Origin: a virus
Lineage: Duplodnaviria > Heunggongvirae > Uroviricota > Caudoviricetes
Reading direction: 5' to 3' (one strand)
Length of the DNA: 8,514 nt
Virus record (IMG/VR): IMGVR_UViG_2703718829_000003
The notes beneath the pieces were generated by a model, which did no database searches, was not told where the DNA came from, and saw only the letters and a program-made list of their open reading frames with translations. Made by a program: the position numbers and the translations under genes. This document shows, piece by piece, positions 1-8,514 of this stretch (within the stretch, counting starts at the first letter, position 1; the number at the start of each line of letters is the position of its first letter).

Positions 1-1053
1 ATGACGTTACCACTAAGAGATTACTATCCTATTGAGCGCGCGGCAAAGTTATTAGACTGCGATATTGATGATCTTATTCATTGGGCTGTGACAGGCTGCA
101 TTCGTATTTGTATAAAAATTGAATCTGCATATGGAGTATTAAATATCCCAGATGAAAAAGATGTGGTTAATTTCGATTGTCTGCGTAAGTTTCTGGATTC
201 AGAACCATGTAAATCACGGTTATCTGACCTTGATGCCATTTCAGAAAGGGCGGCAGAACACCATGGTTTTAATTATATAAAAACCAAGTCGAGAATTATA
301 TTTGATTCAATGTGCGAATCTCTAAGTCATTCATATGTAGCGCCCAAATTTGGTGACATAGCAATTGATACTGCATTTGCTTTGTTAAATTATTATAACA
401 GGGGGTTATATTATGGGGAAAATTATCACATATATAGTGTATATCGAATAGCAACGGATGAAAGAGCTGTGGCAGTTGTACCACCAGTATTTAAAGGTAT
501 TCAAGAAAAATACCATAAGTATTTTGTTGAAATAGGCGGTATTTTCGCTTTGGGGGGAAGTTTTTTTGCCAACTATGATTTTAATAAGAAGTTTAAAGCC
601 AACCGAATAATTAATAGCAATATTATAATTGCTTCTGACGTTGATATACATATAGGAGTAATTGTTACTGAGGATGTTTCTTTTGATATTGGTGATTTAT
701 ATATCTTAAAGAGTGATTTTTTAAAAATACAAAATGCTACAAGCTCCAATAGCGAGTTAAGAAAAGATTATGTTAATCCATTGGCAGACACTTTATATTT
801 GTGTGCGGGTAACAATATATTAAGCTCTGAGGATGGAGAGAAAGATATATGCACCAATAAAAACAATATAGAACGATTATCTAAAACAATGAAGGATTTT
901 TTTCGTGCGATGCTTGTTATTCATTATAAAGAACTCGAAAACAATCCGGTAAAACTTGCTGATATATTGACCGCGGAAGCAAAAGAGGCAGGACTCAATA
1001 TGCGCTTTGATAAAAGTACTATATCAAGATGGATTAAGGCATCATCTCAGTAA
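1..1053 (+). CDS. Hypothetical protein, 350 aa; AT-rich cargo-like gene with HTH-like segments at both termini (possible DNA-binding regulator); function unknown
   Basis: Uninterrupted 350-codon ORF starting at the ATG at position 1 and ending at TAA 1051-1053. GC is visibly lower (roughly one third by eye) than the ~50% of the rest of the window. N-terminus (ERAAKLLDCDIDDLIHWAVTG) and C-terminus (GLNMRFDKSTISRWIK) resemble helix-turn-helix DNA-binding motifs. No catalytic motif recognised. Upstream signals lie outside the window. Confidence 0.6.
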   Translation: MTLPLRDYYPIERAAKLLDCDIDDLIHWAVTGCIRICIKIESAYGVLNIPDEKDVVNFDCLRKFLDSEPCKSRLSDLDAISERAAEHHGFNYIKTKSRIIFDSMCESLSHSYVAPKFGDIAIDTAFALLNYYNRGLYYGENYHIYSVYRIATDERAVAVVPPVFKGIQEKYHKYFVEIGGIFALGGSFFANYDFNKKFKANRIINSNIIIASDVDIHIGVIVTEDVSFDIGDLYILKSDFLKIQNATSSNSELRKDYVNPLADTLYLCAGNNILSSEDGEKDICTNKNNIERLSKTMKDFFRAMLVIHYKELENNPVKLADILTAEAKEAGLNMRFDKSTISRWIKASSQ

Positions 1054-1148
1054 GACCAGCAAGCATCTTAATAAGACCTTTAATACTTGCTTTCAAAACT
1101 CCGTAAAACAAAAATCTCCCCCGAAAGTTCAGAAACATAGGGGGAAAT

Positions 1149-1469
1149 ATGACTCAATCCGCATTCATTCCACCAACTCCAGAACAGCGCCGCACCATAC
1201 TCGCCGAGTATGGTTTTGACTGCGAAGAACGCATCAGGGAAGAGAAGTGTAAAAAAATGACCACGCTTTCACGCTCCCGGCGCTGGGAACTGGAGAAGAT
1301 CGGTGCTTTTCCTCCCCGTCACTCTTTGGGGCGTTGCTCATGTACCTGGCTGTTAAGTGATGTTTTGTGGTGGCTACGTAATCCGCCAGTTATTGCCAAA
1401 GTGAATAACCCATACGAAAACGCCAAAAAGAAAAGGGAGAGGGAATCCGGTAGCGCCAGAGTTGAATAA
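1149..1469 (+). CDS. alpA: AlpA-family (phage/prophage regulatory, MerR-like HTH) transcriptional regulator, 106 aa
   Basis: Strong Shine-Dalgarno (AGGGGGAAAT) immediately upstream of the ATG at 1149. The segment RIREEKCKKMTTLSRSRRWELEKIGAFPPRHSLGRCSCTWLLSDVLWWL follows the AlpA pattern (helix - LSRS-type turn - FP.P..LG - R...W...EI..WL). The HTH helix begins upstream of the internal Met at 1257, which supports the 1149 start. Confidence 0.7.
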   Translation: MTQSAFIPPTPEQRRTILAEYGFDCEERIREEKCKKMTTLSRSRRWELEKIGAFPPRHSLGRCSCTWLLSDVLWWLRNPPVIAKVNNPYENAKKKRERESGSARVE

Positions 1470-1570
1470 GCCCGGGCGGCTTATTGCAGCCCATCGCTTG
1501 GCGGCAAAACTTACTGATGTGAACACGTTGCTACACGTGAGGGGGAGAGGTCGGGCGCTGACAGCAGAGC

Positions 1571-1601
1571 AAAAAAAAGAAGCTCGCTAAAGCCAGCGAG
1601 C
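1571..1601 (-). terminator. Candidate intrinsic terminator for a leftward (minus-strand) transcript
   Basis: Perfect 7-bp GC-rich stem (1582-1588 GCTCGCT / 1595-1601 AGCGAGC) with a 6-nt loop, directly preceded on the + strand by an A8 run (1571-1578). This gives hairpin + U8 on the minus strand. No U-tract follows on the + strand. Confidence 0.3.
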
Positions 1602-1735
1602 CAACCAGTCAAGGATGTGCATTTAGTGCACCTGAAACCAACAATAAGAAATAATAGGCAGAAATGATTATGGCTTTTTTACTCTTAAAAATCAATCACT
1701 CAGCGCAAGCGCGCCAAAATAATTTGCAATATTGC

Positions 1736-1765
1736 TTGACTCGCTTTTTTGTCATGGCGTATCGT
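1736..1765 (+). promoter_or_regulatory. Candidate sigma70 promoter for the small-ORF/primase/integrase operon, abutted by a 10-bp palindrome
   Basis: -35-like TTGACT (1736-1741), 18-bp spacer, -10-like TATCGT (1760-1765). The perfect palindrome GCAATATTGC (1726-1735) sits directly upstream and could be an operator. Assigned by eye only. Confidence 0.3.
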
Positions 1766-1835
1766 TTGCCCGCACCTCATAAAGCGGGTGCCGGGTTTAG
1801 CAGCCTGATTGACAAAGCGGGTAGCCGCTATATTT

Positions 1836-1914
1836 CCGTAATGCGGTTTTTTTGTGCCCGTAATACCACCCTTTCCCGTATTATGGCGGGGCGTAATGGG
1901 GAGGCCGTAAGGCC
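1836..1914 (+). repeat. Five direct CGTAAT-like heptamer repeats in the untranslated leader, ending in a GNRA-type hairpin
   Basis: CCGTAAT (1836-1842), CCGTAAT (1858-1864), CCGTATT (1876-1882), GCGTAAT (1891-1897), CCGTAAG (1905-1911). The last copy lies inside GGCC-GTAA-GGCC (1903-1914), a 4-bp stem with a GUAA tetraloop. A second hairpin follows (CTGGT 1917-1921 / ACCAG 1931-1935). Confidence 0.4.
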
Positions 1915-2017
1915 TGCTGGTTTCTTTGTCACCAGTCTGCTAACCCTGTTACGTCCCGCCACCATGTTTAGCAGCGTGCTGGCGAGACTCCGTAAATTAG
2001 ACAAAGGAGCCGCCAAA

Positions 2018-2191
2018 ATGGCTATATCAACACGCCCTGATTTTATCTGGCGCTTTATGCAGTGCCACGGTAAAAATATCCGCCTTCATACCGTTACCGC
2101 TGCCAGTGAGCGCGAAGCGCGCGCCATGCTTCCGGCATCCCGTCTGGTCTTTGTTGCCCGTATCCGTGTCCGGGAGGCGTGCCATGTTTAA
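2018..2191 (+). CDS. Small hypothetical protein, 57 aa (first gene of the small-ORF cluster); tentatively like the small conserved Icd-like/P4-family proteins
   Basis: ATG at 2018 is preceded by AAGGAG (2004-2009) with an 8-nt spacer. Product MAISTRPDFIWRFMQCHGKNIRLHTVTAASEREARAMLPASRLVFVARIRVREACHV. The upstream in-frame extension back to 1664 has no ribosome-binding site and poor protein-like composition. The family resemblance is from memory, not a search. Confidence 0.5.
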   Translation: MAISTRPDFIWRFMQCHGKNIRLHTVTAASEREARAMLPASRLVFVARIRVREACHV

Positions 2192-2366
2192 GCTCCTTAT
2201 CACCCTGATTAACTACCAGAACGGCGACGTTCGCCAGATGATTCATTCCTGGGAATATCCGACTTATGACGATGCATGGCGTGATGCCTGTCGTATGGCA
2301 TATTCCCGCAATGACAAACAGGGGCGATTAACTCACAAATGCGCAGTAAAAATCATGGAGGGGTAA
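2184..2366 (+). CDS. Small hypothetical protein, 60 aa
   Basis: ATG at 2184 is preceded by GGGAGG (2172-2177) and overlaps the stop of the previous ORF (ATGTTTAA), indicating translational coupling. The 86-aa ORF-track version starts upstream without a ribosome-binding site. Confidence 0.5.
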   Translation: MFKLLITLINYQNGDVRQMIHSWEYPTYDDAWRDACRMAYSRNDKQGRLTHKCAVKIMEG

Positions 2367-2368
2367 CG

Positions 2369-2557
2369 ATGTACGAGATTCATATTAAATTGCGTAATGT
2401 GGTAACAGGAGAGGAAGAAAACTTCCACACGATACGTAAATATAAATCAAAAGGAAAAGCGGCAAGGGACGTTATCAGGTATACGGAAGAAATTGCGCCG
2501 AAATATCAATTGCCAGAAGAAGAGCTCACAGCATCAGTGGTAAAGGTGAAGAAATGA
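2369..2557 (+). CDS. Small hypothetical protein, 62 aa, lysine/glutamate-rich
   Basis: ATG at 2369 is preceded by GGAGG (2357-2361) and lies 2 nt after the stop of the previous ORF. Product MYEIHIKLRNVVTGEEENFHTIRKYKSKGKAARDVIRYTEEIAPKYQLPEEELTASVVKVKK. Confidence 0.5.
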   Translation: MYEIHIKLRNVVTGEEENFHTIRKYKSKGKAARDVIRYTEEIAPKYQLPEEELTASVVKVKK

Positions 2558-2772
2558 AAACCCGTTCAGCATCCCGTAAAAATAATGGCAGTGGTGAAAA
2601 ACGTTTCTTTGTGTTGGGTTATGCCGTTAATAAGCGCGGGTTAACCAAACATGCACATGCAACGGTATACGGAACGGGACCGGGCGAAGCCATACGCCGC
2701 GCAGCCGAAGGGCTGGAAGAGCTGGGAATGACACATTTCAGAGCGTTGAAGGTGACGCAGCTTTCCGCCTGA
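2554..2772 (+). CDS. Small hypothetical protein, 72 aa
   Basis: Start ATG overlaps the upstream stop (ATGA at 2554-2557), with AGGTGA upstream. Basic N-terminus; no recognisable motif. Confidence 0.5.
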   Translation: MKTRSASRKNNGSGEKRFFVLGYAVNKRGLTKHAHATVYGTGPGEAIRRAAEGLEELGMTHFRALKVTQLSA

Positions 2773-2839
2773 TTCCCGAATTGTCCACTGATAACTGAAT
2801 TCAATTTATATTTCGGCCTTAACTGGCCGGGGAGTTTTT

Positions 2840-3145
2840 ATGTCTGAAAATCAGAATGTCCGCAATATATACAAAAAAGAATACGCTGGCTTTTTCACAG
2901 AAGATTCCATTGGCAGTCTTGAGGATGTAATAAATGTTATTGCTCTTTTTTCAGCATTGACAGGTGAAATTAATACCAAAGAGCGAATTGCTGTACAAAG
3001 CGATGAAATGGAATCATTAACTAACATTCTTTATCGGGAATTACGAGCGATTAAATCAGGAATGCATCTTTCTGGCGGGATTTTTTCATGGCACAAAGCT
3101 GAAGCCGCAGGGATTGCCCGGAAACAAGAAGTAACGAGTAATTAA
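2840..3145 (+). CDS. Hypothetical protein, 101 aa; visibly more AT-rich than its neighbours
   Basis: GGGGAG (2829-2834) upstream of the ATG at 2840; clean ORF to TAA 3143-3145. By position, immediately upstream of the primase, it is analogous to the small accessory genes that precede alpha in P4-type left operons, but no sequence-level identification was possible. Confidence 0.55.
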   Translation: MSENQNVRNIYKKEYAGFFTEDSIGSLEDVINVIALFSALTGEINTKERIAVQSDEMESLTNILYRELRAIKSGMHLSGGIFSWHKAEAAGIARKQEVTSN

Positions 3146-3151
3146 TAAAAA

Positions 3152-3181
3152 CCCCACTGCAAAAGGTGCAGTGGGGGGGGG
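3152..3181 (+). promoter_or_regulatory. Perfect 10-bp-stem hairpin overlapping the primase ribosome-binding site, followed by a G9 homopolymer
   Basis: CCCCACTGCA (3152-3161), loop AAAGG, TGCAGTGGGG (3167-3176). The G-run 3173-3181 (9 G) forms the 3' half of the stem and the only purine-rich Shine-Dalgarno candidate, 8 nt before the ATG at 3190. Confidence 0.45.
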
Positions 3182-3189
3182 ATTTATAT

Positions 3190-5859
3190 ATGAAACATAA
3201 CACCAGAAAAGAGATTATTAACCGTCTTATTCGTGATTACAACTTTAAAGAAGAAAATAACTATCTTCGTTATGGTGTTTGTCCGCAATGTGGAAAGAAG
3301 GAACTGTTTACCAGTCTTGAGAGGCCGTACATCGTACACTGTGGCCGCGAAAATAAATGCGGTGCAGACCTGTTGACCAAAGAACTTTACCCGGATGTGT
3401 TTTCGTCATGGTCAGATCGCTATATCAGCACGAAAGACGATCCATACGCAGCGGCGGCAGCTTATCTTCAGGAAGCGCGCAATATTGCTGTGGAGCCACT
3501 GAAAGGGGCATTTACTCAGGAGCGATACCAGGACAAGGAAAGCGGCGAACAAGCCGCTACCGTGCGTTTTACGCTGGCTGACGGCGTGTGGTGGGAGCGC
3601 ATCATAGACCGACCGGAACGCTTCGCTCGCAAGGCGAATTTTTCCGGCAGCTACAAGGGGCTGTGGTGGGCTTATCCGGGAGCTGATTTAAGCAAGGCCA
3701 AAGAAATCTGGATTTGTGAGGGTGTCTTTGATGCCATCAGCCTTAACCAGAATGGCATTGCGGCCGTTTCTGTCATGTCTGCCGTGAACTACCCTGATAA
3801 GGCGCTGGAAGAACTGGCGAAGCTGTGCGGAGATAATCCCCGTCCGGTTATTGTGTGGGCGCTGGATAACGGGCGTGCGGGTGAGCGTTACGCGAAAAAA
3901 CATGCAGAACGCAGCGCCGAAGGCGGCTGGAGAACGGCAGCGGCGTTACCGGGTGAAAACAACAATAAACGCGACTGGAATGATTTACACATCGCCGGAA
4001 AGCTACGTGGCCATGATGTGAAAAGATACCGTTATTACGGTGATTTATTGCTGGCGAAATCTCCGAGAGATAAGGCACTAATAATGTTTTCCTTTCGTGA
4101 GCGAAAGGAATTTCATTTTCCCTTTGATAACCGTGTGTTCTGGTTCAAGCTGGATATTGAGCGCCATATGAAGGCTGTTGAGCGTGTCATTAATGAGCGA
4201 AATGTTGACGAAGATGAAGCGCGCAAAATTGCACTCAAGGAATCCGGCGCTGTAAAAGAAATCGCAAACTGTAACCCAGTGCCGCTTTATTACATTCGAA
4301 ACAATGATACGGATGAAGCATGGTATTACTTCCGCATTACATTCCCGGATGGTGCTACGGTGAAAAACACCTTTACATCAGGGCAATTAACATCCGCATC
4401 TGAATTTAAAAAACGTCTGTTGCACGTAGCAAAAGGCGGCATTTATACCGGAACGACTACGCAACTTGACGCATTAATAAAAAATGACCTTCCCGCAATA
4501 AAAGAGGTTATTGGTCAGGATTTTATCGGATACAACAAGGCCATTGGGGCATGGTTGTTTAATGATATTGCTGTTTACAAGGGTAAAACTTATGAAATCA
4601 ATGACGAAGATTATTTTGAAATTGATGGCATAAACGCAAAACCATTAAGCGAAAAACCCACATTACAGATTAACTACAAAAAACCGGATGAATTTACAAC
4701 GTCATGGGTGGAAGATCTCTGGCTGGCTTTTGGCGAAAAGGGAATTATTACCCTGGCTTTCTGGCTGGGTTCGCTGTTCAGTGAACAAATCCGGGATAAA
4801 GAAGAATCCTTCCCCTTCCTTGAAGTCACCGGGGAGCCCGGAACGGGTAAATCAACATTGATTGATTTTTGCTGGCGGCTGTGCGGTCGTGACAACTATG
4901 AAGGCGTAGATCCAACCAAAGGATCAGAGGCGGGCTGGAAGCGCACCTTTGGACAGGTCGCCGGATTACCTGTTGTTCTGATTGAAGCGGACCGGGGAGA
5001 CAATGCGCAAAAAAGAGGTGCGTTTGACTTCGATAACCTGAAAAGTCTCTATAACGGCGGTGGTATCGGCGTTCGTGGTGTTAAGGCCAACAATAACAAC
5101 ACCTATGACCCGGATTTTAAGGGCGCTATCGTAATTGCGCAGAATGCGCGGGTAAACGCCTCGCCGGCAATTATCGAGCGCCTGATACGTATATACACCG
5201 ATAAAAAACGCCATTCACCTGATACCCGACTGGCGGCGAGACGACTGGAACTCTACCCCGTCGAGAAGGTATCGGGGTTTATTCATCGGGCGGTAAGTCA
5301 GGAACGGGCGATTATGCAAACGTTCCTGGAAGTGTCGCCGGCTGAAACGGAACGCCTTTGCGGATGCGAAAATATTCGCCATCCCCGTATCGCCAAAAAT
5401 CACGCGCAACTTATCGCGCTGGTCAGGGCGCTTAAATGCGTTATTGATATCCCGGCTGAATGGCTTGATGCCACATGTCTGGAACTGGAACAAATGGCAA
5501 CAGCGCAGGTTAAAGCGGCGGCGGCTGATTTACCGGAAGTGGTGGAGTTCTGGGAAGCGTTCGACTTCCTGGACGGCATAACAAAATACGGTGTAAACCA
5601 CTACGGCAAGGGATGCTGCGAAGGGATTGCTATCAGTATTCCGCAACTGGCACAGGCAGCCGCCATTCACCGCGTGGAGATCCGAACCGATCGCGAAATG
5701 ATTGAGTTGCTCGGGGCTGGACGCTCCCGACCGTTGACAGGTCGTAAAACAATTCGTAGTGAGGTGTCCAGACAGGCAAACGCCGGAAAAGGGGTAGCCG
5801 AGGCCAGAGAGCCGGAAGTACTGAAATGCCGGATATTCAGTTACAAGGAGGGGCGTTAA
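3190..5859 (+). CDS. Bifunctional DNA primase / helicase replication protein (Zn-ribbon + TOPRIM primase domain, C-terminal P-loop helicase-type NTPase; P4 alpha-like), 889 aa
   Basis: N-terminal zinc-ribbon CPQCGKK...HCGRENKCG; TOPRIM-type acidic motifs ICEGVFDAISL and VWALDNGRAGERYA; Walker A VTGEPGTGKSTLID (nt 4831-4857) and Walker B-like VVLIEADRG. First ATG in frame is at 3190; the ORF-track start at 3166 is a GTG inside the upstream hairpin. Confidence 0.9.
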   Translation: MKHNTRKEIINRLIRDYNFKEENNYLRYGVCPQCGKKELFTSLERPYIVHCGRENKCGADLLTKELYPDVFSSWSDRYISTKDDPYAAAAAYLQEARNIAVEPLKGAFTQERYQDKESGEQAATVRFTLADGVWWERIIDRPERFARKANFSGSYKGLWWAYPGADLSKAKEIWICEGVFDAISLNQNGIAAVSVMSAVNYPDKALEELAKLCGDNPRPVIVWALDNGRAGERYAKKHAERSAEGGWRTAAALPGENNNKRDWNDLHIAGKLRGHDVKRYRYYGDLLLAKSPRDKALIMFSFRERKEFHFPFDNRVFWFKLDIERHMKAVERVINERNVDEDEARKIALKESGAVKEIANCNPVPLYYIRNNDTDEAWYYFRITFPDGATVKNTFTSGQLTSASEFKKRLLHVAKGGIYTGTTTQLDALIKNDLPAIKEVIGQDFIGYNKAIGAWLFNDIAVYKGKTYEINDEDYFEIDGINAKPLSEKPTLQINYKKPDEFTTSWVEDLWLAFGEKGIITLAFWLGSLFSEQIRDKEESFPFLEVTGEPGTGKSTLIDFCWRLCGRDNYEGVDPTKGSEAGWKRTFGQVAGLPVVLIEADRGDNAQKRGAFDFDNLKSLYNGGGIGVRGVKANNNNTYDPDFKGAIVIAQNARVNASPAIIERLIRIYTDKKRHSPDTRLAARRLELYPVEKVSGFIHRAVSQERAIMQTFLEVSPAETERLCGCENIRHPRIAKNHAQLIALVRALKCVIDIPAEWLDATCLELEQMATAQVKAAAADLPEVVEFWEAFDFLDGITKYGVNHYGKGCCEGIAISIPQLAQAAAIHRVEIRTDREMIELLGAGRSRPLTGRKTIRSEVSRQANAGKGVAEAREPEVLKCRIFSYKEGR

Positions 5860-5861
5860 AC

Positions 5862-6866
5862 ATGCCGATCAGAAAGATGCATGATGGGCGGTGGCTACTC
5901 GATATCAGGCCATGCGGACGTAAAGGGAAGCGCATCAGAAGAATATTTGACAAAAAATCTATAGCTACAGCAACTGAACGGTACATCATAGCGAACGCCG
6001 AAAAGCGCGAGTTTATACAGGGCTATCGCGACCGGAGAACCCTTAGCGATTTACTGGAATTGTGGTGGGTTTATCACGGTCAGCACAGGCGAAAGGCAAA
6101 CACGGATAAACAGCAGCTTGGCAAAATTATTAATGAGCTTGGAGCTGACATGTTTGCGGTAGAACTCGACAAATTAAAAATCATTGCATGGCGATCGCAG
6201 AAAATTGCGGAAGGATTAAAGCCGTCCTCAGCAAACAGATACATGAACAGATTATCGGGGATGTTTACAGCCCTGAAAAAGATCGGTTTGTGGGATGCAG
6301 AGCATCCGGTTCGTGGTATTCCTGTTCTTTATGTAAAGCAGCGGGAAATGGCCTTTTTATCAAAAAACGAGGTCACATTGTTGCTTGACGGGCTGAATGG
6401 AGATCAACGAAGGGTTGCGCTCTTGTGTCTTTGTACCGGAGCCCGCTGGAGTGAGGCCAGCAGATTGCATGGAGAGCAAATAGTTCATAATAGAATAACG
6501 TTTCTGGAAACCAAAAACGGTAGAAAAAGAACGGTGCCTGTGTCGCAGGAAATATGCGATGCCGTAAAAACAAAAGAAACCGGGCGACTGTTTGATGTGA
6601 AGTACAGAGAGTTTTGCCGGGCATTAAAAAAAATAAAACCCGATTTACCGAGGGGGCAGGCTGCGCATGTATTGCGGCATACATTCGCCAGTCACTTTGT
6701 GATGAACGGTGGCAACATTCTTGCGCTACAAAAAATCCTTGGGCATGCGACAATTCAGCAGACTATGGCATACGCACATTTTGCACCGGATTATCTGGCA
6801 GATGCCATGAGATTTAACCCGGTAGCCAACATAGTGATCACCGAAGAAAAAGAGCCAGCAGAGTAA
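5862..6866 (+). CDS. int: Tyrosine site-specific recombinase (small phage-type integrase, P2-Int-like size), 334 aa
   Basis: AGGAGG (5846-5851) upstream of the ATG at 5862, which lies 2 nt after the primase stop. Catalytic signature present: Arg box TGARWSEASRL, HVLRHTFASHF (H-x-x-R), and nucleophile Tyr in LGHATIQQTMAYAHFAPDY. N-terminus MPIRKMHDGRWLLDIRPCGRKGKRIRRIF is typical of small P2-type integrases. Confidence 0.9.
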   Translation: MPIRKMHDGRWLLDIRPCGRKGKRIRRIFDKKSIATATERYIIANAEKREFIQGYRDRRTLSDLLELWWVYHGQHRRKANTDKQQLGKIINELGADMFAVELDKLKIIAWRSQKIAEGLKPSSANRYMNRLSGMFTALKKIGLWDAEHPVRGIPVLYVKQREMAFLSKNEVTLLLDGLNGDQRRVALLCLCTGARWSEASRLHGEQIVHNRITFLETKNGRKRTVPVSQEICDAVKTKETGRLFDVKYREFCRALKKIKPDLPRGQAAHVLRHTFASHFVMNGGNILALQKILGHATIQQTMAYAHFAPDYLADAMRFNPVANIVITEEKEPAE

Positions 6867-6895
6867 CCCGCAGAACGCTACATTCACAGCAAAAG

Positions 6896-6921
6896 AGGTC
6901 AGTTTCCCGCTGACCTTTTTT
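6896..6921 (+). terminator. Rho-independent terminator closing the primase-integrase operon
   Basis: Stem GGTCAG (6897-6902) / CTGACC (6910-6915), 7-nt loop, followed by T6 (6916-6921) and preceded by A4. Lies 30 nt after the integrase stop. Confidence 0.6.
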
Positions 6922-7117
6922 GTTGGCCAGAACCAACGGTAACAGCAATGCAATGGTGGTCATATTGCAGTAGTGCCGCCATCAATTTTTTGCTTCCCCT
7001 GATTATCAGAAAGAGTCAAACAGTGGCGAGATACATTTCAATCACAGAGAGTTAATGAGAGTGATACAGAGTAAGTGGGTTTAATTAACATTTTAAAGGG
7101 TCGCGCTAAAGTTTGGG

Positions 7118-7431
7118 GGGGGGTGCGCAAAGCGGTTACAACGGTTACAAATTTAAAATCACTTATTTTTGCATTATATATCAATACATTATAACTGGTC
7201 GGATGAGTTACAAAAGCGGTTACAACGCGGTTACATGTAACCGTTTTGTTAGGTTACAGGCGGTTACAGGTTAAGTTTTTAATTGATTGATAATAAAGTG
7301 CTTTTTGAAACCTGTAACCGTTGTAACCGCAGTGTAACCGCAAAGCGGTTACAAACAATATCCATTAAAATCATGCTGTTAAGTGGTGTTTTTGACTGTT
7401 GTAACCGTTGTAACCGCTTTGCGCACCCCCC
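7118..7431. repeat. Iteron array (at least 13 copies of CGGTTACA / TGTAACCG) bounded by a perfect 33-bp inverted repeat; putative origin of replication
   Basis: The inverted-repeat arms 7118-7150 and 7399-7431 are exact reverse complements (GGGGGGTGCGCAAAGCGGTTACAACGGTTACAA). Octamer copies in + orientation begin near 7133, 7142, 7217, 7228, 7252 (GGTTACA only), 7261 and 7346; in inverted orientation at 7236, 7313, 7322, 7333, 7400 and 7409. A 16-bp perfect palindrome CGGTTACATGTAACCG lies at 7228-7243. AT-rich spacers separate the clusters. Confidence 0.5.
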
Positions 7432-7657
7432 ACCGGATTATGAGGCAGAGCCCCAAAACAACTGGCCTGACCTCTAACAAAAATGCAACATCAATCATTG
7501 ATTTTTTGGGGCTGTCAGTCACGGGGAGTTGCCCTGTTGTTTGGCAGAAAAATGAAGTATGTACATGCGCGGCGGGGATGGTAAAAAACGTAATACACGC
7601 GGCGCAGTTGCCATAAAAAATCTCTCAAAAGCACTCTTTTTGACGCTATTGTTCATC

Positions 7658-7686
7658 TGCACAAAAGTGCACAAATTTGCACAATT
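7658..7686 (+). repeat. Three tandem TGCACAA repeats with exact 10-bp periodicity, plus a fourth copy at 7749-7757; candidate operator
   Basis: TGCACAA starts at 7658, 7668 and 7678; GTGCACAAA recurs at 7749-7757. A related imperfect palindrome GTGCAtttagTGCAC occurs at 1617-1631. Confidence 0.35.
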
Positions 7687-8047
7687 TTTTAGAGTAACTT
7701 TTTGCCCATCCGGCCCAGTACTGGCGCGCCCGGAGGGCGATTTCGTGCGTGCACAAAAAACGGTGAGTTTTTCGCGCGCAGGTGACGGGGGAACAGCACG
7801 CGTTTCAGGGGGTAAATTACATTTTCGCTAAAGGCTGCGGGAATGCCCCGACCGGGTTAGTTTTATCGCCAGCCAGAGCCGTTCTTACGGCAAGAGAGAA
7901 CTGATACGGGGAATGTGACGAGTGAGCATGGGAACGGCGCGCCCGTGCGTAATACGCGGCGACTGCTGCGGGTTTATTTGATACAGCCAGAGGGGGGCGG
8001 CAGAAGATATAATAGGTTAAATTTCACACCAGTAAGAGGAGCGTGAT

Positions 8048-8230
8048 ATGTCTTTCCCTTGCCCGGCCTGTGGCGCTTCAGCCCGCACCCGTGGTCGTTC
8101 GTTGGAAGAACACGAACAAAACATCTACAGAACGTATTACCAGTGCAATAATATTGAGTGTGGGGCTTGTTTTTGTACGCTTGAGTCGTTTGTACGCATT
8201 ACTAAGCGCAGGAAGTCGAAAACTTCATAG
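8048..8230 (+). CDS. ogr: Ogr/Delta-family zinc-finger transcriptional activator homologue, 60 aa
   Basis: AGGAG (8036-8040) 7 nt before the ATG at 8048. Product MSFPCPACGASARTRGRSL...YYQCNNIECGACFCTLESF matches the Ogr/Delta signature (C-P-x-C ... ARTxR ... Y-x-Q-C-x-N-x-x-C ... F-x-T-x-ES) with four Cys ligands. Confidence 0.8.
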   Translation: MSFPCPACGASARTRGRSLEEHEQNIYRTYYQCNNIECGACFCTLESFVRITKRRKSKTS

Positions 8231-8280
8231 TGATTTGTATAACACAGCCAGCGAGTGTGACCGGCTGCGTTATTTCTGTA

Positions 8281-8514
8281 TTACGTCGTGTGGTTCTGGT
8301 CATTTGCCCAGGCCCACACATCCCCCGCTACATTGCGCCCGTTGCAGTCTTCTTCCTGCGTTTCCCCGGCCTTAATTCCCTGACTGATAAACATTCTGAC
8401 GCACTGGGAGTAGTTCATCTCTCTGTCCTGACATATCTGATTTATTTTATGGTCGATTTCGTGCGGGATACGAATACAGCGTAATACGCATCGCATTTTC
8501 TTTTGTTTTTTCAT
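8281..8514 (-). CDS. Small hypothetical protein, 77 aa; possible ribbon-helix-helix-type DNA-binding regulator; start coincides with the window edge
   Basis: Minus-strand ORF convergent with the ogr-like gene, with a 50-bp gap. Basic N-terminus MKKQKKMRCVLRCIRIPHEIDHKINQICQDREMNYSQCVRMFISQGIKAG is compatible with a beta-strand / helix / helix fold. The ATG is the last codon of the window, so the ribosome-binding site and any N-terminal extension are unseen. An alternative start is Met7 (8494-8496). Confidence 0.45.
   Translation of the reverse strand: MKKQKKMRCVLRCIRIPHEIDHKINQICQDREMNYSQCVRMFISQGIKAGETQEEDCNGRNVAGDVWAWANDQNHTT

Follow-up and report, generated by a model that had tools for sequence, protein, structure and literature searches.

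The gene directly upstream of alpA in this P4-like satellite, here named X, quite possibly encodes a modular DNA-binding regulator of the alpA promoter, probably an activator which responds to the helper phage. We hold this reading tentatively; it draws on the gene order around X, on a predicted protein structure, on paired palindromic sites behind the gene and on the exchange of X alleles between otherwise similar elements. The DNA analysed, called the window in the following, is the 8,514-nt stretch of IMG/VR record IMGVR_UViG_2703718829_000003.

Gene X and its base composition

X occupies positions 1 to 1053 of the window on the plus strand, an ATG-to-TAA open reading frame for a protein of 350 amino acids. 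It belongs to an unannotated hypervariable family and lies between alpA and the satellite integrase gene, which the window does not include. A 399-aa integrase precedes X in the complete element, with its stop codon 16 nt ahead of the X start codon. Because full-length homologues with 23-65% identity exist, X is a real gene, and its start codon is correct, as the family consensus opens with MxLPLR. The corresponding RefSeq entry is a hypothetical protein (WP_016242744.1).

The initial annotation had described this AT-rich 350-aa reading frame upstream of alpA as a compositional outlier, which is confirmed by a GC content of 33.7% (GC3 25.6%) compared to 45.7% for the whole window, 49.8% for alpA (GC3 50.5%) and 49.0% for the primase gene. 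Every 300-nt segment with a GC content of 37% or less falls inside positions 1-1050. However, the low GC content is a family-wide trait, each X member lying 8-16 points under the adjacent int gene, and therefore it is no marker of recent acquisition here. Of the separate horizontal acquisition that had been suggested, what holds is that X is exchanged independently of its neighbours, not that it is a recent gain.

No family in Pfam, NCBIfam, PHROG or PADLOC was matched by X; the PADLOC defence models yielded 0 families at E-values up to 10. Scanning 28 close and 93 distant relatives against Pfam gave no match either, which agrees with the earlier observation that the central approximately 250 residues are without a recognisable motif. 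In a tblastn search X matched none of 50,697 phage records, and the same search against plasmids found N-domain matches in Klebsiella and nothing else. Profile searches against PDB sequences, performed with X as a whole and with its N- and C-domains, returned chance-level matches alone, for example to NDUFS7 and to designed repeat proteins.

The X family and the slot between int and alpA

The X family comprises at least 254 cluster representatives in Enterobacterales, and a scan of genome contigs for homologues identified two loci with X. The order P4-type int, X and alpA, with all three genes co-oriented, is present in 22 of the 23 distinct loci inspected. Between int and X the gap ranges from -4 nt, an ATGA overlap present in L018, L028, L032 and L058, to about 100 nt. 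The same gene order recurs at gcd/hpt, ycaO, fis-type and other sites and in different satellite backbones; some family members sit beside a fis-3' attachment repeat in IMG/VR satellites. A tRNA gene was not found at the attachment site.

In all E. coli genomes with this int/alpA module (43 of 43) the slot between the two genes is occupied, always by one gene. Together with the recurrence of the gene order at other sites and in other backbones this speaks against the accessory cargo proposed in the initial annotation. Other, apparently unrelated families hold the slot in 43 of 78 related IMG/VR loci. A kinship of X to these families was rejected (hhalign probability of 11% or less), with a faint C-terminal hint for a 216-aa family. 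In two satellites with the fis attachment site int is directly followed by alpA, without a slot gene.

The position of X resembles that of the IOLG/ICG genes of PICMIs, satellites of Vibrionaceae, which occupy the same slot on the same strand between a P4-type int and alpA (PMC10803314). These genes often overlap int by a 4-nt ATGA, as X does in the four loci named above, and X too overlaps or abuts int, with a gap of 16 nt in L001. Both groups have no known domain and consist of many divergent families, and the occurrence of X family members next to the fis-3' attachment repeat is a PICMI-like trait. The likeness concerns position and general traits; no Vibrio member of the X family was found, and a second homologue search gave Enterobacterales alone.

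Domain organization of X

The AlphaFold2 model of X has a mean pLDDT of 82.8 and a pTM of 0.69. The N-terminal conserved domain (residues 1-48, window positions 1-144, plus strand; MxLPLRxYYPIxRAAxLLxCxxDDLxHWAxxGxI) is the most conserved part of the protein, with a mean pairwise identity of 57%. It is predicted to be winged-HTH-like, residues 8-48 being modelled as a strand-helix-helix-hairpin unit with a pLDDT of 93-96 from residue 11 on. Foldseek found weak local fold matches of the MerR/excisionase type for the N-terminus (E > 1). X differs from the MerR family, since there is no match to the MerR HTH profile, no coiled coil and no site between the -35 and -10 boxes, and from the AlpA/excisionase HTH_17 group by the lack of a Pfam or profile match. 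A relationship of the N-domain to AlpA was likewise rejected (hhalign of the N-domain profile against an AlpA alignment, probability 1.3%; no Pfam match).

The variable central region (residues 52-290, positions 154-870, plus strand), which we propose to be a signal-sensing or specificity module, consists of a helical insert (52-169), an alpha/beta core (170-250) carrying the motif F.I.DLFILK.DF and a disordered linker (251-290), with mean pairwise identities of 12%, 26% and 12%, respectively. The insert is missing from short family members, and the region as a whole gave no fold match. In the model a disordered stretch (residues 262-289) joins the terminal units to the core.

The C-terminal domain (residues 291-348, positions 871-1044, plus strand) is modelled as three helices (295-308, 316-329 and 338-348) and is HTH-like. 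Its last helix, FDKSTISRWIK, is proposed as a candidate recognition helix. Searched alone, this domain matched neither Pfam nor PDB sequences, and no HTH profile matched either terminal domain. Because a sequence profile is lacking for both, the term HTH-like rests on the structure model and on the covariation of the C-terminal helix with DNA sites described below. To this extent the HTH-like ends noted in the initial annotation are borne out, by predicted structure and covariation and not by a sequence profile.

Paired palindromic sites upstream of alpA

Two candidate operators, given without strand, follow the coding region of X. O1 (CTCAGTAAG, positions 1046-1054) is an imperfect palindrome which overlaps the X stop codon and has its centre at -99 from the alpA ATG. 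O2 (CTTAATAAG, positions 1067-1075) is a perfect palindrome centred at -78. They are 21 bp apart, which would place them on the same face of the helix. The direct repeat TAAGACC at 1051 and 1072 occurs nowhere else in the 26.5-kb locus, and O2 is the sole match to CTTANTAAG in that locus.

Of 19 distinct regions downstream of X, 7 contain a perfect direct repeat, 7 nt or longer, whose copies are spaced exactly 21 bp apart, and other spacings were seen at most once; 2000 dinucleotide shuffles gave 0.12 such 21-bp-spaced repeats on average and 2 at the maximum. In an independent set of int-anchored loci 11 of 16 repeats are spaced 20-22 bp. In nine loci, which carry three site sequences, the palindromes have their centres at -78/-99 or -80/-101 relative to the alpA ATG, and in L018 at -66.5/-87.5. 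After non-X slot genes, paired sites were present in 1 of the 32 distinct regions checked. As apparently unrelated families fill the slot and the regions checked downstream of them lack the 21-bp pairs, the function of the slot may exceed the control of alpA via O1 and O2.

The sequence of the sites tracks the C-terminal helix of X and neither AlpA nor Int, a covariation which is partly confounded by common ancestry of the alleles. The helix (S/N)T(I/V)(S/G)RW(I/L)K pairs with the site CTTAnTAAG, T.A(R/K)YLG with GTGAnnTCAC and GK.I..WLK with GGAAnTTCC, and DTI(T/S)NWLK pairs with GCTAAnTTAGC even between alleles which are just 38% identical. The allele-specific sites lie beside alpA, approximately 2.3 kb from attL, and no extra copies of the operator motifs were found in the loci of about 25 kb, element ends included. 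We infer that X is a sequence-specific DNA-binding protein.

The putative alpA promoter region and the immunity RNA

alpA (positions 1149-1469, plus strand) encodes a vis-like regulator/excisionase (Pfam Phage_AlpA 3.3e-7; PHROG 2790 4.6e-30). A putative alpA promoter was assigned by eye at 1087-1115 on the plus strand, with a -35 box TTGCTT (1087-1092), a 17-nt spacer and a -10 box AAAAAT (1110-1115). L002, L005 and L008 have similar TTG-N17/18-AAAAAT elements in the corresponding position; a consensus scan of the int-X-alpA region for sigma-70 promoters and terminators gave nothing above chance or threshold. Since the promoter was assigned by eye, the activator-like position of O1 and O2 is conditional on it.

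The leader of alpA can form a hairpin (1117-1145, plus strand; minimum free energy -12.1 kcal/mol, z = -3.0) with its 5' arm at 1117-1122 and a 3' arm, GGGGGA at 1140-1145, which is the Shine-Dalgarno sequence of alpA. Most other loci have a corresponding hairpin built from another sequence. Downstream of alpA a P4-type RNA immunity region (1759-1966, plus strand) comprises c4-a1b1 targets, isrK and the C4 antisense RNA. The Rfam scores are 79.7 bits for C4 (E 7e-15), 52.1 bits for isrK and 29 bits for c4-a1b1, the last being below gathering. alpA thus has the position of P4 vis, upstream of the immunity RNA. Pfam matches on the element are AlpA, Toprim/DUF5906, integrase and Ogr_Delta, and the element has the features of a P4-like satellite, namely an integrase, AlpA/Vis, a C4-type RNA, primase alpha and an Ogr/Delta-like zinc finger. 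In P4, firing of the vis/alpA promoter bypasses immunity (PMC10111431). Because alpA is followed by the C4/isrK RNAs as in P4, the alpA promoter would be the node whose firing bypasses immunity here too.

Exchange of X independent of its neighbours

X diverges without its neighbours. Some element pairs share 94% identity in Int and 99-100% in AlpA, yet their X proteins are 27-29% identical; for L001 and L002 the values are 94% (Int), 99% (AlpA) and 29% (X), and for L032 and L028 86%, 58% and 23%. An identical AlpA protein (WP_000194274.1) adjoins three different X alleles. The borders of the exchanged cassette are located in the final 40 nt or so of int and about 25-40 nt ahead of the alpA ATG, so that the DNA sites travel with X.

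A smaller exchange is visible between L057 and L001. Most of int, the N-terminal codons and the C-terminus of X, the sites and alpA are 95-100% identical at the DNA level, and the sole strongly diverged stretch corresponds to window positions 162-869, with 50-70% DNA identity; a second, smaller diverged patch spans the int-X junction. The operators of L057 are essentially those of L001, with one differing base at the 3' edge of the O1 repeat. As read from these alignments, the moving unit is an allele, either X and the sites behind it or just the central domain, and no extra gene is added. This is reminiscent of lambdoid immunity regions, where otherwise near-identical genomes exchange a regulator gene along with its own operators. 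In contrast to these, a single gene with sites at its 3' flank alone is concerned here, and its central domain can be swapped with retention of the operators and of the part which reads DNA.

Proposed role of X and alternative functions

In the reading we prefer, the alpA promoter would correspond to PLL, the late-left promoter of P4, from which vis is transcribed upstream of the cI/C4 immunity RNA. PLL is activated by P2 Cox and Delta/Ogr. In P4 and, as proposed, here, DNA-binding proteins upstream of the vis/alpA promoter would override the cI RNA immunity, and the order alpA, C4 RNA and primase is common to P4 and the X-bearing element. Unlike the PLL activators, X is encoded by the satellite beside int and is allele-specific, and no Ogr/Delta box (TGT-N12-ACA) is found upstream of alpA. 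Integrase and X would be expressed jointly from the operon upstream, and the C-terminal helix-turn-helix of X would read O1 and O2, centred at about -72 and -51 relative to where alpA transcription probably starts. The N-terminal winged-HTH-like domain and the alpha/beta core may form a constant scaffold, and the hypervariable central region (residues about 55-290) a swappable specificity module sensing a helper-phage product. We favour an activating role for X at an alpA promoter which is weak and under positive control; transcripts reading through from int and X would stay silent at alpA because the hairpin buries its ribosome-binding site. Both the activating sign of the regulation and the sensing of a helper-phage signal are inferred. 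In PICMI115 the slot gene iolg is required for helper-induced excision, and expression of alpA by itself suffices for PICMI excision (PMC10803314). An activating role of the slot gene would fit these genetic data.

The same evidence from DNA sites and modularity would also serve an Stl-like master repressor, which by binding O1 and O2 would keep alpA off, through direct repression or as a roadblock against int-X read-through, until a helper protein acting on the central domain releases X. The overlap of O1 with the X stop codon suits such a roadblock. Hypervariable sensing domains are a hallmark of SaPI Stl proteins, which like X are encoded by satellites, combine an HTH with a highly variable region, show allelic diversity and stand at the control point of induction. 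We nevertheless regard this function as unlikely. Stl genes are divergent and share intergenic operators, whereas X and alpA are both on the plus strand, as had been noted initially, and the sites are at the 3' flank of X, apparently upstream of the likely -35 box and not over the promoter. X further differs from Stl by two terminal DNA-binding-like domains and by the separate C4/cI RNA immunity already present on the element; it is without similarity to any repressor family in Pfam, NCBIfam, PHROG and PADLOC, and no sequence or fold similarity to Stl/CI-type repressors was found. In PICMIs, moreover, loss of the slot gene abolishes excision instead of making it constitutive (PMC10803314). From the Stl-like regulator of the initial annotation one can therefore retain a variable DNA-binding class next to alpA, which fits best, and not the strict Stl master repressor.

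The PICMI115 result would equally agree with a cofactor of integrase or AlpA, the role proposed for IOLG, in which the conserved excisionase-like N-domain contacts Int, AlpA or att DNA within an excisive or integrative nucleoprotein complex. Such a role in the excision complex is what the PICMI paper proposes; neither DNA sites nor a domain architecture nor a regulatory function are reported in it (PMC10803314). The weak excisionase/MerR-type fold matches and the tight linkage to int, with ATGA overlaps suggesting translational coupling, point in this direction. A structural partner should however co-evolve with Int and AlpA, which X with its 27-29% identity between elements sharing the same attachment locus does not; the allele-specific sites are far from the element ends, some related satellites do without any slot gene, and a failed induction of alpA explains the loss of excision equally well. 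This makes a cofactor rather improbable. Very improbable, in our view, is that X is anti-phage defence or superinfection-exclusion cargo, as also considered in the initial annotation. X is hypervariable, low in GC and located beside int, which is the main defence hotspot of P4-like satellites (PMC13586616), and several unrelated families occupy the slot. In P4 the gene at this position relative to int is cII (sce7726 family), followed by beta and gop. However, X has no homology to cII (hhalign probability 0.15%; no tblastn phage match) and no PADLOC match, and it lacks a partner gene as well as any enzymatic or effector motif. In each of the 43 E. coli genomes the slot holds one gene, and a defence function would leave two terminal HTH-like domains and operators at a fixed distance from alpA unexplained.

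Significance

In Gram-negative satellites (PICIs, PICMIs and many P4-like elements) AlpA is the induction switch, and how the helper switches on alpA was stated to be an open question (PMC10803314). As a regulator of the alpA promoter, X is a concrete candidate for how the helper phage turns on alpA, in view of four properties: its slot upstream of alpA, its recombination independent of its neighbours, the allele-specific palindromes and the separately exchangeable central domain. If this is true, typing of X alleles would predict helper specificity, and the regulator-operator cassettes would be orthogonal parts for satellite engineering. If the regulator model is wrong, X remains a widespread component of the integration module, now annotated as hypothetical. 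A wider proposal, which we consider doubtful, is that X represents a previously unrecognised class of satellite helper sensors, a two-ended DNA-binding protein with its own operator pair and a central domain which is shuffled between alleles and thereby alters the phage cue that induces the satellite. It would then be clear how helpers activate alpA, and the slot between int and alpA, which several unrelated families fill in P4-like, PICI-like and PICMI-like elements, would be the locus which decides the helper range in Gram-negative satellites.

Gene X and its family

Gene X, a complete ORF of 350 aa (window 1-1053, + strand), has a GC content of 33.7% (GC3 25.6%), as against 45.7% for the window, 49.8% for alpA (GC3 50.5%) and 49.0% for the primase gene, which bears out the initial annotation of X as a compositional outlier. 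At all loci measured the GC content of X lies 8-16 points below that of the adjacent integrase gene (int); low GC is a trait of the X family as a whole. No model in Pfam, NCBIfam, PHROG or PADLOC matched X and no match was found among PDB sequences. An exhaustive HMMER search defined a family of 254 cluster representatives at E <= 1e-3 (22 of them below 1e-30) with hosts including E. coli, Salmonella, Yersinia, Pectobacterium, Providencia and Serratia. All named members are annotated as hypothetical, and none of 121 relatives has a Pfam domain. A 299-aa protein of Yersinia pseudotuberculosis (P0190), which is annotated as integrase and is hit by Arm-DNA-bind_3, aligns with the profile of the X family along most of its sequence. 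It could reflect a fusion of int and X or an annotation affected by a frameshift.

The alignment of the family reveals five regions, given here with their mean pairwise identities: a conserved N-terminus (residues 1-48, 57%), a helical insert which the short members lack (52-169, 12%), an alpha/beta core with G180 and the motif F.I.DLFILK.DF (170-250, 26%), a linker (251-290, 12%) and a C-terminal unit with the motif ER.S...NP.KLA...FDK.T.SRWLK (291-348, 31%). In the AlphaFold2 model (pLDDT 82.8, pTM 0.69) the N-terminus is predicted as strand-helix-helix-hairpin, residues 262-289 as a disordered linker and the C-terminus as a three-helix unit.

The element and the slot between int and alpA

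The window belongs to an island of E. coli, and strain JP538 has identical DNA between gcd and hpt (locus L001). There X starts 16 nt past the stop codon of int, which encodes a P4-type integrase of 399 aa and is absent from the window. Because two further IMG/VR contigs (L037, L038) also begin exactly at the ATG of X, as the window does at its left edge (position 1), the window boundary is an artefact of provirus calling. The true integrase gene (L001 7785-8984) and attL lie just upstream of X, and the boundary call therefore truncated the element.

From alpA onwards the element comprises the C4 and isrK RNAs within an "Icd-like" ORF, small ORFs, a Toprim primase, a second integrase, iterons and an ogr/delta gene, followed beyond the window by a P2-capsid-like gene and mazEF. 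At the far end of the island (L001 17679-20296) we found a 236-aa ORF, a 423-aa "P2 family major capsid protein" and the mazEF toxin-antitoxin pair adjoining hpt; the capsid-like gene is interrupted by IS100 in the sister element L002. The second tyrosine recombinase (Int_N plus Phage_integrase, window 5862-6866) begins 3 nt past the primase stop and comes in addition to the integrase that is encoded upstream of X, close to the attachment site. Secondary integrases are mentioned for a few PICIs (PMC10111431). Window 7115-7434, downstream of the primase, is probably the replication origin; GCGGTTACA occurs there at least 14 times, in either orientation, and these copies include a 36-nt inverted repeat (97% complementary).

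In 22 of the 23 distinct loci inspected, X immediately follows the gene of a P4-type integrase (Arm-DNA-bind_3 plus Phage_integrase) and precedes alpA, all three genes being co-oriented; in four loci X overlaps int by ATGA. This order occurs in the gcd|hpt island on two backbones, in a ycaO-linked island, in Yersinia-type and Providencia-type loci, and in elements adjoining a fis-3' attachment repeat with a D5-type primase and a ClpP-capsid fusion. The exception is a Rhodocyclales island (L004) with no recognisable alpA, where int is followed by a 218-aa relative sharing the N-domain only.

All 43 E. coli genomes with the same int/alpA module have a slot gene of about 1 kb (29 the allele of the window, one a mosaic, 13 other alleles). 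In IMG/VR loci with related integrases (L064-L143) the slot is almost always a single ORF of 216-350 aa. X occupies it in 35 of 78 loci and other families in 43: a "DLPKxFxLxKY" family (27), a 216-aa family (9), others (5) and unclassified proteins (2). These are 216-300 aa in size and apparently unrelated; no homology to X was detected. In two fis-att satellites (L025, L034) the integrase is directly followed by alpA; some int/alpA modules can therefore do without a slot gene.

Divergence and exchange of X alleles

Irrespective of the flanking genes, identity between X alleles is saturated at 23-35%. L001 and L002 share 94% identity in Int and 99% in AlpA but 29% in X; for L032 and L028 the values are 86%, 58% and 23%. 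In the E. coli module an identical AlpA protein (WP_000194274.1) is found next to three different X alleles. One border of the replaced segment falls within the final ~40 nt of int, the other about 25-40 nt ahead of the alpA start codon. Exchange also takes place inside X: in loci L057 and L062 most of int, codons ~14-54 and the C-terminus of X, the intergenic region and alpA match L001 at 95-100% identity. Identity is 50-70% in the central region of X (window 162-869), and a smaller stretch where int meets X has diverged as well.

Candidate operators and the region before alpA

At the stop codon of X a short palindrome is present twice with a spacing of 21 bp, and the two copies are the candidate operators O1 (1046-1054, CTCAGTAAG) and O2 (1067-1075, CTTAATAAG). 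Neither the TAAGACC repeat nor the motif CTTANTAAG has further copies in the 26.5-kb locus. Other X alleles have other site types: GCTAAATTAGC / GCTAATTTAGC, GGGCTTAnTAAGyC, GGTGATATCACC, GTGAAATCAC, and TGGAAATTTCCA or GGAAnTTCC pairs. Exact repeats of 7 nt or more whose spacing is exactly 21 bp are present in 7 of 19 distinct regions, every other spacing occurring at most once (2000 shuffles: mean 0.12, maximum 2). The result was seen again in an independent integrase-anchored IMG/VR set, and the pattern was not found with non-X slot families. The palindrome centres lie at -78/-99 or -80/-101 from the alpA ATG in nine loci, which between them have three different site sequences. The site type tracks the final helix of X rather than AlpA or Int: DTI(T/S)NWLK alleles, only 38% identical, both have GCTAAnTTAGC, and L001 and L058 have different sites despite identical AlpA.

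A putative promoter (TTGCTT-N17-AAAAAT, 1087-1115), found by eye and present at the same position in other alleles, would set O2 near -51 and O1 near -72; a consensus scan gave no site above threshold there, which neither supports nor excludes the assignment. The alpA Shine-Dalgarno is buried in a hairpin (1117-1122 paired with 1140-1145, z = -3.0), and most other loci have hairpins of unrelated sequence at the same place, some followed by a T-run. Such a hairpin could silence alpA translation on int-X read-through transcripts, and RNA begun at the putative promoter would lack its 5' arm.

Just downstream of alpA (window 1759-1966), within an ORF annotated in RefSeq as "host cell division inhibitor Icd-like" (1664-2191), Rfam identifies the C4 antisense RNA (79.7 bits), isrK (52.1 bits) and, below gathering, the c4-a1b1 target; the element therefore has RNA immunity of the P4/P1 type. 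Since alpA, C4 RNA and primase follow the P4 order vis, cI RNA, primase, the promoter before alpA corresponds to PLL of P4, which overrides RNA immunity when it fires (PMC10111431). Between alpA and the C4 region, TGTGAACACGTTGCTACA (1518-1535) fits the TGT-N12-ACA dyad, which is typical of Ogr/Delta-activated promoters; in the window this dyad is about as frequent as expected by chance.

Possible role of X

The best-supported reading is that X is a modular regulator, in which a constant scaffold would hold a swappable central module and the C-terminal HTH would read its own operator pair ahead of alpA. We favour activation, because the likely -35 box is downstream of the sites, promoters of the PLL type are under positive control and the element already carries RNA immunity. 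A further reason is that in the Vibrionaceae satellite PICMI115 the gene at the corresponding position (IOLGd) is required for helper-induced excision, while alpA alone suffices (PMC10803314). The model is limited by the 43 of 78 related IMG/VR loci with apparently unrelated slot families and by the two fis-att satellites without a slot gene.

A Stl-like repressor or roadblock would also read sites ahead of alpA; given their position upstream of the likely -35 box, we consider it rather doubtful. That X is an excision cofactor seems unlikely; the need for the PICMI115 gene in excision would be explained equally well by a failure to switch on alpA. Defence cargo is the most improbable reading. 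The initial annotation read low GC as a sign of separate horizontal acquisition and named defence cargo as one possible role; accessory cargo finds no support, since the slot is filled in every E. coli genome with the module and the composition is a family trait.

The PICMI paper describes 13 families of integrase-overlapping or -contiguous genes (IOLG/ICG) at the slot, without an established function (PMC10803314); we found nothing in the literature on the slot beyond this description, and papers on satellites in general describe the integration zone as consisting of int and alpA. As far as our searches show, the definition and domain plan of the X family, its evolution uncoupled from the flanking genes with an intragenic mosaic, and the candidate operator pair co-varying with X are new. 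We regard the finding on X as real and, with a mechanism that we infer, as of more interest than a piece of cargo.

Follow-up and report, generated by a model that had tools for sequence, protein, structure and literature searches.

A probable C4/CI-type antisense-RNA immunity module embedded in the eta-like reading frame of a P4-like satellite of Escherichia coli

We analysed a DNA window of 8,514 nucleotides and, comparing its sequence with known systems, found that positions 1736–2017 very probably form an immunity module based on antisense RNA, of the type known from P1/P7 c4 and P4 CI, embedded in an eta-like open reading frame (ORF) of a P4-like satellite (PICI) that adjoins hpt in Escherichia coli. 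The elements of the module follow one another as internal promoter, leader with a1 and b1, hairpin with U7, C4, a2/b2 and an icd/kil-like gene (Table 1). Taken together, these motifs are those of a C4/CI module as in P1 and P7 (immI) and P4 (PLE-cI), and a reading as a protein-binding array is not favoured. The findings leave the known mechanism as it stands, and the module is an ordinary addition to the well-studied C4/CI family. Four small ORFs and a primase gene lie downstream in the same direction, the alpA/vis-like gene upstream is named ‘helix-turn-helix transcriptional regulator’ in RefSeq, and the RefSeq annotation also places an Ogr/Delta gene and an integrase in this satellite context. 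No tRNA or tmRNA was found in the region. RefSeq presents the entire stretch as one 175-aa ‘Icd-like protein’ with no RNA feature, and a homologue of the module occurs in 1152 of 5426 complete E. coli genomes (about a fifth). The module would identify the immunity determinant of the hpt-inserted satellite, making mutually immune elements predictable.

Table 1. Features in and around the module, numbered from the first letter of the window
Feature	Position	Strand	Basis or remark
alpA/vis-like helix-turn-helix gene	1149..1469	+	ORF; Pfam Phage_AlpA, E 3.3e-7
Intrinsic-terminator-like hairpin GGCTCGCTGG...AGCGAGCT with T-run	1572..1602 (hairpin 1602-1581)	-	Sequence motif
eta-like long ORF, 175 aa	1664..2191	+	ORF list; CDS in RefSeq
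Candidate promoter TTGATT-N17-CATAAT	1667..1695	-	Also in L025 and L023
Perfect 10-bp palindrome GCAATATTGC	1726..1735	.	Abuts -35 hexamer; no operator evidence
Internal sigma-70-type promoter TTGACT-N18-TATCGT	1736..1765	+	Motif; alignment to annotated P1 promoter hexamers
Leader RNA, isrK/SeqA type	1772..1853	+	Rfam isrK; predicted fold
a1	1796-1803	+	TTTAGCAG; leader hairpins
b1	1810-1817	+	TGACAAAG; leader hairpins
CGTAAT copies	1837, 1859, 1892	+	Motif scan
CGTATT; CGTAAG	1877; 1906	+	Motif scan
Small hairpin just 5′ of C4, CCGTAATAC / GTATTATGG	1858..1886	+	Inverted-repeat search (I21)
C4/CI-type antisense RNA	1885..1963 (~79 nt)	+	Ends inferred from P1/P7 annotation; Rfam match 1879-1966
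C4 closing stem	1884-1901 / 1944-1961	+	Predicted fold
C4 hairpin 1, GUAA loop, AGGCC-GTAA-GGCCT	1902-1915	+	Predicted fold
C4 hairpin 2, GCTGG...CCAGT	1916-1936	+	Predicted fold; loop carries b′
b′	1924-1931	+	CTTTGTCA; loop of hairpin 2
a′, single strand CTGCTAA	1937-1943	+	Between hairpin 2 and closing stem
a2	about 1966-1978	+	GTTTAGCAGCGTG; inverted repeat with C4
b2	2000-2011	+	GACAAAGGAGCC; overlaps Shine-Dalgarno AAGGAG 2004-2009
Icd/Kil-like gene, 57 aa	2018..2191	+	NCBIfam NF033153 phage_ICD_like, 56 bits, residues 9-51

The antisense RNA itself is matched by the Rfam C4 model (RF01695) over 88 nt at 79.7 bits (gathering score 45, E 7e-15), with the model aligned from position 1 to 87 of 87. 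The predicted fold has a minimum free energy of −47.8 kcal/mol and the same architecture as in P1, P7 and P4, comprising a long closing stem around two hairpins and a single-stranded segment. Across 15 sequences, 10 of the 17 pairs in the closing stem change on both sides. A preliminary description of this DNA had noted a GGCC-GUAA-GGCC hairpin and a second hairpin at 1917–1935, had thought a regulatory RNA analogous to the P4 immunity RNA plausible, and had proposed a covariance-model scan as a check. Both hairpins are far above chance and are the two inner hairpins of C4 in the Rfam match, and the scan supports the analogy, returning C4 and also isrK (see below) above their gathering scores. 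Just 5′ of C4, the small hairpin also appears when the whole leader is folded to minimum free energy, and P7 has a CGTAA/TTACG hairpin at the matching place. Substitutions within C4 fall about equally on the three codon positions (4/4/5 in locus L013 and 5/5/5 in locus L014), which argues that this is not ordinary coding sequence.

Upstream of C4, the promoter-like TTGACT-N18-TATCGT site was found where the preliminary description had placed it and is invariant in nine relatives; it is the positional homologue of P1/P7 P1c4 (P51b) and P4 PLE. The leader that follows is matched by the Rfam isrK model (RF01394) at a marginal 52.1 bits against a gathering score of 50, while the c4-a1b1 model (RF03163) reaches 29 bits at 1759–1811, under its threshold of 46.7. 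Two 5′ hairpins present a1 and b1 and are followed by a terminator hairpin with U7 at 1823–1853. Both the score and the hairpin layout are those of the isrK/SeqA type, but the third stem is weak in the fold, with 5 bp and a 13-nt loop, and the leader as a whole has a fold z-score of −0.98. The P4 and P7 leaders share this layout, and in Rfam the isrK and C4 matches come in the same order and at the same spacing as in P7 and P4.

Pairing between C4 and its putative targets was read from inverted repeats I2, I3, I7 and I20 and direct repeat D5 of the window. The a′ and b′ segments are complementary to targets on both sides, upstream for a1 (a1:a′, 14 nt at 86%) and b1 (b1:b′, 8 nt at 100%), and downstream for a2 (a′:a2, 19 nt at 74%) and b2 (b′:b2, 12 nt at 83%). 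The b′:b2 duplex has an energy of −11.4 kcal/mol, a strength that 1 of 500 shuffles reaches, whereas the a′:a2 duplex alone is no stronger than shuffles (78 of 500 reach it). In a 4 × 4 cross-matrix, the b duplexes were strongest with their cognate partners.

Among nine near-identical E. coli islands, the flanking genes are mostly 0–3% diverged and C4 is 16–19% diverged; these islands carry four b alleles and two a alleles, each of which switches at all three of its sites together. Twenty modules drawn from P1, P7, P4 and E. coli show the same triple covariation. The 110 IMG/VR modules of the matches listed comprise 30 allele combinations (29 were tabulated with flanks), and in 29 of these b1/b′/b2 and a1/a′/a2 are concerted. 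The b′ segment reads CUUUGUC in the window, CACAAUC in P7 and CACUAAC in P1, the allele of locus L013 is CUUGAUUG, and a′ with its targets is identical to that of P7. With matched changes at three sites for each, the allele data suggest that two short elements, a and b, which assort independently of each other, determine specificity. No other sequence examined carries the b′ CUUUGUC, and the C4 specificity allele of the window is absent among the first 120 IMG/VR matches listed. A search for a phage or plasmid sharing this specificity, with possible helper cross-talk in view, gave a best phage match of 84% and no plasmid match of at least 95%. A primase-based search with one genome per species returned eight loci, and the distant primase loci (Rhodoferax, Marinobacter, Comamonas and Cardiobacterium) have no C4 or isrK match and provide no covariation data.

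The downstream b target coincides with the translation start of the icd/kil-like gene, whose 57-aa product is 45% identical to P7 Icd (E 2e-12). The ATG at 2018 lies 8 nt after AAGGAG, and in all 20 modules b2 overlaps the Shine-Dalgarno sequence 8–10 nt ahead of the ATG of the Icd-like gene, such that the downstream target covers part of an icd/kil-type ribosome-binding site. The preliminary description had taken ATG 2018 as the first well-supported start, and for transcripts from the internal promoter this is upheld both by the b2/Shine-Dalgarno/ATG geometry in the 20 modules and by the Icd-like domain, which falls wholly within the 57-aa ORF. The gene is predicted to be the first translated from the internal-promoter transcript, under the control of C4.

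A working model for the repressed state can be drawn by analogy with P1, P7 and P4, which also supply where transcription would start, where the RNA would be processed, its termination at U7 and any role of Rho. The internal promoter would be constitutive, with most transcripts ending at the leader terminator. Read-through RNA would be processed to stable C4, with RNase P cutting its 5′ end, and b′ and a′ of C4 would then pair with b2/a2 and b1/a1 on new transcripts and block the icd/kil ribosome-binding site. The untranslated RNA would be ended by Rho, leaving the downstream replication genes off. The RNase P cut and repression by a translation block and premature termination follow the P1/P7 annotation, PMC4825925 and PMC10111431. 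The first of these papers describes IsrK as a structural homologue of P4 SeqA RNA and sets out the action of CI (PMC4825925); the second reports C4 and isrK matches in gram-negative PICIs, including PICIs at hpt, and summarises eta, kil and CI (PMC10111431).

The closest DNA relative of the module is the immI c4 region (c4-icd-ant) of P7 and P1, with the highest identity being 79.8% to P7 over window positions 1791–1976. The window is collinear with P1 and P7 at the same spacing (promoter, a1, b1, terminator-like hairpin, c4, a2, b2/Shine-Dalgarno, icd), the P1 record annotates a1, b1, c4, a2, b2 and icd, and the first gene after the window module is a homologue of Icd. Unlike P1 and P7, the window has a different b′ and different b targets on both sides, its hairpin 1 closes on a GUAA loop and is longer by one base pair, a C1 operator is lacking, the genes under its control would be the small ORFs and primase rather than the antirepressor ant, and the frame through the module is open (eta-like) where it is closed in both phages.

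The preliminary description had likened the region to the leader of P4, which holds for the type of region but not for its nearest sequence relative, this being P7/P1 c4. The P4 immunity region (PLE, seqA, CI RNA (seqB), seqC, nested eta/kil and the alpha primase) has the same operon logic and order as the window: both have alpA/vis, an internal constitutive promoter (predicted in the window), an isrK-like leader, C4/CI, an Icd/Kil-like gene, small ORFs and primase, in both a long ORF begins ahead of the promoter and finishes as kil, and they share a satellite setting with an Ogr/Delta gene and an integrase. In sequence, however, P4 is much more distant and falls outside the 25 phage matches listed, its a and b elements differ, and its terminator and CI lie about 90 nt further apart.

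A third likeness is to the IsrK sRNA (RF01394) and STnc1160 of the Salmonella Gifsy-1 prophage, where three hairpins and a U-tail, as in the window leader that matches the isrK model, are followed by a processed downstream RNA (PMC4825925). In Gifsy-1, IsrK opens an inactive fold in trans and activates translation of orf45-anrP (PMC4825925). We consider it unlikely that the window leader does the same, acting in trans on the long transcript to switch on the downstream ORF and so being more than a target or decoy of C4. The isrK model does score over its gathering threshold and PMC4825925 links IsrK to P4 SeqA RNA; moreover, when the full leader is folded, the minimum-free-energy structure pairs b2/Shine-Dalgarno with the U-run and the 3′ half of the terminator, a pairing that resembles the translationally silent ‘structure A’ of that study. 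That score is nevertheless marginal, the pairing comes from a single fold with an ensemble frequency of 0.004, and the elements that covary with C4 are a and b, which suggests that C4 is their partner in specificity. The downstream genes also differ, and such activation could coexist with C4 repression, not replace it.

The preliminary description had also drawn attention to a palindromic operator and five CGTAAT-like heptamers, and these raise the alternative of control at the level of DNA, in which the palindrome GCAATATTGC is an operator and the heptamers are an array bound by a repressor or initiator. All five heptamers are present where they had been described. CGTAAT shows a mild enrichment: the two strands of the window together carry 12 copies where 5.5 ± 2.2 would be expected, and 3 of 200 shuffles reach 12. 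The three exact copies of the array fall within 61 nt. As a repressor-binding array, however, the heptamers find no support, since four of the five make up an arm or loop of an RNA helix and the remaining one is enclosed by the terminator hairpin. Copy 1 is the one looped out by the leader terminator, copies 2 and 3 face each other as the arms of the hairpin just 5′ of C4, copy 4 forms the 5′ side of the C4 closing stem, where GTTACG at 1950–1955 is its partner, and copy 5 belongs to the GUAA tetraloop hairpin. Neither P1 nor P7 repeats the heptamers, and in the closest relatives copy 5 is replaced while the helix is retained. The heptamers were also considered as alternative partners of GTTACG, and this was rejected because, in P7, L015 and L019, changes in the C4 stem are not matched by changes in the copies.

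For the palindrome, the claim that it is perfect and abuts the −35 hexamer is correct, and an identical 10-mer occurs again at 3479, inside the primase gene. Perfect 10-bp palindromes are nevertheless at chance level in the window (7, against 8.2 ± 2.7 in shuffles), and the site is not conserved outside the close family. It is kept in eight of nine close relatives and broken in L020, but this conservation is uninformative because positions 1688–1790 are wholly invariant there, and at the homologous promoter of P1, P7 and P4 the palindrome is missing. Neither conservation at the homologous promoter nor frequency is as expected of a DNA operator or iteron array, and the P1 C1 operator was not found near the promoter with up to three mismatches. 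We therefore regard DNA-level control of the operon through these motifs as quite improbable, and the C4/CI module as the better account of them.

The module lies within a long ORF, which begins upstream of the internal promoter, crosses the leader and the C4 gene, and ends in frame as the Icd/Kil-like gene. The same nesting is known from P4: the long ORF eta takes in PLE, seqA and CI, and kil makes up its 3′ part (PMC10111431, summarising Forti et al. 1999). Read in frame, the extension without a stop codon runs for 120 codons in the window and for at least 110 in each of the 14 satellite modules examined, but for 11 in P1, P7 and L019, so that the frame is kept open in none of these three phage modules. 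Counted by frame, distinct stop-triplet contexts number 0/45/26 in satellites (0 of 71 in the ORF frame) and 9/12/6 in phages. Since the frame is stop-free in satellites but not in phages, as with the nested eta/kil of P4, the stretch would be leader or coding depending on the promoter used. The P4 eta principle is thereby extended to this island family, with the stop-free overlapping frame in satellites only and the known mechanism unchanged.

These results modify two points of the preliminary description. Its statement that about 550 bp between alpA and 2018 lack a convincing ORF does not take in the 175-aa ORF, which spans the region, is a RefSeq CDS and has a frame selectively kept open in satellites. 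Its view that translation of 1664–2191 would refute a regulatory leader needs correcting, as the long ORF and the RNA coexist in P4 and the frame is free of stops in all the satellite modules. The open ORF, its annotation by PGAP in all relatives and its stop-free frame across satellites might suggest an ordinary coding gene, of which the region would be no more than the 5′ two-thirds, with incidental RNA-family matches. This is barely credible. The Icd-like profile spans residues 127–169 only, no protein family is matched by the N-terminal 118 aa, and the ORF product has no protein-level similarity to that of P4 eta (E 0.91). Substitutions are even over codon positions and cluster in the RNA specificity elements, and the ORF has within it a promoter homologous to P1 P1c4. 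Protein coding alone leaves the covariance-model scores and the three-way compensatory changes unexplained, and P1 and P7 retain the RNA module though their frame has stop codons. The Pfam family Phage_ASH was tried for the long ORF and gave no match at E up to 0.01, matching the P4 ORF only.

Under the C4/CI reading, the long ORF would serve in the induced state. Read-through (‘late’) transcripts, presumably from the alpA promoter, would carry the start of the 175-aa ORF, with ATG 1664 or 1670 as candidates, and ribosomes crossing the leader, terminator, C4 and targets would prevent the RNA structures and Rho from acting. Expression would then escape immunity, as with eta in P4. Here the two systems differ in their upstream ends: P4 eta overlaps the end of vis, giving translational coupling, whereas in the window the alpA stop at 1469 and the first ATG at 1664 (with an in-frame stop at 1655–1657) are separated by a gap of 195 nt, at odds with coupling to alpA. 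Together with the poor Shine-Dalgarno sequence ahead of both ATGs, this gap makes translation of the long ORF less certain.

The same 195-nt spacer has features on the minus strand. The terminator-like hairpin has no U-tail on the plus strand, and in eight relatives its stem is invariant and its loop variable. At locus L025, where the upstream sequence is unrelated, a non-homologous minus-strand hairpin and T-run occupy the same relative place. The evidence for a minus-strand promoter is confounded, as CATAAT is also what the ORF start ATGATTATG reads on the complementary strand, and the fold z-score is only −2.0. We tentatively raise the rather unlikely possibility that the spacer encodes a cis-antisense RNA of about 90 nt, running on the minus strand from ~1660 to ~1572, from TTGATT-N17-CATAAT to the hairpin and T-run. 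By lying across the region where ribosomes bind to the eta-like ORF, this RNA would control the bypass of C4 immunity that depends on translation. The sequence of a cis-antisense RNA need not be conserved, and thus the pattern at L025, with the same promoter and a different hairpin and T-run, is the one expected. Such an RNA would be a second switch stacked on the C4 switch.

A scan of the whole window with the Rfam covariance models, which the preliminary description had suggested as a check on the interval 1470-2017, gave three hits, each on the plus strand and within that interval. The C4 antisense RNA model is matched over its full length at 1879-1966 (79.7 bits, gathering score 45, E 7e-15), isrK is matched at 1772-1853 (52.1 bits against a gathering score of 50), and the C4 a1/b1 target motif is found below threshold at 1759-1811 (29 bits). 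P4 and P7 are also matched by all three models, in an identical order, with the P4 C4 match falling within the old 'cI' CDS. The earlier proposal of a P4-type immunity RNA was right in essence. By DNA similarity P4 is not the nearest phage; this is the P7 c4 region (79.8% over 1791-1976), followed by P1 (77%). Collinearity with P1 and P7 extends from the promoter through the icd start codon, and since promoter P1c4 (formerly P51b), a1, b1, c4, a2, b2 and icd are all annotated in the P1 record, each of these elements has a positional counterpart here. The closing stem of C4 and all four intermolecular complementarities were found independently by the repeat finder (I1, I2, I3, I7, I20 and D5). 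From the sequence, the promoter, the target sites and C4 can be shown, as can an overlap between b2 and the ribosome-binding site.

Features of the window around and beyond the C4 module (a', b', elements of C4; a1/b1 and a2/b2, upstream and downstream targets)
Feature	Position	Strand	Remarks
Hypothetical gene	1-1053		
AlpA-family gene	1149-1469		Pfam Phage_AlpA
Hairpin	alpA stop		repeat finder I15
Well-formed hairpin with T-run	1602-1581	minus	intrinsic-terminator-like; loop variable, stem invariant in relatives
TTGATT-N17-CATAAT	1695-1667	minus	consensus-level, promoter-like
Promoter TTGACT-N18-TATCGT	1736-1765		
Leader	1772-1853		two hairpins presenting a1 and b1, then weak hairpin with U7
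a1	1796		TTTAGCAG
b1	1810		TGACAAAG
Weak leader hairpin with U7	1823-1853		terminator
Small hairpin	1858-1886		directly 5' of C4
C4	about 1885-1963		
C4 closing stem	1884-1901 / 1944-1961		
C4 hairpin 1	1902-1915		GUAA loop
C4 hairpin 2	1916-1936		loop holds b' (CTTTGTCA)
a'	1937-1943		single strand, CTGCTAA
a2	1966-1978		
b2	2000-2011		overlaps AAGGAG (2004-2009)
ATG of Icd/Kil-like gene	2018		
Five short ORFs			between region under study and primase gene
Toprim primase	3190-5859		
Tyrosine recombinase			after primase
Iteron-rich stretch			after tyrosine recombinase
Ogr/Delta zinc-finger gene	8048-8230		after iteron-rich stretch

Comparison with related modules provides evidence, from concerted change and complementarity, that the predicted pairing is functional. 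Nine E. coli islands are near-identical to the window around the module, and their changes lie in the specificity elements and hairpin 1 and are always concerted: four b alleles are each altered jointly at b1, b' and b2, and two a alleles, one of P7 type and the other of P1 type, are each altered jointly at a1, a' and a2. In the two islands compared gene by gene (L013 and L014), divergence is 0-3% for most flanking genes but 16-19% for C4. In 20 of 20 modules from P1, P7, P4 and E. coli loci, the b' loop can pair perfectly over 6-9 nt with a site upstream of C4, in most cases about 68 nt from it, and has a second perfect complement on the Shine-Dalgarno sequence of the Icd-like gene. In IMG/VR, a pattern scan yielded at least 110 further modules with flanks and, among the matches listed, at least 30 b/a combinations, with a assorting independently of b; b1, b2, a1 and a2 are perfect in all but one of these combinations, and that one appears to be spurious. 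When b duplex energies were calculated as a cross-matrix of the window, P7, P1 and P4, the cognate partner was the strongest. The b' allele of the window (CUUUGUC) was not found in the other phage, plasmid or viral-contig sequences examined, including the IMG/VR matches listed.

By analogy with P1, P7 and P4, transcription from the internal promoter would be constitutive and would terminate in part at U7, with the read-through RNA being processed to a stable C4. Pairing of C4 with a2/b2, and also with a1/b1, would then block icd/kil translation and expose the small ORFs and primase gene to Rho-dependent polarity, from which transcripts of the alpA promoter may escape when ribosomes translate the eta-like frame.

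All of the motifs listed in the preliminary description are present in place, and the observation is real, although only part of it goes beyond chance. Its two hairpins do exceed chance, form part of the strong covariance-model match and, given the anatomy of C4, are the two inner C4 hairpins. The palindrome proposed as an operator does not stand out, as the window holds seven perfect 10-bp palindromes against 8.2 expected; this palindrome (GCAATATTGC) occurs twice, at 1726 beside the internal promoter and at 3479 within the primase gene, with a one-mismatch copy at 4223. CGTAAT is mildly over-represented (12 copies in the window against 5.5 expected, with 3 of 200 shuffles as high). Neither the operator reading nor that of the CGTAAT-like copies as a binding array is upheld. 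The copies are arms and loops of RNA helices and do not persist as repeats in P1 or P7: the first lies in the terminator loop, the second and third form opposite arms of the hairpin directly 5' of C4, the fourth is the 5' arm of the closing stem, paired with GTTACG at 1950-1955, and the fifth is the tetraloop hairpin.

The premise that the interval lacks an ORF has to be corrected along the lines of eta/kil of P4, since the long frame 1664-2191 is open. RefSeq annotates this frame as a 175-aa 'Icd-like protein' without an RNA feature. The Icd-like profile match is confined to residues 127-169, corresponding to the 57-aa ORF from the ATG, which is 45% identical to P7 Icd; residues 1-118 have no family match and no similarity to the P4 product, and substitutions within C4 are spread evenly across codon positions. 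Together these speak against the first two-thirds being an ordinary coding sequence. Upstream of the ATG, the frame is stop-free for at least 110 codons in 14 of 14 satellite modules, and closes after 11 codons in P1, P7 and a P2-like prophage. From promoter to ATG, distinct stop-triplet contexts in the three frames number 0, 45 and 26 in satellites and 9, 12 and 6 in phages. The frame is evidently not open by accident in satellites. In the summary of Forti et al. 1999 given in PMC10111431, the long P4 ORF eta includes PLE, seqA and CI, and kil forms its 3' portion; ribosomes reportedly translate eta only on transcripts from the upstream late promoter, and this translation averts termination. 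The match of the stop-free frame to P4 eta suggests that 1664-2191 would be an untranslated leader for internal-promoter transcripts and coding for those derived from upstream.

Annotation of this stretch is similar elsewhere: RefSeq/PGAP gives no C4 or isrK ncRNA feature in the JP538 locus (L001 12195-12722) or any relative, and names the 174-175-aa ORF over the promoter and both RNAs 'host cell division inhibitor Icd-like protein'. In the old P4 'cI' ORF (L003 8330-8521), residues 22-85 match Pfam Phage_ASH (PF10554); since the DNA for these residues also encodes the CI RNA gene and the downstream target of that RNA, this protein family largely tracks the RNA gene inside the eta frame. Three E. 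coli satellites (L015, L016 and L018, about 1010-1900) carry two tandem units of isrK or a1b1 leader, C4 and Icd-like gene that differ in a/b specificity, and L017 is listed with them for its second unit only; in RefSeq these units appear as runs of 'Icd-like' and 'Ash family' CDSs and pseudogenes.

By sequence the module belongs to the P7/P1 c4 type, whereas its operon logic is that of P4, with alpA upstream, an eta-like frame and the primase downstream. P4 differs in having eta translationally coupled to vis; in the window, a gap of 195 nt lies between alpA and the beginning of the ORF. C4 and isrK matches in gram-negative phage-inducible chromosomal islands (PICIs), and the location of CI inside an ORF, have already been reported (PMC10111431), as has the link between IsrK and the P4 SeqA RNA (PMC4825925). 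Homologues are carried by 1152 of the 5426 complete E. coli genomes. The module is a further case of a well-known kind, with a b-type specificity unseen elsewhere in the sequences searched.

The 266 nt at 1470-1735 are found only with this island family, in 66 E. coli genomes. On their minus strand, the terminator-like hairpin lies about 60 nt downstream of the TTGATT-N17-CATAAT site. Relative L025 has unrelated upstream sequence, yet keeps the promoter and has a non-homologous minus-strand hairpin with a T-run in the same relative place, making a cis-antisense RNA to the alpA-eta spacer a possible lead. Against this, the −10 hexamer is complementary to the start of the ORF (ATGATTATG), whose conservation would be expected in any case, and the fold of the predicted RNA is only slightly better than that of shuffles (z = -2.0).

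The element to which the window belongs is a P4-like satellite, one of the gram-negative PICIs. An identical copy lies between gcd and hpt in the E. coli JP538 chromosome and additionally has a left-end integrase, a P2-family capsid gene and a PemK/MazF pair; PICIs with the hpt insertion site have been described (PMC10111431). The P2-family major capsid gene and PemK/MazF-MazE toxin-antitoxin pair adjoin hpt (L001 19920-21827). Two tyrosine recombinase genes are present, one at the left end adjoining gcd (L001 9316-10515) and the second directly 3' of the primase gene, whose end it overlaps (window 5826-6866). Downstream of both primase and second recombinase genes, a 36-nt inverted repeat (97% complementary) at 7115-7434 surrounds at least 10 GGTTACA/TGTAACC iteron-like copies, a cluster that is probably the replication origin of the satellite. 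Upstream of the Ogr/Delta zinc-finger gene, three closely spaced, partly palindromic TGCACAA motifs (AAAAGTGCACAAATTTGCACAATTTT) lie at 7655-7690, with a fourth copy 92 nt beyond them (7750-7759).

Follow-up and report, generated by a model that had tools for sequence, protein, structure and literature searches.

Why does a satellite element that is transcribed almost wholly in one direction carry, in the gap ahead of its immunity region, a transcription terminator that faces the other way? The locus lies in an 8,514-nt stretch of viral DNA (the window), and a sequence-only reading of it had proposed that the hairpin ends a minus-strand small RNA of about 90 nt, antisense to read-through from the regulatory gene alpA. 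We analysed terminators, promoter-like sites, folds, open reading frames and RNA families at the locus, and compared it with close variants and more distant relatives. A terminator, a promoter-like site, complementarity to a leader, an open frame and a comparative pattern are all observed in silico. Weighing these, we give about an even chance to the account that 1571-1660 encodes a cis-antisense RNA directed against the leader of the long ORF at 1664-2191.

Chromosomes of several E. coli strains contain segments 100% identical to the full 8,514 nt, and by its sequence the window is a P4-like satellite. In strain JP538, the element that contains it sits at the gcd/hpt junction. Its genes run in the order integrase, 350-aa hypothetical protein, AlpA-family regulator, 'Icd-like' protein, small ORFs and toprim primase, followed by a second integrase-like gene and an Ogr/Delta-like gene, all on the plus strand. 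That no minus-strand gene lies to the right of the hairpin, as the sequence-only reading had noted, agrees with RefSeq, in which every gene from the left end of the window to position 8280 is on the plus strand; minus-strand genes lie at the right end of the element (8281-8514 in the window, with mazEF further out). The Rfam C4 and isrK models match the plus strand at 1772-1966 only and, judged from the sequence, the block of isrK, C4 and icd is a P1/P4-type RNA immunity region. Immunity of this P4/P1 type in satellites is a textbook example of repression by an RNA, CI or C4. The region of the candidate RNA falls within the 270-nt gap between alpA and the predicted isrK/C4 promoter. It is present in 57-66 of 5,426 complete E. 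coli genomes, in the same setting every time, and no RefSeq feature is annotated under the matches to the intergenic region in these genomes. No strain commonly used in the laboratory or as a model could be recognised among the carriers. In the phage and plasmid collections nothing homologous to 1571-1735 was found, the sole match being P1/P7 c4 at 1759-1976. The features discussed below are collected in the table.

Table. Features of the locus in window coordinates; minus-strand features are given in their direction of reading.
Feature	Position	Strand	Basis or remark
350-aa hypothetical protein gene	1-1053	plus	RefSeq gene order in JP538
alpA	1149-1469	plus	Pfam Phage_AlpA; source of the putative read-through RNA
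Predicted 3' end of the candidate RNA, U-tract (UCUUUUUUUU)	1580-1571	minus	directly 3' of the stem
Terminator hairpin	1602-1581	minus	9 pairs, 4-nt loop; scan and fold
U/G-rich linker AUCCUUGACUGGUU	1616-1603	minus	single-stranded in the fold; just 5' of the terminator
Second hairpin, GUGCA/UGCAC stem, 5-nt loop	1631-1617	minus	predicted fold
5' tail, predicted unstructured	1659-1632	minus	complementary to the plus-strand leader, including the SD-like AGG 1656-1658
Proposed -10, CATAAT	1672-1667	minus	overlaps plus-strand codons ATT ATG (ATG 1670)
Proposed -35, TTGATT	1695-1690	minus	17 nt from the -10
Long ORF, annotated as 175-aa 'Icd-like'	1664-2191	plus	spans the isrK/C4 promoter and both RNA genes
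Predicted isrK/C4 promoter, TTGACT-18-TATCGT	1736-1765	plus	scan; weighted matrix rank 2; invariant in all variants
isrK-like RNA	1772-1853	plus	Rfam, 52.1 bits, above gathering score
C4 antisense RNA	1879-1966	plus	Rfam, 79.7 bits, above gathering score
Toprim primase	ATG 3190	plus	RefSeq

We scanned the window for intrinsic terminators under strict criteria (at least 8 pairs, at least 5 of them G-C, and at least 7 T in the next 10 positions). Two hairpins passed, at 1602-1581 and 3176-3152, both on the minus strand; the mean for 100 dinucleotide shuffles was 0.08. The first had been read as an intrinsic terminator of the minus strand only, with a 7-bp core and U8, and it was recovered at that place with two flanking G·U pairs in addition to the seven Watson-Crick ones, five of the pairs being G-C. 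Its tail on the minus strand is TCTTTTTTTT (A8GA at 1571-1580 on the plus strand), and the terminator segment alone folds at -13.8 kcal/mol. On the plus strand the hairpin is followed by CAACCAGTC / CAACCAGUC; because of CAACCAGTC it cannot terminate plus-strand transcription, and the two G·U pairs of the minus-strand stem are mismatches there. With such a stem and a U-tract on one strand, 1602-1571 is a canonical intrinsic terminator by sequence criteria, on the minus strand only.

A minus-strand promoter with a 17-bp spacer had been proposed to the right of this terminator, and the sequence features are present as described. TTGATT-17-CATAAT matches the consensus at 9 of 12 positions and lies about 65 nt upstream of the terminator in the matching orientation. 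By a loose 9-of-12 rule, promoter-like sites in the window are at chance level, with 15 found and 13.5 expected. In a weighted sigma-70 matrix built on consensus frequencies, whose ranks are approximate, the site is third of about 85,000 positions. It comes next after the isrK/C4 promoter, which lies directly upstream of isrK/C4 and with which it stands back to back. All 22 distinct versions of the locus (collected from genomes of E. coli and of one other Escherichia, from viral contigs and from metagenomes) share the same -10 hexamer, the adjoining positions 1666 and 1673 being variable. This conservation is not creditable to a promoter alone, because the conserved start codon ATG 1670 lies inside the hexamer. 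The -35, which reads TTGATA in one variant, falls within a block without variation, AAATCAATCACTCAGCGCAA, which might serve some other purpose, and its conservation is confounded in the same way. A weaker promoter-like site (rank 16) is found about 40 nt upstream of the second terminator; this backwards-facing pair of promoter and terminator, at 3242-3145, lies ahead of the primase gene.

The orientation of the two terminators has a simpler possible explanation. The hairpin could be an insulator only, a backwards terminator that halts stray antisense transcription before it enters alpA and int, with any short RNA a functionless by-product; the stray transcripts would come from the divergent promoter region or from the minus-strand genes at the right end. 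It fits this explanation that the element is almost wholly transcribed from the plus strand and that its only two strong terminators both face backwards, each in an intergenic gap, as does the presence of minus-strand genes at 8281-8514 and, beyond them, of mazEF. Against it, each terminator has its own promoter-like site a short distance upstream, that of the first ranking third in the matrix. Together with the conservation pattern described below, this leads us to regard the insulator as unlikely.

A transcript from the proposed promoter would start at about 1659-1660, as judged from the position of the -10, and would be about 85-90 nt long. The palindrome GTGCA-tttag-TGCAC (1617-1631), from which the sequence-only reading had derived a second hairpin, pairs in the predicted fold of the minus RNA, and the hairpin forms there. 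The whole RNA of 89-90 nt folds at -20.9 kcal/mol, a modest value relative to shuffles (z about -1.5). The 5' end of the candidate is uncertain and could be further upstream than 1659, because alignments to a covariance model of relatives (R1, see below) run past the proposed -10. With the weighted matrix, no good minus-strand promoter was predicted further upstream than the proposed one.

The plus strand of 1571-1660 also folds (z -2.5), forming both the 7-bp core hairpin and the palindromic one, and the region certainly lies within any alpA read-through transcript. The hairpins could consequently be imagined to act in the plus-strand RNA, as stabilizing or processing elements at the 3' end of alpA or in the leader of the long ORF, with the A-run incidental. 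We regard this as very improbable. Only on the minus strand is the hairpin followed by a U-rich tract, and this holds for all versions; the wobble pairs too, in the window family and in the relatives alike, form on that strand only. Among the seven versions of the window-family hairpin, the minus strand folds at least as well as the plus strand in all seven, by 0.1-4.3 kcal/mol, and positions that face each other as A·C or C·A mismatches on the plus strand read as G·U or U·G when the minus strand is folded. These differences suggest that, in the window family, the structure is selected on the minus strand, the effect being small.

A minus-strand small protein, such as a type I toxin, would call for a conserved ORF that starts inside the transcript, and none was found. 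The only minus-strand ORF in the region (1695-1609, 28 aa, TTG start) has a hydrophobic core, and an 11-aa frame, MHILDWLARWL, begins with an AUG within the second hairpin that has an SD-like AGGUG 6 nt ahead of it. Neither held up as a gene: the 28-aa ORF begins ahead of where the transcript is predicted to start and shrinks to 14 codons in a sister variant, and the short frame ranges over 9-13 codons among variants and is missing from the sister variant. That either of them is what the locus encodes is barely credible. On the plus strand we also considered and rejected a small ORF at 1462-1590, which overlaps the alpA stop codon and ends in the hairpin; it is broken by compensating frameshifts in one variant (L005).

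What would the candidate RNA act on? The minus RNA at 1571-1659 is perfectly complementary to the plus-strand leader between alpA and the long ORF. The overlap is with a regulatory part of the sense transcript (leader 1571-1659), as for cis-encoded antisense RNAs of the sar/OOP type. That the plus strand is transcribed here, by read-through from alpA, we infer from the absence of a plus-strand terminator in the scan. The earlier claim that the RNA is antisense to alpA read-through can be sharpened: its target would be the leader of a conserved long ORF, 1664/1670-2191. Towards its end the long ORF is in frame with the real icd (ATG 2018), and its Icd-like domain comprises residues 127-169. No variant interrupts the frame of the long ORF, and neither do relatives of only 77-82% nucleotide identity. 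ATG 1670 is the sole start codon common to all versions, 1664 being ATA in two of them (L012 and L015). The ORF is probably real in the sense of being translated, judging by this open frame and by the P4 design described below; the peptide itself is not conserved, and between the window and the sister arrangement all seven codon differences counted by hand within 1664-1735 change the amino acid. Within the ribosome-binding site the predicted RNA would reach the SD-like AGG at 1656-1658 but extend no further than the upstream half, because it stops 4-10 nt before the two start codons (1664 and 1670).

We also looked for other partners. No direct or inverted repeats of 1571-1660, which could mark a target in trans, were found elsewhere in the window. 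Pairing of a motif beside the hairpin with C4, as a decoy, was examined by hand and rejected: it amounts to about 9 bp with a bulge in relatives and to almost nothing in the window.

In the 15 distinct close variants of the window type (type A), the terminator stem has no substitution, variation being confined within the hairpin to three loop positions. The A-run varies from A6 to A9, which keeps 6-9 U on the minus strand. In 14 of the 15 variants the second hairpin has invariant stems and a variable loop; in the remaining one (L012) it is replaced by a different, hairpin-capable sequence. Mean pairwise identity is 0.60 for 1470-1519, 0.83 for 1520-1570, 0.92 for the terminator, 0.88 for the RNA body (1603-1663), 1.00 for the isrK promoter and 0.90 for C4. 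In this alignment the RNA body is conserved no more than its neighbours. The lack of special conservation is as an insulator would predict; conserved second-hairpin stems around a variable loop speak against one.

In a sister arrangement (L002, L003, L008, L009 and others; strains STEC316, A36 and others), alpA is separated from the immunity block by two genes. One of the two is capsid-like and directly precedes the block, and homology to the window ends at about 1661. At the corresponding place there is an unrelated GC hairpin with an A-tract ahead of it (plus strand AAAAGAAAACGGCCCGCAGGAAAATCGGGCCGC), which reads GCGGCCCG...CGGGCCGUUUUCUUUU on the minus strand and is a terminator on that strand only. 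In L008 the hairpin is changed again, with a U·G pair on the minus strand that is a C·A mismatch on the plus strand. The promoter hexamers and their 17-nt spacing are kept, with about five spacer positions differing. The occurrence of two unrelated hairpins of the same orientation in the same place argues that selection maintains termination of a leftward transcript. That the sister hairpin was simply carried along with the 3' flank of the capsid-like gene was considered and rejected; the same flank in the window's element has a different terminator, on the plus strand. The RNA body, for its part, is wholly different between the two arrangements, which an insulator would again accommodate. The minus-strand small RNA as first proposed is supported in part: the comparison speaks for a putative short transcript that ends at 1571-1580, and its start is less secure, the -10 being confounded and the 5' end uncertain.

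We extended the comparison to PICI-like satellites, whose isrK/C4 is 77-82% identical to that of the window but whose layout is different. In these relatives alpA is followed by small minus-strand genes (YlcI/YnfO-like), then by a plus-strand promoter with operators and by a first icd-like gene; a long ORF encloses isrK/C4 and overlaps the first gene's stop codon. This layout raises the possibility that the window's feature is a relic. A set of divergent genes on the minus strand, once placed between alpA and the immunity region, would have been deleted, leaving a promoter and a terminator that have no current function. The YlcI/YnfO-like and other small minus-strand genes found in just this interval in the relatives are what such a history would start from, and the N-terminus of the long ORF, KINHSAQAR, loosely resembles NHTTHPQGR of the relatives' second icd-like gene, which hints at deletion and fusion. 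But the terminator of the divergent genes adjoins alpA in the relatives and is distinct from the leader hairpin. Moreover, the window stem is invariant in 15 variants despite flanks at 60-83% identity, and an independent, unrelated terminator of the minus strand only is kept in the sister arrangement. On balance we judge a relic improbable, more so than an insulator.

The first icd-like protein, used as a query, matched 344 viral contigs. In the 80 that were fetched, the leader of the gene carries a hairpin in at least seven sequence versions. The leader hairpin folds far better on the minus strand in all 20 distinct versions (mean z -4.9, versus -3.0 on the plus strand), and a U-rich tract follows it on the minus strand. 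An alignment of 20 minus-strand sequences gave a two-hairpin consensus with 98.3% of cells paired and with compensatory changes at 8 of the 23 pairs; none of 500 shuffles reached this, and slid controls were far off as well. When the consensus was mirrored to the plus strand, only 84.3% of the same cells paired; of G·U cells, the minus strand has 64 and the plus strand 0. Individual folds agree with this, the minus RNA giving z values of -3.1 to -4.7 and the plus-strand leader values of +0.7 and -1.4, which are no better than shuffles. These last figures also weigh against the hairpins acting in the plus-strand RNA.

The relatives have a promoter-like sequence as well. TTGTGT-17-TATGAT lies on the minus strand within the first codons of the icd-like gene, ranks 4-5 in the matrix in two loci (L029 and L037) and has its hexamers unchanged in a third (L093) despite seven spacer substitutions. 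A minus RNA starting there would be about 85 nt long and would extend over the SD as well as the AUG of the icd-like gene. The folds for L029 and L037 place the anti-SD sequence in the loop of the 5' hairpin. As a prediction from folding and covariation, this is the layout of a classic cis-antisense regulator. A conserved 5' stem-loop would be superfluous to an insulator.

In sequence, the window RNA and the PICI RNA are only weakly related. A covariance model built from the 20 relatives (R1) gave borderline matches at the syntenic site and strand of the sister loci (13.8 bits, E 0.05; 12.1 bits, E 0.16). It gave no significant match in the window (1572-1677 minus, 6.6 bits, E 5.5), and the pairwise nucleotide similarity between the window and PICI leaders was not significant. 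In layout the two are alike. Both lie on the minus strand, downstream of alpA and upstream of isrK, C4 and icd; in both a hairpin is followed by a U-tract, with a U/G-rich stretch 5' of the terminator; and in both the promoter-like site is inside the 5' end of a plus-strand ORF. They differ in that the PICI RNA covers the SD and the AUG and presents an anti-SD in its 5' loop, whereas the window RNA has another small hairpin and an open 5' tail. The PICI RNA would thus be a well-supported analogue and a possible ancestor of the window RNA, which is not proof of membership.

Searches of existing descriptions gave nothing at this place. With Rfam 15, at gathering and at permissive thresholds, no family reached its threshold on the minus strand of 1571-1672; the sub-threshold matches at E <= 10 (suhB, 19.3 bits against a threshold of 41; Trp_leader, 18 against 41) were driven by the terminator. 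Five relatives and P4 likewise had no minus-strand Rfam match at the equivalent of the candidate RNA, and the two-hairpin PICI RNA matched no Rfam family and had no description in the literature searched. Nor did the literature contain a report of an RNA at the window locus or of satellite transcriptomes that cover it. If real, the candidate would be a cis-antisense RNA of the phage type, ending in an intrinsic terminator, in a region that has neither an Rfam family nor a RefSeq feature.

The cis-antisense account would work as follows. Transcription would start at TTGATT-17-CATAAT and stop at the 1602-1571 terminator, and the resulting RNA would pair with alpA read-through transcripts across 1571-1659. 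The duplex would cover the weak SD-like region of the long ORF and would either block translation or trigger cleavage, as OOP does with RNase III (PMC5415839). Ribosomes would be kept out of the long ORF, so that there would be no translation across isrK/C4; the C4-dependent shut-off of icd and the replication operon would then stay effective, as in P4, and the satellite would remain silent. The scheme is drawn by analogy with P22 sar, lambda OOP and P4 eta/kil, and we infer every step beyond the complementarity.

A broader proposition, which we hold more tentatively and at somewhat less than even, is that AlpA-type enterobacterial satellites, PICI-like and P4-like, share a hitherto unrecognised class of cis-antisense RNA directed against the translation start of the first icd-like ORF in the immunity region, and that this RNA decides whether ribosomes override the C4 shut-off. 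Ribosomes on that ORF, or on the long ORF fused or coupled to it, would pass across the isrK/C4 genes. The window RNA would be a derived member of the class and 3242-3145 a second example. To our knowledge, override of C4-type repression by alpA/vis read-through is understood for P4 itself only. Should the proposition be correct, the P1/P4-type immunity switch would contain a third RNA. An antisense RNA against the leader of an ORF translated across the immunity RNAs would give satellite induction a second, independent brake, and would account for the backwards orientation of the strong terminators in these one-directional elements. The window family is rare (57-66 of 5,426), but the PICI-like leader occurs in 344 viral contigs and the principle could be widespread. 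The main interest of the locus lies in the design of a nested ORF with C4 immunity, and in the better-supported antisense RNA of the related satellites.

Among known systems, the P22 sar RNA has much in common with the candidate. It is a transcript of about 70-90 nt, antisense to the immunity operon, with an intrinsic terminator at its 3' end and complementarity to a leader and ribosome-binding region that lie between cistrons. The candidate would likewise be a short RNA made against an immunity operon, ending at an intrinsic terminator and complementary to a leader. A relationship in sequence or in Rfam is absent, the operon here is of the P1/P4 C4-icd type rather than arc-ant, and the predicted RNA, unlike sar, ends just before the start codon. 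The function of sar, which belongs to the immI region, is listed as a secondary layer of control (PMC5415839).

The lambda OOP RNA is a 77-nt cis-antisense RNA with its own promoter and intrinsic terminator, and it acts through RNase III on the 3' part of the message of the upstream regulator (PMC5415839). The candidate would resemble it in lying opposite the 3' untranslated part of alpA mRNA. OOP reaches into the cII coding sequence; the candidate, by contrast, ends about 100 nt past the alpA stop codon, and the two share no homology.

In P4, the long eta ORF spans PLE, seqA and CI; ribosomes translate it only from the late transcript that arrives from upstream, and by doing so they prevent CI-dependent termination (PMC10111431). 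A long ORF laid across a promoter and an immunity RNA, as in P4 eta/kil, is the design seen in the window, and the P4 order of vis, PLE, isrK-like RNA and C4 is the order of the window. The two differ in the gap upstream: in P4 about 36 nt separate vis from PLE, with no backwards-facing terminator, so that the feature studied here is absent from P4.

A further comparison is with the small RNAs directly beside the candidate. P1 C4 and P4 CI, together with the isrK-like RNA (seqA, a1b1), define the same type of locus. C4 and isrK are encoded on the plus strand at 1772-1966 and processed from a leader, whereas the candidate lies on the opposite strand, ahead of their promoter, and has no Rfam match. 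For all these differences, C4/isrK and the candidate would have one role in common, the control by a small RNA of read-through into icd and the replication genes.

The PICI-like relatives of the satellite (L028-L112) carry a predicted structured minus-strand RNA of ~85 nt that folds into two hairpins and is located opposite the SD and AUG of the first icd-like gene. Compensatory changes are found in 8 of its 23 pairs, the number of G·U cells is 64 for the minus strand versus 0 for the plus strand, and the fold z-scores range from -3 to -4.7. This RNA has its own promoter-like site (TTGTGT-17-TATGAT), and it has no matching family in Rfam.

We also found a second backwards-facing unit in the window, ahead of the primase gene. 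Its promoter-like site (TTGTAA-17-AATAAT, 3242-3214) has rank 16, and its terminator (3176-3152; 10 pairs, then UUUUUAUUAA) is the strongest in the window. The unit would produce an RNA of ~60 nt antisense to the primase SD and ATG (3190), for which the predicted fold has a z-score of -5.6. The hairpin of this unit is preserved by compensatory changes in L015, a close variant of the window region, and an unrelated hairpin takes its place in three other collected loci (L016, L019 and L020). Immediately 5' of the primase start, a G-run (3174-3182) overlaps the stem of the terminator as well as the likely SD. Its length varies among otherwise identical copies, being G9 in the window and G8 in JP538, an E. 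coli strain carrying the window's element; other variants have GGGGTGGAG. The difference in length could reflect either homopolymer slippage or sequencing error.

Features of the window and of its PICI-like relatives
Feature	Position	Strand	Details
isrK-like and C4 antisense RNA genes	1772-1966	+	Rfam, 52.1 and 79.7 bits
isrK/C4 promoter	1736-1765	+	invariant in all variants
Annotated Icd-like ORF	1664-2191	+	175 aa; extends across the isrK/C4 promoter and the two RNA genes
Terminator-like hairpin	2811-2832	+	8 pairs, then AGTTTTTATG
Second backwards-facing unit	3145-3242	minus	promoter-like site, then terminator
PICI-like minus-strand RNA	L029:1163-1250; L037:1120-1207	minus	examples

The segment at 1736-1966 is a P1/P7-type immunity region within a P4-like satellite, and the a1b1 target has a weak match at 1759-1811 of the window. 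The stretch between the two back-to-back promoters (1688-1735) contains a block that is invariant, AAATCAATCACTCAGCGCAA, as well as a perfect palindrome of 10 bp, GCAATATTGC; block or palindrome could be an operator or UP element.

Within 1114-1148 (+), the SD of alpA (GGGGGA) is able to pair with UCUCCCCC, which lies 5' of it, and this pairing would sequester the ribosome-binding site. Another copy, GGGGGAGA, lies 3' of alpA (1540-1548, +), immediately to the left of the terminator (1602-1581) of the candidate ~90-nt antisense RNA. On the minus strand this copy, past the terminator, would have the sequence of an anti-SD.

In L002, L003, L008, L009, L016, L025 and L027 the same satellite has a sister arrangement. 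Here alpA is separated from the immunity block by two genes, one hypothetical and one 'P2 family major capsid'-like. Genes annotated in the same way are found at the far right end of the window's own element, adjoining mazEF, and the capsid-like gene there is a longer version than that of the sister arrangement.

Elsewhere in the window, the terminator-like hairpin lies within the operon, immediately 5' of the ORF starting at 2840, and could be an internal attenuator. Dense direct and inverted repeats of GCGGTTACAA occupy 7115-7434, where they are flanked by the second integrase-like gene and the Delta-like gene; they include 36-nt arms that are 97% complementary, and they look like replication-origin iterons.

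The long Icd-like ORF terminates in frame with icd (ATG 2018), and its frame is uninterrupted in every variant as well as in relatives with 77-82% identity. The part of the peptide that precedes icd shows no conservation, which suggests that it is the act of translating this ORF that matters rather than the product. The nesting of the long ORF and icd resembles that of the eta and kil genes of P4.

Follow-up and report, generated by a model that had tools for sequence, protein, structure and literature searches.

The locus and its stem-loop

The window, the whole stretch of 8,514 nts that was analysed, belongs to an E. coli island and carries a primase/helicase gene (3190..5859, plus strand; Toprim_2, DUF5906-like; phrog_1139 DNA primase) whose true start is the ATG at 3190. 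The gene before it, ORF101 (2840..3145, plus strand), has no family match, corresponds to the RefSeq hypothetical protein WP_032084634 and ends with the stop codon TAA at 3143-3145. A stem-loop starts 6 nts past this stop codon (3152..3176, unstranded), and consists of a perfect 10-bp stem and a 5-nt loop: the 5′ arm CCCCACTGCA occupies 3152-3161, the loop AAAGG 3162-3166 and the 3′ arm TGCAGTGGGG 3167-3176. From the end of the stem to the primase ATG is 13 nts. On the 5′ side the stem is adjoined by the A-tract TAATAAAAA (3143..3151), which, read on the minus strand, is a T/U-tract, TTTTTATTA, past the stem. (Since the A-tract overlaps the region of the ORF101 stop codon, part of its composition could have another cause.) On the 3′ side the stem runs into a G9 homopolymer (3173..3181, plus strand), in which the stem takes up the first four Gs and leaves the last five free, and the spacer ATTTATAT separates G9 from the ATG. 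A comparable layout, hairpin-GGGAG-TTTTT-ATG, precedes ORF101 at 2811-2832.

The plus-strand fold of 3130-3215 has a computed energy of −20.1 kcal/mol (z = −3.67; none of 200 shuffles was as stable), and that of the hairpin region on the minus strand −23.8 kcal/mol (z = −5.8). A perfect hairpin of at least 10 bp is unique in the window, and when the full window was dinucleotide-shuffled 300 times, only 15 of the shuffles had one. A dispersed repeat of the REP or MITE kind was considered and rejected, as all occurrences of the 25-nt hairpin sequence in metagenome and IMG/VR contigs (5 + 5 loci) have this one context. At E ≤ 1, Rfam returned nothing for 3100-3260, its sole hits in the window being isrK, C4 and c4-a1b1 at 1759-1966.

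The general arrangement is like the left operon of the satellite phage P4, in that the island carries small ORFs followed by primase, together with an AlpA-type regulator, a C4/CI-like RNA whose leader is isrK-like, an iteron origin and Ogr/Delta. However, the island primase, unlike P4 alpha, is of the phiCTX-type family (phrog_1139), and the gap between ORF106 and alpha in P4 is 14 nts with no hairpin.

Strand asymmetry and conservation of the hairpin

Of all terminator-like sites in the window, the highest-ranked is formed on the minus strand by 3176..3152 plus TTTTTATTAA. Read in this direction the stem has 10 bp, 7 of them GC pairs, with the 5-nt loop and a hairpin energy of about −18.5 kcal/mol, and directly after it comes TTTTTATT, with T at 7 of 8 positions and a tail score of 4.5. 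Since an A5–7 tract adjoins the hairpin on its 5′ side, it is the minus strand that has the canonical layout of an intrinsic terminator, a stem plus a T-run. On the plus strand, by contrast, GGGGGATT comes after the stem, with 2 Ts in 8 nts, none of them in the first 6, and a T-tail score of 0.14. The first-pass annotation had suggested that the hairpin acts as a terminator or attenuator after the upstream small ORFs; with GGGGG following the stem, plus-strand termination is not expected here, and the suggestion is not supported for this window.

This asymmetry extends to the relatives. Of 12 lineage variants, 11 have an ATAAAAA-type tract next to the stem, and in the same proportion the first 8 nts of the minus-strand tail contain 6–7 Ts (score 3.8–5.0), while the plus-strand tail varies between 2 and 5 Ts (score 0.14–3.8) and has a U/T-tract directly after the stem (T3–5) only in the relatives from Pectobacterium, Yersinia and Arsenophonus. 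The resemblance to Rho-independent terminators is in the GC-rich stem of 5–11 bp, the short loop, the minus-strand T/U-run past the stem and the A-run opposite, and in the three genera just named, where both sides are T/A-rich, it extends to bidirectional terminators; in this window the sense-strand U-tract of such terminators is replaced by the Shine Dalgarno GGGGG. The location, though, is unlike that of usual terminators: the genes on either side of the hairpin have the same direction, opposite to that of the hairpin, and no annotated or conserved minus-strand ORF ends at it.

A GC-rich hairpin is present at the equivalent place in primase relatives of about ten enterobacterial genera, with unrelated stem sequences and the A5–7 tract on its 5′ side (the hairpin-bearing relatives are from Klebsiella, Enterobacter, Yersinia, Pectobacterium, Samsonia, Xenorhabdus, Providencia, Proteus and Arsenophonus). 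It is 10–14 nts before the primase ATG in relatives whose proteins are 56–58% identical. The stems include GCGCCG/CGGCGC, GCACACAA/TTGTGTGC and GCAC/GTGC, and an E. coli variant has C7TGTA/TACAG7. When stem pairs were counted by hand from the stem base, 4 of the 6 base-proximal pairs had changed on both sides between lineages, a covariation missed by MAFFT alignment with RNAalifold, which gave no pairs for ten hairpin regions, as their stems are too divergent for sequence alignment. The upstream genes are co-directional in the different genera but non-homologous, and therefore the hairpin moves together with primase. Replacement of the stem with pairing, GC-richness, position and A-tract all retained across genera is, as judged from sequence comparison, a signature of selection on structure.

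The distribution has limits. Before the primase genes of P4, phiCTX and Escherichia phage ESSI2_ev239 there is no comparable hairpin, so that it is not general to P4 or to this primase family, and non-enterobacterial relatives (Halomonas, Dyella, sphingomonads and others) have neither hairpin nor A-tract at the equivalent position. Within its range, the stem-loop is by its sequence features a conserved hairpin of the Rho-independent terminator type at the 5′ end of the primase gene, with the minus strand as its apparent functional orientation.

A candidate countertranscript of the primase start

For what such a terminator would end, the candidate is a promoter-like site on the minus strand (3214..3242), 38 nts upstream of the stem and within primase codons 9–18, with TTGTAA (3242..3237) as −35, a 17-nt spacer and AATAAT (3219..3214) as −10. 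It is a consensus match only, at 9 of 12 positions, and such matches are not in excess in the window (15 vs 13.5 expected). The site is positionally conserved in 6 of the 9 genera scanned, with the end of the −10 at ATG+24 or +27; besides E. coli, the −10 is TATAAT in K. indica, Yersinia and Pectobacterium, TACAAT in E. hormaechei and GATAAT in Arsenophonus. In 4 of the 6 genera it outscores all other 120-nt bins over 2.3 kb of the gene, and for Yersinia and one Arsenophonus locus 6% of bins score at least as high. The Providencia/Proteus/Xenorhabdus clade keeps the terminator and has no promoter-like site nearby. In ten hairpin-less lineages, three of them enterobacterial with a similar peptide motif, the promoter-like site is absent too; co-occurrence of promoter and hairpin is confounded by phylogeny. 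Both −10 and −35 fall in codons of a conserved peptide, EIIxRLIxDY/F, and conservation of the site may be a by-product of coding.

Transcription from this site to the hairpin would yield an RNA of about 60–65 nts (3144..3207, minus strand) complementary to primase codons 1–6, the AUG and the Shine Dalgarno sequence. Its predicted layout is a 5′ hairpin, a C9 linker, and then the terminator hairpin with its U-tract, so that as read from 3207 to 3144 it would span the AUG at 3190-3192 and the G-run at 3173-3181 before ending. (The predicted 5′ stem-loop occurs in E. coli and Pectobacterium, is missing in Yersinia and Klebsiella, and was not counted as evidence.) An antisense small ORF (3339..3184, 51 aa, ending 7 nts before the stem on the minus strand) was also considered, and was rejected since it is open in E. 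coli and has stops in other genera; any such antisense transcript would be non-coding because there is no conserved antisense ORF. Among 19 E. coli haplotypes, synonymous diversity over the first 110 codons is 0.04 for codons 1–10, 0.10 for codons 11–20 and 0.11–0.15 elsewhere, but codons 61–70 are equally low, and the anchor of the scan forced identity in codons 6–14.

The reading that we favour, at a probability of about 0.45, is that the hairpin is an antisense-facing terminator which ends antisense transcription begun just inside the primase ORF and restraining primase translation. From the features described we infer promoter activity, an antisense RNA and a regulatory effect of that RNA. 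Read on the minus strand, the GC-rich stem with UUUUUAUU immediately after it would terminate antisense transcription. The candidate promoter TTGTAA-N17-AATAAT (3242..3214) would direct synthesis of a countertranscript of about 60 nts against the primase Shine Dalgarno sequence, AUG and first codons, with the effect that primase translation, and with it island replication, would be held down, and the terminator would prevent antisense transcripts from entering the immunity/regulatory module upstream. In the sense mRNA the same stem presumably forms, leaving the Shine Dalgarno sequence and AUG free and causing no termination since GGGGG is next.

Cis-antisense countertranscripts block translation of replication or regulatory genes in several systems: RNA I of ColE2 (the Rep primase), RNA II of pMV158 (repB), CopA of R1 and sar of P22 (ant). 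The predicted anatomy here is like theirs, with a promoter located shortly within the target's 5′ end, an RNA of 50–70 nts over Shine Dalgarno and AUG, a strong terminal hairpin, and a replication initiator or primase as target. Unlike ColE2 RNA I, pMV158 RNA II, CopA and sar, the RNA here is a prediction, with a consensus match in coding sequence for its promoter, and it has neither sequence relation to them nor an Rfam hit. A literature search found no account of antisense RNA or a regulatory hairpin at satellite primase genes. Known control in phage satellites and islands is by immunity through CI/C4 RNA and by proteins like Cnr. Should the antisense RNA exist, plasmid-style countertranscript control of primase would be added to this repertoire, and there would be a simple handle on island replication, as one synonymous change in the −10 should abolish the RNA. 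If it does not, the value for annotation remains, the hairpin being neither a sense-strand terminator nor a translational lock. Overall this is an element of an ordinary kind, with one antisense-RNA lead.

A less probable reading, to which we give roughly half the weight, is that the hairpin works in the sense strand as an intercistronic element. It would be a leaky terminator or attenuator, or else an element for stability or processing that protects the small-ORF transcript at its 3′ end or a processed primase mRNA at its 5′ end, with less primase made than products of the upstream genes. In the rpsU-dnaG-rpoD operon, terminator T1 before dnaG has the consequence that the downstream primase is made at a lower level. 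The position just past the ORF101 stop and ahead of the Shine Dalgarno sequence would suit such an element, as would the T-runs that make the hairpin look bidirectional in Pectobacterium, Yersinia and Arsenophonus and the similar arrangement before ORF101. However, the window, Providencia and Xenorhabdus lack a sense U-tract (GGGGGAUU, UCUAAGGU; scores 0.14–1.5), the feature common to all lineages is the 5′-side A-tract, which a sense terminator or 3′ stabiliser does not need, and the hairpin stays with the primase gene as the upstream genes change.

It is unlikely that the hairpin has no present function and is a relic bidirectional terminator or a recombination junction where modules meet, retained through descent, with the G-run as a neutral accident. 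Homology breakpoints of several E. coli relatives do lie inside the hairpin (matches start at about 3169), and P4, phiCTX and ESSI2_ev239 lack one before their primase genes; yet stems have been wholly replaced while pairing, GC-richness, position and A-tract were kept at the 56–58% level of protein identity.

The G-run as a Shine Dalgarno variant

The GGGGG at 3177..3181 (plus strand), 8 nts before the ATG, is the Shine Dalgarno equivalent, and is homologous to TGGAG in relatives. Complementarity to the 3′ end of 16S rRNA at 5–9 nts from the start is what defines such sequences, and the free GGGGG can pair with CCUCC with one G·U (−8.4 kcal/mol) at a spacing of 7–8 nts. As the first-pass annotation had it, the G-run is the sole candidate, there being no other purine-rich element between stem and ATG. 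The further claim that a perfect hairpin sequesters the primase start is not borne out. The 10-bp stem and G9 are as described, and G3173-3176, inside the stem, have a computed unpaired probability of about 0, but the last five Gs (G3177-3181, about 45–72% unpaired) and the AUG (77–86%) are outside it.

Islands of E. coli that are at least 99.7% identical around the tract have G8, G9, G10 or G11, and because of this length variation among near-identical copies the tract is considered hypermutable; metagenome and IMG/VR contigs have G8 or G9. This is the comparison across relatives for which the first-pass annotation had called. A need for the homopolymer is not supported, as further E. coli copies carry GGGGTGGAG, GGGGGAGGGA or another hairpin in its place. 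The G9 was derived from the family's GGGGTGGAG via T>G and A>G, and is four stem-closing Gs fused to a G5 Shine Dalgarno sequence. The RefSeq start is the ATG in every length variant and the 3′ end of the tract is always 8 nts from the AUG. (A GTG at 3166 is in frame with primase only if the tract is G9.) With the tract outside the ORF and its 3′ end fixed relative to the AUG, length can at most tune Shine Dalgarno strength: computed pairing with the anti-Shine Dalgarno sequence strengthens from −5.5 kcal/mol at G8 to −10.0 kcal/mol at G11, with −5.6 to −6.1 for GGAG of relatives.

Phase variation by homopolymeric tracts is known from the contingency loci of Neisseria and Haemophilus. The G8–G11 polymorphism among otherwise near-identical copies is like that of these loci; unlike them, the tract is in neither an ORF nor a promoter spacer, frame and Shine Dalgarno–AUG spacing are unaffected, and there are relatives without a homopolymer. 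The earlier proposal that tract length switches replication-gene expression is not sustained, as nothing but the count of free Gs is altered. The G9 is a Shine Dalgarno variant whose length varies, and not an on/off switch. Occlusion of the translation start combined with slipped-strand switching, as in a phase-variable contingency locus, is the least probable of the readings: G8–G11 variation, the stem abutting the Shine Dalgarno sequence within the ribosome footprint, and the range of computed pairing energies speak for it, but the equivalent Gs and AUG stay mostly unpaired and outside the stem at every computed tract length, constant spacing permits no switch of frame or distance, sister lineages function with an interrupted tract or another hairpin, and some length differences separate sister assemblies and may be homopolymer errors. 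The caution that G tracts are error-prone in sequencing may apply to part of the variation, and differences in G-run length between assemblies are not to be read as frameshifts or phase variation.

Returning to the countertranscript, its extension to a whole group is more tentative than the reading of this hairpin. P4-like enterobacterial islands with phiCTX-type primase may control primase translation, and hence replication, by a predicted countertranscript of about 60 nts from codons 6–9 to the antisense-facing terminator, and in one E. coli lineage the Shine Dalgarno/anti-Shine Dalgarno segment would now be a hypermutable G/C homopolymer that tunes Shine Dalgarno strength.

Runs of at least G7 occur in the window only at 3173-3181 and 7115-7123 (6 overlapping G7 hits vs 0.85 expected). 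The second G9 (7115..7123, plus strand) is at the outer end of the left inverted-repeat arm of an origin-like region (7115..7434, unstranded), in which 36-nt arms (7115-7150 / 7399-7434; 97% complementary) surround 13 GGTTACA iterons. Its location in this arm was correctly given in the first-pass annotation, and it too is variable in length: the two mip270 assemblies have G10, and copies further removed have G8A and G7A. Within the same genomes, the first tract varies more than this second one.

Orientation and conservation of the primase-leader hairpin

Between the ORF101 stop codon and the primase ATG at 3190 (plus strand) is a perfect 10-bp stem (3152-3176), with 5′ arm CCCCACTGCA (3152-3161), loop AAAGG and 3′ arm TGCAGTGGGG (3167-3176); the G-run continues to 3181, after which come ATTTATAT and the ATG. 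The hairpin and the two G9 tracts are present where the first-pass annotation placed them, and are non-random. Minimum-energy folding of the region gives this stem (−20.1 kcal/mol, z = −3.7 versus shuffles). It is the only perfect hairpin of at least 10 bp in the 8.5-kb window (15 of 300 whole-window dinucleotide shuffles had one), and the only runs of seven or more Gs are 3173-3181 and 7115-7123. The hairpin with its G-run is real, but a familiar kind of element.

The preferred reading, given a little less than an even chance, is of an antisense-facing intrinsic terminator, conserved at the 5′ end of this primase family, which probably ends a short countertranscript spanning the translation start. 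Across lineages an ATAAAAA-type A-tract adjoins the 5′ side of the stem (11 of 12 variants); the minus strand has a GC stem and then 6–7 Ts in 8 nt, again in 11 of 12, with tail scores of 3.8–5.0. A consensus scan placed the top terminator-like site of the 8.5-kb window on the minus strand, at 3176..3152 followed by TTTTTATTAA. A weak terminator or attenuator on the sense strand had been proposed. The plus strand after the stem has 2–5 Ts (scores 0.14–3.8), with T3–5 in Pectobacterium, Yersinia and Arsenophonus only. In the window the stem is followed there by GGGGG and no T-tract. No RNA:DNA hybrid is more stable than the one GGGGG forms, and given how intrinsic terminators are known to work, termination on the sense strand is not expected; for this window the proposal is not supported. 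Nor is the suggestion that the primase start is sequestered, the hairpin acting as a translational lock: the stem holds only the first four Gs of G9, and the other five and the AUG are mostly unpaired in the ensemble at all tract lengths tried.

A scan with the primase N-terminus, one genome per species, gave 63 loci. All enterobacterial relatives (56–58% identity; Klebsiella indica, Enterobacter hormaechei, Yersinia, Pectobacterium, Samsonia, Xenorhabdus, Providencia, Proteus and Arsenophonus) have a GC-rich hairpin with its 3′ end 10–14 nt before the primase ATG. Their stem sequences are unrelated (GCGCCG/CGGCGC, GCACACAA/TTGTGTGC, GCAC/GTGC), and most fold well below shuffled controls (z −1.9 to −4.4, one Arsenophonus locus excepted). 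Since four of the first six pairs, numbered from the stem base, have changed on both sides with pairing kept, and since the co-directional genes upstream of the primase are not homologous between genera, the hairpin is, on this comparative evidence, tied to the primase gene and its structure under selection. Among the loci checked, no such hairpin precedes the primase gene in more distant relatives, P4, phiCTX or Escherichia phage ESSI2_ev239; the phiCTX and ESSI2_ev239 leaders have neither hairpin nor A-tract.

A candidate countertranscript

The sole minus-strand promoter-like site near the terminator, TTGTAA-17-AATAAT (3242..3214), is within primase codons 9–18. When scored by a simple −35/−10 weight matrix in 120-nt bins, it exceeds all other bins across the gene's first 2.3 kb. 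As a consensus match it is weak (9/12) and sits in conserved codons, and in the whole window promoter-like sites show no overall excess (15 versus 13.5 expected). At the homologous position K. indica, E. hormaechei, Yersinia, Pectobacterium and Arsenophonus have TATAAT, TACAAT or GATAAT with a TGGAAx or TTGGAA −35; the site ranks best in the gene for K. indica, E. hormaechei and Pectobacterium and nearly best in Yersinia. It is absent at this position in the Providencia/Proteus/Xenorhabdus clade, and in all 10 hairpin-less lineages tested, three of them enterobacterial with Val-Val replacing Ile-Ile at the −10 codons; this co-occurrence of promoter and hairpin across lineages is phylogenetically confounded. 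A conserved minus-strand ORF was not found at the primase 5′ end.

Transcription starting about 7 nt past the −10 would yield a minus-strand RNA of some 60–65 nt (3207..3144), complementary to primase codons 1–6, the AUG and the G-run. Its predicted fold (−23.8 kcal/mol, z = −5.5) runs from a small hairpin at the 5′ end through a C9 linker to the terminator, and this putative anatomy resembles those of ColE2 RNA I on its Rep primase, pMV158 RNA II on repB and P22 sar on ant. The steps leading from promoter match to regulation are inferred, and full antisense-RNA control of the primase is judged less likely than not.

The G-run and its length

Some E. coli island copies have the same hairpin with another tail, TGGAG-TTTTATAT-ATG or GAGGGA-ATTTATAT-ATG. 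One E. coli variant has a different hairpin, C9TGTA-TTTTT-TACAG7, and then AGAGGA-TTTATAT-ATG; in other genera the relatives' ATG is preceded at equal distance by GGAG or AAGG. Because these Shine-Dalgarno-like tails are at the same distance, the five free Gs are taken to occupy the Shine-Dalgarno position. The G9 reads as GGGG-T-GG-A-G with T>G and A>G, and is a derived, hypermutable form of the Shine-Dalgarno sequence. Against the 16S 3′ end, the free tail of G9 pairs with a computed energy of −8.4 kcal/mol, compared with −5.6 to −6.1 for GGAG variants.

Comparison of related elements gave four lengths (8–11) for this tract. In E. coli islands that share 99.7% identity or more over 700 nt (lengths read from sequence or match length), it is G8 in JP538, P13-6 and Z1323HEC0399 (match length), and also in STEC388, with only 98.4% flank identity; G9 in KD602 and mip270_22, and also in Escherichia sp. 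MOD1-EC7003 and an IMG/VR contig; G10 in mip270_05; and G11 in STEC384 and STEC379 (match length). G8 is also the usual length in more diverged copies, and a metagenome contig has it too. Two pairs of sister assemblies, mip270_22 versus mip270_05 and ETEC6333 versus ETEC6334, are one base apart, a difference that may reflect true slippage or homopolymer error in long reads. The second G9 (7115-7123) is constant in JP538, STEC379, P13-6, Z1323HEC0399 and KD602 (100% identical 161-nt matches). Only the two mip270 assemblies have G10 there; copies at a greater distance read G8A or G7A. The two tracts thus behave differently across one set of genomes, the first having four lengths and the second staying at 9. 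Assembly error alone would not hit only the first tract, a sign that at least some of its variation is real; hairpin adjacency, transcription or selection might explain the contrast.

Of the proposal that G-tract slippage switches expression, the G8–G11 polymorphism stands and the switch does not, because the RefSeq primase start is the same ATG in all length variants, the tract 3′ end is always 8 nt from the AUG, and only G9 puts GTG 3166 in the frame of ATG 3190. From G8 to G11 the sole change is from four to seven free Gs, with computed Shine-Dalgarno energy going from −5.5 to −10.0 kcal/mol. A mechanical ORF call begins the primase at that GTG (3166-3168, hairpin loop/3′ arm), a start rejected for its dependence on G9.

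Setting in the island

The stretch queried (2780-3480) is 100% identical to an E. coli KD602 chromosomal island located between gcd and hpt (5006-17518 of the KD602 locus L001). The window is a P4-like island and its primase a member of the phiCTX/RSY1/Smp131 family. On the plus strand an AlpA-type regulator gene (1149-1469) is followed by an Icd-like ORF (1664-2191) containing an isrK-like leader RNA (1772-1853; Rfam, 52 bits), a C4/CI-type antisense RNA (1879-1966; Rfam, 80 bits) and a weak a1b1 target match (1759-1811). Together (1759-1966) these are a P1/P4-type RNA immunity module, near which is a promoter-like TTGACT-18-TATCGT (1736-1765). Four small ORFs, ORF101 (2840-3145) and the 889-aa primase/helicase (3190-5859; Toprim_2 E = 1.8e-12; phrog_1139 ‘DNA primase’ E = 7e-296) come next, and then a second integrase, the iteron cluster and an Ogr/Delta gene. 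The phrog_1139 family is common to the P2-like phages phiCTX, RSY1 and Smp131 and Escherichia phage ESSI2_ev239. The origin-like region (7115-7434) has 13 GGTTACA iterons (7 plus, 6 minus) between 36-nt inverted-repeat arms; the second G9 is, as had been noticed, in the left arm, at its outer end, and the right arm has C6AC2.

A second hairpin–Shine-Dalgarno–T-run–ATG arrangement precedes ORF101 (2811-2842, plus strand; CGGCC..GGCCG then GGGAGTTTTTATG), with the T-run on the sense strand and none on the minus strand. Homology with several E. coli relatives starts abruptly at 3021 or within the primase-leader hairpin (~3169), and a variant locus (L018) has another hairpin and another upstream ORF; the hairpin marks a mosaic, or recombination, junction. 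In E. coli E94 (L017, ~900-950), and also E92, IS903B is inserted exactly at the primase start, directly after GGGGTGGAGTTTTATAT, parting hairpin and Shine-Dalgarno sequence from the gene. The KD602 island has two integrases, Ogr/Delta, a MazEF pair and a ‘P2 family phage major capsid protein’ gene with a 236-aa ORF before it, a content odd for a P4-like satellite and a possible sign of a satellite that encodes a capsid, or of a P2-like prophage that has been reduced.

Follow-up and report, generated by a model that had tools for sequence, protein, structure and literature searches.

The locus raises the question of what a P2-type integrase gene does directly behind the primase-helicase gene of a phage satellite, and on which DNA its product would act. 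The analysed stretch, 8,514 nt long and called the window below, is the central 8.5 kb of a ca. 13-kb integrated E. coli satellite (12.98 kb) of P2-family (P88-like, Xuanwuvirus) phages. It comprises the following features (window coordinates):

1–1053, + strand: ORF350, a low-GC accessory gene (31–36% GC) between the edge integrase gene, just upstream of the window, and alpA
1149–1469, + strand: AlpA/Vis-like regulator and excisionase (PF05930, E 3.3e-7; phrog_2790, E 4.6e-30)
1736–1765, + strand: promoter-like site TTGACT-18-TATCGT at the head of the early operon, a consensus match only
1759–1966, + strand: immunity RNA region (a1/b1 target-like, 1759–1811; isrK-like, 1772–1853; C4 antisense RNA, 1879–1966)
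2042–2191, + strand: Icd-like coding part (NF033153, E 2.4e-14, residues 127–169)
2184–2366, 2369–2557, 2554–2772 and 2840–3145, + strand: four small early ORFs with no function assigned
3190–5859, + strand: primase-helicase with Zn-finger, Toprim and P-loop (Toprim_2, E 1.8e-12; phrog_1139 'DNA primase', E 7e-296; Walker A GEPGTGKS)
5845–5851, + strand: Shine-Dalgarno sequence AAGGAGG of the integrase gene, inside the last primase codons, 10 nt 5' of the ATG
5862–6866, + strand: P2-type tyrosine integrase (Int), 334 aa, a putative helper-cognate second recombinase (Pfam Int_N and Phage_integrase)
6887–6925, no strand: predicted intrinsic terminator (hairpin and U-run), bidirectional in form, closing the early operon
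7115–7434, no strand: iteron cluster, putative origin (P4 ori/crr analogue), with 13 GGTTACA copies and AT-rich spacers
7657–7823, no strand: cos region common to P88-like helper phages, with three TGCACAA repeats
8048–8230, + strand: Ogr/Delta-family zinc-finger activator, 60 aa (PF04606, E 3.3e-11; one CX2C...CX4C finger)
8281–8514, - strand: 77-aa ORF, divergent to the capsid operon; its RelB/DinJ-like match is weak (E 0.007) and under the cut-off

Gene content of the satellite

ORF350 has no family match in Pfam, PHROG or PADLOC, and the AlpA-like protein is 32% identical to orf88 of P4. In the immunity RNA region, C4 scores 79.7 bits in Rfam (gathering score 45) and isrK 52.1 bits (gathering score 50), while c4-a1b1, at 29 bits, stays under its gathering score. 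The Icd family match is limited to the C-terminal 43 residues of an annotated 175-aa CDS, and the ORF at 2840–3145 occupies the position of the P4 epsilon homologue in the relative L017. GGTTACA occurs 14 times in the window against 0.79 expected copies, and 13 of the 14 lie, in both orientations as in P4 crr, within the cluster that presumably acts as the origin and is bounded by a 36-nt inverted repeat (7115–7150/7399–7434; 97% complementary). These repeats persist across four alleles of the P2-type Int and are therefore not its sites; GGTCACA takes their place in L016. The cos block is common to PhiR44_2 and the P88-like phages 569R5 and 705R2, and a candidate 19-nt cohesive-end site, GGTGACGGGGGAACAGCAC, lies at 7781–7799. 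Just outside the window the element carries a P2-family major capsid gene and a gene for a 236-aa partner.

The first-pass annotation had suggested a satellite of a P2-like helper carrying AlpA and an Ogr/Delta homologue, a suggestion borne out by both Pfam matches and by the cos block, the iterons, the C4-type antisense RNA immunity and the P2-family capsid gene. Of the features that it had proposed to list, the cos block is present, and tblastn finds neither Sid nor Psu. The short single-finger Ogr, named there among the differences from P4, is not unusual: P2 Ogr is a single-finger protein of 72 aa and, to our knowledge, the tandem version is limited to P4 Delta.

The satellite resembles P4 in being an integrated element of ca. 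11–13 kb with an edge tyrosine integrase bearing an arm-binding domain, an AlpA/Vis-like regulator, an early operon running from a C4/CI-type antisense RNA to a primase-helicase, iterons in both orientations after the replication gene, a P2-type cos and an Ogr/Delta activator. It differs from P4 in that Epsilon, too, was not found in the element by tblastn, the primase-helicase shows no BLAST-detectable orthology to P4 alpha, a P2-family capsid protein and its partner are encoded, and cos and Int point to P88-like helpers and not to P2 itself. Moreover, a helper-type second integrase lies between primase and terminator, whereas in P4 the primase is followed only by a terminator, and then by crr, attP and its own int. 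The order int, alpA, primase module and the own capsid protein are shared with cfPICIs and Gram-negative PICIs; however, portal, head-tail adaptor and terminase genes are absent from the annotation, the capsid belongs to the P2 family, and cos, Ogr and Int are likewise P2-type, whereas PICI helpers are lambdoid.

The second integrase and its gene

The primase-helicase ORF extends from the ATG at 3190 to a TAA at 5857–5859, which is followed by AC and the integrase ATG at 5862; the 2-nt gap and the ribosome-binding site within the primase 3' end, both reported in the first-pass annotation, can be read directly from the sequence. An alternative ATG at 5826 appears in the mechanical ORF list, but the start homologous to those of phage integrases in alignment (MSIKKL...), and likewise the RefSeq start, is 5862. 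The primase-then-integrase layout is present in all nine related E. coli satellites examined, with the pattern ...CAAGGAG(G/A)..TAA-NN-ATG at the junction (2-nt gap in 7/9, ATGA overlap in one, 15-nt gap in one) and the Shine-Dalgarno sequence conserved in eight, so the junction is more than an accident of a single genome. Since no sigma-70-like site was found on the + strand from 1765 to 7085 and a terminator directly follows the integrase gene (17-bp stem and U-run, -25 kcal/mol, z = -4.7), the two genes are probably co-transcribed; the promoter-like site at 1736–1765 is the sole + strand one found between 821 and 7085. This agrees with the earlier placing of int as the distal gene of the replication operon. 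Of the translational coupling also claimed, co-transcription stands as an inference, but strict coupling finds no support, as the junction RNA has no significant structure (z = -1.6) and the integrase gene has a strong Shine-Dalgarno sequence of its own.

The assignment of Int to the P2 type is upheld by its Pfam domains and by structural matches to P2 integrase (PDB 5c6k, E 4.8e-80) and HP1 integrase (E 4e-48). Int is 82% identical to the integrases of Chuche, P884B11 and PhiR44_2, and equally to that of a real prophage, adjoining Cox-C at pdxB. All R..K..HxxR..H..Y residues are intact, stop codons are absent, and dN/dS is at most 0.13 wherever computable, dS being saturated in most segments, for which there is no ratio. 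By its residues, Int is catalytically intact, and it is under purifying selection. Like the integrases of P2, 186, HP1 and the P88-like phages (Peduoviridae), it joins Int_N to a catalytic domain with intact residues. In those phages int lies behind the repressor gene C within the lysogenic operon, abuts attP and has P' arm repeats inside its 3' end; in the satellite it follows the primase in a lytic/replication operon, ends in another C-terminal tail and has no attP.

The part of the gene at ca. 5854–6640, i.e. the first ca. 260 codons, forms a swappable cassette covering the domains for arm and core binding plus the first half of the catalytic one; in every comparison homology is lost at ca. 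5854–5913 and regained at ca. 6636–6641. Among nine satellites there are five Int alleles, 43–59% identical to each other, whereas the primases are 90–99% identical to that of the window in eight satellites and 60% in L017, the most distant relative. Four alleles have 77–85% identical counterparts, each in a different P2-family phage (Chuche type, P88, 569R5 type and SEN4/phiT5282H), so the satellite alleles are not monophyletic, which implies that this one slot has been refilled repeatedly. For allele D the closest match in the phage collection is only 57% identical. Synonymous sites are saturated between the alleles of satellites and those of phages, so none of the known phages is a recent donor. 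In alleles A–D a satellite-specific type of the last ca. 75 codons, with the tail NPVAN..EKEPAE, is joined to helper-type specificity domains.

Attachment sites of the satellite and of its helpers

A gene for a P4-type integrase of 399 aa (Arm-DNA-bind_3 and Phage_integrase domains; 10785–11984 of L001, which contains the window) ends 16 nt 5' of window position 1. The element boundaries, which the first-pass annotation had proposed to locate, are marked by a duplicated 24-bp stretch from the hpt 5' end, the att site of this edge integrase, and by arm-like repeats GTGTATCAAT at both ends, the insertion point being the first 24 bp of hpt. All nine satellites examined are located at hpt or tRNA-Arg, in keeping with their edge integrase and not with their P2-type Int. 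Alleles A and D occur at both sites, A, B, C and D are all found at hpt, and L023 encodes exactly the same Int protein as the window. Int allele and chromosomal site assort independently; Int does not set the site of the satellite. It is therefore a recombinase in addition to the edge integrase and has a target other than the attachment site of the satellite itself.

In the helper attP, tandem GTGTCCAC arm repeats lie within the int 3' end and again 250 bp beyond, with the core in pdxB. Across the 12.98-kb element this attP is absent, with neither GTGTCCAC nor a tandem tgTGGaCa pair, and similarity between the helper attP region and the element does not extend past the int coding region. The C-terminal tail of the satellite Int diverges over precisely the stretch that, in the phage gene, contains the P' arm sites. 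In the elements L001 and L004 the int cassette is the sole difference (the DNA downstream of int is 99% identical), so no cis site co-varies with the allele. The tRNA-Arg relatives have one tandem CGTGGACA/TGTGGACA pair, of period 11, near the edge integrase gene, which could be a cis arm site.

Possible roles of the second integrase

The satellite thus holds an integrase of helper lineage, in a repeatedly swapped cassette and without an attP, and our leading, if tentative, interpretation is that Int acts in trans on helper att sites; its target and the direction of recombination are what we infer from sequence comparison. The early operon would run from the promoter-like site at ca. 1736 through the C4 region, icd, the four small ORFs, primase-helicase and Int to the terminator at 6887–6925, with the iteron origin, the helper-type cos and ogr lying 3' of it. 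Once switched on, it would supply helper-cognate Int for excision of the helper prophage in concert with helper Cox and IHF, and the Int allele would decide which helper sub-lineages can be exploited. P2 Cox represses the Pc operon (C and int) and is also the excision directionality factor (PMC3936717). In Int, binding of the arm sites falls to the N-domain, and site specificity is set by the core-binding domain (PMC3448106). A Chuche-type prophage co-resides in 17 of 60 carriers and in about 295 of 5360 other genomes, a comparison that is not allele-matched and is confounded by clonal ETEC series; none of the eight genomes with a 100%-identical element has such a prophage. Two further points count against action in trans: P4 exploits an unexcised P2 prophage, so that helper excision is not obviously needed, and a terminator-like hairpin lies at 2811–2832, within the proposed early operon. 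Excision of the helper might also increase packaging competition. The 57% best match of allele D, the saturated synonymous sites and the possible cis arm site of the tRNA-Arg relatives weigh on the same side.

Interference with helpers is common among satellites, and the circles that P2 terminase packages are monomeric. Int could be a weapon, made in excess from the lytic operon, which either forces an infecting or excised helper genome into attB or, through its satellite-specific C-terminal third and tail, forms defective mixed multimers with helper Int; by either route the helper would be left without a circle fit for packaging, although Ogr would go on turning on late genes. The homology, allele tracking and absent cis site that favour action on helper att sites fit this role as well, as do the satellite-specific last ca. 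75 codons of alleles A–D, but a pure poison would not need the catalytic residues, all of which are kept, and we consider it unlikely. Cox inhibits integrative recombination (PMC3936717), which makes forced integration in lytic growth doubtful. Slightly less probable still is an alternative integration module, directing the satellite to a second site (helper attB or the hybrid att sites of the helper) through an unrecognised attP-like site: the integrase is intact and conserved and the CGTGGACA/TGTGGACA pair of the tRNA-Arg relatives resembles a P2-type arm, but the nine satellites lie at edge-integrase sites regardless of allele, arm pairs or a core like those of the helper are missing from the element of the window, L001 and L004 differ with the allele in the int cassette alone, and a lytic/replication operon is the opposite of the lysogenic Pc operon that holds phage int.

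Packaging of monomeric circles would also make it useful to resolve satellite dimers near the origin, as P1 Cre/loxP or plasmid Xer/cer do, and int, probably expressed with the primase, does have the replication gene on one side and the putative origin on the other. This role is improbable, however, as alleles 43–59% identical in the arm- and core-binding domains stand beside identical or nearly identical downstream DNA with no co-varying site, Int is a heterobivalent phage integrase with an arm-binding N-domain and no arm repeats are present, and repeated import of phage-like alleles is unexpected for a housekeeping resolvase. The earlier idea that the small Int is the satellite's sole own integrase, moved into the replication operon in place of the larger, separately transcribed one of the P4 layout, fits the window taken alone, which holds no other integrase and has the gene where described; it is very improbable given that a 399-aa edge integrase, accompanied by an att duplication and arm repeats, is encoded just upstream, and given one Int protein at two chromosomal sites and four alleles at one. 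Hardly credible is a switch like FimB/FimE at fimS, in which Int would flip the 248-bp segment between the 36-nt inverted repeats: an inverted repeat does adjoin a tyrosine recombinase gene, but the inverted form was not found (none of 64 E. coli genomes covered at least 80% of a synthetic inverted query, and all 64 matched it as two flanks with an opposite-strand middle), the segment is full of iterons in both orientations, as in P4 crr, and the repeats do not change along with the Int allele.

TLC-phi, the satellite of CTX-phi in Vibrio cholerae, offers a functional analogy only: it affects the site-specific integration of its partner phage, but restores a dif site for host XerCD and, unlike the present satellite, is not known to encode a helper-type recombinase. 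In the satellite literature consulted, no published description of a second, helper-type integrase in a satellite was found. The presence of a second Int without a DNA site of its own suggests that the satellite manipulates the integration or excision of its helper.

Structure of the element and its relation to known satellites

Eight complete E. coli chromosomes contain the window at full length and with 100.0% identity. The element of strain STEC379 (locus L001) is ca. 12.96-12.98 kb in size and lies between gcd and hpt, bordered at both ends by a 24-bp direct repeat, ATGAAACATACTGTAGAAGTAATG. By comparison with the empty K-12 site this repeat constitutes the first 24 nt of hpt, and the element therefore brings a new upstream region for that gene. 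The left part comprises, in order, attL, the gene of a 399-aa edge integrase, ORF350, alpA, a promoter-like site and an RNA region; the middle part an Icd-like ORF, four small ORFs, the primase-helicase gene, the gene of the P2-type integrase (Int), a terminator, an iteron cluster and cos; and the right part ogr, a divergent 77-aa ORF, a 236-aa ORF, a P2-family capsid gene, MazEF and attR.

Features of the element (window positions unless L001 is named)
L001 10603-10626 and 23562-23585: att duplication
L001 ~10755-10780 and ~23480-23505: GTGTATCAAT pairs, near both ends
3' end 16 nt before window position 1: edge integrase gene, Arm-DNA-bind_3 and Phage_integrase domains
1-1053: ORF350, G+C content 31-36% versus ~45-55% elsewhere in the element
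1149-1469: alpA (PF05930, E 3.3e-7)
1736-1765: promoter-like site
3190 (ATG) to 5857-5859 (TAA): primase-helicase gene, followed by AC and the integrase ATG at 5862
5845-5851: Shine-Dalgarno sequence AAGGAGG, within the last primase codons
6887-6925: terminator 3' of the integrase gene, 17-bp hairpin and U-run (-25 kcal/mol, z = -4.7)
7115-7434: iteron cluster, with G-runs and a 36-nt inverted repeat as its borders
7589, 7948, 8278 (minus strand), 8480, and L001 20572, 20595 (minus strand), 20623 (minus strand): copies of the motif CGTAATAC
8048-8230: ogr/delta (PF04606, E 3.3e-11)
Just downstream of the window: P2-family major capsid protein gene, 423 aa (PF05125, E 2e-72)
L001 20682-22663: capsid region

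The first-pass annotation took the small integrase to stand in place of a P4-style edge integrase, which proved incorrect. Owing to the presence of the 399-aa P4-type protein, encoded just upstream of the window, the P2-type Int is a second recombinase. The edge integrase is 22% identical to that of P4, while its counterpart in the related satellite L015 reaches 53%, and the GTGTATCAAT pairs look like its arm sites. The AlpA and Ogr/Delta proteins named in the same annotation are indeed present. ORF350, without a match in Pfam, PHROG or PADLOC, is situated between the edge integrase gene and alpA, a position resembling the accessory/defence hotspots of P4-like satellites; PADLOC gave no match to a defence function for the other ORFs without assignment either. 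The capsid protein has an N-terminal extension of ca. 120 aa without a family match, likewise the preceding 236-aa ORF, and in the satellites L015, L016 and L023 a 350-aa capsid gene and a 291-aa ORF are found between alpA and icd instead. The right-end cargo is variable, with MazEF in elements of the window's type (L001 22707-23299) and Hok/Gef in others (L015 14110-14253; L025 14078-16385), and the GF60 copy carries an IS21-family insertion between cos and ogr.

P4-like satellites are defined in SatelliteFinder by seven core components (PMC10085698). When the P4 proteins were compared with the element by tblastn, matches were obtained only for the integrase, Vis/AlpA (32% identity to P4 orf88) and a 27-residue Walker A patch of alpha (E 0.002), the primase of the element belonging to phrog_1139 and being analogous in function. 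Sid and Psu gave no match at E<0.01 anywhere in the 12.98-kb element, and Epsilon (Ash) had no match in it. The element shares with P4 the edge integrase, the AlpA-type regulator and a zinc finger of the Delta family, and with P1, P7 and P4, which use C4/CI antisense-RNA immunity, a C4 RNA upstream of icd. Judged by its gene content, it works like P4 but falls outside the seven-component definition. Capsid-forming PICIs encode their own capsid together with a portal, a head-tail adaptor/connector and terminase, whereas the element has only the capsid gene and the 236-aa ORF, and neither a portal nor a terminase is annotated in it. The earlier view of the element as a satellite of a P2-like helper is well supported by a cos region shared with P88-like phages and by P4-like iterons. 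The element is a phage satellite with P4-like regulation and replication, its own capsid gene as in capsid-forming PICIs, and P88-like helper signatures. Among the satellites of P2-family phages it appears to be a capsid-encoding kind that has not been described before. Searches of the accessible literature gave no account of a satellite with a P2-type capsid.

Iterons, the cos region and other cis-acting motifs

The heptamer GGTTACA occurs 14 times in the window, versus 0.79 expected, and 13 copies lie within 7134-7415, in both orientations and separated by AT-rich spacers. This cluster, located after the replication gene, mirrors the crr/ori iterons found after alpha in P4. The repeats were also considered as Int arm sites, which was rejected, as the same repeats accompany four Int alleles only 46-54% identical to one another; the sequence evidence favours their being origin iterons. 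L016 has GGTCACA in their place (nine copies, L016 12674-13393), and the divergence of its primase is concentrated in the C-terminal ~190 residues, which together suggest an origin-specificity switch.

The sequence at 7657-7823 is 83% identical to a non-coding stretch located ca. 900 bp from the portal gene of the P88-like phages Entero_P88(23), 569R5, 705R2 and PhiR44_2. In the alignment the conserved blocks are three TGCACAA repeats, CGTGCGTGCACAAAAAA and GCGCGCAGGTGACGGGGGAACAGC, with a divergent spacer between them. The stretch is regarded as the cos region because its last block, GCGCGCAGGTGACGGGGGAACAGC, resembles the 19-nt cohesive end of P2. By appearance, the cos of L017 is closer to the canonical P2 sequence. 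A RefSeq 90-aa 'hypothetical protein' without a family match (7559-7831) overlaps the conserved blocks, and this CDS is probably not a gene.

The Ogr/Delta protein is a single-domain one of 60 aa, and BLAST of the window's copy against P4 Delta gave no significant match. The motif CGTAATAC is present nine times in L001 (0.63 expected), and seven copies, all close to cos, ogr or the capsid-operon promoter region, form a cluster of candidate sites for some regulator. The P2 late-promoter motif TGT-N12-ACA is absent upstream of the capsid operon.

The early operon and the primase-int pair

The junction described in the first-pass annotation, with the integrase start 2 nt past the primase stop and its own ribosome-binding site in the 3' end of the primase gene, is read directly from the sequence. 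In the primase-helicase a Toprim domain (E 1.8e-12) and a Walker A motif are recognised, and the protein matches phrog_1139 'DNA primase' over its full length (E 7e-296). The small integrase was correctly assigned to the P2 type: it comprises Int_N and Phage_integrase domains and matches the sequences of the integrase crystal structures of P2 (5c6k, E 4.8e-80) and HP1. As to int being the last gene of the replication operon, no sigma-70-like site was found on the plus strand between 1765 and 7085 and a terminator follows int, from which we infer, on sound grounds, that primase and int are co-transcribed. A point against so long an operon is a terminator-like hairpin with a T-run at 2811-2832, between the third and fourth small ORFs, which might serve, by analogy with P4 immunity, for regulated attenuation. 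Both the 2-nt gap and the Shine-Dalgarno sequence inside the upstream gene are conserved; the predicted RNA fold of the junction is not significant (z = -1.6), so that sequestration of the ribosome-binding site cannot be cited for translational coupling. Coupling in the strict sense, with initiation of int dependent on termination of the primase gene, may or may not occur.

At the head of the controlled operon, upstream of icd (Icd-like domain, E 2.4e-14), the Rfam scan, run on the window only, revealed a C4 antisense RNA (RF01695, 79.7 bits versus a gathering score of 45), an isrK-like RNA (52.1 bits, region 1759-1966) and an a1/b1 target-like match below its gathering score. These stretches (1759-1966) fall inside the RefSeq 175-aa 'Icd-like protein' CDS (1664-2191), which has probably been over-extended across RNA genes, since only its residues 127-169 match the Icd family.

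A primase of at least 89% nucleotide identity is encoded in 66 of 5426 complete E. coli genomes. In all nine satellites examined (L001, L004, L015, L016, L017 and L022-L025) there is an edge integrase, AlpA, an Icd-like gene and a primase directly followed by an intact P2-type Int; the P2-family capsid gene is also common to the nine, and ogr is annotated in eight. Seven of them have a junction gap of 2 nt; of the other two, one has an ATGA overlap and one a gap of 15 nt. The primases are 90-99% identical to that of the window in 8/9, L017 being the most distant (60%; 65% nucleotide identity). No P2-type int follows the distant relatives of the primase (36-43% identical) at seven loci, from Rhodoferax, Marinobacter, Comamonas, Pseudohongiella, two Cardiobacterium and Marinobacterium, so that, as far as the compared sequences go, the primase-int pair is specific to the enterobacterial satellite lineage. 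In both Cardiobacterium loci an Ogr-like zinc-finger match (L012 9395-9979; L013 9398-9979) lies directly before the primase homologue (36% identical), which suggests an old association of this primase family with Ogr-type regulators. In L017 a homologue of the P4 Epsilon antirepressor (47%; 8674-8937) directly precedes the primase gene; ORF101 of the window (2840-3145) occupies the same position and shows no similarity to it.

Alleles and possible role of the P2-type integrase

The Ints of the nine satellites form five classes, with identities of 43-59% between classes. Whichever two elements are compared, the nucleotide homology breaks at window position ~5854-5913 and returns at ~6636-6641, the second break corresponding to Int codon ~259, at the HxxR box. 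The exchanged cassette thus comprises the arm-binding domain, the core-binding domain and the first half of the catalytic domain. L001 and L004 differ in the int cassette alone, their flanks being 96% and 99% identical.

Int alleles, the satellites carrying them and the closest phage Int
Allele A: window/L001, L023, L025; Chuche, Xuanwuvirus P884B11 and PhiR44_2, 82%; also in a bona fide Cox-C-Int prophage at pdxB
Allele B: L004; P88, 77%
Allele C: L016, L024; 569R5, 705R2 and Entero_P88(23), 85%
Allele D: L015, L022; no close phage in the collection, best 57%
Allele E: L017; Salmonella SEN4/SEN5 and Enterobacter phiT5282H, 82.5%, full length

The phages that share the cos block are those matching alleles A and C. 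Since the nearest relatives of the satellite alleles are not other satellite alleles, phage-type integrases have come to fill the Int slot anew on at least four occasions. The catalytic residues R, K, HxxR, H and Y are intact in every copy. When each satellite allele is set against the nearest phage allele, dN amounts to 0.12-0.18 with dS saturated, and dN/dS is at most 0.13 wherever the ratio is computable. By this signature of constraint the P2-type Int is a functional protein and not a remnant.

Int possesses an arm-binding domain at its N terminus and a complete catalytic set. It does not determine the chromosomal site of the satellite. Allele A is found at hpt (L001) and at tRNA-Arg (L023, with an Int protein identical to that of the window, and L025), and allele D also at both sites; hpt hosts alleles A, B, C and D, and the site always matches the edge integrase. 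In the P2/HP1-type module, by contrast, int determines the site and lies beside its cognate attP, in which tandem arm repeats surround an attB-identical core. In the attP of the P2-family phage Chuche, tandem GTGTCCAC repeats with a period of 11 lie in the 3' end of int and a second pair 250 bp on, with the core, in the 5' end of pdxB, between the pairs; the repeats fit the P2-type arm consensus tgTGGaCa (PMC3448106). Motif scans of the satellite element found no GTGTCCAC and, with one mismatch allowed, still no tandem tgTGGaCa pair, and BLAST of the Chuche attP against it at word size 7 found no similarity, core included, beyond the int coding sequence. A hidden helper attP was rejected on the grounds of these searches, empty outside the int coding region. 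The divergent C-terminal tail of the satellite Int coincides exactly with the position of the P' arm sites in the phage gene.

Against the absence of a cis site stands a single tandem CGTGGACA-ATA-TGTGGACA pair of period 11 in the tRNA-Arg relatives (L015 4597-4615, L023 4590-4608, L025 6141-6159), ca. 60 nt past the edge integrase gene, which matches the P2-type arm-site consensus. It tracks the edge module and not the Int allele, and could represent an isolated arm site, a weak terminator or a chance occurrence (~0.03 per element). A Fim-like invertible switch was rejected at the level of assembled genomes, as a query with 7151-7398 inverted found no such form in 64 of them, all E. coli. Multimer resolution of the Cre/lox or Xer/cer type appears unlikely, there being no co-varying cis site between L001 and L004, whose downstream DNA is 99% identical.

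An integrase of helper type with helper-type specificity domains, without an attP and made from a lytic/replication operon, would most plausibly act in trans, on the att sites of the helper. In P2-type phages int and C belong to the lysogenic Pc operon, which is repressed by Cox, also the excision directionality factor (PMC3936717), and the phage loci examined have the same int-with-C arrangement. With the Pc operon shut by Cox, the supply of Int therefore ends just as the phage enters lytic growth. A satellite that is derepressed, or has recently infected a lysogen, would make the cognate Int, which together with helper Cox could excise the helper prophage; the cassette would then define the helper sub-lineages that the satellite can mobilise. 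P4 is not known to need helper excision, which speaks against such a role. An effect of the opposite sign, ranked second, is that Int traps the helper in the chromosome or poisons the helper Int through its satellite-type C-terminal third. A Chuche-type prophage, in a search with a chimeric primase and cox-C-int query, is co-resident in 17/60 carriers versus ~5% of other genomes, a figure that is not allele-matched and is clonally confounded; the eight carriers of the identical element have none.

The reading of trans action on helper att sites can be extended into a broader proposal, put forward tentatively and as somewhat more doubtful than probable: an undescribed capsid-encoding lineage of satellites of P88-like Peduoviridae would have captured, and repeatedly re-captured, a helper integrase without its attP into the lytic operon, and would recombine helper att sites in trans, excising or trapping the helper, with the cassettes as helper-range determinants. 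It would be the first case of satellite control over site-specific recombination of the helper. Known satellites manipulate their helpers by antirepressors, late-gene activators, capsid-size factors and redirection of packaging. Neither this lineage nor a satellite encoding the helper's own type of integrase as a second one was found described in the literature searched, which covered accessible sources, with most subscription journals outside it.

Exchange between P2-family phages and their satellites was recently reported to be lacking for defence genes (PMC13586616); the satellite Int slot is an example of exchange between them. Automated annotation labels Int merely a 'phage integrase', and the family would probably escape satellite-finding tools that rely on Sid, Psu and Epsilon, since no more than four of the seven P4 core components are present in the element. 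The proposal is directly testable with cultured phages of matching Int and cos (Chuche, PhiR44_2, P88, 569R5) and the 66 complete E. coli carriers. If true, it would explain the hypervariable Int cassette as a determinant of helper range, and a satellite timing the entry of its helper into the chromosome and its exit would constitute a new layer of helper-satellite conflict.

Follow-up and report, generated by a model that had tools for sequence, protein, structure and literature searches.

A candidate iteron replication origin enclosed by exact inverted repeats in a P4-like satellite island of E. coli

Results

Genetic context of the array

The window (the whole 8,514-nt stretch of viral DNA analysed, IMG/VR record IMGVR_UViG_2703718829_000003) is 100% identical to E. 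coli chromosomes, and in strain JP538 it forms part of a 12.5-kb island between gcd and hpt. From the left, this island comprises a junction integrase, a 350-aa ORF, AlpA, an 'Icd-like' ORF, small ORFs and an 889-aa Toprim primase, followed in its right part by a second tyrosine recombinase gene (int2), the iteron array described here (7118–7431), a 90-aa ORF, Ogr/Delta, a P2-family capsid homologue and MazEF. Because of AlpA, a C4 immunity RNA, Ogr/Delta and the P2-type capsid gene, we assign the window to a P4-like satellite island in the E. coli chromosome. Rfam models placed isrK at 1772–1853 and the C4 antisense RNA at 1879–1966, both inside the ORF that RefSeq calls 'host cell division inhibitor Icd-like', and 1772–1966 is a P4-type RNA immunity region. 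The junction integrase is a gene other than int2 and adjoins gcd in JP538 and tRNA-Thr in strain Eco_24-2013. The 350-aa ORF directly after it (window 1–1053) had no significant match in Pfam, PHROG or NCBIfam. The homologue of the P2-family major capsid protein and a 236-aa ORF upstream of the capsid gene lie outside the window (L001, 15781–18398), in the same region as the MazEF toxin-antitoxin pair at the right end of the island. Neither a P4 cos site nor DNA homology to P4 was recognisable in the island.

The proposed initiator is encoded on the plus strand at 3190–5859. It is an 889-aa Toprim primase with a P-loop helicase domain (Pfam Toprim_2/3, weakly DUF5906) that matches PHROG 1139 'DNA primase' from end to end (E = 7e-296), and its phage homologues are primases of P2-like phages such as ESSI2_ev239, RSY1 and phiCTX (41–51% identity). 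With P4 alpha, BLASTP aligned only 27 aa in the Walker-A/P-loop stretch, hhalign of the two C-terminal domains gave a probability of 0.2, and no sequence link was found between the primase C-terminus and P4 alpha or solved structures. In the structure model of the primase (pLDDT 89), the C-terminal ~230 aa are predicted with confidence as a bundle of helices that terminates in a beta-alpha-alpha-beta-beta unit. Sibling E. coli islands encode primases that are 94–100% identical over the first 450 aa and 63–78% over the last 200 aa, and the last ~200 aa diverge together with the array and int2. This places a module boundary within the primase gene, and the primase C-terminus and the array appear to form a replicon cassette that is swapped as a unit between sibling islands. 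Since int2 diverges with the array in the same manner as the primase C-terminus, the divergence between sibling islands alone cannot discriminate primase from int2. A homologue search with the C-terminal fragment of the primase alone returned only 8 fragments, and a contig scan with a single primase gave 8 loci, of which two carried the array.

The int2 gene (5862–6866, plus strand; Pfam Int_N and Phage_integrase) starts 3 nt after the primase stop codon, and the array lies 252 nt past the int2 stop, downstream of the primase-integrase operon as the original prediction had placed it. Int2 shares 82% identity with integrases of P88-like P2-family phages. Its possible roles in the satellite include helper-site integration, multimer resolution or interference.

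Architecture of the array

The array (7118–7431, 314 bp) combines iterons with a terminal inverted repeat and is a candidate origin or cis-acting replication region; RefSeq annotates no gene over it, and an Rfam gathering scan matched no known RNA in it. It contains 13 copies of GGTTACA within 7133–7416, out of 14 in the whole window, where 0.79 would be expected; none of 200 shuffles reached 14. Twelve of the 13 are exact CGGTTACA 8-mers and the remaining copy, at 7251, is AGGTTACA, so that the earlier count of at least 13 copies of an 8-bp motif holds for GGTTACA but was slightly generous for the octamer. A further, degenerate copy (GAGTTACA, 7206–7213) brings the number of GTTAC cores in the array to 14. 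Read from left to right, the iterons are oriented + + / + + + − + + / − − − + / − −, so those of the left half point mostly rightward (+) and those of the right half mostly leftward (−), with a near-helical spacing of 9–12 nt within clusters. The array thus has the organisation first described for it, with the motif in both orientations and grouped in clusters, four in number, that are separated by three AT-rich spacers (69–76% A+T, compared with 54% for the window).

The left arm (7118–7150, plus orientation) consists of a G-run, a GCGCAAAG box and two iterons (CGGTTACAA CGGTTACAA) 9 nt apart. The right arm (7399–7431, minus orientation) is its exact reverse complement over all 33 nt, and both the enclosing inverted repeat and the iterons within its arms, two in each, are as originally reported. 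Exact complementarity ends at 7117/7432 on the outside and at 7151/7398 on the inside, and the inverted repeat reaches 36 nt at 97% identity. Between the arms lie, in order, spacer 1 (7151–7205; 55 nt, 76% A+T), an inner left cluster of six iterons (7206–7268; + + + − + +), a central spacer (7269–7312; 44 nt, 75% A+T) that is a candidate melting region, an inner right cluster of four iterons (7313–7353; − − − +) and spacer 3 (7354–7398; 45 nt, 69% A+T). The window has only two exact matches to the IHF consensus and both fall in the array, one in spacer 1 (7179–7191, plus strand) and one in the central spacer (7280–7292, minus strand); spacer 3 holds an IHF-like site with one mismatch (7369–7381). 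No DnaA boxes, GATC sites or 13-mers were found in 7118–7431. Clusters of GGTTACA in the island and in 8 kb of flanking DNA on either side are confined to the array. The literature searched for the iteron motif yielded primer sequences only, and the motif is absent from the supplements of the PICI paper.

The inner left cluster also holds a 16-nt palindrome (CGGTTACATGTAACCG, 7228–7243). At 7227–7244, the back-to-back iteron pair GCGGTTACATGTAACCGT is followed by TTTTGTT, and the two together score as an intrinsic-terminator-like hairpin on the plus strand. This hairpin could serve as a stop for read-through from the primase-int2 operon.

A cos-like element downstream of the array

A non-coding element of ~165 nt (7657–7823) is located ~225 nt downstream of the array. 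It is ~83% identical to a stretch found in ~400 E. coli genomes; in strain ZH193, the example inspected, the counterpart belongs to a P2-like prophage, where replication genes flank it on one side and the portal gene on the other. P88-like phages, which also carry an int2-like integrase, have the element at 76–81% identity, and GGTGACGGGGGAACAGCAC at 7781–7799 matches the 19-nt P2/P4 cohesive end at 14 of 19 positions in direct reading. The element is likely a cos site of the helper type, with P88-like phages as likely helpers of the satellite. The element starts with three direct TGCACAA repeats (7658, 7668 and 7678) exactly 10 nt apart, and the middle of this stretch (7658–7684) contains a small palindrome that was flagged as terminator-like.

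Homologous arrays follow related primases in other genera

The array architecture, with two iterons per arm, two inner clusters and three AT-rich spacers, is retained downstream of primases with 41–77% identity to that of the window. Such arrays occur in Yersinia (L137; primase identity 77%, iteron CGGTTACA, int2 present), Salmonella (L138; 60%, GAGGTTACA, without int2), Pectobacterium (L140; 54%, [CT]GTTACA, without int2), a P2-like prophage of Providencia (L139; 52%, CGTTACA), in which int2 is not beside the array and a P2-type integrase gene is found at the prophage end, and a beta-proteobacterial satellite of Comamonas with Ogr and AlpA (L011; 41%, AGGTTAC, without int2). The arrays of these five genera measure ~300 bp each and share one plan, and most are not accompanied by a second integrase. 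In the Comamonas, Salmonella and Pectobacterium loci and in the viral contigs L016, L020, L042 and L090, the array directly follows the primase terminator. The order from primase to array is constant, while int2 precedes the array (window), follows it (L004) or is absent. The Providencia locus (L139, 7282–8060) has a complete CGTTACA-type array with what appear to be partial GGTTACA-type arrays on its two sides, one a right half and the other a left half, so that two iteron dialects stand side by side behind a single primase gene.

Across 11 aligned arrays, invariant positions are concentrated in the GTTAC cores (39/70, compared with 32/244 elsewhere; odds ratio 8.3, p = 2e-12), and columns 7280–7282 and 7286–7289 (TAA...ATTG), inside the central IHF-like site, are also invariant. 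The base or bases 5' of the GTTACA core vary in concert within an array (CGGTTACA, RGGTTACA, GAGGTTACA or CGTTACA), as would be expected if one protein reads all copies. The arm design, a YCGGAAA-like box with two iterons, is common to 10 related arrays, whose arms are 70–100% identical within an array; the non-iteron box differs between arrays and matches within each. The symmetry originally singled out as unusually exact is exact in the window, but judged from these alignments the perfect 33-nt arms characterise the E. coli lineage, not the whole family. Some P2-like relatives with the same primase family have no such array: none was found in the DNA following the primase gene of phiCTX, of ESSI2_ev239, or of prophages in Citrobacter and Denitratisoma.

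A pattern scan of IMG/VR for GGTTACAANGGTTACA that took no account of genes, with a locus defined as at least 7 GGTTAC within 400 bp, found at least 29 loci, and about 20 of the 29 were at or overlapped the 3' end of a primase-helicase gene. Among the IMG/VR matches listed, 13 arrays adjoin a primase of the window-type family, and int2 is nearby in 6 of these 13.

GGTTACA arrays beside unrelated replicases

GGTTACA arrays flanking AT-rich DNA were also found in IMG/VR where they adjoin or overlap the 3' ends of genes for primase-helicases from unrelated families, namely PrimPol-VapE, PrimPol-AAA_25, DUF3854-DUF5906, D5_N and Toprim proteins unrelated to the window primase (for example L020, L034, L040, L053, L083, L099, L100, L117, L121 and others). 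They represent at least six mutually unrelated primase-helicase lineages on viral contigs of 33–69% G+C. The first 120 IMG/VR matches listed in a search with a GGTTACA dimer comprised 25 arrays, 24 of them bidirectional, compared with two arrays (both one-directional tandem repeats) and none among the matches listed for two composition-matched control dimers. In L053 the array is part of the reading frame itself, and L040 has two tandem copies of the entire array. The C-termini of these unrelated replicases had no BLAST or profile similarity to that of the window primase.

Discussion

We propose, with a probability of roughly 80%, that the array at 7118–7431 is the vegetative replication origin of the P4-like satellite island, or at least its only initiator-bound cis-acting site. 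The position of arrays at the 3' ends of primase-helicase genes in a scan blind to gene content, together with the layout shared with the origins of SaPIs and PICIs, supports the reading as an origin. The original prediction further held that the origin is recognised by the adjacent primase-helicase, and comparison lends weight to this view, because elements without the second integrase also have arrays of this architecture behind homologous primases. From these comparisons, we infer both the binding of the array by the primase-helicase and its activity as an origin.

The neighbouring recombinase gene offers two other explanations of the same DNA. The array could be a recombination site of Int2, either an attP with arm-type sites, as suggested in the original prediction, or a site for multimer resolution: int2 ends only 252 nt upstream, clusters of arm-type sites adjoin int genes in P2-like phages, and IHF sites such as those of the array are typical of attP. 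However, among the 66 E. coli genomes that carry it, each with query coverage of 80% or more, the array is always intact and internal and never halved, and island genes flank it on both sides while a different integrase gene occupies the tRNA-Thr or gcd end. Salmonella, Pectobacterium and Comamonas, as well as several viral contigs, have homologous arrays without int2. In phage P88_4B11, which encodes the nearest phage homologue of Int2 (82% identity), the repeats at the int end read GTGGACA and 9 kb of DNA contain no GGTTACA cluster; the window holds a single GTGGACA, 4 kb from the array. Since the array is not split into attL and attR upon integration and the repeats do not follow the integrase family, we rejected the attP reading and consider a recombination site at this position very improbable; int2 is a neighbour of the array and not part of the origin. 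An even smaller chance is given to an invertible promoter switch of the fimS type, in which the 248-bp segment between the 33-nt inverted repeats would be flipped by the neighbouring recombinase. An exact inverted repeat around ~250 bp, a nearby tyrosine recombinase and promoter-like hexamers inside the enclosed segment would suit such a switch, but an artificial query with inverted interior had a full match (at least 80% coverage) in none of the 476 genomes that carry part of the region, out of 5,426 E. coli genomes searched, whereas the native form was full in 53; inversion in a rare subpopulation might escape notice in such consensus assemblies. In addition, the orientation relative to the primase is fixed in arrays that have diverged to 69–76% identity and in other genera, and relatives without a recombinase still keep the inverted arms. 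The switch was rejected on the lack of any full-length inverted form among the 5,426 genomes.

Two further explanations leave the array a cis-acting site of another kind. It may be bound by the primase and act as an enhancer or copy-control locus, comparable to crr or to handcuffing iterons, with strand opening elsewhere in the island. In size and in lying immediately 3' of the primase operon it agrees with P4 crr, a sequence needed in cis but distinct from the start site, and iteron arrays of plasmids can act in copy control. We nevertheless regard this as unlikely, given that neither the 12.5-kb island nor its flanks contain a second GGTTACA cluster, which leaves no separate iteron-bearing ori to enhance, and that the array itself holds three AT-rich spacers flanked by opposed iterons, the design of SaPI/PICI origins. 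Hardly credible, by comparison, is a packaging (cos) or late-promoter control region read by the helper terminase or by Ogr/Delta, to which the arms, whose G-run and following (G/C)AAAG-like box bear a faint likeness to P2/P4 cohesive ends, and the Ogr/Delta gene downstream of the array might point. The array had no match in 50,697 phage records and contains no TGT-N12-ACA dyad, and the absence of these and of a P4 cos led us to reject it as a cos or Ogr site; the element at 7657–7823, which P88-like helpers have beside the portal gene, is the better cos candidate.

The recurrence of GGTTACA beside dissimilar replicases bears on which protein reads the iterons. Because arrays stand next to replicases whose C-termini are dissimilar, the reader might be something other than the C-terminal domain of the primase, or other than the primase altogether. 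The presence of arrays by at least six unrelated lineages, their excess over control words and the closely related P4 iteron GGTGAACA also lead us to raise, tentatively and as a less probable view, that GGTTACA may be an origin word in wide use, not an iteron peculiar to a single primase family. If so, an ancient and diverged origin-binding fold may have been shuffled between replicases while its DNA specificity was kept, or a common reader that is not a replicase may be involved; convergence is a further possible cause. Should the recurrence of this 7-mer beside unrelated replicases be upheld, it would bear on how self-loading helicases recognise origins.

Returning to the array as an origin read by the adjacent primase-helicase, we propose the following hypothetical sequence of events, in which (i) the 889-aa protein would bind the 14 GTTACA-core iterons as a sequence-specific initiator, probably via its C-terminal domain; (ii) the opposed iteron halves, an arrangement seen directly in the sequence, would place the protein assemblies face to face across AT-rich DNA; (iii) IHF, acting at the spacer sites, which are present and conserved, would bend the DNA and gather the clusters; (iv) one of the AT-rich spacers would melt, allowing the helicase, probably in the form of two rings facing in opposite directions, to load itself and the Toprim domain to prime. 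By analogy with P4 alpha and SaPI Rep, the outcome would be bidirectional theta replication without DnaA; neither a DnaA box nor GATC occurs in the array. A precise and testable candidate origin would thereby become available for a large family of uncharacterised primase-helicases, whose clustered homologues number more than 900 and occur in P4-like satellites and P2-like prophages, both within and outside Enterobacterales. The array may also be of use for annotating satellites, for predicting replicon incompatibility of co-resident satellites and helpers, and for building minimal satellite replicons.

Set against known origins, the classic satellite and plasmid organisation invoked in the original prediction is borne out by the SaPI/PICI layout and by the similarity to P4 crr, whereas P4 differs in primase family, iteron word and two-site layout. 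In the P4 record, crr is placed directly 3' of the alpha gene, ahead of attP and int, and spans 300 bp with ten TGTTCACC octamers that face both ways and form pairs 9 nt apart. Both elements are satellites of P2-like phages and both have a block of ~300 bp, 3' of a primase-helicase gene, with bidirectional iterons of 7–8 nt paired 9 nt apart; DnaA boxes are lacking in both, the array precedes an integrase gene in the L004 arrangement, and the words themselves are alike (GGTGAACA, the reverse complement of the P4 iteron, and GGTTACA). In contrast to P4, the primase described here is not alpha-like by sequence, the iteron is (C)GGTTACA(A) instead of the type-1 iteron TGTTCACC, a single iteron site replaces ori and crr lying 4.5 kb apart, and the symmetry is inverted instead of consisting of two 120-bp direct repeats.

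Short inverted words around or beside AT-rich DNA also characterise the origins of the SF3 helicases SV40 T antigen and papillomavirus E1, a design that permits two helicase rings to sit head to head. The likeness to the array is an analogy only, with no sequence relationship, and these viral origins are smaller (~60–100 bp with 4–6 sites) and are read by an origin-binding domain located N-terminal to the helicase.

The origins of SaPIs and PICIs consist of 6–12 short iterons immediately 3' of the initiator gene, with at least two oppositely oriented iterons on each side of an AT-rich centre, and the iterons are read by the winged-helix C-terminal domain of a self-loading helicase (PMC6092414; PMC9371898). 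For EcCICFT073, a Gram-negative PICI, the pri-rep-ori segment was shown to replicate (PMC6092414). The array shows all sequence-level features of these origins, that is, the number of iterons, the 3' position, the AT-rich DNA and the opposed iterons. Its short iterons likewise lie 3' of the primase/initiator gene, with a 1-kb recombinase gene between the two in the window, its AT-rich region has at least two iterons in opposite directions on each side, and the proposed initiator is a self-loading helicase fused to a primase, as SaPI/PICI initiators are fused to or paired with one. It differs in that this initiator belongs to the PHROG 1139 family of Toprim primase-helicases common to P2-like phages, in that four iteron clusters and three AT-rich spacers replace two sets and one AT-rich region, and in that its ends are formed by long inverted repeats, which include an additional conserved box. 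The array is thus most likely a new example of a well-known kind, an iteron origin located 3' of a self-loading primase-helicase in a phage satellite.
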